The notes under the pieces: model-generated | The model's input: only the letters and a program-made list of their open reading frames with translations | Database searches by the model: none | Told to the model about the DNA's origin: nothing | Program-made: the position numbers and the translations under genes | In this document: positions 1-64,000 of the stretch, one piece after another | Position numbering within the stretch: position 1 is the stretch's first letter | How the letters are laid out: every line of letters begins with the position of its first letter | From: Chloroflexota bacterium | Lineage (GTDB): Bacteria > Chloroflexota > Dehalococcoidia > Lucifugimonadales > Australimonadaceae | DNA length: 64,000 nt | Direction of reading: 5' to 3' | Assembly: GCA_009838965.1 (NCBI GenBank) | Contig: VXQP01000078.1 | Span: forward strand, 388-64,387

Positions 1-803
1 GCCGGAAGGGCGTCGAAGGCAGCCTTGTTGAAGATGACACCGGGCACGTTCTCGCCGAAGAACGGGCGCACGACGTACTGGCTGACCTCGTGCCAACTGA
101 ACGTCAGCGCGCTCTGCGCTCCGCCGCCGAGCACGGCGCCGTCAATCACTCCGCGGTCGAACGCGGTGTAGACGTCGGTGATCGGCATCGCGACGGGGAC
201 GCCCTCGAGCTGCTCAACGAACGGCTGCACACTCGGGTAGACGCGCAGGTTCAGGCCGGTGAGGTTCGCGTTGTCGGGCGGAATGGCCGTCTTCAGGACG
301 ACGCCATTGCCTACGCCGTTCGGCGTCGGGAAGAAGTAGACGCCTGCGCCGTTGGCGTAGTTCTGGTTGATGGCGTCGACGAGGCCGCAGGCCTCGCGGT
401 CGGCGTACGGCGCGTTGACGAGGTCGTTCGTGCCTGCAAGGGAGTTGAACTCCGAGTGGTAGAACGGGTGCGTGAACACGAGGTCGTAGATGCCCTCGCG
501 GATGGGCGTGAACTGCTCGAAAGCGGGGACGGCGCTGATGTCGGCGACCCAGTCGATCACGATCCGACCGTCGGACTCCTCTTCCATGTAGGGCTGCAGT
601 ATGCCCATGAAGTCCATGGCGCTCGCGTCGGTGCGGCCCCACGACGTGAGCATCCGCAACGTGACGGGCTCGGGTTCGGGCGTAGGGGTGGGCGTCGCCG
701 CGGGCGCAGGGGTGGGCGTCGGTTCGTCGTCTCCTCCGCAGCCGACGATACCCAGCGCCATCACGGCGAGCAGTGGTAAGACGAGCCAGCGTAGCTTCCT
801 CAT
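1..803 (-). CDS. TRAP transporter substrate-binding lipoprotein (DctP family), 3' end runs off the window
   Basis: Not in the ORF track. Manual translation from ATG 803 (RBS GGGAGG): MRKLRWLVLPLLAVMALGIVGCGGDD... lipobox, PT-rich linker, then DctP-like 'LTGLNLRV...EQLEGVPVAMPITDVYTAFDRGVIDGA'. Confidence 0.8.
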   Translation of the reverse strand, partial: MRKLRWLVLPLLAVMALGIVGCGGDDEPTPTPAPAATPTPTPEPEPVTLRMLTSWGRTDASAMDFMGILQPYMEEESDGRIVIDWVADISAVPAFEQFTPIREGIYDLVFTHPFYHSEFNSLAGTNDLVNAPYADREACGLVDAINQNYANGAGVYFFPTPNGVGNGVVLKTAIPPDNANLTGLNLRVYPSVQPFVEQLEGVPVAMPITDVYTAFDRGVIDGAVLGGGAQSALTFSWHEVSQYVVRPFFGENVPGVIFNKAAFDALP

Positions 804-948
804 GGTCCCTCCCTTACGAGCCTGTCACCTCAAGAGACGTCGATAGGCGGGATGCTACCACAGTGGCGGCCTATGTCGCGCCAATCTCCCGCATATCCTG
901 CCTATCTGCGTCGATTATCGAAATGGGATATGGCGCACCCGCCTGGCA

Positions 949-1030
949 GACAAGAGCACCACAAGGGGCGCCCCTGCACCGGGCCTGGATCCCCGCCTTC
1001 GCGGGAATGACGGGAAGTGCGGGATGACGG
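949..1030. repeat. Cluster of REP-like palindromes (GCACCACAAGGGGCGCCCCT and GGATCCCCGCCTTCGCGGGAATGAC)
   Basis: Imperfect palindromes. The second recurs nearly identically at 4743 and 60325. Confidence 0.7.
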
Positions 1031-1117
1031 GGTTCGCCTTGACGGTCTCGTGCGGCGGGGACACACTGGCCTGCAGGTTGGCGGGCCGACGCGCATCATC
1101 GAGCGCGGCCGCCCAGG

Positions 1118-2374
1118 TTGTGTTCATTGCGCTTTCTTCCAACGGGGCTCTGGCGGCAGGAGACTTTCCTCAAGCTCTGGGCTAGCCAGACGCTCACGCA
1201 CGCGGGTTTCCAGATGCAGTACCTCGCGGTGCCGCTGGTGGCGGCCCTGCTTCTCGATGCGACGCCCCTGCAGATGGGCATCCTCGCCTCGTTCGGGGGC
1301 GCTCCCGCAATCGTAGTAGGCGTGTTCGCCGGTATCTGGATAGACCGGCGGTCGAAGCGGGCCGTGCTCATCGGCGCGGCCTGGGGGAACGCGCTCGCTT
1401 TCCTGGTCATCGCCATCTCCGCATGGCTCGGCTTCCTCAGCATCCCCCTTCTGTTCGCACTCGCATTCGCGCTGGGAGGTCTGCGTTTCATCGTGGACGT
1501 CACCTACCGGGCATTCCTGCCGTCGCTCGTTCTACGGGCGCAGCTCATCGAGGCCAACAGCAAACTGGAGATAGGCCGGTCCGCAACCGAGATCGGTGGC
1601 CCCGGTTTCACGGGGACCCTGATCCAGGCCGTGTCGGCGCCGTTCGCCCTGGTCGTGGGCGCGCTCGCCTACGCTGGCTCGGCGTTGTCGCTCCACAGGA
1701 TGCGTCCGCGGACGGATGTTTCGCCGCGGGCAACTGCGTTGAGTGTCCGCGGCGAGTTGCGGGAGGGGCTGGCGTTCGTGATGAAGAGCCCCGTTCTGCG
1801 AGGGCTGACGATCGCCGCGGCGATGGTCGGAGGAACCAACGCGGCGATCGACTCCGTGGGACTGCTCTACCTAGTGCGCCAGCTTGACCTCACGCCGGGC
1901 CTCATAGGGGTGATGTTCTCGGTCAGCGGCGTCGGGTGGCTGGTCGGGGCATCGCTTGCGAGGCAGACGACGCGAAGGATCGGGCTCGGCAGGTCGACGG
2001 CGGCCGGGCTGTTCCTGATGACGGCTGGCGACGTCATCATTCCCCTGGCCGGAGGGCCGACGACCATCGTGATGCTGCTGCTGGCTGGCGGGGCGTTCCT
2101 GTTCGGGGCGGGTCTTGTCACGTACATCATCGCGCGGACGAGCCTGCAGCAGAGCATGACGCCGGACCGCCTGCAGGGGCGAGTGAACGTCGTGCTCAGG
2201 ATGGCCTTCCTGGGGGCAATCTCCATCGGAGCGCTGGTTGGCGGGGTGCTCGGCGAGACCATCGGGCTGCGCCCCACGCTGTTCATCGGGGCGGGAGGCG
2301 AGCTGCTGACGGGCGTCTTCCTGCTGTGGTCGGCGGTGTCGCGGGTGCGTGAGGCGCCGGCGAGCGGGGAGTAG
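1118..2374 (+). CDS. MFS transporter (MFS_3/DHA3-like)
   Basis: About 12 hydrophobic segments, 'FLKLWASQTL', motif A-like 'GIWIDRRSKR', C-terminal 'PDRLQGRVN'. Confidence 0.85.
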   Translation: MCSLRFLPTGLWRQETFLKLWASQTLTHAGFQMQYLAVPLVAALLLDATPLQMGILASFGGAPAIVVGVFAGIWIDRRSKRAVLIGAAWGNALAFLVIAISAWLGFLSIPLLFALAFALGGLRFIVDVTYRAFLPSLVLRAQLIEANSKLEIGRSATEIGGPGFTGTLIQAVSAPFALVVGALAYAGSALSLHRMRPRTDVSPRATALSVRGELREGLAFVMKSPVLRGLTIAAAMVGGTNAAIDSVGLLYLVRQLDLTPGLIGVMFSVSGVGWLVGASLARQTTRRIGLGRSTAAGLFLMTAGDVIIPLAGGPTTIVMLLLAGGAFLFGAGLVTYIIARTSLQQSMTPDRLQGRVNVVLRMAFLGAISIGALVGGVLGETIGLRPTLFIGAGGELLTGVFLLWSAVSRVREAPASGE

Positions 2375-2400
2375 GCATCCTCGCCTCCCCGCCGATCCAC

Positions 2401-2467
2401 CCTCTCCTCTCCAGGGAGAGGGAATCAGGCAACCTGAGAGATTCCTCGGCCTCGCTCGGAATGACAG
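2401..2467. repeat. Two REP-like hairpins (CCTCTCC..GGAGAGG and GAGATTCCTCGGCCTCGCTCGGAATGACA)
   Basis: Inverted repeats after the MFS stop, related to other intergenic repeats in the window. Confidence 0.55.
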
Positions 2468-2499
2468 GCTGCTCGCAGAACGACGAGGCGTGCTGCGCG

Positions 2500-2528
2500 T
2501 TGACGCACTCCCCTGCCGGTGCTACATT
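2500..2528 (+). promoter_or_regulatory. Sigma70-type promoter of hrcA
   Basis: TTGACG(2500-2505)-17 nt-TACATT(2523-2528), with TG extension. Confidence 0.75.
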
Positions 2529-2540
2529 CGGTTGGAGGAG

Positions 2541-2567
2541 TTAGCACTTGAGCGAGCCGACTGCTAA
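2541..2567 (+). promoter_or_regulatory. CIRCE operator (HrcA binding site)
   Basis: TTAGCACTT-N9-GACTGCTAA versus consensus TTAGCACTC-N9-GAGTGCTAA. Overlaps the hrcA TTG start. Confidence 0.9.
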
Positions 2568-3618
2568 TCCGGCGACACCCGCCCTCAACACCCGCAGGCA
2601 GGCGCTGCTGGAGATCATCGTGAGCGACTATATCGAGACGGCGGCGCCCGTCTCGTCGCAGCAGCTCGCACGACGCTACGAACTGCGCGTCAGCCCCGCG
2701 ACCATCCGGAACGACATGGCGGAGCTGGAGGAGATGGGCTACATCTCGCGACCGCACACGTCGGCGGGCGGCGTGCCGTCCGACCCGGGCTACCGCTTCT
2801 ACGTGGAGCGCGCCGGACAGCGCAACCGCCTCCCACGCCACTTCCAGGAGCGCGTCCGCGACGCCATCGACTTCGACGAAGCCGACCCCGCGGCGTGGGC
2901 CCGCAGCGCCGCCCGCGTACTCGCCAGCGCCGTCCACAACCTCGCCATCGCCACCACCGTCAAGCGCGCCATCGCGCGGGTGAAGCAGGTGCAGATCGTG
3001 CACCTGCACGACCGCGAGGCGCTCCTCGTGGTGGTGATGCAGGACGCGCAGCTGCGGCAGCGCATCATCCACCTGGGGTCGGACACGCCGCAGGATGAAC
3101 TTACCCAGGTCGCCAACCGGCTGAACCAACTCATCGGCGGCATGAGCACGGCGGAACTGCGCACGCTCTGGGACTCAGGTGCGGTCGGCGGACACCTCGT
3201 CACGACCGCACTCACGGAGACGATCCGCATCCTGTCCGACGAAGAGCGCAAGGAGACGCGCGAGCGGTACCTGAACGGCCTGGGGCACATGCTGAGCCAG
3301 CCTGAGTTCCAGTCCGGCAAAAGCGCGCAGGACGCCGCCGAAGTGCTCGACGACGACTCCATCACCCGGATATTCGACGAATCGCCGCGCCCGGCAGAGG
3401 TGCGCGTCGTCATCGGCCAGGAGAGCCACGACGAGCACCTGCGCCCCTACAGCGTCGTCTACGCGACCTACGGCGCGCCGGACGGGGCGACGGGCGTCAT
3501 CGGCACGATGGGGCCCACGCGCATGGACTACACGCGTTCCATGTCCAGTGTCCGTTACCTCGCCGCGTTCCTGAGCGAACTCGTGCAGGCACTCGAACCC
3601 TCGCCTCAGTGGCAGTAG
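2548..3618 (+). CDS. hrcA: Heat-inducible transcription repressor HrcA
   Basis: '[14 protein letters not shown]', '[26 protein letters not shown]', 'GPTRMDY'. CIRCE upstream. Confidence 0.97.
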
Positions 3619-3628
3619 CCGCGTCCCC

Positions 3629-4708
3629 ATGACCACGAAACGCGATTACTACGACGTGCTTGGCGTCAGCGCGCAGGCGTCCGAGGAGGACATCCGCAAG
3701 GCCTTCCGCGCGAAGGCGATGGAGTACCACCCGGACCGCAACAAGGCGAGCGACGCGTCGGAGCGCTTCAAAGAGGTCAACGAGGCGTACCAGGTGCTGA
3801 GCGACCCGGAGCGCCGCCAGCAGTACGACCGCTTCGGCCACGCGGGCGTCCGCAACGGCGCGGGACAGGGCGCCGGCGGTTTCGAGGGCTTCGACATCTT
3901 CGGCGGCTTCGGCGACATCTTCGACGCTTTCTTCGGCAGCGGGACGGCGTCGCGGACACGCCCGCGCCAGGGCGAGGACGTGCGCGTGAACGTCAGTGTC
4001 ACGTTCGAGGAAGCCGCGTTCGGGGTCCAGCGGGAGGTCGAGATCAACCGCACCGAGCAGTGCCCGTCGTGCAAAGGCACACGCGCCGAGCCGGGAACGC
4101 AGCCGGAGACGTGTACGAACTGCAACGGCAGCGGGCGCGTCCGCCGCGCCCAGCGTTCCGTGTTCGGGCAGTTCGTCACGGAGGCCGCCTGCAACGTGTG
4201 CGGCGGCGAGGGTCGCCGCATCACGACGCCCTGCACCGACTGCAGAGGCGCCGGGTACAAGCGCGCGAAGCAGCGCATCGAGGTCTCCATCCCTGCTGGG
4301 GTGTACCACGGCGCGTTGCTGGAGTTGCGCGGACAGGGTCACGCGGGGATGTTCGGCGGACCTCCGGGCAGCCTGCTCGTGGGTGTGCAGGTGCAGTCGC
4401 ACGGGTGGTTCAAGCGTCGCGAGAACAGCGCCGACGTGCTGCTGGACCTCAACGTCACATTCCCCGGCGCAGCGCTCGGCATCGAGATGGAGGTGCCGAC
4501 GCTCGACGGGATGGACAAGATCAAGGTGCCCGCCGGGATACAGTCCGGCGAGGTGTTGCGCATGAGGGGCAAGGGCATCCCGCACCTGGGACGCGAGGGG
4601 CGCCGCGGCGACCAGCTCGTGACCGTCCGAGTGCAGACGCCGGACAAGCTGTCCAAGGAGCAGAAGAAGCTGCTGGAGGAGCTCCAGCGCTCTTTCGAGA
4701 AGAAGTAA
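3629..4708 (+). CDS. dnaJ: Molecular chaperone DnaJ
   Basis: J domain with HPD, G/F-rich region, four CxxCxGxG-type zinc-finger repeats, C-terminal domain. Confidence 0.97.
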
Positions 4709-4740
4709 GGGCTCCTGCGCGGTGTGCGCTGGCGCGCACT

Positions 4741-4805
4741 CTGGATTCCCGCCTTCGCGGGAATGACGGAAGGGCGCGGGAATGACGGAGGGGCGGGAAT
4801 GACGA
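4741..4805. repeat. REP-like palindrome GGATTCCCGCCTTCGCGGGAATGAC followed by two extra tandem copies of its 3' arm
   Basis: GCGGGAATGACG at 4757, 4776 and 4793. Confidence 0.75.
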
Positions 4806-4814
4806 GGTTGGTGG

Positions 4815-5729
4815 TTGGCTGAGCACCCCTGGTTGGAATTGAAGATACGCGTACCGTTCGAGTTCGTTGAGCCGGTGGCGGAACTGTTCCGTCGCTACGG
4901 CAAGGGCGGCGTCGCGATCGAGGAGGCGGGCGGCTGGAACCCGGACGAGGGCGAGTCGCCCCCGGAGCGGCAGAGCGCCGTGCTCCGCACGTACATGCCG
5001 CAGACGCCGGGGTACCGCAGGAACCGGGAGATCGTCCACATCGGCATCCAACTGGTCGGCAAGCTGACCGACCTGCCGGAGCTGGAGGAGCGCGAGATAC
5101 TGGAGCGGGAGTGGGAGGACGCGTGGAAGGCGCACTTCACGCCGCTCCGCATCGGCAAGCACCTGCTCGTGCAACCACCCTGGCTTCGCGAGGAGGCGGG
5201 GCCGGACGACATAGTCATCGAGATCGACCCCGGCCTCGCGTTCGGGACGGGCCACCATCCAACGACGAACCGCACGCTGGAGTGCATGGAGCGGCTGATG
5301 CGCCCCGGCCTGCACGTGCTGGACGTGGGTTCCGGCTCCGGCATCCTGAGCATCGGCGCGGCGAAACTGGGCGCGGCCCGCGTGCTGGGCGTCGAGATAG
5401 ACCGCGTCGCGCTCAAAGCGGGGCGTGTCAACGTGCGCTCGAACGGCGTCTCGGGTCGCGTCCGGTTCTACGCAGGGACGCTCCCCAACGAGAGGATCCC
5501 AGCCGGGTGGGCAGAGCTGCTGCTCGCGAACGTCAACTCGGTCGCGCTGGCGAACCTCGCGCCGGAGCTGCGGTGCACGCTCGCGCCGGACGGTCGGCTC
5601 GTCGCCGCGGGCATCCTGCAGGAGCGGCGTCAGCAGGTCGTGGACGCGTTCGCGGCCGCGGGGCTGTCGTTCGTCGAGGAGCACCACGACGGCGACTGGG
5701 TGACGTTCGTATGCGCGGGGATGGCGTAG
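4815..5729 (+). CDS. prmA: Ribosomal protein L11 methyltransferase PrmA
   Basis: 'IDPGLAFGTGHHPTT', SAM motif 'VLDVGSGSGILSI'. Follows dnaJ. Confidence 0.95.
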   Translation: MAEHPWLELKIRVPFEFVEPVAELFRRYGKGGVAIEEAGGWNPDEGESPPERQSAVLRTYMPQTPGYRRNREIVHIGIQLVGKLTDLPELEEREILEREWEDAWKAHFTPLRIGKHLLVQPPWLREEAGPDDIVIEIDPGLAFGTGHHPTTNRTLECMERLMRPGLHVLDVGSGSGILSIGAAKLGAARVLGVEIDRVALKAGRVNVRSNGVSGRVRFYAGTLPNERIPAGWAELLLANVNSVALANLAPELRCTLAPDGRLVAAGILQERRQQVVDAFAAAGLSFVEEHHDGDWVTFVCAGMA

Positions 5730-5745
5730 GCCAAGCCACGCCCAT

Positions 5746-5855
5746 TCACCCCCATCCTAGCCTTCCCCCATCGAGGGGAAGGAATCCACTACCCCTACTC
5801 CCAAGCCCCGCGGTTCACCCTCACCCTAACCCTCTCCCCTCAAGGGAGAGGGGAC
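5746..5855. repeat. Two copies of the CACCC..CCT(A)ACCTTCCCC-N-GGGGAAGG / CCCTCTCCC-N-GGGAGAGGG hairpin repeat between convergent genes
   Basis: Inverted repeats at about 5746-5783 and 5816-5854. A similar copy lies at 29231-29271. Confidence 0.7.
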
Positions 5856-7972
5856 CAAGCGGGAGTGGCGACGGAGCCGTCCTGCAAGCGGGCCAGCTCT
5901 TCGAGCGGGATGTGGCAGTGGATCTCGTGCGTCGGCGAGCCGGGCGAGGTCTGCACCGGCGGCGGGGTGTTGTCGCAGACGTCTCCGAGTTTGCGCGGGC
6001 AGCGGGAGGCGAAGAAGCAGCCCTCGAACTGTTCATGCTGCTTCGGCACCGAGCCGCCCAGGCGTATCGGCGTCGGGGTCGCGTCGGGGTCGGGTACCGG
6101 CGCTGCGGACAGCAGCGCTTCGGTGTACGGGTGCGACGGCGTGGAGAGCACGTCCTCCGCAGGGCCAGACTCGGCGACGTGTCCCGCGTAGAGCACAAGG
6201 ATCTCGTCGGAGACGTAGCGCACGACGCCGAGGTCGTGGGAGATGAAGACGTAGGACGTTCCCTTCTCGCGCTGGTGGTCCTCCAGCAGATTGAGCACCT
6301 GGGCCTGGACGGAGACGTCGAGCGCGGAGACGGGCTCGTCTGCGACGATGAGCTCGGGATCTCCGGCGAAGGCAGCCGCGAGCGCCACGCGCTGCTGCTG
6401 CCCGCCACTGAGCTGCAGCGGCTGGCGGTCCATGTAGGACGCGTCGAGGCCAACGGACTCCAGCAGCTCGCAGGCCCGCTCTTCGCGCTCGCTGGGGCTC
6501 ATATCAGTGAACTTCTGCAAGGGACGCAGGATGTTGTGGCGCACCGGCAGTTTCGGGTTGAGCGAGGAGGTCGGGTTCTGGAAGACCATCCGGAGCGACC
6601 CCTTCTGGTCGGCGTTCCGGTTGTCGGCCTCCGCCGGCAACTCCTCCCCGCGCAGCTCGACGTCGCCGCTGTCGCGCGGCACGAGACCCACGATGCTGCG
6701 GGCGACGGTGCTCTTGCCGGAACCGCTCTCGCCAACGATACCGACGGTACGTCCGGCGCCGACGTTGAAGTCGACGTTCTCCACCGCGCGAACGGGAGGC
6801 TTCACCTTCGGGCCGAAGAAGAGGTACTTCCGCTGCCACTTGCCGTAGACGCGATGCAGACCCTTGACAGTGAGCGTCGGCTCCTTGCCGTTCTCGTGCG
6901 GGGCTTCCCGCTCGACGGACTCGTCCCAGAGGTCCGTGCTGACCTTGTCTGGGTAGAAACAGCGCGACTCGTGAGAGTTGCTCACCGAGGCTGGATGCGG
7001 GGCCTCACCTGTGCAGCGGTCCGTGGCCATGGGGCAGCGATCGGAGAACAGGCACATGCCTGGGTCGGCCTGCGCGCTGGGGAAAACGGAGCCCTGAATG
7101 CTCTGGAGCCGAGTGACCGCCCCGGTGTCGGCGACCGGTTTGGGGACGCAGCTGAGCAGCCCGACGGTGTACGGGTGGCGCGGGTCCTTGAACAGGTCGC
7201 GCACCGGCGCTTCCTCCACGGTCTGTCCTGCGTACATCACCACGACACGGTCCGCGATGCGCGCGACGACGCCCAGGTTGTGACTCACGTACAGGATGCC
7301 GGCGTTCACGCGGCCCTTGAGGTCCGCAACGAGGTCGAGGATGGTGGCCTCTGTGGTGACGTCCAATCCGGTCGTTGGCTCGTCCATCAGCAGGAGGTCG
7401 GGGTCGCACGCGAGCGCCATGGCGATGACGATGCGCTGCTGCTGGCCTCCACTGAGCTGATGGGGATAGCTCTCAGCGATCCGCTCGGGGTCGGGCAAGC
7501 CGACGCTCTCGATCAGCTCCACCATGCGCTCGGCGGCCTGCGCGGCGTCGAGATCCAGGTGTTCGCTGATGGCCTCCAGTACCTGGAGGCCGACCTTCAT
7601 GGTGGGGTTCAGCGCGAGGGCCGGGTCCTGGTAGACCATCGCTATGCGGTTTCCGCGCAGCGCACGGAGTTCGGCAGGCCCAAGCTCAGCCATGTCCTGA
7701 CCATCGAGGTAGACCGCTCCACCCACCTCCGGTTCACCGGGCAGATAGCCCATGATGGCATAGGCCATGGTGGACTTGCCGCAGCCCGATTCGCCCACGA
7801 GGCCGACGACCTCGCCGCGCTTGATCTCGAACGAGGCGTCGCGCACGGCGTGTACCGCTCCGGTGGGCGTAAAGAAGGTGACGGAGAGCCCGTCCACCTT
7901 CAGCAGCGGCTGGTCCGCGTCAGCGATCCGGGCGGTGGTTGTCTCGAGTGTGGATGTGATCGTGGTGGCCAT
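5840..7972 (-). CDS. Peptide/nickel ABC transporter ATP-binding protein, fused dual ATPase (OppD-OppF type)
   Basis: Two Walker A motifs (GESGCGKS, GESGSGKS), two LSGGQQQR signatures, two 'HPYT' oligopeptide tails. Start chosen at ATG 7972, coupled to the upstream stop (TAATG). Confidence 0.93.
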   Translation of the reverse strand: MATTITSTLETTTARIADADQPLLKVDGLSVTFFTPTGAVHAVRDASFEIKRGEVVGLVGESGCGKSTMAYAIMGYLPGEPEVGGAVYLDGQDMAELGPAELRALRGNRIAMVYQDPALALNPTMKVGLQVLEAISEHLDLDAAQAAERMVELIESVGLPDPERIAESYPHQLSGGQQQRIVIAMALACDPDLLLMDEPTTGLDVTTEATILDLVADLKGRVNAGILYVSHNLGVVARIADRVVVMYAGQTVEEAPVRDLFKDPRHPYTVGLLSCVPKPVADTGAVTRLQSIQGSVFPSAQADPGMCLFSDRCPMATDRCTGEAPHPASVSNSHESRCFYPDKVSTDLWDESVEREAPHENGKEPTLTVKGLHRVYGKWQRKYLFFGPKVKPPVRAVENVDFNVGAGRTVGIVGESGSGKSTVARSIVGLVPRDSGDVELRGEELPAEADNRNADQKGSLRMVFQNPTSSLNPKLPVRHNILRPLQKFTDMSPSEREERACELLESVGLDASYMDRQPLQLSGGQQQRVALAAAFAGDPELIVADEPVSALDVSVQAQVLNLLEDHQREKGTSYVFISHDLGVVRYVSDEILVLYAGHVAESGPAEDVLSTPSHPYTEALLSAAPVPDPDATPTPIRLGGSVPKQHEQFEGCFFASRCPRKLGDVCDNTPPPVQTSPGSPTHEIHCHIPLEELARLQDGSVATPAWSPLP

Positions 7973-8895
7973 TACGCCTCCCTCTTCGGCAACTCCCTTG
8001 CCTGCTTGATGCCGTCCGCCAGCAGGTTGACCCCAATCACGAGCGACGCCACTGCGGCTGCCGGCGCAAGCGCAACCCATGGGGCCCCGGTGATGAAGAT
8101 GCGGCTCTCGCTGATCATGAGCCCCCAGTCCGAGGACGGCGGCTGCACGCCGAGTCCGAGGAACCCGAGCGACGCGACGAGCAGGATCGAGTAGCTGAAC
8201 CGGACCGACGCCTCGACGGCGAGAACCGGCAGCGTGTTGGGCAGTATCTCCCGGAAGATGATGTAGACGTTCGGCTCGCCGCGCAGCCGCGCAGCATCGA
8301 CGAACTCCAGGCTCTTCACCGCCAAGGTGGAGGAGCGCATCACCCGGGCAACAGGCGCGATGAACACGATGCCGATAGTGCCGGCGATGTTGATGGGGTT
8401 CGGTCCAAGGCTCGTGAGCACGAGGAGCGCTATCAGCAGCGAGGGGAACGACATCATGGCGTCCATGATGCGCATCACCACCTCGTCCGTGCGCCCTCCC
8501 TTGTACCCACTGCTCATCCCGACGACGGTGCCGAGGGCGATGCCGAGCAACGCGCCCGCCGCCGCCACCGAGATCAGCGACGTGGCGCCCGACATCACCC
8601 TGCTGAGCACGTCCCTGCCGAACTGGTCGGTGCCGAGCAGGAACTGGAGCGACGGCCCTTCCAGCTGATGGTCCTCGATGTGGAACTGCGTTGGCGGGTA
8701 CGGCGCCAGGGCCTGGCCGAACAGCGCGAGGACCACGTGCAGGACCACCAGCGGCAAGCCGATCCTGCCCGCCGGAGTGCGGAGCGCAAGCCGTACCAGT
8801 GAGGCAAGCGCCCGCAGCAGAGCAGCCGCTATCGATGTTGCCGCATCGAGCGGGCCCAACTGCATCCTGGGGGAAGCCGTCGGAGCTGCCATCAC
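7972..8895 (-). CDS. Peptide/nickel ABC transporter permease (OppC/DppC type)
   Basis: 'LLGTDQFGRDVLSR', EAA-loop 'EFVDAARLRGE', 'LGFLGLGVQPP'. Confidence 0.93.
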   Translation of the reverse strand: MMAAPTASPRMQLGPLDAATSIAAALLRALASLVRLALRTPAGRIGLPLVVLHVVLALFGQALAPYPPTQFHIEDHQLEGPSLQFLLGTDQFGRDVLSRVMSGATSLISVAAAGALLGIALGTVVGMSSGYKGGRTDEVVMRIMDAMMSFPSLLIALLVLTSLGPNPINIAGTIGIVFIAPVARVMRSSTLAVKSLEFVDAARLRGEPNVYIIFREILPNTLPVLAVEASVRFSYSILLVASLGFLGLGVQPPSSDWGLMISESRIFITGAPWVALAPAAAVASLVIGVNLLADGIKQARELPKREA

Positions 8896-9836
8896 GTCAG
8901 CCTTATCCGCGGATCGAGGGCGCCGTAGCTGAGGTCCGCCACGAGATTACTGAGCGCGTACGTCCCCGCGATGATGAGTGCGAGGGTCTGCAGCAGAGGA
9001 ACGTCACGCGTGTTGATGGCAGTCAGCAGCAGTTGTCCCAGACCGGGGTAGGCGAAGACGTTCTCCACGATGATGAGCCCGCCGAGCATCCATCCCATGT
9101 TCACGGCGATCACGCTGATCGTCGGGAGCATGGCATTCGGGACGACATGCCGGAGCAGTACGCGCCGCATCGGCAGTCCCTTCAGCACCGCCGTGCGAAC
9201 GTATTGCGTGTTCAGTACCTCGATGACGTTGGCCCGCGTCATCCGCATGATGTACGCGAACAGCACGCCGGTCAGCGTCAGCGTGGGAAGCACGAGGATC
9301 AAGGGTCTCGTGAGCGGGCTCGTCCCCGGCAGGATCGCACTCGATGAGGGGAGCCAGCCGAGGAACGACGAGAACACGATGATCAACAGGACTCCCGTCA
9401 CGAACTCGGGCAGCGAGATGGCCACGAGGCTCCCGACCGACACGGCATGGTCCGTCTTCGACCCTTGCCGCACCCCCATCCATACGCCTATGGCGACGGC
9501 CGAGGGCACCGCGACGAGGAAGGCGAACCCCGCCAGGATCAGCGAGTTCGCCAGTCTCGGCGCGATCACCTGCGTCACCGGGATCTTCTGGACGAAGGAG
9601 TCGCCCATGTCGCCCCGGACCACCCCGCCGATCCAGTCCAGGTAGCGGACCGGGGCGGGGCGGTCCAGGCCAAGCGTCTCCCGGATGTGCTTCAGGTTCT
9701 GTTCGGTGGCGCCTTGCCCCATGACCATCTGCGCGACATCGCCGGGCAGGATCTCCGTGATGGCGAAGATGGCTGTCGAGACCACAAGAAGGGTCACGAC
9801 GATCAGGCTGATGCGCCTTACCAGGAACCGCGTCAT
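8892..9836 (-). CDS. Peptide/nickel ABC transporter permease (OppB/DppB type)
   Basis: 'LPGD', 'LGLDRP', 'YVRTAVLKGL', 'LDPRIR'. Confidence 0.93.
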   Translation of the reverse strand: MTRFLVRRISLIVVTLLVVSTAIFAITEILPGDVAQMVMGQGATEQNLKHIRETLGLDRPAPVRYLDWIGGVVRGDMGDSFVQKIPVTQVIAPRLANSLILAGFAFLVAVPSAVAIGVWMGVRQGSKTDHAVSVGSLVAISLPEFVTGVLLIIVFSSFLGWLPSSSAILPGTSPLTRPLILVLPTLTLTGVLFAYIMRMTRANVIEVLNTQYVRTAVLKGLPMRRVLLRHVVPNAMLPTISVIAVNMGWMLGGLIIVENVFAYPGLGQLLLTAINTRDVPLLQTLALIIAGTYALSNLVADLSYGALDPRIRLT

Positions 9837-9853
9837 TTGCCGTTACCCGCCTT

Positions 9854-11440
9854 TCACTCCCTGTCGAGCCATGCTTCGTTCAGGATGAGCCAGCCCAGCG
9901 GGTGCGGGTTCACGTTGCGGACGTCGTCCCGCTCGCCGTAGAGCACCGGCTGGAAGGCGGTTACGAGGCGCGGAACGTCTTCGACCAGGATGCACTGGAT
10001 CTGTTTGTACGTCTCCGCACGCTCGGCATCGTCCACCTGCCCGCGGGCCTTGACGATGAGCGCGTCGAGCTCGTCGTTGAGGTAACGCGGGGCGTTCCAG
10101 GTAGAGTCGCTCATGTACTGGATGCTGAGCGCCTGGTCGGGCGTCCGGCCGAACCAGTACACCACGGTGAAGTTCTCGATCAACCAGGTGTTCGCCCAGA
10201 ACTGGTCCTCAGGCCTCTGGACGAGGTTCACGGTGATGCCGGCTGGCGCTGCGCTCTCCTTCAGGGCGACCGATTGCTCCAGCATGCCCGGGCCGACGTT
10301 GCCGGTGTAGAGGGTGACCTCCAGCCCGTCCGGATAGCCGGCTTCGGCCAGCAGCTCCTTCGCAAGCTCCGGGTCGTATTCCGGAGGAAGACACTCGGAG
10401 CTGAACATCGGGTCGTTGGGTGCGATCGGGTGGTCGTAGCCGATGCTGCCCCGCCCGAAGAGCGCGGCCTGGCGGATGGCTTCACGGTCGGTCGCGGCCT
10501 GGAGGGCCTGCCGGACCAGTTTGTTGTCGAACGGGGCCTCCCAGTTGCCCAGATCCAGCCCGATGTGGGAAGAACTGGCGGTTTCCAGCACTACGGTCCC
10601 GGGGTTGGCCTCGATGCTGGGGGCGGTGGGCGGCTCCAGTTGGTAGATCACGTCCACGTCGCCGCTCTTGAGCGCTTCCGCCCGGGTCGACGGGTCCGGG
10701 ATCAGCTGGAACACGACCTCATCCAGGTACGGCTTGCCCTCGTCCCAGTAGTCGGGGTTCTTCGAGAGCACCGTCCGCTGACCGGGCAGATACTCCTCCA
10801 GGATGAAGGCGCCCGTCCCGACGCCTCCGAGCGTCAGCGTTTCAACGTCGACGTTCGACGGAGTGATCCTGGCCTGGTAGATGGAGAGCACCTCGGGGAA
10901 GAACGCGCTGGGGCTGACCAGGTCGAACCGGATCGTGTAGTCGTCGATGATCTCCATGTGCTCGATAACTTCGAACGTGGGCCGGGCAGGGGAATCGATC
11001 ACCGGGTCCAGTAGGCGGTTGAACGAGAACACTACGTCCTCAGCCTTGAAGTCCTTGCCGTTGTGGAACTTCACGCCCTCCCGCAACTGGAATGTCCAGG
11101 ACGACAGCTCCTCGTTGGGTTCCCACGACGTGGCCAACTCCGGCTTCACGGATAGGTCGGGCTGAATCATCAGCAGGTTGTCGTATATCTGCTGGGTGAT
11201 GAGGGTGTCCGCCGTGCCGAGGGTCACCGGCGGGTCAAGGGTGTTGTTCTCCGACACCAGCGTGACCGTCAGCGACCCACCGGTCTTGATTCCATCGGAG
11301 CCGGAACCCCCGCCGCCGTCGCCGTCGTCGCCGCACGCGGCCAACGCCATGATGGCGAGCGCTGCAAGTGCCAGGCCGACTAGCGCCGCGAGGCGCGGCC
11401 ACCCGGCTATGACTATCGTCCTGTCTGTCCTCTCTCTCAT
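9854..11440 (-). CDS. ABC transporter substrate-binding lipoprotein (family 5, OppA/DppA type)
   Basis: Lipobox 'ALAAC', 'WTFQLREGVKFHNG', 'GTGAF'. Start at ATG 11440 after GAGG. Confidence 0.92.
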   Translation of the reverse strand: MRERTDRTIVIAGWPRLAALVGLALAALAIMALAACGDDGDGGGGSGSDGIKTGGSLTVTLVSENNTLDPPVTLGTADTLITQQIYDNLLMIQPDLSVKPELATSWEPNEELSSWTFQLREGVKFHNGKDFKAEDVVFSFNRLLDPVIDSPARPTFEVIEHMEIIDDYTIRFDLVSPSAFFPEVLSIYQARITPSNVDVETLTLGGVGTGAFILEEYLPGQRTVLSKNPDYWDEGKPYLDEVVFQLIPDPSTRAEALKSGDVDVIYQLEPPTAPSIEANPGTVVLETASSSHIGLDLGNWEAPFDNKLVRQALQAATDREAIRQAALFGRGSIGYDHPIAPNDPMFSSECLPPEYDPELAKELLAEAGYPDGLEVTLYTGNVGPGMLEQSVALKESAAPAGITVNLVQRPEDQFWANTWLIENFTVVYWFGRTPDQALSIQYMSDSTWNAPRYLNDELDALIVKARGQVDDAERAETYKQIQCILVEDVPRLVTAFQPVLYGERDDVRNVNPHPLGWLILNEAWLDRE

Positions 11441-11719
11441 CCGTTCACCTCTCTCATAACCCAACATGGAGGCTGTCCCTCCCTGGGGAAGATGGTTCGA
11501 GATTGCCATTCCGCTCCCGCAACAAGCACAAAGCTCCCGCGTGACGCCTGCTGTGGAGTTCTCCTTTGGGGGAGGCCAGGGGCGCAGCGGAGGAATCTCT
11601 GGTCGGCACTACCGAATGGGGGTGACGCGCCTGTTGTCGGCCTTTCTCGGGCTGCAGGGACCGGTTTGTTTTACCTCGGATTAGCTTGCAGCCAGCCGAT
11701 CGGCGGCGGGTCATTACCT

Positions 11720-11749
11720 ACCATAGGCAGGAGCGATGGAGGGTGTCAA
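11720..11749 (-). promoter_or_regulatory. Putative sigma70 promoter of the ABC operon
   Basis: TTGACA(11749-11744)-18 nt-TATGGT(11725-11720) on the minus strand. Confidence 0.5.
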
Positions 11750-12182
11750 CTTACCGAATCCGTCAACAGGAAAGTCCGATACCGTCATTAATCGACGCAT
11801 GTATGCAGCCTTAGCGATGGTCAGCCGTAGGCATGGCCATGGCCATGCTCAGCCCGACAGGGCCAGGCCAGGGCACCGGCGCCGGGCCGGAGCAATCACA
11901 AGCCAGGGCCGCCCAGAACGCGCACTCCTGACGACAAGAGGGAGGTGCACCATCGGCCCCGGCAACGTCGCCGCTGTTCCGCGTTCGCACCATGTCAACG
12001 CCGCATTTCGCCCTGAGCCTGCGTTTTTCGTGCCCATATCCGCAGTGCTGGAGCGTGCTGAGCAATTCTCAAATGCGCTATTCAAGGTTCTCGCACTCCT
12101 GTGCCGGCCGCTCCGGGCAGGTAAACTCCCATGGGCGCCACCATCCCTATCTGCACGCCCAGCCAAGACGGAGGAGCGCTCC

Positions 12183-13187
12183 ATGACCACCAAACCGACG
12201 TTCAGCCTCGCGTTCGCGCCCAACCCGCGAAGCCGCCCCATCATGGACGGCACCATTAAGCCGGAAGGCATCGAACTCATCCCGACGGCGTCGGGCCCGG
12301 CGGAGACGTTCCACCGGCAGCTGACACACCAGGAGTTCGATGTCTCGGAGATGTCATTATCGTCGCTCGCCATCATCACCGCGCAGGGGAACCGCGACTG
12401 GGTCACACTGCCTATCTGCACCACGCGGACGTTCTTCGGCACCGGCGCACTCGTGCGCACGGACGCAGGCATCGAATCGCCCGCCGACCTCAAGGGGAAG
12501 CGCGTGGGCGTCAACGAGTACCAGCAGACGGCGGCGCTCTGGGCGCGGGGTTTCTTCCAGCACGAGTACGGGGTCGCCCCGAGCGACGTGGAATGGTGGA
12601 TGGAGCGCACGCAGGAGCTGAGCCACGGCGGGGCGACGGGGTTCGAACCGCCACCCGGCGTGACGCTGCATTACATGGACCCCGCGAAAGACCAGAACCT
12701 CGGCGGCATGATGGCGAACGGCGAACTGGACGCCATCTACGTCTACTTCTACGGCGGGGGCGGCATCAACCGGAGCACGCTCGACCTGCGCGCCCACGAG
12801 AAGGTACGGACACTCTTCCCCGACCCGCTCGCGGAGTCGGCGCGCTACTACGCCAAGACGGGCATCTACCCCATCAATCACGTCGTCATCATGCGGCGGT
12901 CGCTCTACGAGCAGCACCCGTGGGCGGCACGGAACCTGTACGACGCGTTCGTGAAGGCGAAGGAGCTGTGGGTGTCGCGGACGCTCGAACAGGCGCAGCC
13001 GTTCGTCGACGCGGGGCTGCTGCCGTCGAACTCGCGCGCCGCGCTGACGACTGACCTCTTCCCGTACGGCGTCGCAGGGATCCGTCACACGCTGGAGACG
13101 GCGCTCGCCTACTCGACGGAGCAGGGGCTCACCCCGCGTGTGGTGAGCATCGAGGAGCTGATGGCCCCTACCCTGCTGGACACATAG
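12183..13187 (+). CDS. 4,5-dihydroxyphthalate decarboxylase-like / periplasmic-binding-fold protein
   Basis: 'EFDVSEMSLS', 'DLKGKRVGVNEYQQTAALWARG', 'YYAKTGIYPINHVV', 'FPYGV'. GGAGGAG RBS before ATG 12183. Confidence 0.8.
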   Translation: MTTKPTFSLAFAPNPRSRPIMDGTIKPEGIELIPTASGPAETFHRQLTHQEFDVSEMSLSSLAIITAQGNRDWVTLPICTTRTFFGTGALVRTDAGIESPADLKGKRVGVNEYQQTAALWARGFFQHEYGVAPSDVEWWMERTQELSHGGATGFEPPPGVTLHYMDPAKDQNLGGMMANGELDAIYVYFYGGGGINRSTLDLRAHEKVRTLFPDPLAESARYYAKTGIYPINHVVIMRRSLYEQHPWAARNLYDAFVKAKELWVSRTLEQAQPFVDAGLLPSNSRAALTTDLFPYGVAGIRHTLETALAYSTEQGLTPRVVSIEELMAPTLLDT

Positions 13188-13226
13188 CGAGAGCAGAGAG
13201 CCGAAGCGAAGAAGAGTTCCACAGGA

Positions 13227-14414
13227 ATGGCAGACGACCAGCGTTCACCCGGCGTGCACGGAGAGAACGGTTCCGGCCCGGTAACGGAACCCGACCGCAT
13301 CACGAGCCTGGACCTCCTGCGTGGGGTGGCGGTGCTGGTAATCGTGCTGATGAACGCCGTTTCCTTCAAGCACGGACTGGCGCCGTACATCAACCTCAGC
13401 GCGGGCGGGTCCGAGACGTGGCTGGACTGGACCATCGGCGTGTTCGGCGAGATCTTCATCGACCAGAAGTTCATGGGGATATTCTCGCTGCTGTTCGGCG
13501 CGGGGATACTCCTGTTCATCGAACGGGCCGAGCGGCGGGAAGGCCGGCCTGTCCTGCTGAACCTGTGGCGCAACGTCCTGCTGCTGGGCATCGGCATCCT
13601 CCATGCCATCCTCTGGGACGGCGACGTGCTGATCGCCTACGCCGTCTCAGCCGTATTCCTGCTCGCGTTGCGCAAACTGCCCTCCAGAGCCCTCATCGGC
13701 ATCGGGGCCGTCGTGTACCTGCTTTCCGTCCCTCTCATGCTGCTGATGCAGGCCATCGCAAACGGCGCCGACGTATCGCTGGCCGGCATCTGGGAGCCGG
13801 GGAAGCTCGGCGGGGGCAGCGATCCGTCCCTCAGCGAAAGCATGGGGGGACTCCTGCTGCTCGGTTACTTCCTGCGCGCGCTGGGGCTGATCCTGATGGG
13901 CGCCGGTCTATACCGCCTCGGGTTCATGAACGGCAGCATGGCGACGAGCACCTACAGGTTCGTTGCCGTGCTCGGCCTGGGCGTCGGGCTGGCGCTGGCC
14001 ACGGTCGGCGTGGTCGTCACGGCGCTCGGAGACTACTCGCGGGACGTGGCCTTCATCGGCCAGGTCCCCAATACGCTGGGCTCGATCCCCGCGTCGCTCG
14101 GCTACATGAGCCTCATCATCCTCTGGAACAAGAGCCGGGATAACTGGCTGAAACGCCGGTTGCTCGCCACCGGGCGGATGGCGCTCACCAACTATCTCTC
14201 ACAGACCGTACTGGGGATGCTGGTGCTCAACGTCCTGCTTGGGGACGTTTCCGTGACCCGTACGGGCATCTTTGCGTTCTGCATGGGCATCTGGGTAGTG
14301 CAGATCTGGTGGTCGCCGCTCTGGCTCAGCCGCTTCCGTTTCGGCCCTGCCGAATGGCTGTGGCGGGTCGCCACCTACCGAAAGGGACAACCTCTGCGGC
14401 GGGGTCCAGCCTAG
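13227..14414 (+). CDS. DUF418 / YeiB-family membrane protein
   Basis: 'RITSLDLLRGVAV', 'KFMGIFSLLFGAG', 'GRMALTNYLSQ', 'FRFGPAEWLWR'. Confidence 0.9.
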   Translation: MADDQRSPGVHGENGSGPVTEPDRITSLDLLRGVAVLVIVLMNAVSFKHGLAPYINLSAGGSETWLDWTIGVFGEIFIDQKFMGIFSLLFGAGILLFIERAERREGRPVLLNLWRNVLLLGIGILHAILWDGDVLIAYAVSAVFLLALRKLPSRALIGIGAVVYLLSVPLMLLMQAIANGADVSLAGIWEPGKLGGGSDPSLSESMGGLLLLGYFLRALGLILMGAGLYRLGFMNGSMATSTYRFVAVLGLGVGLALATVGVVVTALGDYSRDVAFIGQVPNTLGSIPASLGYMSLIILWNKSRDNWLKRRLLATGRMALTNYLSQTVLGMLVLNVLLGDVSVTRTGIFAFCMGIWVVQIWWSPLWLSRFRFGPAEWLWRVATYRKGQPLRRGPA

Positions 14415-14827
14415 CGCTGCGCAAGCGTCTGCACCACCGGCCTGCGATAGGCTTCCAACCCAGAAGAGTCGGGGAGTTCGTCAGCCGAGAATCAGCCTAT
14501 CGCGCTGTGTTCGTCCAGTGCCGCGTTGACCGGCTCGCCTCTCCACGCAGTCACCGCGAAGATGGCGATCTCCGCAGGCTCAACCGGGTCATGTACGATT
14601 CCGAGGGGATGGAACGCCTCGATATCCACGCCCAGTTCCTCACGAGCCTCTCGGCGCAGGGCTTCCTCCAGAGGCTCTCCCTCTTCGACATGCCCCCCGA
14701 ACAGGTCCCACACGTCCGGGTAGTGGCGTGCCGTTGAGGACCTCTTGGCGAGGAGCACCCGGCCACCGCGTACCATCGCTCCGGCCACGCAAGGCGCGAT
14801 GGTGGCCTGTCCTTCAGGAGTAGGCAT
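14411..14827 (-). pseudogene. NUDIX hydrolase interrupted by an in-frame TGA at 14492-14494
   Basis: Nudix box 'GGHVEEGEPLEEALRREAREELG'. After 'EHSAIG*' the frame continues FSADELP...AQR to TAG at 14411-14413. Confidence 0.7.
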
Positions 14828-14838
14828 TGACTCCCTCT

Positions 14839-15855
14839 CTACTCCTGACGCGGCGCGCGGGCCATCAGTTCGAGGAGGGCGTCCTGGGGCGATGCGCCGT
14901 CGAACAGCACGCGGGCCGTCGCCGCGGCGATGGGGGCCTCGACGCCGAGCGCGTTCGCCATCTCGAGCGCCGCGGAGGTCGTACCGACGCCTTCGGCGAC
15001 CTGCCCGCCCAACGACTCGATCGCCTCCTCGAGCGTGCGGCCCTCGGCGAGCGCGAGCCCGACGCGGTAGTTGCGGCTGAGGTTGCTGTAGCAGGTCGCG
15101 ATGAGGTCGCCGAAGCCCGCCGTGCCCGCGAACGTAGCAGCCTGCGCGCCCGCCGCGACGCCCAGACGCACCATCTCAGCCAGCCCCCTCGTGACGAACG
15201 CCGCTTTCGCATTGTCGCCGAGCTGCATGCCGTCGCAGATGGCCGCGCCGATCGCCATCACGTTCTTCAGCGTACCGCCCAGCTCCGTCCCGATGATGTC
15301 GGCGTTCGTGTAGACGCGGAGCGTCGGCGAGTTGAACAGCCGCTGCGCTGACGTCGCCGCGTCGGCGGATGGGGATGCGATGACCGTTGCCGACGGCAGG
15401 CCGCGCGCGACCTCGCGGGCGAGGTTGGGGCCGGAGAGTGCACAGAGGGTCGGCGCGGCGTCGGGCAGCTCTTCGGCGAGCACGACGCTCATGCGTTTGA
15501 ACGTTCCCTGCTCCAGTCCCTTGCACGCGGAGACGACGATGGCGTCCGCTGGCACGTGAGGCGCGGCGCGGCGGGCGTTATCGCGCAGGGTGTGGCTCGG
15601 CACGGCGAAGACGACGAACGGCGCGCCGTCCATGCCCTCGGCCCAGTCTGCGGTCACGCGCAGCGACGGCGGGAAGGGGTGACCCGGCAGCCGCGCCGCG
15701 AGCTCGCCGTCCGACGCCAGCCGCTGCGCTTCGGCGTCCGAGCGCGCGAGGAGCCGCACGTCGATTCCGCGTCGCGCGAGGATGAGGGCGAGCGTCCCGC
15801 CCCACGACGTTGTGCCGACGACCGCAACGGGTCCTTGCTGCTCTGCTGAGGTCAT
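14839..15855 (-). CDS. gpsA: NAD(P)H-dependent glycerol-3-phosphate dehydrogenase
   Basis: 'SWGGTLA', 'LSGPNLAREV', 'ELGGTLKNVMAI', 'GFGDLIATCYSNLSRN'. Confidence 0.95.
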   Translation of the reverse strand: MTSAEQQGPVAVVGTTSWGGTLALILARRGIDVRLLARSDAEAQRLASDGELAARLPGHPFPPSLRVTADWAEGMDGAPFVVFAVPSHTLRDNARRAAPHVPADAIVVSACKGLEQGTFKRMSVVLAEELPDAAPTLCALSGPNLAREVARGLPSATVIASPSADAATSAQRLFNSPTLRVYTNADIIGTELGGTLKNVMAIGAAICDGMQLGDNAKAAFVTRGLAEMVRLGVAAGAQAATFAGTAGFGDLIATCYSNLSRNYRVGLALAEGRTLEEAIESLGGQVAEGVGTTSAALEMANALGVEAPIAAATARVLFDGASPQDALLELMARAPRQE

Positions 15856-15917
15856 GCCTCCCTCCCACGGCAGGGGCAGATTCTAGCGTCGCGAGGAGGT
15901 GAGGGGGAGGCGATAAG

Positions 15918-15941
15918 GGGGCGGCCTTGTGCCGCCCCCTT
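15918..15941 (-). terminator. Hairpin GGGGGCGGC-N-GCCGCCCCC after the cupin gene
   Basis: Inverted repeat 'ggggcggccttgtgccgcccc' downstream of the stop at 15973. Confidence 0.5.
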
Positions 15942-15972
15942 TGATTCGTCCTTACTCCCCAGTAGCGGTGCC

Positions 15973-17148
15973 CTAGTCGTAGTCCTGGAGCGCGCCCTTC
16001 TTGTTCTCGGGACCGGGGACGCCGGTGCAGGTCGAGACGAGGTTCTTCATGCGGCACTCCTGGCCGTACTTGGCCAGTTCGGCCTCGAAGATCTCGTGGA
16101 CGCGGGGGTCTTCGTCCTCGTACTCGAGCTGGATGCCGCCCTCCTTGATGCTCACCATGGCGCGGATCTCGCCCCGGCGTGAGGGGTCGTTGATGCCGCG
16201 CTGGTAGGTGTACTTGCGGGAGTTGGAGGGGCTCATGTTGATGTAGCGCGCGGGCGTCGTGCCGACGTTGAAGTGCTGGTGGAAGTACTCGCTGTAGGCG
16301 TCCTGCGTCGGGAGGTAGAGGCTGCCGCGCTGCCAGTCCGCCTTCACCAGGTCGGACATGTCCTCCTTCTGCCACACGAGCGCGAAGCCGACGCCGCCGG
16401 TGATGAGCAGGTGCGCGCCGGGGCCGTGGCGGTGCGCCTTCTTGTAGGTGCCCACCGGGAACTCCGAGATGTGGGAGGAGACGGTGTTGTCGGACAGCGA
16501 CAGCATGATGTTGGTGCCGCCCGCGCCACGCTCCGACCAGTCCGGCATGGGCATGTTCGCCGCGTCCGGCAGGAAGTTGGTCTCCCACACCCGGCCCTTG
16601 TACATCTGGCCGGAGCCGGAGGCCCAGCCCTCCTCGGCGGTGAGGCGGTCCGGGAAAACGTAGGGGTTGTTCCAGATGAAGTCTTCCGTGATGAACTTGC
16701 GGATCATGCCGGGCAGGTTGGTGACCGAGACCATGCGGGTGGGCTCCGTGCCGCTGCCGTTGAAGTGCTGGTACCAGGCGTTCATGGGGATTGAGAAGTA
16801 TGCGCCCTCCGTCCACTCGAATGTCTGCTTGCGGGACTCGTCGTACCAGACGGAGGTCGCGCCGCGTCCGCTGAGGACGTAGATGACCTCGTTGAACATG
16901 TGGCGCTCGGGGTTGGTCTTGCCCGCGGGCCCTACCTCGACGACGTGCTCGTCTGTCTCCTCGTCGCCGTCGAGGTAGACGACCGCGCCGTTGCAGCCCT
17001 TGCGGGGCCAGTAGTCGAGCTCCAGGGAATAGAGGTCCCTGATATAGAGCCCGCCGTGGATCACCGCACCTTCGTTCTTCTGCCACTCCTCGTACGTGTC
17101 GATTCGCTCGAACGTCGGGGCGAGGGCCGGGTCGTAGTTCGTCGTCAT
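15973..17148 (-). CDS. Bicupin-domain protein (gentisate 1,2-dioxygenase-like)
   Basis: Two cupin motifs 'ERHMFNEVIYVLSGRG...WYQHFN' and 'KAHRHGPGAH...FHQHFN'. GGAGGA RBS before ATG 17148. Confidence 0.7.
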   Translation of the reverse strand: MTTNYDPALAPTFERIDTYEEWQKNEGAVIHGGLYIRDLYSLELDYWPRKGCNGAVVYLDGDEETDEHVVEVGPAGKTNPERHMFNEVIYVLSGRGATSVWYDESRKQTFEWTEGAYFSIPMNAWYQHFNGSGTEPTRMVSVTNLPGMIRKFITEDFIWNNPYVFPDRLTAEEGWASGSGQMYKGRVWETNFLPDAANMPMPDWSERGAGGTNIMLSLSDNTVSSHISEFPVGTYKKAHRHGPGAHLLITGGVGFALVWQKEDMSDLVKADWQRGSLYLPTQDAYSEYFHQHFNVGTTPARYINMSPSNSRKYTYQRGINDPSRRGEIRAMVSIKEGGIQLEYEDEDPRVHEIFEAELAKYGQECRMKNLVSTCTGVPGPENKKGALQDYD

Positions 17149-17264
17149 GGTGTCCTCCTCTGACGAATTCCGCGCAGGCTGGTGCATTCGCCTGCGCGCA
17201 ATCGGGAAGTTACGCCCGCGTGCGCCAGTCGTCAATCGGGGGCTCACCGCGAATGGCGGAGCAA

Positions 17265-19013
<1,749 letters not shown>

Positions 19014-19041
19014 CGGGTCTGCCTCGCTGGTGTTCTGCTAC

Positions 19042-19070
19042 GAGAAAGGGGCGCTCGGCGCGCCCCTTCT
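19042..19070 (-). terminator. Attenuator-type hairpin between the leader peptide and thrS
   Basis: Minus strand AAGGGGCGC-GCCGA-GCGCCCCTT then TCTC. Short U-tract. Confidence 0.7.
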
Positions 19071-19101
19071 GCATGGTTGGAGACCGCGTACGCGCCCAGG
19101 C

Positions 19102-19194
19102 TTATGCGGCCACGGCTGCCGTCTCGCGGACGCGCGCAGCCGCGGCCCTCGTAGTGCGGGTCGTCGTGGTTGTCGTGACTGCGGTGCGCTGCAT
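19102..19194 (-). CDS. Thr-rich leader (attenuator) peptide MQRTAVTTTTTTRTTRAAAARVRETAAVAA
   Basis: 30 codons with 10 Thr (six consecutive, all four Thr codons used), directly upstream of thrS and downstream of TGCTACAAT. Confidence 0.85.
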   Translation of the reverse strand: MQRTAVTTTTTTRTTRAAAARVRETAAVAA

Positions 19195-19204
19195 GACGCT
19201 GCGC

Positions 19205-19258
19205 ATTGTAGCACGCCCCCGCATGAACGGGCGCAGGCGTGGACGCCGGTGCTACAAT
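19205..19258. promoter_or_regulatory. Divergent extended -10 promoters (TGCTACAAT on both strands) for the thr leader/thrS and xdhC
   Basis: TACAAT on minus at 19210-19205 and on plus at 19253-19258, each preceded by TGC. Confidence 0.65.
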
Positions 19259-19287
19259 CGTTCCACGATGCGGGGGAGGGTGAGCGC

Positions 19288-20412
19288 ATGAAGGCCGTCT
19301 ACGACGAAGCAACAGCGCTGACGCATGACGGACAGGACTTCGTCATCGCAACCGTCGTGCACACGCAGGGCTCGACGCCCCAGAAGCCGGGCGCGGCGCT
19401 CCTGGTGCGGGGCGACGGCTCGACCGTCGGCACGCTTGGCGGCGGCTGCGTCGAGGGCGACATCTGGTTCGCCGCCAAGGAAGCGCTCCGCGAGAACACC
19501 GGCCCGCAGTACAAGCGCTACTACCTGAACGAGGACATCGCCGCGCGCGACGGCCTCGTCTGCGGCGGCACGATGTACTTCTACATCGAGCCGCTCACCG
19601 GCCAAGCATCCGGGCGAGAGCTCTCCGCGGAGATCGCCGACGCCTACGCCGGAGGCCCCAGCCTCTCCGTAGCGACGCTCGTGAAGAGCGACCGGCTCGC
19701 GCAGGGCACGCGCATCGTCGTCCGCGAGGACGGCACGTCCGAGGGGACGCTCGGCGACGCGGCGCTCGACGCCGAGGCGATCGAGACCGCGAAGGACGTC
19801 ATGCCGATGGGGCGCACCGCCCGCATCCACACAGAGCAGGGCGACGAGCTGTTCGTCGAGGGCTACACCGCGCCCGCGCTGCTCGTCCTCATCGGCGGGG
19901 GGCACGTCAACCTACAGGTCGCGCGCATCGGGCACATGATGGGCCTGCGCGTGATGGTGACCGACGACCGCCGCGAGTTCGCGAACAATGAGCGCTTCCC
20001 GATGGCGGAGGCGACGAACGTCGCGCCGTACGACCGGGGCGTAGACGCGTTCCCGGTGACGCCGAACACGGCCATCGTCATCGGCTCGCGCGGGCACCAC
20101 TTCGACGACCTCGCGACCGAGGCGGCGGCGCGCACGAACGCGGGCTACGTGGGTCTGCTGGGCAGCAAGCGCAAGACCATCATGATCTACGAGTCGCTGC
20201 TGCGGAAGGGCGTGCCGGAGGAGCGGCTGCGCGAGATACACGCGCCGGTGGGCCTCGACCTCGGCGGACGCGCTCCGGAGGAGATCGCGCTCAGCATCGT
20301 GTCGGAGATCGTGGCGTGGCGGAACGGCCGCACCGGCGGTCCGATGACGATGGAGCCGTTCCACCTCGACCGGCTCGTCGCCAAGGTGAACGGCGCGGCA
20401 GCGCCCCGGTAG
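19288..20412 (+). CDS. XdhC/CoxI family molybdenum-hydroxylase accessory protein
   Basis: 'GSTPQKPGA', 'GTLGGGCVEG', 'GLVCGG', 'YVGLLGSKRK', 'APVGLDLGGRAPEEIALSI'. Confidence 0.92.
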   Translation: MKAVYDEATALTHDGQDFVIATVVHTQGSTPQKPGAALLVRGDGSTVGTLGGGCVEGDIWFAAKEALRENTGPQYKRYYLNEDIAARDGLVCGGTMYFYIEPLTGQASGRELSAEIADAYAGGPSLSVATLVKSDRLAQGTRIVVREDGTSEGTLGDAALDAEAIETAKDVMPMGRTARIHTEQGDELFVEGYTAPALLVLIGGGHVNLQVARIGHMMGLRVMVTDDRREFANNERFPMAEATNVAPYDRGVDAFPVTPNTAIVIGSRGHHFDDLATEAAARTNAGYVGLLGSKRKTIMIYESLLRKGVPEERLREIHAPVGLDLGGRAPEEIALSIVSEIVAWRNGRTGGPMTMEPFHLDRLVAKVNGAAAPR

Positions 20413-20442
20413 GGGGCTGCGCCCTACCGGTGGCGTATTCCA

Positions 20443-23400
20443 ATGCGAGTATCAGGCATTGATTTCCCAGACTATTTGCTCGACGCGCTGCATAGAGGCA
20501 AGCTAGTAGTCTTCGCCGGTGCGGGTGTTTCAATGGGCGACCCAGCCAACCTGCCCGATTTTGACAATCTGGCACACGCCATCGCGCAAGGAACTGGGCT
20601 CAGCAGAACATCTGGCGAGCAAGTCGATGCCTTCCTCGGAAGGCTCGCATTCCGCGGAGTCGCGGTCAATCAGAAGGCAGCAGAACTCCTGACACAAGGA
20701 AATCCCCGGCCGACCAGCCTGCATCGTGATCTACTCAGGCTTTTCGGTCATATCCGGAGTGTGCGTATCGTAACGACCAATTTTGACCAGTTATTTGAAG
20801 AGGCATCCGGCTCTACATTCAATAGCGTTCCCGAAGTTTTTGGAGGACCTGCTTTACCGTTGGGGAAGCGTTTCCAAGGAATTGTTCATCTCCATGGTTC
20901 ACTCATGCGACCTGATGAGATGATTCTCACCGATCAGCAGTTTGGTCAAGCTTATCTCACTGAAGAGTGGGCTCGGCGCTTTGTAGTCGATTTGTTCCGT
21001 ACCTACAGCGTCTTGTTTATCGGGTACAGCCACAGCGACATTATAATGAACTACCTAGCTCGAGCCTTACGCCTAGAAGACCCGCAACCGCGTTTTGTTC
21101 TCGCACGTGAAGGTCAAGACAACGAACAATGGGCATCTCTAGGAATCAGCCCTATATTTTATCCCGACCACGAGGATGGATCACATAGTGCACTATATCA
21201 AGGAGTCTCAGCCCTTTCTGACGTAATCAATCGTGGAACATTGGAATGGCGATTTCTTATTCACGCTGCGGCGAGACAAAAGCCCTCTTTATTGACACAA
21301 GAAGAAGAAGACAATGTACAAAATGCTTTTTCAGATGAAACACGCCTTTCATTCTTTACCGATAGTGCGTTCGACTCTGCTTGGGTCACGTGGCTGGACA
21401 GCCGAGGGTTGTTTGACAATCTGTTCACAACAGCAGAACCTAGCGCTCAAGAGGTCCTCTTGTCACAGTGGCTGGCCACTAGATTCTCTGTAACACACTC
21501 GTCACATGTGTTCAATCTGATTGCTAAGCACGGTGGACAACCGAATGCCGTTCTTTGGGAAAACCTATGCACAACCATCGGCGGTGGCTCTGACTCGTTA
21601 GACCCGTCAGTGTTGGATAGGTGGGTTTCCGTTTTGGTAAATGGCATGCCCACACAGCTACCAGGTCCTTTCTTCAATTATTCACTTGCCAGGCTAGCAC
21701 AACAATGCTCTCGATACCATCTCTTTGACGCGCTGTTGGACATAGTAGCCGCCTTATCTGTGAGTTCTTTGCCGCTATTACAAGCAGACCACTACTTTGG
21801 AGACGATGAATCGTCCAACCATTACATAATCAAACGGGTTTGGGATGACTCAGTAGCCATGCATCTCGACGCCTTAGCGGAGCCATTACTATCGTTAGCA
21901 GTTCGTGGTTTATGGAGGAGATACGTTGTCGGTAGGACTTGGCGAAACAACAATCGTTACTTTGACGCCCACAGCTGGGGACGTGCCGCGATTGAGCCAC
22001 ATAGCCAGAACAAACAGCCTCGCGTAACAGATGCGCTGCTCGATATGGCACGTGATTGCCTAAGCCATATAGCAGAACGCAATATTACAGTCCTTCAATG
22101 TTGGTGCGACTATTTGGTGGCCTCAGATGCTCCTCTGCTTCGGCGATTAGCCATTCACACAATGGCCCAGCGCGGTGATCTTTCAGCAGATTCTAAAGTG
22201 GATTGGTTACTGTCTCAAACAGATATTCATGAGATAGCCTTGCACCATGAAATTTACCAGGCATTGCGAATTATCTATCCGTCCGCTGATAGTATTCATA
22301 GACAACAAATCATCGACTCTATCCTGAAGTATCAAATGCCTCGTAAAGGAGATATAGATAGCCAGAGGCTTACTGCCTATCACCGCTTTAGCCTATTCAA
22401 TTGGTTACATGAAGCCTTTCCCGGTTGCAAATTGGCATTAGAGAGGCTGAATGAGGTCATACGAGAGTACCCATACTTTGAAGCGCGTGACCATCCAGAT
22501 TTAACTCATTGGATCACATCAGAACAATATCTCCCATTGAGCCCTTGGACTGTAGAATCGTTACTTTCTAGGCCTGCAGGAGAATGGCGAGAAGAGCTCT
22601 TGGCATTCCAGGACGACTCGATGTCTGGGCCCAATCGGGAAGGCGTCAAGGATGCCATCAGGGAGGCACTCCGCCAAGATTACGAATGGGGGTTTAAATT
22701 AGCCAGTGCTCTAGTCGCGAACGAGAATTGGGACAGCTATATCTGGTCATCCATAGTTGAGGCCTGGTCGGACGAGTTAACTGCAAGACAGCATCGGCAG
22801 GTTCTTCAACTGCTAGACCAACCTGCACTCCTAGCGGAACACCCAAGTGAGTTATCTGATTTACTCCTTAGCCTTGTCAAGAAGAATACGGCGCCATACC
22901 CATTAGTCGTAGAGGCGAATCCTCTAGCAGCAAAGCTTAAGAACTATATAATCCAGGATAAGCGTATCTTATCGGAAGCAGACTGGCTGCAGCAGGCTAT
23001 CAATCATCCTGCCGGAGCCCTTGCAGAGTATTGGCTGCATAGTTTGACCATCCATAGGAAACAGTACCCAGATAGGGCTGCTTTAAATGAAGAATACCTA
23101 TCAGCTTTATCAAAGATTGTCGAGGATGAGACACTCGTTGGACACCTCGGTAAGGCGATTCTTGGAAGAAACGTTCATTTCTTGCTCGATACCGACAGCG
23201 AATGGACAAAGAAATACTTCTTGCCTATCTTCAATGACTATACGAAGAAAGAGGCGTGCCGAGCAGTCTGGGCCGGCTTTATGTACGGTAGGCCTCTCAC
23301 TCCAGCAGTTGCAGACTTAATGAAAGAGTATTTCTTAGAAGCATTGCCATACTTTGAAGAGCTGTTCCCCGAAGAAGCACTCCGGTCTGGGTTCATATCT

Positions 23401-23964
23401 CGCTATGTGGCGATGCTGATTTACTTTGTAGAAGACCCCTTCACTGAGTGGGTTCCTCGATTCTTCCAATATGCTGATTCGACTCAACACAGGCGACACT
23501 TCGTAGATTCCATCGGCATGGTTCTGAGGAATACGGGGGAAGCTCCTTTGTCAGAGTTCTGGAATACATTTGTCAAGCCCTTCTGGCAAGGCCGGTTGCG
23601 AAGCATACCCCCGCCTCCTTTGGAGGATGAGGAGATTGAGGCCATGCTGGACTGGTTACCCTATCTGGGTGCCCAGTTTCCCGAAGCCGTTGAACTGGTA
23701 GCCCAGACTCCGGGAGCAAAACTGGACGACGGTCTACTAGTGTTCGGCCTGAAGGATCGCGGGCTTGGGGAAGTGTACCCCGAGGCAACTGCGCAATTGA
23801 TGATTTATCTTGGCGCCTCAGTCCAAGGACTAGCGGACTGGCGATGGCACTTGGCCAAAGACCTCATCGACGGGCTTCTTGAACTTGACCTATCGGAAGA
23901 TTCAAGGACCAGACTGCAAGAGTTGCAGGTCAGGCTTGGCTTAGGAGACCAGCCGGAAGGATAG
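20443..23964 (+). CDS. SIR2-domain anti-phage protein, Dsr1-like (N-terminal SIR2 NADase, long helical C-terminus, DUF4020-like)
   Basis: 'VVFAGAGVS', 'IVTTNFD', 'HLHGS', 'LFIGYS' in a 1173-aa protein. Visibly AT-richer than its flanks. Confidence 0.8.
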   Translation: MRVSGIDFPDYLLDALHRGKLVVFAGAGVSMGDPANLPDFDNLAHAIAQGTGLSRTSGEQVDAFLGRLAFRGVAVNQKAAELLTQGNPRPTSLHRDLLRLFGHIRSVRIVTTNFDQLFEEASGSTFNSVPEVFGGPALPLGKRFQGIVHLHGSLMRPDEMILTDQQFGQAYLTEEWARRFVVDLFRTYSVLFIGYSHSDIIMNYLARALRLEDPQPRFVLAREGQDNEQWASLGISPIFYPDHEDGSHSALYQGVSALSDVINRGTLEWRFLIHAAARQKPSLLTQEEEDNVQNAFSDETRLSFFTDSAFDSAWVTWLDSRGLFDNLFTTAEPSAQEVLLSQWLATRFSVTHSSHVFNLIAKHGGQPNAVLWENLCTTIGGGSDSLDPSVLDRWVSVLVNGMPTQLPGPFFNYSLARLAQQCSRYHLFDALLDIVAALSVSSLPLLQADHYFGDDESSNHYIIKRVWDDSVAMHLDALAEPLLSLAVRGLWRRYVVGRTWRNNNRYFDAHSWGRAAIEPHSQNKQPRVTDALLDMARDCLSHIAERNITVLQCWCDYLVASDAPLLRRLAIHTMAQRGDLSADSKVDWLLSQTDIHEIALHHEIYQALRIIYPSADSIHRQQIIDSILKYQMPRKGDIDSQRLTAYHRFSLFNWLHEAFPGCKLALERLNEVIREYPYFEARDHPDLTHWITSEQYLPLSPWTVESLLSRPAGEWREELLAFQDDSMSGPNREGVKDAIREALRQDYEWGFKLASALVANENWDSYIWSSIVEAWSDELTARQHRQVLQLLDQPALLAEHPSELSDLLLSLVKKNTAPYPLVVEANPLAAKLKNYIIQDKRILSEADWLQQAINHPAGALAEYWLHSLTIHRKQYPDRAALNEEYLSALSKIVEDETLVGHLGKAILGRNVHFLLDTDSEWTKKYFLPIFNDYTKKEACRAVWAGFMYGRPLTPAVADLMKEYFLEALPYFEELFPEEALRSGFISRYVAMLIYFVEDPFTEWVPRFFQYADSTQHRRHFVDSIGMVLRNTGEAPLSEFWNTFVKPFWQGRLRSIPPPPLEDEEIEAMLDWLPYLGAQFPEAVELVAQTPGAKLDDGLLVFGLKDRGLGEVYPEATAQLMIYLGASVQGLADWRWHLAKDLIDGLLELDLSEDSRTRLQELQVRLGLGDQPEG

Positions 23965-24041
23965 TACATCGGCGTCGTGATTTGCGCATCGTGTCGGAGA
24001 TCGCGCCCAGTAGGCGCGCAGCGCCCTGGTAGGGGCAGTTC

Positions 24042-27000
24042 CTACTCGTCGTAGCGGAGAGCTTCCGCCGGGTAGATGCGCGACGCCTGTCGCGCCGGCA
24101 GGTACGTCGTCAGCAGCGACGCTCCGTAGGCAAGGACCGCCACGAGGATGACCGTTTCCCATGGAGTGGCGTACTCGACGCCCTCGAAGCTCTCGCCTAT
24201 CTCGCGGACGATGTCGACGGACAGCCCGAAACCGAGGCCGAAACCCACGACGATACCCAGCAGGGCGATGAACGAAGACTCGAGCAGGAACGAGAGCTGC
24301 ACCATGCCGCTGCGGAAGCCGATGGCTCGCAGTATGCCGATCTGCACGCGCCGCTCCACAACGGAGCGCGCCGCGATGACGCCCAGCGCCGCGATGCCCA
24401 CCACGAGGCCAAGGCCCATGAAGCCCTGGATGAGGCGGTTGAACGTGCGGTTCAGCGCAGTGAGGTCCCGCACGATCTTCTCAAGCGAGGACGCCTGCAC
24501 GCCGTGCTCCTCGAACTCCTCCTCCAGTGCTGCCGCGACCTCCTCCGCACGCGACGGGTCGTTCAAGACGATCTCGTAGCCCACGTACGGCAGGTCCACC
24601 GGTGCAAGCCGCTGCAGCACCTCGTGCCCGATGGTAACCGTGTTGACGAAGAACGCGGACTCTTCCAGCACGCCTATGACGCGCAGGCGCATCATCCGCT
24701 CCTCCGAGGAGTCGTACACCTCCACGTACACTTCGGGCAACACCTCGTCCTCGCGCTGGAAGCCCTCCAGCTGGAACGAGAAGTCCGGGCCGCCCTGCTG
24801 GAAGTCGGCAGCAGCCGGAACTATTGCGGCGCTGACGACCGCGACTTCCTCCCCCGAGGCCAGCGCGCGCCAGACGGCGCGGTCGTCGGCGTACCGCTCG
24901 TCCCGCATGAGGAACCCGTAGCCAACGGCATCGGAATAGGAGGGGTCCACGCTCGTGACGAACCAGTCCTCCAACTCCTGTTCGGTGTCCTGCTGCCGGA
25001 TGCGCACGGGCAGGCCGCTCGTTGCGCCGATGGCCGCGAACTCGGCTGCGTCCAGCGCCGGGGACTCGTCGATGCGCGCACCGAGGTCGCCGACGGGATT
25101 GGTGAAGCTGGCGTTGACAGTGACATCGAAACCGCCCGAGAACTTCCGGGTGTCGTCGAAGGCACTGTTGAACGCAGCATCGATGAAGCCGATGATCGAC
25201 AGCGTGAAGATGACGAGCGAGAACATCGCCAGGGTCATCCCCGTGCGGAAGCGGCTCGCCATCGGGTATGCCAGCGCGGTCCGGGTGATGGGCGCGAGCG
25301 TGCGCCCCCTCCCTCCCAGGACGGCTATCGCGCTGACGAGGTATCCCGAGTTGTACATGACAACCCATACCGCGCCGACCACGATGGTCACGCCGGAGAG
25401 GATGAATACCTCCAGCCCTGCGTTGAACTGGGGCAGTCCGTAGTCCTCCCAGTCGATCGGAAGGAGCCAGAGCAGGACGAGGAGCGCGCCTGCGGCCGTG
25501 TACGCGATCCGGTCCGGCAGCCGCACGGCATGGTTGAGCGCCAGGGGAACGCCGACCACCACGAGCGACAGGCCGATGGAGAAGAGTCCCAACTGCTCCG
25601 TCGATATGCCGTTGAGCGTGAGCAGGACGCCGATAACAACCATGAGATAACCGGCGATGAACAGCGCCCACGCCAGTTTCACGATGGCGCACGGCCCACT
25701 GAGCAACAGCCGCCGCAACACGCGGAGCGGACGCAGGCGCGGTATCGCCCGCAGGCCGTCCAGGTAGACAACGCCTACCGCACGCCAGTACTCCCGCAGG
25801 CGACGGCCTTCGCCGGGCGGTTCCGGGATGTCGCGCACGGCGCGCACGATGTTCAGGGTGCTCACTCGCGCAGCCGAGACGATCACGGCGAGGTAGGTGA
25901 CCACCATCCCCAGCGTGTAGGCGAGCAGCAGGCTCTGCCACCGGAACGCGAACACGATCTCGAAGCCGTCGAACTCGTCTATCGCCCCCAACGCGGCCGA
26001 TATGATGCGCACCATGACGAGACCGACCACGATGCCGAGCGCGCTGCCGACCGCCGCCGCCGCAAGCGAGTAGACCGCACCTTCGAACGTGAACAGCCGA
26101 ACGATGTCCCCGCGCTGTGCGCCCACTGCCCGCGCGATGCCCAGTTCGCGCTTCCGCTCCGCCGCCAGCATCACGAAGATGAGTGCGATGAGCAGGATGC
26201 CCGCCATGATGGAGAACGTCCCGAACAGCAGAAAGATGCTCGCGAACTGGTCGCCTGTCTGGTCGGCCTGTTCGAGGCCATCCCGCTTGACGTCGTTGTA
26301 GTCGAGGCCGCGCTCATCGCGGAGGTCCTCGAAGGCGTCCAACACTGCGTCCGTGTGCCGCGCGCCCGAGATGGCATCGCCCTCGTTCGAGATGAAGACG
26401 AAGTTGATGTTCCCCTGCTCGCCCAGGAGCGCCTGCATGTCGCTCAGACGCATCACGGACAGCGGGGAGGATGAGCTGGTGGCGCCGCCCTCGTCGAAGA
26501 CGCCCGCGACGCTCACCGTCACCGGTATCTCCTCGAAGAATAGGGCGAGCTGATCACCGGGTTCGGCGCGCAGGTCCTCGGCGGCATCGGCGCCCAGGTA
26601 CAGCTCGTTCCTTCCGAGCGCCCCCAGGTCGAGTTCGCTGCCGTCCGCATCGAGGTAGCGCCCGAAGCCGTCCACGTGCGCAGGGTCCAGTCCCTGCACC
26701 CGCAACCCCGGCACGCTGCGGTCCGAAGCGAGCGATATGGCAGGCGCCGACCAACTGATCGCCGGCATCACGCCGTCGACAGGCGCATCAACGAGCGCCG
26801 AACGGACGGCATCGGCAGTCTCCTCGGGCATGAACGCCCGTATGCCGGACGCATCCCGCTCTTCAGAGAAGACGGTTTCGTCGAGATGCCCCAGCTGCTT
26901 GACCACCAGCACACGCACCGAGTGCGAGAGCGTGTCGCCGGTGGCGAACGACGCCGAGAAGAGGACTGTTGCCAGCATGAGGCCGACGACGATGAGCACG

Positions 27001-27155
27001 GTCTGCGATCGCCGCCGCGGGATGTTGCGGACCGCCATCTTCAATACGACGGGGTTGCGCAGCACGAAGAAGGCTGTCACGACAGCGGCGACGAGGAACA
27101 CGACCGTGAGTACGGTGGTCAGCGTGCCGATGGGGATGCCGAAGAGCGTCTCCAC
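24042..27155 (-). CDS. ABC transporter permease, FtsX/MacB-like with two permease domains
   Basis: 'ERKRELGIARAVG' and 'ERRVQIGILRAIG', C-terminal 'PAEALRYDE'. Confidence 0.9.
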   Translation of the reverse strand: METLFGIPIGTLTTVLTVVFLVAAVVTAFFVLRNPVVLKMAVRNIPRRRSQTVLIVVGLMLATVLFSASFATGDTLSHSVRVLVVKQLGHLDETVFSEERDASGIRAFMPEETADAVRSALVDAPVDGVMPAISWSAPAISLASDRSVPGLRVQGLDPAHVDGFGRYLDADGSELDLGALGRNELYLGADAAEDLRAEPGDQLALFFEEIPVTVSVAGVFDEGGATSSSSPLSVMRLSDMQALLGEQGNINFVFISNEGDAISGARHTDAVLDAFEDLRDERGLDYNDVKRDGLEQADQTGDQFASIFLLFGTFSIMAGILLIALIFVMLAAERKRELGIARAVGAQRGDIVRLFTFEGAVYSLAAAAVGSALGIVVGLVMVRIISAALGAIDEFDGFEIVFAFRWQSLLLAYTLGMVVTYLAVIVSAARVSTLNIVRAVRDIPEPPGEGRRLREYWRAVGVVYLDGLRAIPRLRPLRVLRRLLLSGPCAIVKLAWALFIAGYLMVVIGVLLTLNGISTEQLGLFSIGLSLVVVGVPLALNHAVRLPDRIAYTAAGALLVLLWLLPIDWEDYGLPQFNAGLEVFILSGVTIVVGAVWVVMYNSGYLVSAIAVLGGRGRTLAPITRTALAYPMASRFRTGMTLAMFSLVIFTLSIIGFIDAAFNSAFDDTRKFSGGFDVTVNASFTNPVGDLGARIDESPALDAAEFAAIGATSGLPVRIRQQDTEQELEDWFVTSVDPSYSDAVGYGFLMRDERYADDRAVWRALASGEEVAVVSAAIVPAAADFQQGGPDFSFQLEGFQREDEVLPEVYVEVYDSSEERMMRLRVIGVLEESAFFVNTVTIGHEVLQRLAPVDLPYVGYEIVLNDPSRAEEVAAALEEEFEEHGVQASSLEKIVRDLTALNRTFNRLIQGFMGLGLVVGIAALGVIAARSVVERRVQIGILRAIGFRSGMVQLSFLLESSFIALLGIVVGFGLGFGLSVDIVREIGESFEGVEYATPWETVILVAVLAYGASLLTTYLPARQASRIYPAEALRYDE

Positions 27156-27157
27156 CG

Positions 27158-27865
27158 TCAGTTGCCCTTCCCGTCAGTGGAGATCATCTCGTCGCTCTCG
27201 ATCTGGCCGTCCCGCATCCGCACCATGCGTCCGGCGCGGGAGCCGACTACGGAGTCGTGGGTAACGAGAACGAACGTCTGCTCGCGCTCCTTATTGAGGC
27301 GACAGAGCAGGTCCATGATGTGCGTGCCGGTCTCGCTGTCCAGCGCACCAGTCGGTTCGTCCGCCCAGACGATGGCGGGGTCGTTCACGAGCGCCCGGGC
27401 TATGGTCACACGCTGCTGCTGGCCGCCGGACATCTCCGCCGGGCGCTTGTTCGCCTGGTCCGCGAGCTCCACCATCTCCAGCACTTCCATCGCGCGGGAG
27501 CGGGCTTTCGCCTGGCCCTGGCCCGCGAGCAACAGCGGCAGTTCCACGTTCTCCGCTCCGGTGAGCACCGGAAGCAGGTTGTAGGCCTGGAACACGAACC
27601 CCATGCTCATCGCGCGGAACCGTGTACGCTCCCTGTCCGACATCTCGTGCACGGACGCCCCATCTATGACGACCTCTCCACTCGTCACGTCGTCTATGCC
27701 GGAGAAGGTGTTGAGCAGCGTGGTCTTCCCGGAACCGGAGGGCCCCATCACCGCGACCATCTGCCCTCTGCCAATCGAGAGGTCTATCCCCTGCAGAGCG
27801 TGCACCTCTATCTCGCCCGCCCGGTACGTCTTCACCACGCCCTGCGCCTCTATGATGTTCGTCAC
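27158..27865 (-). CDS. ABC transporter ATP-binding protein (LolD/MacB-type)
   Basis: GPSGSGKT, 'MSGGQQQRV', 'ADEPTGALD'. GTG start after AGGAGG. Confidence 0.92.
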
Positions 27866-27947
27866 ACGGTTCCTCCTGTACCACTGCTGCACAGATACCA
27901 TCGCATCCCCGGCAGGCGCTGACAACAGCCACACGGCAGTCCCGTCG

Positions 27948-27972
27948 TTGTTCGACAGACTCACCACGAACC
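27948..27972. repeat. REP-like GTTCGACAGACTCACCACGAAC
   Basis: Resembles the copy at 48480-48504 (GGTTCGACAGGCTCACCATGAGC). Confidence 0.5.
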
Positions 27973-27985
27973 GTGCAACGGGGCA

Positions 27986-29233
27986 TCAGGAAGCCGGCGT
28001 GCCCTCCGCCTGGGAAAGTGAAGGCGTCGTCCTCGACACAACCAGAAAGGCCGCCGCGCAGAGCAGCACGACACCGATGATCCCGAACGCCGCGGGGATG
28101 CCCAGCGGCGCGGCGATGGCGCCGACCAGGAGCGGCCCGCCCAGCTGGCCAACGTTCACGGTCCCCTGCCACGTCCCGAGGAAGTAGCCGCGCTTCTCCT
28201 CGGGCGCGAGGTCCATCGCGTACGTCTGGAGGGTATTCATGCCTACCACCTCGCCGATGCCGAACACGCCCGCCACGATCAGCGCAATCAGCAGGCCCTC
28301 CATCCCGAAGAGCAGAAACATCGAGCCCGCCATCGTCACGAGCCCGAGCAGCAGGACGGGTTTGCGACCCCACCAGTCCACCACGGCGCCCACCGGCATC
28401 GAGATGAGCATCGCGATCAAGCCGGACAAACCGATCGCAGTGCCTATCTCGACGACGCTCAGTCCTACTTCCTCTGCCTGCACCGGGAAGTAGGTGCGGA
28501 ACGCGCCGGGCCCTGCGGTGACGAGGCCTATCGCGAGTGTCACCACGCTCAGCGTGAGGAAGTTGCGCGTCCTGAAGATCGACACGTCCAGCCGCAGACG
28601 GCGGCGTGGACGCTCCCCGGGCTCAGGCACAGGGGTCGGAGCGTGCCGCGTCTCGCGGATCAGCAGCCACGTGATCACGATGATGAAGATCTTGGTCACG
28701 CCGATGAAGACCATGACCGCCCCGATGTCGAATGCCGTAGCGATCACCCCGGCAGCAGCCGGTCCGGCGAGGATGCCAAGCCGCATGGACGTGTTCCGCA
28801 ACGCGACGCCCCGGCCCCGGTTGGTCACGCGGGTGAAGTCGGCGAGCAACGCAGCCGACCCCGTCACCCAGACGGCGACGCCGAAGCCGGAGATGAGTTC
28901 GAGCCCCAGGAATACGGCGTAGCTGTCGGTGAACCCCTGCATGGCCGCCGCGCCGCCGTGCAGCACACACCCGGCGACCACGATCGGCCGCCGCCCCAGC
29001 CGGTCGGCGAGGGCTCCCGCCAGCGGCCCGCCGACGATCCTCGGGGCGGCGCTGAACGCCGAGACGAGGCCGACGAGGAAGAACGTGCCGCCGAGGTCGA
29101 AGGCGAGCAGGGGCCGCGCCATCCAGAGGGCTCCCGTGCCGAAGCCCCACAGGAAGAACGCCGAGAACACCGGCAGTGCTTCCTTGCTGAGGAGGCCGGG
29201 TTGCTGCTCGGCGTCGCGGTCTTCGTTCATCAC
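27986..29233 (-). CDS. MFS transporter
   Basis: Motif A 'GALADRLGRR' and 'GAVVDWWGRK', about 12 TM segments. Confidence 0.9.
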   Translation of the reverse strand: MMNEDRDAEQQPGLLSKEALPVFSAFFLWGFGTGALWMARPLLAFDLGGTFFLVGLVSAFSAAPRIVGGPLAGALADRLGRRPIVVAGCVLHGGAAAMQGFTDSYAVFLGLELISGFGVAVWVTGSAALLADFTRVTNRGRGVALRNTSMRLGILAGPAAAGVIATAFDIGAVMVFIGVTKIFIIVITWLLIRETRHAPTPVPEPGERPRRRLRLDVSIFRTRNFLTLSVVTLAIGLVTAGPGAFRTYFPVQAEEVGLSVVEIGTAIGLSGLIAMLISMPVGAVVDWWGRKPVLLLGLVTMAGSMFLLFGMEGLLIALIVAGVFGIGEVVGMNTLQTYAMDLAPEEKRGYFLGTWQGTVNVGQLGGPLLVGAIAAPLGIPAAFGIIGVVLLCAAAFLVVSRTTPSLSQAEGTPAS

Positions 29234-29271
29234 ACCCCCATCCTAACCTTCCCCCGTCAAGGGGGAAGGGA
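29231..29271. repeat. CACCCCCATCCTAACCTTCCCCC-N-GGGGGAAGGG hairpin repeat
   Basis: Near-copy of the element at about 5747. Confidence 0.7.
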
Positions 29272-29344
29272 TCAGGCACGCGTGTGGGGCGCACGTCGGG
29301 TAGAATCGCGAGGTTCCCGACCCTGCGCGCGAAGGAGTTGCCCC

Positions 29345-30568
29345 ATGCCCGGCCCGCTCGACGGCATACGCGTCATAGACCTCACCCGCATCCTCGCGGG
29401 GCCGTTCTCGACGATGCTCATGGCCGACCTCGGCGCGGACGTCATCAAGGTAGAGCAGCCGGAGACGGGCGACCCGGCGCGCGGGAACGGGCCGTTCCTC
29501 ACCCCGGAGGGGGCGGAGACGGACGAGCAGGCGTTCAGCACGTACTTCATGAGCATCAACCGCGGGAAGCGGAGCATCGCCATCGACCTCGCGAACCCGA
29601 AAGGGCGCGAGGTGCTGCTGCGGCTCGCCGAGACCGCCGACGTGCTCATCGAGAACTTCCGCCCGGGCTCGATGCAGCGGCTGGGGCTGGACTACGAGGC
29701 CGTGCGGGCGCGCAACCCGCGCATCGTCATGTGCTCGGTCTCGGGCTTCGGTCAGACGGGGCCGTACGCCCAGCGCGCGGCGCTCGACGTCATCGTGCAG
29801 GGAATGGGCGGGATGCTGAGCATCACGGGCGAGCCCGGACGCGGCCCGGTGCGCCCCGGCGCGAGCATCGGCGACATCACCGCGGCGCTCTTCTCCACCG
29901 TCGCCATCCAGAGCGCGCTGCTGGAGCGCGAGCGCTCGGGCGAGGGGCAGTACATCGACATCGGGATGCTGGACTGCCAGGTCTCCATCATGGAGAACGC
30001 GTTCATGCGCTATTTCACGCTCGGGCAGGTGCCACAGCGCATCGGCACGCGCCATCCGAGCTCCACGCCGTTCCAGGCGTTCCAGACCGCCGACGGCTAC
30101 GTCGTGGTCGCCATCATGGGCGGCGGGACGGACCAGTGGCCGCTCTTCTGCGCGGCGATAGACCACGTGGAGCTGATGGACGACCCGCGCTACCTCACCG
30201 GCTGGTCGCGCACGCAGCACTACGACGAGCTGATCCCGGTGATCGAAGAGGCGATGCTGCAGAAGACGACCGCCGAGTGGGTGGAGATACTGAACGAGAT
30301 GGGTGTTCCGGCGGGGCCGGTGCAGGACATCGCGCAGGTGGCCGACGACCCGCAGGTGAACCATCGCGAGATGTTCGTGGAGATGGAGCACCCGGTGCTG
30401 GGGCCCGTGCGGTTCACCGGCAACCCCATCAAGATGTCGCGGACGCCCAGCGGCCCCAACCGCGTCCCGCCGCAGCTCGGCGAGCAGACGCTGGAAGTGC
30501 TGACCGCCGACCTCGGCATGCCTCAGGACGAAGCGGCGGCGCTCATGGCTGAGGGAGTCGTGGCGTGA
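29345..30568 (+). CDS. CoA-transferase family III (CaiB/BaiF)
   Basis: 'PLDGIRVIDLTRILAGP', 'DLGADVIKVE', 'NRGKRS', 'ENFRPG', 'SGFGQTGP'. Confidence 0.95.
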   Translation: MPGPLDGIRVIDLTRILAGPFSTMLMADLGADVIKVEQPETGDPARGNGPFLTPEGAETDEQAFSTYFMSINRGKRSIAIDLANPKGREVLLRLAETADVLIENFRPGSMQRLGLDYEAVRARNPRIVMCSVSGFGQTGPYAQRAALDVIVQGMGGMLSITGEPGRGPVRPGASIGDITAALFSTVAIQSALLERERSGEGQYIDIGMLDCQVSIMENAFMRYFTLGQVPQRIGTRHPSSTPFQAFQTADGYVVVAIMGGGTDQWPLFCAAIDHVELMDDPRYLTGWSRTQHYDELIPVIEEAMLQKTTAEWVEILNEMGVPAGPVQDIAQVADDPQVNHREMFVEMEHPVLGPVRFTGNPIKMSRTPSGPNRVPPQLGEQTLEVLTADLGMPQDEAAALMAEGVVA

Positions 30569-31500
30569 TATTCGGCGCGCTGCTCGCGCTCGTCTCCGCG
30601 TTCTCGTTCAGCGTCAACTTCATCCTCGTGCGGCGGGGCTTCGCCGACGCCGGAGCGACTGCGGCGCAGGGTGCGTTCATCACCGTACTCCTGGGCGTGC
30701 CGTTCGGCCTCGTGTCCGTGCTCGTGACCGGCCAACTGTTCAACTTCGGGCAGCTCGCGCCGGACGAGTACCTCCTGCTCGCCGCGGCGGGCATCGTGCA
30801 CTTCGGCATCGGGCGCTACTGCAACTACCGCGGCATCGCCGCGATCGGCGCTCCGCGCGCGGCCACCATCCAGGCCATCGCAGTGCCGTACAGCATCGTC
30901 ATGGCGATGCTCCTCCTCGACGAGCGTCCCACCATCCTGATGTACGCAGGCATCGCGCTCATCCTCGGCAGCCCTGCGCTGATGATCGACCGACGTAAAC
31001 GTCCTGCTCCCGCCGGCGGCGCCGCAAGCGCCACGCCTGCCGTCGAGATGCGCATGGTGGAGGGCTACACCTTCTCCCTGCTCGCGGCGGGGGCGTACGG
31101 CACCAGCCCGATCCTGATACGCGCCGCCGTGGAGGACGCGACCGGCGTAGCCGCCATCGGCACGTTCGTCGCCTACGTCGGCGCGTCGGCGATGCTCATG
31201 GCCACGCTGGCGCTGCCCACGCAACGGCACCTCGTCGGCACCATCAACCTTCGCTACATGCGGCTGTTCGGCGGCGCGGGCTTCGCCGTTTTCTTCGCGC
31301 AACTGCTGCGCTTCTTCGCGCTGTCGATCGCCGACGTGAGCATCGTGAACCCGCTCATGCGCATGATCGGCGTCTTCACACTCATCCTCTCGTACCTGGT
31401 CAACCGGCGACTGGAGCACATCACGGTGGGCGTCGTGCTCGGCGTGCTGGTGTCGTTCGCCGGGTCGGCGCTGCTGGTTACCGCGGCGGCGGGCCGCTGA
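30565..31500 (+). CDS. EamA/DMT family transporter, copy 1
   Basis: About 10 TM segments in two repeats, 'AGIVHFGIGRYCNY'. Start overlaps the CoA-transferase stop. Confidence 0.85.
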   Translation: MIFGALLALVSAFSFSVNFILVRRGFADAGATAAQGAFITVLLGVPFGLVSVLVTGQLFNFGQLAPDEYLLLAAAGIVHFGIGRYCNYRGIAAIGAPRAATIQAIAVPYSIVMAMLLLDERPTILMYAGIALILGSPALMIDRRKRPAPAGGAASATPAVEMRMVEGYTFSLLAAGAYGTSPILIRAAVEDATGVAAIGTFVAYVGASAMLMATLALPTQRHLVGTINLRYMRLFGGAGFAVFFAQLLRFFALSIADVSIVNPLMRMIGVFTLILSYLVNRRLEHITVGVVLGVLVSFAGSALLVTAAAGR

Positions 31501-31516
31501 GTGATAGGCTCGCGAC

Positions 31517-32473
31517 GTGATATTCGGCGCGCTCCTCTCGCTCTCTTCCGCATTGTCGTTCAGCGTCAACGCCATCCTCGTCCGGAGGGGCATCGCGGGC
31601 GCGGGCGCGACGGCGTCGCAGGGCGCGTTCATCACCGTGCTCCTCGGTGTGCCGTTCGGCTTCGCGGCTGTCGTCATCACCGGCCAGATGCTGCGGTTCG
31701 GCGAGGTAGCGCCGATGGGTTACCTGCTGCTGCTCGCGGCGGGCATCGTCCACTTCGGGGTCGGCAGGTACTGCAACTACCGGTCCGTCGAGGCGATCGG
31801 TGCGGCGCGCTCCGGCCCCATCATGGGCGTGACCACACCTTTCAGCGTCCTGATGGCCGTCATCCTGCTCGACGAGGTGGTGACGCTGGCGATGCTGTTC
31901 GCCATCGGGCTCGTGCTGCTCGGCCCGGCAGTGATCCTCGAACGCAGGCCGCGTACTTCTGCCCCTGCGGCTTCGAGCGGAGGAGCGGAAAGCCCGCGCG
32001 CGACGCGGAACCCGCTCGAACTGCGCTTCCTCGAGGGGTACGTGTTCGCCACTCTCGCGGCAGTCGCATACGGGACGAGTCCCCTCCTCATCCGCGCCGC
32101 GCTGATGGACGCGACACGGACGGCGGCGATAGGCACGTTCGTCGCGTACTTCGGCGCCTCGGCGGTGCTCCTCGCGACCCTCGTCATCCCCGGAAGGCGG
32201 CAGCTCATCCGCGCCATCAACCTGCGCTACATGCGGCTGTTCGGCGGCGCGGGGCTCATGGTCTTCCTCGCCCAACTGCTGCGCTTCTTCGCGCTGTCGG
32301 TAGCCGACGTCAGCGTCGTGACCCCGCTGCAGCGCATGGCGAACGTCTTCACGGTCATCCTCACGTGGATATTCAACCGCTCGCTGGAGACGATAACGCT
32401 GCGCGTCGTGATCGGCGTGCTGGTCTCCTTCGGGGGATCGGCGCTACTGGTCTACGAGGCGGCAACGCGGTGA
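31517..32473 (+). CDS. EamA/DMT family transporter, copy 2
   Basis: Paralogue of copy 1 ('MIFGALL...QGAFITVLLGVPFG'). Confidence 0.85.
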   Translation: MIFGALLSLSSALSFSVNAILVRRGIAGAGATASQGAFITVLLGVPFGFAAVVITGQMLRFGEVAPMGYLLLLAAGIVHFGVGRYCNYRSVEAIGAARSGPIMGVTTPFSVLMAVILLDEVVTLAMLFAIGLVLLGPAVILERRPRTSAPAASSGGAESPRATRNPLELRFLEGYVFATLAAVAYGTSPLLIRAALMDATRTAAIGTFVAYFGASAVLLATLVIPGRRQLIRAINLRYMRLFGGAGLMVFLAQLLRFFALSVADVSVVTPLQRMANVFTVILTWIFNRSLETITLRVVIGVLVSFGGSALLVYEAATR

Positions 32474-32498
32474 GGGCGGTGAGCGAGGAGGTGTCTGC

Positions 32499-33461
32499 GT
32501 GATATTTGGCGCGCTCCTCGCGCTCGCTTCCTCGTTCTCGTTCAGCGTCAACTCCATCCTCATCCGGCGGGGTCTCGCCGACGCGGGCGCAACGGCTGCG
32601 CAGGGCGCGTTCATCACCGTGCTGCTCGGCGTGCCGTTCGGTTTCGCGGCAGTCGTCATCACCGGCCAGATCCTCAACTTCGACCAGGTCCCGCTGAACG
32701 GCTACCTGATGATCGCCGCGGCGGGCATCATCCACTTCTGCATCGGGCGCTACTGCAACTACCGGAGCATCGCGGCGTTCGGCGCGTCACGCGCCGTCAC
32801 CGTCCAGGCCTTCGCCGTGCCCTACAGCATCATCATGGCGATCGTGCTGCTCGGCGAGCGGCCGACCGCCTTCATGTACGTGGCTATCGCGCTCATCCTC
32901 GGCAGTCCTCTGCTGATGATCGACCGCGGGAAACGGCCTGCCCGGGGGGCGGAACGGACGGGGGCGCCTCCCTCGGGCGCCGCCAGGAGCGGCGCGCCCG
33001 CCGTCGAGATACGCATGGTGGAGGGCGTCGTCTTCTCTCTTCTCGCGTCGGTGGGGTACGGCACCAGCCCCATCCTGATACGCGCCGCGCTGGAGGATGC
33101 GACGGGCGTCGCAGCCGTCGGCACGTTCGTCGCATACGTCGGCGCGTCGGTCGTGCTCCTCGTGTCGCTCGCGCTGCCCGCGCAGCGGCACCTCATCGGC
33201 GCCATCAACTTCCGCTACATGCGGCTGTTCGGCAGCGCGGGGCTGAGCGTCTTCATGGCGCAACTGCTGCGGTTCTTCTCACTCGCGCTCGCAGACGTGA
33301 CCATCGTCGACCCGCTCATGCGCACCGTGGGCGTCTTCACGCTCATCCTCTCGTACCTGGTCAACCGACGGCTCGAGCTCATCACGCTGGGGGTCGTGCT
33401 CAGCGTACTGGTGTCGTTCGCAGGGTCGGCGATGCTGGTCATCGCAGCGGCGCAGCGCTAG
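32499..33461 (+). CDS. EamA/DMT family transporter, copy 3
   Basis: Paralogue, closest to copy 1. Confidence 0.85.
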   Translation: MIFGALLALASSFSFSVNSILIRRGLADAGATAAQGAFITVLLGVPFGFAAVVITGQILNFDQVPLNGYLMIAAAGIIHFCIGRYCNYRSIAAFGASRAVTVQAFAVPYSIIMAIVLLGERPTAFMYVAIALILGSPLLMIDRGKRPARGAERTGAPPSGAARSGAPAVEIRMVEGVVFSLLASVGYGTSPILIRAALEDATGVAAVGTFVAYVGASVVLLVSLALPAQRHLIGAINFRYMRLFGSAGLSVFMAQLLRFFSLALADVTIVDPLMRTVGVFTLILSYLVNRRLELITLGVVLSVLVSFAGSAMLVIAAAQR

Positions 33462-33465
33462 TCAT

Positions 33466-34080
33466 CTACGCCTGCGCCAGCCGCAGCGCGGCCTCGTACT
33501 GCTCACGCGTGTTCAGGTTCGTGAGCGTGAGCGGGTCGTCGACCGGCACGAGCATACGCTCAGCGCGATGGCGCGAGACGACCTCCCGCAGCCCCTGCCC
33601 TTCCTCCGTGATGGCGCGCAGCTCCGGCAGCAGCGCAGTGTCGAAGAGCGGCGGATGCCCGGCGTTGCCGTCGAGCGACGGCACGGCGATGGCGGGCCGC
33701 GACGCAAGCCACACCTCGCGCAGCCGCGACAGCAGCGCGCCCGAGCGGGGCTGGTCGACCGAGATGATGAGCACGCCCGAGACGTCGTCCGGCACAACGG
33801 CCAGGCCAGCGGTGATGGAGGTGGTTCGCCCTTCGCGGTAGCGTGGGTTCTCGACGATCTGCAGCGGCTCGGGGCCGGTGAGCACCTGCCGCAGCCGCTC
33901 GGCGAGGTGTCCGAGCACGACAACGATGGGCTCGTAGTCCGCCGCCGCAAGCGCGTGCGCCTGGTGCGCCAGCAGCGACCTGCCGCTTATCCAGGGCAGC
34001 AGCGCTTTCATCTCGTGCATCCGCGTCGATTCGCCCGCCGCGAGCAGCACTGCCGCGACGCGAGTCTCGTTCCCGGTCAT
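33466..34080 (-). CDS. MobA/MocA-like nucleotidyltransferase
   Basis: 'LLAAGESTRM..KALL', 'VDQP', 'GHPPLF'. Probable leaderless start (TAAGAT-7 nt-ATG 34080). Confidence 0.85.
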   Translation of the reverse strand: MTGNETRVAAVLLAAGESTRMHEMKALLPWISGRSLLAHQAHALAAADYEPIVVVLGHLAERLRQVLTGPEPLQIVENPRYREGRTTSITAGLAVVPDDVSGVLIISVDQPRSGALLSRLREVWLASRPAIAVPSLDGNAGHPPLFDTALLPELRAITEEGQGLREVVSRHRAERMLVPVDDPLTLTNLNTREQYEAALRLAQA

Positions 34081-34157
34081 GGCGGACATCTTACGCGCTC
34101 AGGCAGTCTGACAACGGCTGCTAAACTACGCCGCAGCGTTCTCACAGGGAGGCTGCC

Positions 34158-34946
34158 ATGCCGGTACCGCACGACCAGTTGCACGCACTCGCCCACGCGC
34201 TGAGCGAGGCTGAGCACAACGCGACGCCCATCCCGCCGCTGACGGAGCAGGCGCCGGAGATCACGTCCGAGGACGCGTACGCCGTCGCCGCGGACATCGT
34301 CGTGCACGAGCTGGAGCACGGGCACCGCATCGTCGGGCGGAAGGTCGGCCTCACGAACGAGGCGATGCAGGCCGTGTTCGGCATCGACACGCCCATCTAC
34401 GGCACGATATTCGACGACACGACGGTGCGGGACAACGGGCGCATCAAGTCGTCGGAGCTGATCCACCCGAAGGCGGAGCCGGAGCTGGCGTTCCGGCTAA
34501 AGTCGCCGCTGAGCGGGCCGGGCGTGACGCTGGAGGACGTGCTCGCCGCGACGGAGTACGTGTTCCCGGCGCTGGAGATCGTGGACTGCCGCATCGAGGG
34601 GTGGCGCATCAAGGAGCAGGACATCATCGCGGACAACGGCGTGGCGGCCCGGGTCGTGGTCGGAAGCACGCGGCTGCCACCCGGCGCGTTCAACCTCTCG
34701 ATGGAGGAAGTCGTCCTCTACCGCAACGGTGAGGAGTTCGAGCGTGCGCAGGCGTCGGCGGTGCTTGGCAACCCAGCGCGCTCGGTGGCGTGGTGCGCGA
34801 ACAAACTGGCGGAGTTCGGCCAGGGGCTGCGGGCGGGCGAGTTCGTGATGACGGGTACCATCACGACGGCGATGGACGTCCGCGTGGGCGACACGGTCCG
34901 CGCGGAGTTCGCAACGCTCGGCGGGGTGAGCGTTCGGTTCACGTAG
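34158..34946 (+). CDS. 2-keto-4-pentenoate hydratase / FAH family protein (MhpD-like)
   Basis: 'GRKVGLTNEAMQ', 'KAEPELAF', 'ALEIVDCRI', 'IADN', 'LGNPA', 'GEFVMTG'. Confidence 0.9.
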   Translation: MPVPHDQLHALAHALSEAEHNATPIPPLTEQAPEITSEDAYAVAADIVVHELEHGHRIVGRKVGLTNEAMQAVFGIDTPIYGTIFDDTTVRDNGRIKSSELIHPKAEPELAFRLKSPLSGPGVTLEDVLAATEYVFPALEIVDCRIEGWRIKEQDIIADNGVAARVVVGSTRLPPGAFNLSMEEVVLYRNGEEFERAQASAVLGNPARSVAWCANKLAEFGQGLRAGEFVMTGTITTAMDVRVGDTVRAEFATLGGVSVRFT

Positions 34947-36134
34947 GGGTGAGGCGAGTACCTACCCTGCTTCGACTCCGCGCAGTTGCCTCCTTCACCT
35001 GACGTGCTGCAACTTGCGCGTTCTTCGCTACCACAGTGCTCACCTGCGTGATGCTTACGTTCTTGGTGGCCTTGTTGGCAAGAACACCAGCCGTGAGTCC
35101 GGCGAGAAGGGCCACTCCTGCTGGCCCCCCAGCGACCCCGACGAGAGAACTGCCGCCAGCGTGCTCCCTGTACCAACGAGACCCTTGGCCTGACCGTCGA
35201 CAAAGGCCTCGTAGTCCCCGGTCCGACGTGCCTCATGGAATGCCTTGGCCAGCGCGACCACGGTGACGACGAGAAGCGCCGGATTAGCCGCCGCGATAGA
35301 GGACAATCCCAGCCCGCCTGCCAACCTTGCGAATGCTTCCGTATCTGCGCGATTCCAGTGCAGGAACAAGGCAACCGTACCGATTGTTCCTCCCAGAAGC
35401 TCAGTCGCATCATAGGTGTTGAGGTCATAGAACCAGCCCTTCGGTATCTCAAGATGCGACTGCAGGGCTATTGCCACTCTGTCAAAGGTCGCTTCATCCC
35501 AGGTGACGATGGGAAGCCCCATCGACGTTGTCCCGTCCCGAAGCAGGCCCAGCACGGTCCCAAACGCCTCTTGGACAATGTTGTCGTCCGCCGAGGCATT
35601 GTGGCTGGTACTCACTGCCCCAGCGATCGTGTGCCCTCCGTCGAACAGCCGGTGCTGACCGCCTCCCTGGTGAGTGGCATTGTAGGCAGCGTCCATCGCC
35701 TGGTCGTAGATGGTTGGGGCACCATCGACAGCGTCCTGCATGAGTTGGTTCAGGTCGTTGGACAGGTTGCTTGCAAGTAAGGCCTGTGCGGACTCCACCA
35801 AGCTCAAAGCCCTGTCGGTCGCCTTATCCAGTACCTGTTTGGAGCCTGAGGTGGCACGCCTCGCGGACGCCTTGACGGTTTGTGCGGCAGTTCCGGAAGC
35901 GCCCTTGGCGGACTCTCCCACGACTGAGGCACGACGTCTTGCCTCATGCGATGCGGCCTTGAGACCAGCACCGGCATCCGACAACCGCTGCTTCGGTCCA
36001 GCCGTAGGGGGAGTTCCGCCCTGCTCGTCAGTGAGGATGTCTTCCTCTCTGGTCGTCGGAGGCGTCTCTCCAGATTCGGAAGTTGTAGAGTCCTTGGTCG
36101 CCCTCGTGGGCAGTATCTTCTTCAATCTCTGCAT
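34939..36134 (-). pseudogene. Hypothetical membrane-associated protein with an apparent frameshift near 35148
   Basis: ORF 36134-35055. A second frame from about 35148 reads SLVGVAGGPAGVALLAGLTAGVLANKATKNV... to TGA at 34939-34941. Confidence 0.55.
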
Positions 36135-36292
36135 CCGTGTGTCTCCGCGTGACAGCACCGGCACGCCTGGGGGCAAGACCGTGAATCACGTCCGCTATCG
36201 ACCTTATACGCCATCTATCCTGTACGTCACCCGTCGGTGCGATGAACAGAAGTGAGCAGCAGTCTCCCCGAACGCTGCCGTGCGGGGATGAG

Positions 36293-36835
36293 CTAGCCCA
36301 TCGCGGCGGTGATGATGCCTTCGATGAAGGCGGCCTTGGCGTCGGTGTAGGCCTCGCGGTCGTTTCTGTGCTTCGCGGCGAGTTCCCGCTTCAGCCGTTC
36401 GTAGTCGCGGGCGGCGCCGGGGTGGGTGCGGAGGTAGTCGCGGAAGGCGAGGTGCGTCCGGATGGCGGGATGGCCCGGCGGGAACATGTGGGCATGCGCG
36501 ACGATGCGGCCGTCGACGGCTTTGTCGAAGTAACAGCGCCCGGGTATGCCGTTCTCACCATGGTACCGGTAGCCGAGCGCCGTCATGCGGGAGACGGTTT
36601 CGAGTCCCTCCTCCGGCCCTGCGGCAACCGGCATGACGTCCAGAATGGGCTTCGCGGCCAGTCCCGGCACCGAAGTGCTGCCGACGTGGTGCACCTCGAC
36701 GACCCCAGGCCCGCAGGCCTCCCGGATGGCCGCCGCCTCGCGCTCGAAAGCCAGGGGCCAGTCGGCGCTGTACTCGACTATCTCGATGCGTCCGCCCTGC
36801 GTGCCGAGCGAATGCCAGCGGCCAGTGGCGCTCAT
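36293..36835 (-). CDS. GrpB family protein (UPF0157, nucleotidyltransferase fold)
   Basis: 'HVGSTSVPGLAAKPILD', 'FRDYLR', 'YERLK', 'YTDAK'. Confidence 0.92.
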   Translation of the reverse strand: MSATGRWHSLGTQGGRIEIVEYSADWPLAFEREAAAIREACGPGVVEVHHVGSTSVPGLAAKPILDVMPVAAGPEEGLETVSRMTALGYRYHGENGIPGRCYFDKAVDGRIVAHAHMFPPGHPAIRTHLAFRDYLRTHPGAARDYERLKRELAAKHRNDREAYTDAKAAFIEGIITAAMG

Positions 36836-36898
36836 GCCTCACTCCCGAAAGGACCGGCTGGACGGTGAAGGTACTTCCTCAACAGGTCGCCGTCCACC

Positions 36899-36927
36899 TT
36901 GCCCCCTCTGCCTGCCAGTGCTAGTGT
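36899..36927 (+). promoter_or_regulatory. Putative promoter of the antiporter gene
   Basis: TTGCCC-17 nt-TAGTGT with TG extension. Confidence 0.45.
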
Positions 36928-37019
36928 CAGCGCTCCAAGCGATAGAGGACCGGTCTCGACGGCGCACCCCACACTCGACCGGCCTCGTTGACCGCAAGGG
37001 ATGAACGGGAGGCGACAGA

Positions 37020-38657
37020 GTGGAGATCCACGAAGCCCTCTTCGCCGTTGGCGTACTCATCGTCACGGCCAAGCTGCTGGAAGGCGTCTTCAAGCGCGTC
37101 GGCCTGAACGCCATCTTCGCCTACGCCATCGCCGGCGTGGTCCTCGGCCCCATGACCGGCCTCGTCCACACCGGCAGGGAGATCGACCTCATCCTCAGCA
37201 TCGGCATCTTCATGTTCTTCTTCCTCATCGGACTGGAGGAGCTGGACATCGCCGGCTTCCTCGCCGCCATCCGGGGCCGCATCTTCTTCACCGCCGTGCT
37301 TGCCGTCACCCTCTCCATGCTCGTCTCCCTCGCGGTCACGACCGACTACATCTTCGACCTCGGGCTGGGCCTCAGTTTCACCGAAGCCCTAGGGCTCGCG
37401 GGCGTGCTCTCCCTCTCCAGCCTGGGCGTCGTCGCGAAGGCGCTCATCGACGAGGGCCGGCTGCGCGAGCCCGTCGGCGTGCAGATATTCACCGCCGTCA
37501 TCATCGTCGAGCTGATCGCCCTCTTCATCGTGGGCTTCGCCATCAGCGGGCACTTCTCGGCGGACGAGCACGGCGCCCTCGACGCGGCGGGCGTGGGCAT
37601 CGTCATCGCACAGATCCTGGGGTTCGCCGTCGTCACGTGGTTCGTGGCCAGCAAGCTGTTGCCGCGGGCCCTCGGTCTGCTACACCGCATCCTGCGCGTG
37701 CCGCAGTTCGCCCTCGGCATCCTTCTCGGGGGTCTCTTCCTCGTCGTCGTCGCGGCCGAAGAGGTGGGGTTGCACGGCTCCCTCGGCGCGCTCCTCTTCG
37801 GCGCCGCCCTCTCCTTCCTGCCGTACCAGATGCGGCGCGACATCATGCCCGGCATGCGCGGGGCTGCCGAGGGCTTCTTCGTGCCGCTGTTCTTCGCTTC
37901 CGCGGGCCTCTACCTCAGCCTGGAATTCACCAAACTCCCCATCGAAACGATTCTCGCGCTGGCCCTCGTCCCCCTGGCGGGCAAGATCGGCGCCTCATTC
38001 GTCAGCGCCTACGTCACACGAGTCGACGCGCCCTTCGCCACGGCGGTGGGGCTCACGGCGAAGGGCGTCGCGGAGATCGCGCTCCTCCTCGTGATGCTGC
38101 AGAGCGGCGCCATCGGCAAGGACATCTTCTCCCTGCTGGTGCTGGTGATGCTGGCTTACATCATGCTCACGCCCATGGGCATCGGTTACGCGCTGCGGCG
38201 GATGGCCCGCCCGACACGCGATCTCTCGTTGGACAAGATCCCTCCGTCGTTCGAGCGCTTCGTGCTGGACGAGGTCAGGGTGCGCGACCTGCTGGACCCC
38301 TACCGCCTCCACCCGGAGGCCTCCCAGACGGTCAAGACCTTCGCGGAAGACTGGCTGTTGCAGGACCAGCACGACTACGTGGTCGTGGAGCACGGTGCGC
38401 TGGCCGGCATCGTGTCCGTGAGCATGCTGCGTTACCTGCCCCGAGCCGAGTGGGAACACACGCCGCTCAACCAGATGCTGCGGCAGCAGACGCCGACCGC
38501 TTCCACCAACGACTACGTGGAGGACGCGCTGCAGCACATGACCGAGAACTCCCTCTCCGCCCTCCCCGTCGTCGACGCCGAGACCGGCGCATTCAAGGGC
38601 TCCATCACCGCCCACGAGATACTGGAGATGCTGCTTCTCAGCGCACGGGGGCAGTAG
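37020..38657 (+). CDS. Cation:proton antiporter (CPA2-like) with C-terminal CBS pair
   Basis: 'AGVVLGP', 'FLIGLEE', 'FFVPLFFASAG', 'KGVAE', then CBS-like 'LPVVDAETGAFKGSIT'. Confidence 0.88.
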   Translation: MEIHEALFAVGVLIVTAKLLEGVFKRVGLNAIFAYAIAGVVLGPMTGLVHTGREIDLILSIGIFMFFFLIGLEELDIAGFLAAIRGRIFFTAVLAVTLSMLVSLAVTTDYIFDLGLGLSFTEALGLAGVLSLSSLGVVAKALIDEGRLREPVGVQIFTAVIIVELIALFIVGFAISGHFSADEHGALDAAGVGIVIAQILGFAVVTWFVASKLLPRALGLLHRILRVPQFALGILLGGLFLVVVAAEEVGLHGSLGALLFGAALSFLPYQMRRDIMPGMRGAAEGFFVPLFFASAGLYLSLEFTKLPIETILALALVPLAGKIGASFVSAYVTRVDAPFATAVGLTAKGVAEIALLLVMLQSGAIGKDIFSLLVLVMLAYIMLTPMGIGYALRRMARPTRDLSLDKIPPSFERFVLDEVRVRDLLDPYRLHPEASQTVKTFAEDWLLQDQHDYVVVEHGALAGIVSVSMLRYLPRAEWEHTPLNQMLRQQTPTASTNDYVEDALQHMTENSLSALPVVDAETGAFKGSITAHEILEMLLLSARGQ

Positions 38658-38668
38658 CGGACGGCCGG

Positions 38669-39406
38669 CTAGGACGACGACAGCAGGAGGCGGGTGTATT
38701 CGTCGCCGGGGGACTGGATGAGCTCCTGGTACGTCCCGGTGCGGAGGATGCTGCCGTCCCGGATGATGGCGATGCGGTCCGCCATGGCGCGCGCGTCGGT
38801 GACATTGTGCGTCACGTACAGCGTCGTTGCGCCGAACTCGTCGTGGACGCGCCGGATCTCCGTGCGCATCTTGGGCCTGCTGATGGGGTCGAGATTGCTC
38901 AGCGGCTCGTCCATCAGGAACGACGTGGCCTCTGTGACCATCGCCCGGGCGAGGGCAACGCGCTGGCGCTCGCCGCCCGACAGTTCGTCGGGTTTGCGCG
39001 GGAAGAGGTACTCCCTGAGCCCGACACGGCGCGCCACGTTGTTCACGCGCGAACGGATCTGCTCATCGCCCCAGCGGCGGGCCTTCAGCGGCAGGCTGAG
39101 GTTGGAGTAGCCGCGCTCCTCCATGACCCGCAGGTGCGGCCAGAGGGCGAGGCTCTGGAAGATGAGCTGCACCGGCCTGCGCCCGACCGGGACGTCGTTC
39201 ATGTACTCGCCGCCGATGTAGATGCCGCCCTGCTCAGGCCGCTCGAGGCCGGCGATGAGGCGCAGCAGCGTGGTCTTGCCCGACCCCGACTCGCCCATGA
39301 TCGCGACGAACTCACCCGCGCCGACCTCGAGGTCCGCGATGTCGACCGCGGGAGCCTCGGTCTTGGGGTACTGGAACTTGAGCCGCAGCACTCGTATGCC
39401 ACTCAT
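38669..39406 (-). CDS. ABC transporter ATP-binding protein (MalK/PotA-like, short)
   Basis: GESGSGKT, LSGGERQR, 'LMDEPLSNLD', 'YVTHN'. Confidence 0.88.
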   Translation of the reverse strand: MSGIRVLRLKFQYPKTEAPAVDIADLEVGAGEFVAIMGESGSGKTTLLRLIAGLERPEQGGIYIGGEYMNDVPVGRRPVQLIFQSLALWPHLRVMEERGYSNLSLPLKARRWGDEQIRSRVNNVARRVGLREYLFPRKPDELSGGERQRVALARAMVTEATSFLMDEPLSNLDPISRPKMRTEIRRVHDEFGATTLYVTHNVTDARAMADRIAIIRDGSILRTGTYQELIQSPGDEYTRLLLSSS

Positions 39407-39513
39407 GACTTCCTACCTGCCGGAAGTATAGGGCAAAGACTGCGATGTTATCTGCCTCCAACCACGTCATGGGCAACTATTCACCCTCCAGGGCATCATC
39501 TATAGTAGGGTGC

Positions 39514-40326
39514 ATGCAGATCTGTCCAGCGTTTGTGGATGAGACTGGTATCCTTACCGGGTCAGTCAAGAAGCAACCGGTCTATGGCATTGGCTTGCTT
39601 GTCGTTCCTGACACAGGGGAAATTACGGACAGATTTTATCGATTGCACTTCAATTTCTTTGCCGAGAGGGCTGCCGAAAGAAAAAGGGTCCGCAAAGCCA
39701 TTCAGACGAGAGAGACCCTGCCGACTCTGCAGGAGATTGACCATCTGATGTCTTCAACACGCCACCATGAGTACAAGTTCGCTGATGCCAATCGCTTCAA
39801 CATGCAGCAGTACATTGACCTTCTCAACGTGTATTTCTCCTGTCCTGGCTTGGAATTCCACGCACTCCTAATGGACCGAACGGATTCTGAAGCAGGTCTG
39901 CATAGGTGGAACAATGACGAATGGGAGGCATATACACATTTCGCACATGAGCTATTGGCAAACACGCTTACTAGAGACGTATTTGCAATCGTGGATCTCC
40001 AAGGCAAGCCACGTCGGTCAAAGGTCCATTTGGAAGATGTTCTATGCTCCATAGACGCAGTGAAGGGGTGCCTCAGGGCTACTTCTGATATGTCAATATA
40101 TCTGCAGCTCGTTGACGTGCTGCTTGGGTGCGTACAATTTGATTATAAGGACCAGATGAGCTACTACAGTCCTGGAACCAGGAGGTCCAATGAGAAGCGG
40201 CTCATGGTTAACTTCATCAAGAGTCAACTAGGTCTACAGCAACAAGATCCTTTTCTGCAGGCAGACATGGCCTTCAGCAAATGGGGAGTAAATTCTCTCT
40301 TCACAATCCGACGAGGGGTGTGGTGA
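39514..40326 (+). CDS. DUF3800-family protein (predicted RNase H-like fold)
   Basis: N-terminal 'FVDETG', 'EYKF', 'IVD', C-terminal 'S..LQLVDVLLG' fit the DUF3800 DESG...QxAD pattern. AT-richer than flanks. TATAGT 7 nt before ATG 39514. Confidence 0.75.
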   Translation: MQICPAFVDETGILTGSVKKQPVYGIGLLVVPDTGEITDRFYRLHFNFFAERAAERKRVRKAIQTRETLPTLQEIDHLMSSTRHHEYKFADANRFNMQQYIDLLNVYFSCPGLEFHALLMDRTDSEAGLHRWNNDEWEAYTHFAHELLANTLTRDVFAIVDLQGKPRRSKVHLEDVLCSIDAVKGCLRATSDMSIYLQLVDVLLGCVQFDYKDQMSYYSPGTRRSNEKRLMVNFIKSQLGLQQQDPFLQADMAFSKWGVNSLFTIRRGVW

Positions 40327-40334
40327 CCGGAGAA

Positions 40335-40403
40335 GGGAGTGCGGCTATGACCGGCGTCCATCCCATAGGCGGGACGACGTTCCCCGGCCACTCCGCACTT
40401 ACG
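40335..40403 (-). ncRNA. Candidate structured small RNA convergent with the DUF3800 gene
   Basis: Nested stems 40338-44/40393-99, 40348-54/40384-90 (G-U only on minus), 40355-58/40376-79, 40361-64/40371-74. Minus-strand promoter immediately upstream. Confidence 0.55.
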
Positions 40404-40409
40404 CTTTCC

Positions 40410-50380: not shown

Positions 50381-51226
50381 CTACGGCTCGCCGCGTCCGC
50401 GCCGGAAGAGCTTGCGCCACAGGAAGCCGGGCAGCCGCCAGAACGCGAGGCGACGCCCGATGCGGCGCAGGAGGCCGGGGCCGCGCTCCGCTTTCTCCGC
50501 CCGCGCACCGCGCCGCAGCCGCTCGCCGAACCGCGCCAGCAGGATGCCGAACAGGTAGAGGACGATGATCGGCACGGCGACGAACGTCTGGTTCACGGGG
50601 TCGAACGTCGGGGTGATCATCGCGGCGGCGATGAACGCGAGCAGCACGGCGAAGCGCCACCTGCGCATCAGCCATCGCGAGCTGACGACGCCGAGGCGTC
50701 CGAGCGCGAAGAGCACCAGCGGTATCTGGAAGACGACGCCCATCCAGAACATGAGCGACGTGATGACGTTGACATAGCTGGCGATGCGTATCTCCGGGTT
50801 CACGTTCTCCGAGCCGAAGTTGAAGAGGAAGTAGAACGCCGGAGGGAAGAGCACGTAGTAGCCGAACGCCACGCCGGCGCCGAACGCGATAAGCACGCCC
50901 GGCAGGAAGAGGAAGACGTAGAGCCGCTCCCGCGCGGTGAGGCCGGGCGAGGCGAACATGATGACGTGGTAGAGCACGACGGGGAGCGAGGCGGCGAATG
51001 CAACGAGGAGCGTCACCTTGAACGTCACGCCCACCGTCTCCAGCACTTCGGTCGCTATCGGTTTCTCGTCGAGCTGCGAGAAGCCGGGCTCCAGCAGGAA
51101 GGCGAAGATGGGGTTGCGGAAGACGAATGCCACGATCATCGCGAGGATGACGAACCCGACGACGATAACGAGCCGCCTGCGCAACTCCTCCAGGTGCTCG
51201 CGGAGCGTCATCTCCTTCGCGGCCAT
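50381..51226 (-). CDS. tatC: Twin-arginine translocase TatC
   Basis: 'MTLREHLEELRRRL', 'FASPGLTARE', 'FQIP', 'ITPTFDP'. Confidence 0.96.
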   Translation of the reverse strand: MAAKEMTLREHLEELRRRLVIVVGFVILAMIVAFVFRNPIFAFLLEPGFSQLDEKPIATEVLETVGVTFKVTLLVAFAASLPVVLYHVIMFASPGLTARERLYVFLFLPGVLIAFGAGVAFGYYVLFPPAFYFLFNFGSENVNPEIRIASYVNVITSLMFWMGVVFQIPLVLFALGRLGVVSSRWLMRRWRFAVLLAFIAAAMITPTFDPVNQTFVAVPIIVLYLFGILLARFGERLRRGARAEKAERGPGLLRRIGRRLAFWRLPGFLWRKLFRRGRGEP

Positions 51227-51228
51227 CG

Positions 51229-51519
51229 CTACCGCGCCTCCGGGGGCCCGTCTTCAGCGCCGTCTGTCTCATCGCCCGAGCCTTCGCGGGCGACGGCATC
51301 CTCCGGTTCGGGGAGCGGGTCGCGGGGTGCGCTGCGGGGCGGCGGCGCATCGAGGCTCACTGTGGCCGCGTCGGCCGCGGCGCGCAATACGTGTTGGGCC
51401 TCGCGCCAGAACTTCCCCGCCGCACGCGCCGCATCGACCATACGTCCCGGCCCCAGCAGCACGAGCGCGAGCAGCAGTATCCAGATGAGCTCGAGGTTGC
51501 CGATGCCGAGGATGTTCAT
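51229..51519 (-). CDS. tatB: Twin-arginine translocase TatB-like subunit
   Basis: 'MNILGIGNLELIWILLLALVLLGPGRM', immediately upstream of tatC. Confidence 0.8.
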   Translation of the reverse strand: MNILGIGNLELIWILLLALVLLGPGRMVDAARAAGKFWREAQHVLRAAADAATVSLDAPPPRSAPRDPLPEPEDAVAREGSGDETDGAEDGPPEAR

Positions 51520-53426
51520 CGCTTGCTGCGTCCGCTGAGGGGTTTCGGGTGCACCTGCCCTGTGCACGCCGGGCAGCGCTCCAGCGCGGGCCACTGCTCC
51601 CATGACTCATTGAGGGGGAGACGCGGGCGCAGCCGGAGCCCGAAGCGCTCAGCCAGTTTAAGCGTCTCGCAGACCGGCAGGCCGACGACGTTCAGGTAGC
51701 AGCCGCGCACCTCAGACGCCGGAGCGAACGCCTCGTCCTGCACGCCGTACGCGCCCGCCTTGTCCATCGGCGCGCCGGAGGCGACGTAGGCCGCGATCTC
51801 GTCGTCGGTGTAGTCGCGCATCACCACGCGCGACGCCCGGTACGCCTCCGCCGTCTCGCCGGTCGCGGCGTCGACGAGCGCCACCGCGGTGATGACGCGG
51901 TGCTCGCGGCCACGGAGGTCGCGCAGCATCCGCGCGGCGTCTCCATCGTCGACGGGTTTGCCGAGCACGGCACCGTCCAGCTCGACGACGGTGTCGGCGC
52001 CGAGCACCGTTCCCGCGCTCCTTCGGGATGCGACGGCGCGGGCCTTCGCGAGCGCCAGCCCCTGAGCGACTTCGACCGGGTCCGCTCCGGGGGCAGCTTC
52101 CGGTTCGTCCACGCCCGGCTCCACCGTCTCGAACGGCAGCCCCAGCCGTCCGAGTATCTCGGTGCGGCGCGGCGACGACGACGCGAGTACGAGCGCCTCC
52201 CGCGCACGCAGCGCCGCAAGCCGTTCGTCGTCACGGGCGAGCGTCGCAACCGCCTCGACGTGGTACGTCTGCGGGAACATATCGACGGGCCGCACCTGCT
52301 CGATGCGGAACGGCCCCGCGGTGAGTATCGCGAGGTCGCGCGCAAGCGTTTCGGGGTCGCACGAGACGTAGACGACGCGCTCGGGCGGCACGTCCAGCAG
52401 CGCGTCGAGCGTCCCGGGCATGCAACCGGCACGCGGCGGGTCCAGCAGCACGGCATCGACGCCTTCCGCGGCGAGTTCCGACAGCACGTCCTCTGTGCGC
52501 GCCTGCCGCAGCTCCACGTTCGGGATGCCCTCGATGTTCACGCGTGCGTCGGCCACCGCCGACTTGGACTCCTCGACCGCGATGACGCGCTGCGCGCGAT
52601 CGGCCATGAGCACGGCGAACGTCGCGACGCCGGCGTAGGCGTCGACGACGGTCTGCGAGCCGTCCAGGCGCAGTAGACTCATGACGAGCTCGGCCATCTG
52701 CTCGGCCTGGCGGGTGTTCACCTGGAAGAAGGACGGGGAGCTCACGCGGAAGCGGTGGCCGAGCAGCGCCTCGTGGTAGTGCCTCTGGCCGGACGCAAGT
52801 GGCACGTCCATATTCTGGAAGGTCGGCTGCAGCAGGTAGTCGCCGGTGTGGACGCCGTAGCGGAGGGAGAGCTGGGTCGTCTCGGCGGCGTGTCCCTGGA
52901 GCGACGCCAGCGCGTGGTTGATCCACGGCGCCATCAGCAGGCACTCCTCTACCTCGACGTGGCGGCGGCGCTCCTTGTGGACGTAGCCGAGCCGTCCGCC
53001 CTGCTTGCTCACGGTGAACCGCGCGTGGTTGCGGTAGCCCAGCGTGTCGGGGCTGGGGAGTGTGGGCTGCGGCTCGACGTCCAGCCCGCCGACGCGCTGC
53101 AGGGCGTCCGACAGCGCCTCGCGCTTCATCTCCAACTGGCGTTCGTAGGCGACGTGCTGCCACTGGCAGCCGGTGCACTCGCCGAAGTAGTGGCACGCGG
53201 GCTCGACGCGGTGCGGCGAGGGGTCCGCAACGTCCGTCACGCGCGCGGCGACGTAGCCCCGGCGGGTCGCGACGACTTCCGCGGTAACGGTCTCGCCGGG
53301 GATGCCGCCGAAGACGAACACGGGCTTGCCGTCGTCGGTCTCGGCAAGCGCCTCGCCGTGCCTGCCGAAGGCGTGCAGGCGCAGCGTGAGCGTCGGCGTC
53401 TCCTCGTTTGAGGGCGAATCGGGCAT
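51516..53426 (-). CDS. rlmD: Fusion: 23S rRNA m5U methyltransferase (RlmD/TrmA family) + Maf nucleoside-triphosphate pyrophosphatase
   Basis: TRAM-like N-terminus, CxxxxxCxGC, 'SFFQVN', 'DPPRAGC', 'YVSCDP', 'DMFPQTYHVE'. Then in frame 'LVLASSSPRR', 'GADTVV', 'GKP', 'DKAGAYGVQ', 'NVVGLP'. Confidence 0.9.
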   Translation of the reverse strand: MPDSPSNEETPTLTLRLHAFGRHGEALAETDDGKPVFVFGGIPGETVTAEVVATRRGYVAARVTDVADPSPHRVEPACHYFGECTGCQWQHVAYERQLEMKREALSDALQRVGGLDVEPQPTLPSPDTLGYRNHARFTVSKQGGRLGYVHKERRRHVEVEECLLMAPWINHALASLQGHAAETTQLSLRYGVHTGDYLLQPTFQNMDVPLASGQRHYHEALLGHRFRVSSPSFFQVNTRQAEQMAELVMSLLRLDGSQTVVDAYAGVATFAVLMADRAQRVIAVEESKSAVADARVNIEGIPNVELRQARTEDVLSELAAEGVDAVLLDPPRAGCMPGTLDALLDVPPERVVYVSCDPETLARDLAILTAGPFRIEQVRPVDMFPQTYHVEAVATLARDDERLAALRAREALVLASSSPRRTEILGRLGLPFETVEPGVDEPEAAPGADPVEVAQGLALAKARAVASRRSAGTVLGADTVVELDGAVLGKPVDDGDAARMLRDLRGREHRVITAVALVDAATGETAEAYRASRVVMRDYTDDEIAAYVASGAPMDKAGAYGVQDEAFAPASEVRGCYLNVVGLPVCETLKLAERFGLRLRPRLPLNESWEQWPALERCPACTGQVHPKPLSGRSKR

Positions 53427-53475
53427 GCGGTAGATGGTATCAGGGTTGAGGTGGGCGACAGACAGGGAGTGGGGA

Positions 53476-54537
53476 CTAGCCGACAGCCTTGAAGGCCTCC
53501 AGAAGGCGGGTGGCGGCGGCGCGGGGGTCGTCGGACTGGGTGACGGCGGCGATGACACAGATCCCGTCGGCGCCGGCGCGGGCGACCTCTCCGACGTTTT
53601 CCGCCGTGATGCCGCCTATCGCAAGCAGCGGCGGACCACCGGCCGGCATGGCGTCGCGCACAGCGCGCAGCGTCTCCGGCCCCGCCGGGCGGGTGTCGGC
53701 CTTCGAGCCGGTGGGGAACATGCGCCCCACCGCGACGTAGTCCGCGCCTGCCTGCACCGACACGTCAGCCTCGGTCGTGAGTGCGTTGGACGTGCCCGCT
53801 ATCTGCCACGGGCGCAGCGAGGCACGGGCAGCCGCAACGGGCATGTCGTTCTGTCCGAGGTGGACGCCGTCCGCGTCCACGGCGACGGCGACGTCCGGAT
53901 GATCGTTGATGATGAGCGCAGCGCCCGCTTCCGCACAGACGCCGCGCAGCGCCTCGGCGAGCGGCAGCCAGCGACCCTTGTCGGTCTCCTTCACACGCAG
54001 TTGGATGGCGGTCGCGCCTCCGGCAACGGCCTGCTCCGCGACCCAGACAGGGTCGCGGTCGAGCGTCAGCGACGGGTCGACTATGACGTACAGCCCGTGC
54101 AGCCGCTCGGCCCTGCGCCTGCGGACGAGGCTCGCGGCGGCGAGTTCCGTGCGTGCCATCGTCTCCGCGAGGTAGGTGAGGTGCGGACTCTCGGGCGTGC
54201 GCTCGTTGAGAGCGCTGCTCGCCTGTCCGAGCGTCCGGAGCGCGCCGAGGAGCGCGGTGTAGCGCACCTCCAGCCTGCCCGGCCATTCGAGGCGCGCAGC
54301 CTCCTCGACGGCGCGGTCTATCGCGGCCATCGCCTCGTCCGCGAGCGCGTCCAGCCCCATGCGGCGCGCCGCCTCCATGCGTGAGCGCGCACGGGCGTCA
54401 TTGGCCGCGACGCCGGAGATGGCCACCTCTCCAGAGGCGGCAGCCTCGAAGTCGCGCCGTACGTAGCGCAGCGCGTCGATCAGCCACTCACGCGTGAAGT
54501 GTGGGGCCTCAGCGGGGTTGGAACCGTTCGATGTCAT
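53476..54537 (-). CDS. thiE: Thiamine-phosphate synthase with N-terminal helical extension
   Basis: 'IQLRVK', 'IINDH', 'DGVHLGQND', 'FPTGSK', 'AIGGI'. Confidence 0.9.
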   Translation of the reverse strand: MTSNGSNPAEAPHFTREWLIDALRYVRRDFEAAASGEVAISGVAANDARARSRMEAARRMGLDALADEAMAAIDRAVEEAARLEWPGRLEVRYTALLGALRTLGQASSALNERTPESPHLTYLAETMARTELAAASLVRRRRAERLHGLYVIVDPSLTLDRDPVWVAEQAVAGGATAIQLRVKETDKGRWLPLAEALRGVCAEAGAALIINDHPDVAVAVDADGVHLGQNDMPVAAARASLRPWQIAGTSNALTTEADVSVQAGADYVAVGRMFPTGSKADTRPAGPETLRAVRDAMPAGGPPLLAIGGITAENVGEVARAGADGICVIAAVTQSDDPRAAATRLLEAFKAVG

Positions 54538-54575
54538 AGGCGTGTCCTCCAGCGTTGCTACGCTACAATAGCCGT

Positions 54576-55226
54576 ATGCCCGCCGCACGGCCAGCAAGCA
54601 GCCCGTCCCCCTCCTCCGACCCCACGACCGCAGACCCCGGCGCAACGAAGTTCGGGGAGGTCGTCGAGGCGTCGGTGGACAGTGTCACGGGACAGTGCCA
54701 CACGCTGTACGGCGCGCCGCCGCTCGGAACGCTCGTGCGTGTTGGCGCATCGCTTTTCGCCGTCGTAGACGGCGTGAGCACGGCGGCACTCGACCCGGGC
54801 AGGCGCGTCATCGCGCGCGGCGCCGGGCTGGAGTCGGAGTCGGACGTGTACGCGGAGAACCCGCAGTTGGAACGACTGCTCCGCACCGACGTGACGCTCA
54901 CGGTCGTCGGCCACGAGGAGGGCGGACGTTACTTCCAGCACCTGCCGCCGCTGCCGCCCCGCATCCACACGTTCCTCTATGCCTGTTCCGGAGCGGAGGT
55001 GCGCGGGTTCATGGAGCGGAGCGACTGGACGGCGCTCGTGCTCGCAAGCGCGCTGCCCACCGCCGACGACGTGCTCGCCGCGGCGCTTCGAGAGGCGGCG
55101 CCGCATTTCGACGCTCCCCGCGCGTTCCTGATGCAGACGTGCCGGGCGATAGCGTCGCAACTGCCCACGGATGCCGCACGGCTCGCCGCGATCATGCGGC
55201 GGCTCCCCCTGAGCGAGGACTCGTGA
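54576..55226 (+). CDS. HAS-barrel domain protein (HerA-associated)
   Basis: 'GEVVEAS', 'PPLGTLV', 'ENPQLERLL', 'QHLPPLPPRIH'. Stop overlaps the herA start. TACAAT 6 nt before ATG. Confidence 0.7.
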   Translation: MPAARPASSPSPSSDPTTADPGATKFGEVVEASVDSVTGQCHTLYGAPPLGTLVRVGASLFAVVDGVSTAALDPGRRVIARGAGLESESDVYAENPQLERLLRTDVTLTVVGHEEGGRYFQHLPPLPPRIHTFLYACSGAEVRGFMERSDWTALVLASALPTADDVLAAALREAAPHFDAPRAFLMQTCRAIASQLPTDAARLAAIMRRLPLSEDS

Positions 55227-56851
55227 CCACGAACGGCACGGAACCCGCGTTCCCCGTCCGCATCGGCGCGGTCGTGGGCGGTTCGCTGTCGCGCGGGCTC
55301 GACGTGCGGCTGGAATCGGCGCGCGCGGTCGAGGACGTGAAGGTCGGCACGTTCGTCACCGTGCAGGGGCAGTTCAACCGTTTCTTCGGCATCGTGACGG
55401 ACCTGCAGCTGGAGAGCAGCGACCCGCGCATGGCATCGGCGGTCGCCGGAGGCGGCGCCGCGCTGGCTGAGGCGCTCTCCGGCACGACGGCGTACTCGAC
55501 GGCGTCGGTGACGCCGATGCTGACGATGACCGCGGGCGACGAGGGGCCGCAGCCGGCGCGCTCGATGCCGCCGCACTTCGCGAACGCCTACCGGGCGTCC
55601 AACGACGACGTGGCCGCCGTCTTCGGCAGCGAGGACGCGCGCCACATCTGGATCGGCAGCCCGCTGGACATGGAGGACACGCGCGTCTGCCTGAACCTCG
55701 AGGAGTTCGTGAAACGCTCCAACGGGGTCTTCGGCAAGAGCGGCTCCGGCAAGAGCTTCCTCACGCGCATCCTGCTCGCGGGCATCCTGCAGCGCAACGC
55801 GGCCATCAACCTCGTGTTCGACATGCACAGCGAGTACGGCTGGCAGTCCACGTCCGAGTCCGGCTACGCCGCAAAGGGGCTGAAGCAGCTGTTCGGGAGC
55901 AGGGTCTCGGTGTTCACGCTGGACCCTGCGTCGTCGCGCCGCCGAGGCGCCCCAACGGATTACGACGTGGTCATCGGGTTCGACGAGATCGAGCCGGACG
56001 ACATCGCGGTGCTCGCCTCCACGCTGCACGTGACCGATCTCGGCGTGCAGTCGTGCTACGCGCTGGAGCGCCGCTTCGGGCGGAACTGGCTGCTGGAGTT
56101 CCTGAACCACTCGCAGGAGGACCTGGCATCCCTCGCGGACTCGATGGGCGAGAACCCGGGGACGCTCGGTGCGCTGCGGCGCAGGCTCTCCCAACTGCAG
56201 CGGTTCGGGTTCATGTCGGAGCATTCGACGGGCGGCAGCGCTGTGCGCCAGGTGCTGGAGCACCTGCAGGACAACCGCCACGTCGTGCTGGAGTTCGGCA
56301 GCTACGGCGACAACATCGCGGCCTACCTGCTGGTGGCGAACCTCATCACGCGGCGCATCCACGGCGAATACCGCGAGCGGACCGAGAAGGCGCTCGCCGA
56401 GGGCAAGCCCCAGCCGACACCGCTCCTCATCACCATCGAGGAGGCGCACCGCTTCCTCGACCCCGGCGTCGCGGGGCAGACGATCTTCGGGACGATCGCG
56501 CGGGAGATGCGGAAGTACCGCGTGACGCTGCTCGTGGTGGACCAGCGTCCGTCCGGCATCGACGGCGAGGTGCTGAGCCAGGTGGGCACGCGCATCGTCT
56601 GCCAACTGGACAACGACCGCGACGTCGACGCGGTGCTGACCGGCGCGCCGGGCTCCCGAGAGTTGAAGACCGTGCTCTCGCGGCTGGAGTCGCAGCAACA
56701 GTCGCTCATGTTCGGGCACGCGCTCCCGATGCCGGTGGTCGTGCGGACCCGGGCGTACGACGAGTCGTTCTACGCAGATATGAGCGTGCCCGGACACGGC
56801 TCGGCGCCTGGGGCGGCTTCCACTCCATCGAGGAGCGACCTGTTCGGCTGA
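55223..56851 (+). CDS. herA: HerA/FtsK-family ATPase (DUF87)
   Basis: N-terminal HAS barrel, GKSGSGKS, 'FDMHSEY', 'IEEAHRF', 'AREMRKY', 'DQRPS'. Confidence 0.88.
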   Translation: MTTNGTEPAFPVRIGAVVGGSLSRGLDVRLESARAVEDVKVGTFVTVQGQFNRFFGIVTDLQLESSDPRMASAVAGGGAALAEALSGTTAYSTASVTPMLTMTAGDEGPQPARSMPPHFANAYRASNDDVAAVFGSEDARHIWIGSPLDMEDTRVCLNLEEFVKRSNGVFGKSGSGKSFLTRILLAGILQRNAAINLVFDMHSEYGWQSTSESGYAAKGLKQLFGSRVSVFTLDPASSRRRGAPTDYDVVIGFDEIEPDDIAVLASTLHVTDLGVQSCYALERRFGRNWLLEFLNHSQEDLASLADSMGENPGTLGALRRRLSQLQRFGFMSEHSTGGSAVRQVLEHLQDNRHVVLEFGSYGDNIAAYLLVANLITRRIHGEYRERTEKALAEGKPQPTPLLITIEEAHRFLDPGVAGQTIFGTIAREMRKYRVTLLVVDQRPSGIDGEVLSQVGTRIVCQLDNDRDVDAVLTGAPGSRELKTVLSRLESQQQSLMFGHALPMPVVVRTRAYDESFYADMSVPGHGSAPGAASTPSRSDLFG

Positions 56852-56861
56852 GACCGCGCCC

Positions 56862-57863
56862 ATGGCTTTCCTCTCCACGCTCTTCTCCATCATCAGGAGC
56901 CCACGCTTCCTCGTCCCGTTCGGGTTCGCGCTCGGCGGGTTCTTCCTCTACCTGACGATACGCGGCATCGAATGGGGAGAGGTGGGCGAGCAGCTGGCGG
57001 AGACGTCGCTCCTGGCAGTAGCAGCCGCCGTCGCGATCATGCTCTTCTCCAGCTTCCTGCGTGCCTACCGGTGGCGGCTGATGTGGACGTCCGAACGCGT
57101 CACCACCTGGCGTCTCTTCAACGTGGAGATGGCTGCGCTGGGCCTGAACAACTTCGCGCCGGTGCGCCTGATGGACGAACCCGCCGTGCTGACGATGCTG
57201 ACGCTGCGGGACAGGCATCCGGCGGCGACCGTGGTGGCCACCATCGTGATGACGCGCGTGCAGGACATCATGTTCACGATGGTGTTCGCGTTCACGGCGA
57301 TCGTGTCCGAGCCGCGGATAGCAGACTTCGCAGGCCCCGCGATCTACCTGAGCGGGATACTCATCGTCTTCTTCGTGCTGTTGCTGAACCTGGGGCGGGT
57401 AGCGCGCCGCATCACTCTCCTGGGAAAGATACCGGGGATCCTCACCTACGAGCAGACGATAAGCGAGGCGATGCGGCGGAAGCGGGAGTTGGCGACCACG
57501 GGATCGCTGACCATCATCTACTCGCTCCTGCTGGGGCCATGCGCATGGGTGCTGGCGCAGGGCATGGGGATCGAGATCTCGATCTTCCAGGCGACCATCG
57601 TCGCGCTCGGCGCGATCTTCTTCGCGACGTCGCTGCCGGGGCTGCCGGGCGCCGTCGGCACATTCGAACTTGCTGTGGTAGAGATACTGGCGCTATGGGA
57701 CGTACCCCGCGAGCTGGGGATCGGGTTCGGGCTCATCCTGCACCTCGTGCTGCTCGGGCCGACGACCCTCTTCGCCGTCGTGGTGCTGCCACGCGAGGGC
57801 ATCGGGCTCATGCAAGGCTGGCGGGGACTCCTGCACGAACCGCACCACGATGAGGGAAGCTGA
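56862..57863 (+). CDS. Lysylphosphatidylglycerol synthase TM-domain / flippase-like protein (UPF0104)
   Basis: 'LRAYRWR', 'NNFAP', 'LPGAVGTFE'. Confidence 0.85.
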   Translation: MAFLSTLFSIIRSPRFLVPFGFALGGFFLYLTIRGIEWGEVGEQLAETSLLAVAAAVAIMLFSSFLRAYRWRLMWTSERVTTWRLFNVEMAALGLNNFAPVRLMDEPAVLTMLTLRDRHPAATVVATIVMTRVQDIMFTMVFAFTAIVSEPRIADFAGPAIYLSGILIVFFVLLLNLGRVARRITLLGKIPGILTYEQTISEAMRRKRELATTGSLTIIYSLLLGPCAWVLAQGMGIEISIFQATIVALGAIFFATSLPGLPGAVGTFELAVVEILALWDVPRELGIGFGLILHLVLLGPTTLFAVVVLPREGIGLMQGWRGLLHEPHHDEGS

Positions 57864-57932
57864 ATCTCTACATGCGTGCACGTATCCGCCGTAAGTGCTA
57901 CGATTAACATAGCGCCGGAGGGGGTATGAGCC

Positions 57933-58994
57933 ATGGAATTCATCGAGTACATGCAGGCGAGCGGGCACGAAGAGCTGGCCGTCTGGACAGACCCCGCTAA
58001 CGGTGTGAAGGCGTTCATCGCCATCCACGACCGCACGCTCGGTCCATCGCTCGGCGGCACGCGCATCTGGCCGCATCCCACGGACGAAGACGCCATCATG
58101 GACGTCCTGCGTCTCTCCCGTGCGATGACGTACAAGTCCGCGGCTGCGGGCCTCAACCTCGGCGGGGGCAAGGGGCTCATCGTGGCCGACCCGCGCACCG
58201 ACAAGACGGAGGCGATGTTCCGTTCCTACGGCCGGTTCGTGGAGTCGCTCGGCGGGCGCTACGTCACGACCGAGGACGTGGGCGCGAACACGCAGAACAT
58301 GGTGTGGATAGCGGAGGAGACGCAGCACGTCGTAGGCCTGCCGGAGGAGTTGGGCGGCAGCGGCAACCCCGCGGGGATGACCGGGTTCGGCGTGTTCCAG
58401 GCGATGCGCGCCTGCGCCGAGGCTGCATGGGGCAGCGATTCGCTGGAAGGGCGGCGCGTCGCCATCCAGGGTTTCGGCAACGCCGCGTCGTCGCTCGCGG
58501 CGCACCTCGTCAAGGCGGGCGCGGAGCTCATCGTGACCGACATCCACGACGACGCGCTGCAGCGAACCGCGGGTCTTCCGCGCACATCGCTCGTGGCGGC
58601 GGACGCCATCTACGACGCGGAGTGCGACGTGTTCGCGCCATGCGCGCTCGGCGGCACGCTGAACGAGGCAACTCTGCCCCGGCTGCGGTGCCGGGTGATC
58701 TGCGGCGCGGCGAACAACCAGCTCGCCACGCCGGAGGACGCGCACCGGCTCGTTGAGCGCGGCATCGTGTACGCGCCCGACTTCATCGCGAACGCAGGCG
58801 GCGTGACGAACGTGTACTTCGAGCTGGGGCAGCCCTACGACCGCGAAGGCGCGCGCGCCCACACCGCAACCATCTACGACACGATGCAGCGGGTGCTCGC
58901 GATAGCAGACGCTGATGGCATCACCACAGCAGAGGCGGCGAACCGGCTCGCGGAGGAGCGTCTCACGGCGGCGCGCGCCGCCCGCGTGGGATAG
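57933..58994 (+). CDS. Leu/Phe/Val dehydrogenase
   Basis: 'IAIHDRTLGPSLGGTR', 'MTYKSA', 'GGGKG', 'EDVG', 'GAANNQL', 'APDFIANAGG'. Confidence 0.93.
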   Translation: MEFIEYMQASGHEELAVWTDPANGVKAFIAIHDRTLGPSLGGTRIWPHPTDEDAIMDVLRLSRAMTYKSAAAGLNLGGGKGLIVADPRTDKTEAMFRSYGRFVESLGGRYVTTEDVGANTQNMVWIAEETQHVVGLPEELGGSGNPAGMTGFGVFQAMRACAEAAWGSDSLEGRRVAIQGFGNAASSLAAHLVKAGAELIVTDIHDDALQRTAGLPRTSLVAADAIYDAECDVFAPCALGGTLNEATLPRLRCRVICGAANNQLATPEDAHRLVERGIVYAPDFIANAGGVTNVYFELGQPYDREGARAHTATIYDTMQRVLAIADADGITTAEAANRLAEERLTAARAARVG

Positions 58995-59000
58995 CTGCGG

Positions 59001-59405
59001 CTACGCAACGCCCCACGCTTCGAGTTCCGCGTCCGTGATGCTGAAGTGGTGCGCGACCTCGTGCACGAGCGTCTTGCGCACTTCCTCCATCACCTCTTCC
59101 TCGGTTTCGCACATCTCCTCGATGGGGACCTGGAAGATGGTGATCACGTCCGGCAGGACCATGTTGTAGCCATCGCGGTCGGTGAGGGGCACGCCCTCGT
59201 AAAGTCCGAGCAACGTCTCGTCCTGCCTGAGTCCCAGCGACCTGCGTTGCCGTTTCGTCGGCTGGCGCCGCACCTGGATGTCCACGTTGTTGCTCAGGAG
59301 GTTCTCCACAAATACGGGCCATCCTTCTTTCTTCTCGTCAGGCCAGTCGTCCGCTACCTCTTCGACCGCGCGCCTGACCAGTTCCTCGAACCGCCGCTTG
59401 CGCAT
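59001..59405 (-). CDS. Zincin-like metallopeptidase (Zincin_1/DUF1025)
   Basis: 'LLGLYEGVPLTDR', 'LPDVITIF', 'HEVAHHF'. Confidence 0.88.
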   Translation of the reverse strand: MRKRRFEELVRRAVEEVADDWPDEKKEGWPVFVENLLSNNVDIQVRRQPTKRQRRSLGLRQDETLLGLYEGVPLTDRDGYNMVLPDVITIFQVPIEEMCETEEEVMEEVRKTLVHEVAHHFSITDAELEAWGVA

Positions 59406-59411
59406 CGCGGA

Positions 59412-60272
59412 TCAGCCCGCGTCCGGCGCGGCGCGCTCACGCACGTCTTTCATGGTGGTGATGTTCGGCTCGTCCGGCCCCTTGCCCTCGTAGCCCGGCA
59501 CTTCCAGGTAGAACGGCACGTTGGCGAACGCGGAGTGGCCGAGTATCGACTCGAACGCGCCGATACCCATCTGCCCCTCGCCGATGTTCTCGTGCCGGTC
59601 GACCGCGCCGCCAAGGGGAGGCTTGGAGTCGTTGCAGTGGACGGCGACGAGGTGCCCTATGCCGATGTCGCGGTCAAACTCGTCCATCACAGCGTCGACG
59701 CCGTCCGGGGTGCGGAGGTCGTAGCCCGCGGCGAAGGAGTGCTGCGTGTCGAGGCAGACCTGCACGCGCGGGTCATCCAACTCGCGGACGAACGCGCCGA
59801 TCTCGGCGAACTTGGAGCCGATGTGGTTGCCCATGCCCGCGCTGTTCTCCAGGATGAGCTGCACGTCCGGCGGCGACTCGGCCAACACCTCGCGGATGCC
59901 CTCGATGACCTGACCGAACACACCCTCGAAGCCGCGTCCCTTGTGGCTGTTAAGGTGGAAGATGACGCCCTGCACGCCCATGTCGCCCGCGACGTTCATG
60001 TACTTGACGAGCGACGCCTTGCCGCGCTGAACGAGCGCGGGATCGTCCGCGGCGAGGCTGACGAGGTAGATGCCGTGGAAGACGTTGGGGCCGACGCCGT
60101 TCTCGAACGCCTTCCGCTTGAACTCCGCGACGATCTTCTCGTCAGGGACCTTGAAGCCCCACCCCTGCGGGGCCGAGGGGAAGAGTTGGATGCACTCCGC
60201 GCCGATGTCCAGCGCCCTGTCTATGGCCTTGTCCAGCGAACCCGATCCTGAAACGTGAGCCCCGATGCGCAA
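59412..60272 (-). CDS. nfo: Endonuclease IV
   Basis: 'IGAHVS', 'LENSAG', 'CLDTQH', 'HCNDSK', 'DRHENIG', 'LEVP'. Confidence 0.95.
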   Translation of the reverse strand: MRIGAHVSGSGSLDKAIDRALDIGAECIQLFPSAPQGWGFKVPDEKIVAEFKRKAFENGVGPNVFHGIYLVSLAADDPALVQRGKASLVKYMNVAGDMGVQGVIFHLNSHKGRGFEGVFGQVIEGIREVLAESPPDVQLILENSAGMGNHIGSKFAEIGAFVRELDDPRVQVCLDTQHSFAAGYDLRTPDGVDAVMDEFDRDIGIGHLVAVHCNDSKPPLGGAVDRHENIGEGQMGIGAFESILGHSAFANVPFYLEVPGYEGKGPDEPNITTMKDVRERAAPDAG

Positions 60273-60323
60273 TGCATCCCTCCTGCGGCAGCGGCTGTGC
60301 CCGACCCACCCCGCACAGGATGC

Positions 60324-64000: not shown

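Follow-up and report, generated by a model that had tools for sequence, protein, structure and literature searches.

A putative threonine-sensing leader-peptide attenuator upstream of thrS in one family of Chloroflexota

The thrS gene in a 64,000-nucleotide stretch of Chloroflexota DNA (the window, meaning the whole stretch that was analysed) is very probably controlled by a ribosome-mediated transcription attenuator, in which translation of a Thr-rich leader peptide would sense Thr-tRNA. Such a leader had been proposed at thrS in an earlier note on this DNA, and the proposal gained support from comparison with relatives: the Thr run is kept in 8 genera, indels within the leader ORF are in frame, and a terminator hairpin follows the ORF at 16/16 representative loci. 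Comparative sequence analysis makes it a well-supported reading that a known kind of switch is present here in one Chloroflexota family, where it was not previously described in the literature searched.

Results

The thrS gene and its surroundings

The gene under the proposed control is thrS (17265-19013, minus strand), encoding a threonyl-tRNA synthetase (ThrRS) of 582 aa. The name was assigned from full-length matches in relatives together with the distant relatives that were found; the 582-aa product was also recognised from its sequence as what we take to be threonyl-tRNA synthetase. Full-length matches had 98% identity within the genus, falling to ∼50-69% for the order's other families, and the closest named ThrRS genes (66% identity) were from Chloroflexota and Dehalococcoidia MAGs. 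All DNA runs that held the stretch and for which an organism was shown carried a sponge metagenome label.

A 275-nt gap separates thrS from a divergent gene and holds the entire leader element, which is read on the minus strand. The divergent neighbour (19288-20412, plus strand) encodes an XdhC-family maturation factor, whose best NCBIfam match, XdhC_rel_AOR, scored 275 bits, under the model cut-off of 350. The same XdhC-family/thrS arrangement was found at two related loci (L024 and L019). Because this upstream gene is divergent, there is no preceding gene whose transcript the hairpin ahead of thrS could terminate. Beyond the neighbour, the G+C content of the window falls from ∼0.70 to 0.49-0.59 between 20400 and 21000, where a 1173-aa ORF (20443-23964, plus strand) begins.

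Organisation of the leader

Leader coordinates refer throughout to the minus strand. The promoter element is an extended -10 box, TGCTACAAT (19213-19205), with 10 nt from its hexamer to the leader ATG (19194-19192). The leader ORF, MQRTAVTTTTTTRTTRAAAARVRETAAVAA, comprises 30 codons (19194-19105) followed by TAA (19104-19102). Ten of the 30 codons specify Thr (ACG x5, ACC x3, ACA x1 and ACT x1), and eight of these fall within a 10-codon window. The main run consists of six consecutive codons, ACG ACA ACC ACG ACG ACC (19176-19159), and is the proposed stalling site; a second pair, ACT ACG (19155-19150), is positioned 2 nt ahead of a stem, designated stem A. No Shine-Dalgarno sequence precedes the leader ATG, so translation of the ORF would depend on a putative leaderless start. 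From the spacing of the -10 box, the leader mRNA is predicted to be leaderless or to have a 5' UTR of ∼0-3 nt.

Stem A (19147-19108) lies within the ORF and ends 3 nt short of the stop. It comprises 12 bp and a 4-bp apical helix, its arms (19147-19136 with 19119-19108) forming 11 Watson-Crick pairs and one G-T pair. It is part of both the MFE fold and the consensus fold of 22 relatives. After the stop, the heptamer GGCGCGT (19096-19090), the candidate 5' strand of an antiterminator, begins 8 nt past the first base of the stop and is complementary to 19063-19057, which corresponds to the 3' half of the terminator 5' arm plus three loop bases. The predicted intrinsic terminator (19067-19043, -17.3 kcal/mol) has 7-8 pairs (5' arm 19066-19060, 3' arm 19054-19048), the loop GCCGA (19059-19055) and the tail TTTCT. 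From the last tail base (19043) there are 29 nt to the thrS ATG (19013), which is preceded at 8 nt by the Shine-Dalgarno sequence GAGG (19025-19022), the same in 22/22 aligned sequences. The earlier note had described a near-leaderless 30-codon ORF with ten Thr residues, using all four codons, as well as the 12-bp stem and a GC hairpin, its short tail rich in U, about 30 nt before the thrS ATG; all three were recovered, the promoter and ORF spanning 19213-19102, and the stop-codon position is the sole coordinate added.

General-purpose searches passed over the element. A consensus promoter and terminator scan of the window called neither feature at the thrS leader, because its rule demands five T in eight and both promoter hexamers. 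The fold of the whole leader was not more stable than that of shuffled sequences (z = -1.31). A search of 18000-20500 against Rfam with E up to 10 returned four chance-level matches, among them no leader family and no Thr_leader; the T-box model (RF00230) had no match at thrS in the same search. Four runs of RNA libraries covered small shares of the stretch only, with contigs that matched parts of it and came from relatives; such contigs are blind to transcript starts, ends and levels. One 190-nt contig extended across the promoter (19112-19302), for which DNA or antisense RNA are both possible sources.

Distribution among relatives

The thrS upstream regions of four genome sets were assessed with one fixed criterion. 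The ORF had to start with ATG or GTG, to be 10-45 codons long with 5 or more Thr in some stretch of 10 codons, and to lie on the thrS strand no more than 330 nt upstream of the gene. The hairpin had to have -11 kcal/mol or better and a T-rich tail, and to start 5-49 nt past the ORF stop. Positive results were obtained for 17/21 assessable genomes of the window's genus, 14/32 loci from other genera of the family, 0/15 loci from other families of the order and 0/77 distant genomes from many phyla. Three more distant genomes had too little upstream sequence, and one congener (G008), with the 3' part of thrS only, was placed outside the 21. The positives amounted to 31/53 family loci in 8 genera, at ThrRS identities of 100% down to ∼58%.

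The leader peptides diverge among the 8 genera (MQRLTTTTTTQTTAPPG, MRALTTTTATIEATANTAAGVVTVAAATVS, MQTVIGATTTTTTGPTTKATAGRALETAAVAAPA, MHTTATRTTTGPTTQAAALRVPETAAVAAPA, MRVLWTTRITFLTTGATTRATTE, MRAFTTTTKATAVTTPAAVFAVARHSS) and keep the Thr run. The promoter region GTGCTACAATG was identical in 17/17 sequences of the genus. Sixteen representative loci were compared across genera. A TGnTAnnAT-like box was present 7-10 nt ahead of the ATG at 14 of them, from seven genera; at the other two (L115 and L134) none was found in the 20 nt ahead of the ATG. All 16 had a hairpin and T-rich tail 21-36 nt past the stop, at -15 to -20.6 kcal/mol and with tails of up to six T in two genera. A palindromic repeat of the form TCATTCCCGCGAAGGCGGGAATCC was also seen in intergenic positions, upstream of the leader promoter at L009, L012 and L111-L114, and elsewhere in the window's own genome (contig C94 near 31000); it looks like a REP-type repeat. 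At L004 and L010 a second Thr-rich frame (at least 6 Thr in 10 codons) occurs ∼430-470 nt upstream of thrS. This frame is outside the leader and probably within or antisense to the divergent gene.

Negative loci in the family were of more than one kind. Three congeners (L018, L020 and L021) have another upstream gene and a TAGAAT box (TGATAGAAT or TGGTAGAAT) ending 6-7 nt before the thrS ATG, which suggests a leaderless thrS mRNA with no attenuator. The congener L019 retains promoter and terminator, with an ORF that is down to three Thr and lacks a stop ahead of the hairpin, and L116 and L129 keep the promoter box and hairpin with no Thr-rich ORF; these three loci are apparent decayed attenuators. 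Rfam at gathering score, applied to the thrS loci of 37 criterion-negative relatives and 3 distant genomes, gave nothing upstream but one tRNA, and no T-box. Since the element is missing in four congeners and at 18/32 loci from the family's other genera, it is dispensable. Judged from these loci, the attenuator is lost or replaced repeatedly within the family, which would thus offer a natural series for the gain and loss of such switches.

Proposed mechanism

In the proposed attenuator, transcription would begin at the leader ATG or a few bases away, and a ribosome would translate the 30-codon leader behind RNA polymerase. With ample Thr-tRNA the ribosome would proceed to the TAA and cover the GC-rich segment that follows, so that the terminator folds and most transcripts end at ∼19043. 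With scarce Thr-tRNA, for example through insufficient ThrRS activity, the ribosome would stall within the run of six Thr codons or at ACT ACG. The free post-stop segment could then pair with the loop and 5' arm of the terminator ahead of synthesis of the 3' arm, allowing readthrough into thrS. In the window's genus a segment of stem A may capture the terminator 5' arm instead. Stem A itself may act as a pause site that holds RNA polymerase until the ribosome arrives, or as a spacer hairpin. As low ThrRS activity lowers charging, the predicted response to threonine would amount to homeostatic feedback on thrS. The genome has tRNA-Thr genes with the anticodons CGT, TGT and GGT, and with all four kinds of Thr codon in the leader all three isoacceptors would be sampled.

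A more elaborate version, which we regard as doubtful, treats the leader as a two-tier sensor, carried by a leaderless mRNA and combining a pause at stem A, two Thr blocks and a post-stop segment with a dual role. Stem A would hold RNA polymerase for a ribosome initiated as a 70S particle, the two Thr blocks, jointly using all four Thr codons, would read the three tRNA-Thr isoacceptors, and the post-stop segment would serve as antiterminator strand and would also, through the pairing GCCT:AGGC, mask the thrS ribosome-binding site.

Terminator and candidate antiterminator pairing

For the simpler attenuator, the terminator and its competing partner were compared locus by locus. The terminator is conserved in the consensus fold, with 3/25 columns variable in the genus. 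Within the segment from the stop to the terminator, the best partner of the terminator 5' arm and loop starts 0-10 nt past the first base of the stop at 16/16 loci. A ribosome terminating at the stop would, from the size of its footprint, cover 19104 to about 19092. The duplex of the post-stop segment with the 5' arm and loop was calculated at -16.2 kcal/mol in the window, and that with the 3' arm at -14.2 kcal/mol. The hexamer GGGCGC, to which the earlier note had assigned pairing with the 3' arm, is present after the leader stop (19097-19092) and such pairing is possible in the window, yet the 5' arm and loop are the stronger partner at 14/16 loci, so that the observation stands and the assigned partner is revised.

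Pairing strengths were set against dinucleotide shuffles. In other genera the post-stop pairing beat the shuffles (fraction at least as good 0.000-0.106), and in the window's genus it was no better than they were (fraction 0.33-0.52), because in a GCGC-rich composition such duplexes are cheap. In genera with short leaders no other stretch of the leader paired nearly as well with the 5' arm as the post-stop segment did. Genera with stem A have a rival segment inside the stem that pairs about as well; in the window it lies at 19144-19131 and was calculated at -17.9 kcal/mol vs -16.3 kcal/mol for the post-stop segment. A double compensatory change was found between two species of one genus, L122 having AG with loop CT and L130 having GT with loop AC; terminator-loop bases are involved in the change. 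A column-based covariation test of the antiterminator was dropped, as the post-stop and terminator columns of two genera were offset by one or two, and the per-locus duplexes and shuffles were used in its place.

Constrained folds were calculated with a 28-nt ribosome footprint placed on the Thr codons or on the stop. The folds of L024, L123 and L130 switched between the two ribosome states as the model predicts. Those of the window's own leader (L001) did not switch, the terminator being favoured at equilibrium in every state (P 0.96-1.00). In classical attenuators the terminator is likewise favoured at equilibrium, and kinetics decide. Pairing of the Thr run with the post-stop segment, the classical 1:2 helix, appeared in unconstrained folds of L001 and L024 and not in those of L013 and L111, and is not claimed.

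These results bear on an alternative in which the Thr-rich ORF does sense Thr-tRNA, with an output other than intrinsic termination: Rho-dependent termination after release of the ribosome, or translation of thrS via GCCT:AGGC. The lack of significance of the antiterminator in the window's genus and the short TTTCT tail are consistent with it. So is the pairing of GCCT (19101-19098) with AGGC at the thrS ribosome-binding site (19024-19021) in the consensus fold, each pair being present in 20-22/22 sequences. These pairs show no both-sided change among the 22 sequences, which tells against the translational form, and the pairing could be an added translational control or chance. The alternative is further opposed by the strong hairpins and T tails behind the leader in 16/16, with up to six T in two genera, and by the good support for the antiterminator in sister genera; it is considered unlikely.

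Coding signature of the leader ORF

Conservation of the ORF was assessed in an alignment of 22 sequences from three genera, 17 of them from the window's genus. Indels within the ORF measured 9, 6 and 3 nt, all multiples of three, and the flanks contained 1-nt indels. In the Thr run of the genus, three sites varied in at least two genomes and each was a third codon position; three non-synonymous changes were singletons in two genomes. Third positions of the Thr codons also varied within and between genera. Alignment of thrS upstream regions had been put forward in the earlier note as a check for a conserved Thr run with synonymous variation, and this is the pattern obtained, the run being kept and the shared variation confined to third positions. 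Across the whole ORF, variable sites in the genus were evenly spread over the codon positions (6, 6 and 7), which fits a peptide whose sequence is irrelevant outside the regulatory codons and is by itself no evidence for coding.

Two parts of the ORF vary little. The ACT ACG pair is invariant in 22/22 aligned sequences from the three genera, within the constant columns C64-G70 as numbered on the first sequence, and the C-terminal ETAAVAA is conserved. The latter overlaps the 3' arm of stem A, and its conservation is accordingly read as an RNA constraint. Stem A has 11 pairs in the consensus structure and is nearly invariant in the three genera. Its variation comprised one pair changed from G-T to A-T, on one side, in 4 sequences, and another that was G-T in 2 sequences and broken in 2.

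On a non-coding reading of the same region, the RNA leader would be bound by a factor, either ThrRS, as at the E. coli thrS operator, or tRNA, and the ACN repeats would be an RNA motif. The invariance of some synonymous positions (ACT ACG) in three genera agrees with this, as does a CTCGTAA-like motif behind the terminator in most congeners. In the window, on the minus strand at about 19033-19042, it reads CTCGTAG, where most congeners have CTCGTAA. The motif separates the terminator from the Shine-Dalgarno sequence and presumably has the general form of the tRNA-Thr (CGT) anticodon loop; by eye, no stable hairpin presenting CTCGTAA or CTCGTAG as a loop was seen. An RNA motif of this sort is hard to reconcile with a frame kept by indels of 9, 6 and 3 nt, with free variation of Thr-codon third positions, or with the recurrence across genera of a -10 box 7-10 nt ahead of the ATG and of a terminator 21-36 nt past an in-frame stop, and no Rfam match was found at E up to 10. 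We therefore hold a non-coding leader to be very unlikely.

Rarity within the genome and other charging sensors

The 3.01-Mb assembly was scanned in six frames for at least 8 ACN in 10 codons. Only three places were found, the thrS leader included, and the remaining two were out-of-frame stretches within long ORFs. No further convincing leader emerged from two genome-wide scans for short ORFs that contain an amino-acid run and lie ahead of a terminator. The sole additional hit of the first scan was a Ser-rich ORF. In the second, the Thr-rich row, the one inspected among its other rows, lay out of frame where a gene ends. That the unit is an independent small gene or RNA, specifying a 30-residue peptide or a trans-acting terminated transcript and adjacent to thrS by accident, is scarcely credible: promoter, ORF and terminator do make up a complete small transcription unit, but the peptide is conserved only in the Thr run and the part encoding stem A, the unit was seen only upstream of thrS and on its strand at 31 loci, and no second copy or similar unit was found in the genome.

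The attenuator proposed for thrS may share its genome with a different class of sensor. The T-box model gave four matches in the window's own genome (C29:71581-71810, C1:89505-89766, C94:21079-21386 and C9:8210-8477), two of them above the Rfam cut-off. The genes downstream of the four are ilvB (acetolactate synthase large subunit), trpE (anthranilate synthase I), a citramalate synthase gene and ileS. With T-boxes at these genes and a leader peptide at thrS, two different sensors of tRNA charge would operate in one genome.

Discussion

The leader of this Chloroflexota family would add a third route of thrS control to the T-boxes of Bacillota and the translational autorepression of E. coli. It also provides a rule by which annotators could recognise a small ORF missed by gene callers. 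A full-text literature search found no leader-peptide attenuation in Chloroflexi and no Thr-run leader at thrS, although supplementary survey tables could list some; the available portions of PMC2965389, PMC4833913, PMC9413887, PMC10274678 and PMC6614838 contained nothing on thrS leaders.

Several well-characterised systems offer points of comparison. In Bacillota thrS is usually controlled by a T-box (RF00230), which contains no ORF and makes direct contact with uncharged tRNA. The leader described here resembles a T-box in its proposed sensing of tRNA charging and its proposed antitermination upstream of a synthetase gene; it differs in that sensing would occur via a translated ORF, and in the lack of a T-box match at thrS. 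In E. coli, thrS is subject to translational autorepression by ThrRS.

Leader-peptide attenuation is textbook regulation. E. coli thrL controls the biosynthesis genes thrABC, carries Ile codons as well as Thr codons and has a Shine-Dalgarno sequence. Common to thrL and the present leader are the run of Thr codons in a leader peptide and, as proposed here, the logic of terminator and antiterminator. In the window the putatively controlled gene encodes a synthetase, there is no Shine-Dalgarno sequence, and Thr_leader (presumably RF00506) gave no match at E up to 10.

The classic case at a synthetase gene is E. coli pheM-pheST, in which, as here, a short ORF rich in cognate codons and an intrinsic terminator precede an aminoacyl-tRNA synthetase gene, and the feedback acts on tRNA charging rather than on amino-acid synthesis. 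The amino acid and the phylum are different, and the leader described here has no Shine-Dalgarno sequence and is apparently leaderless. There is no sequence similarity to pheM-pheST and no Rfam leader family was matched. The earlier note had called sensing of Thr-tRNA by a ribosome at thrS an unusual solution for this lineage, a judgement that holds only in part, given a classic precedent such as pheM-pheST. It is weakened further by a leaderless thrL that has been proposed at thrS of Streptomyces lividans (PMC8079986).

This S. lividans thrL is the one printed thrS precedent found in the literature search. In PMC8079986, a leaderless short ORF in S. lividans TK24 is proposed as a Thr-dependent attenuator of thrS, and leaders at leuS, trpS and alaS are also listed. 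The thrL peptide has 18 residues, two of them Thr, and the authors report no clear Rho-independent terminator. In both systems the host is a high-GC bacterium and thrS is preceded by a short ORF with a proposed leaderless start. Set against this thrL, the Chloroflexota leader has ten Thr residues, a clear T-tailed hairpin and a distribution over 31 loci in 8 genera, and its comparative support is far better than that for the printed S. lividans precedent.
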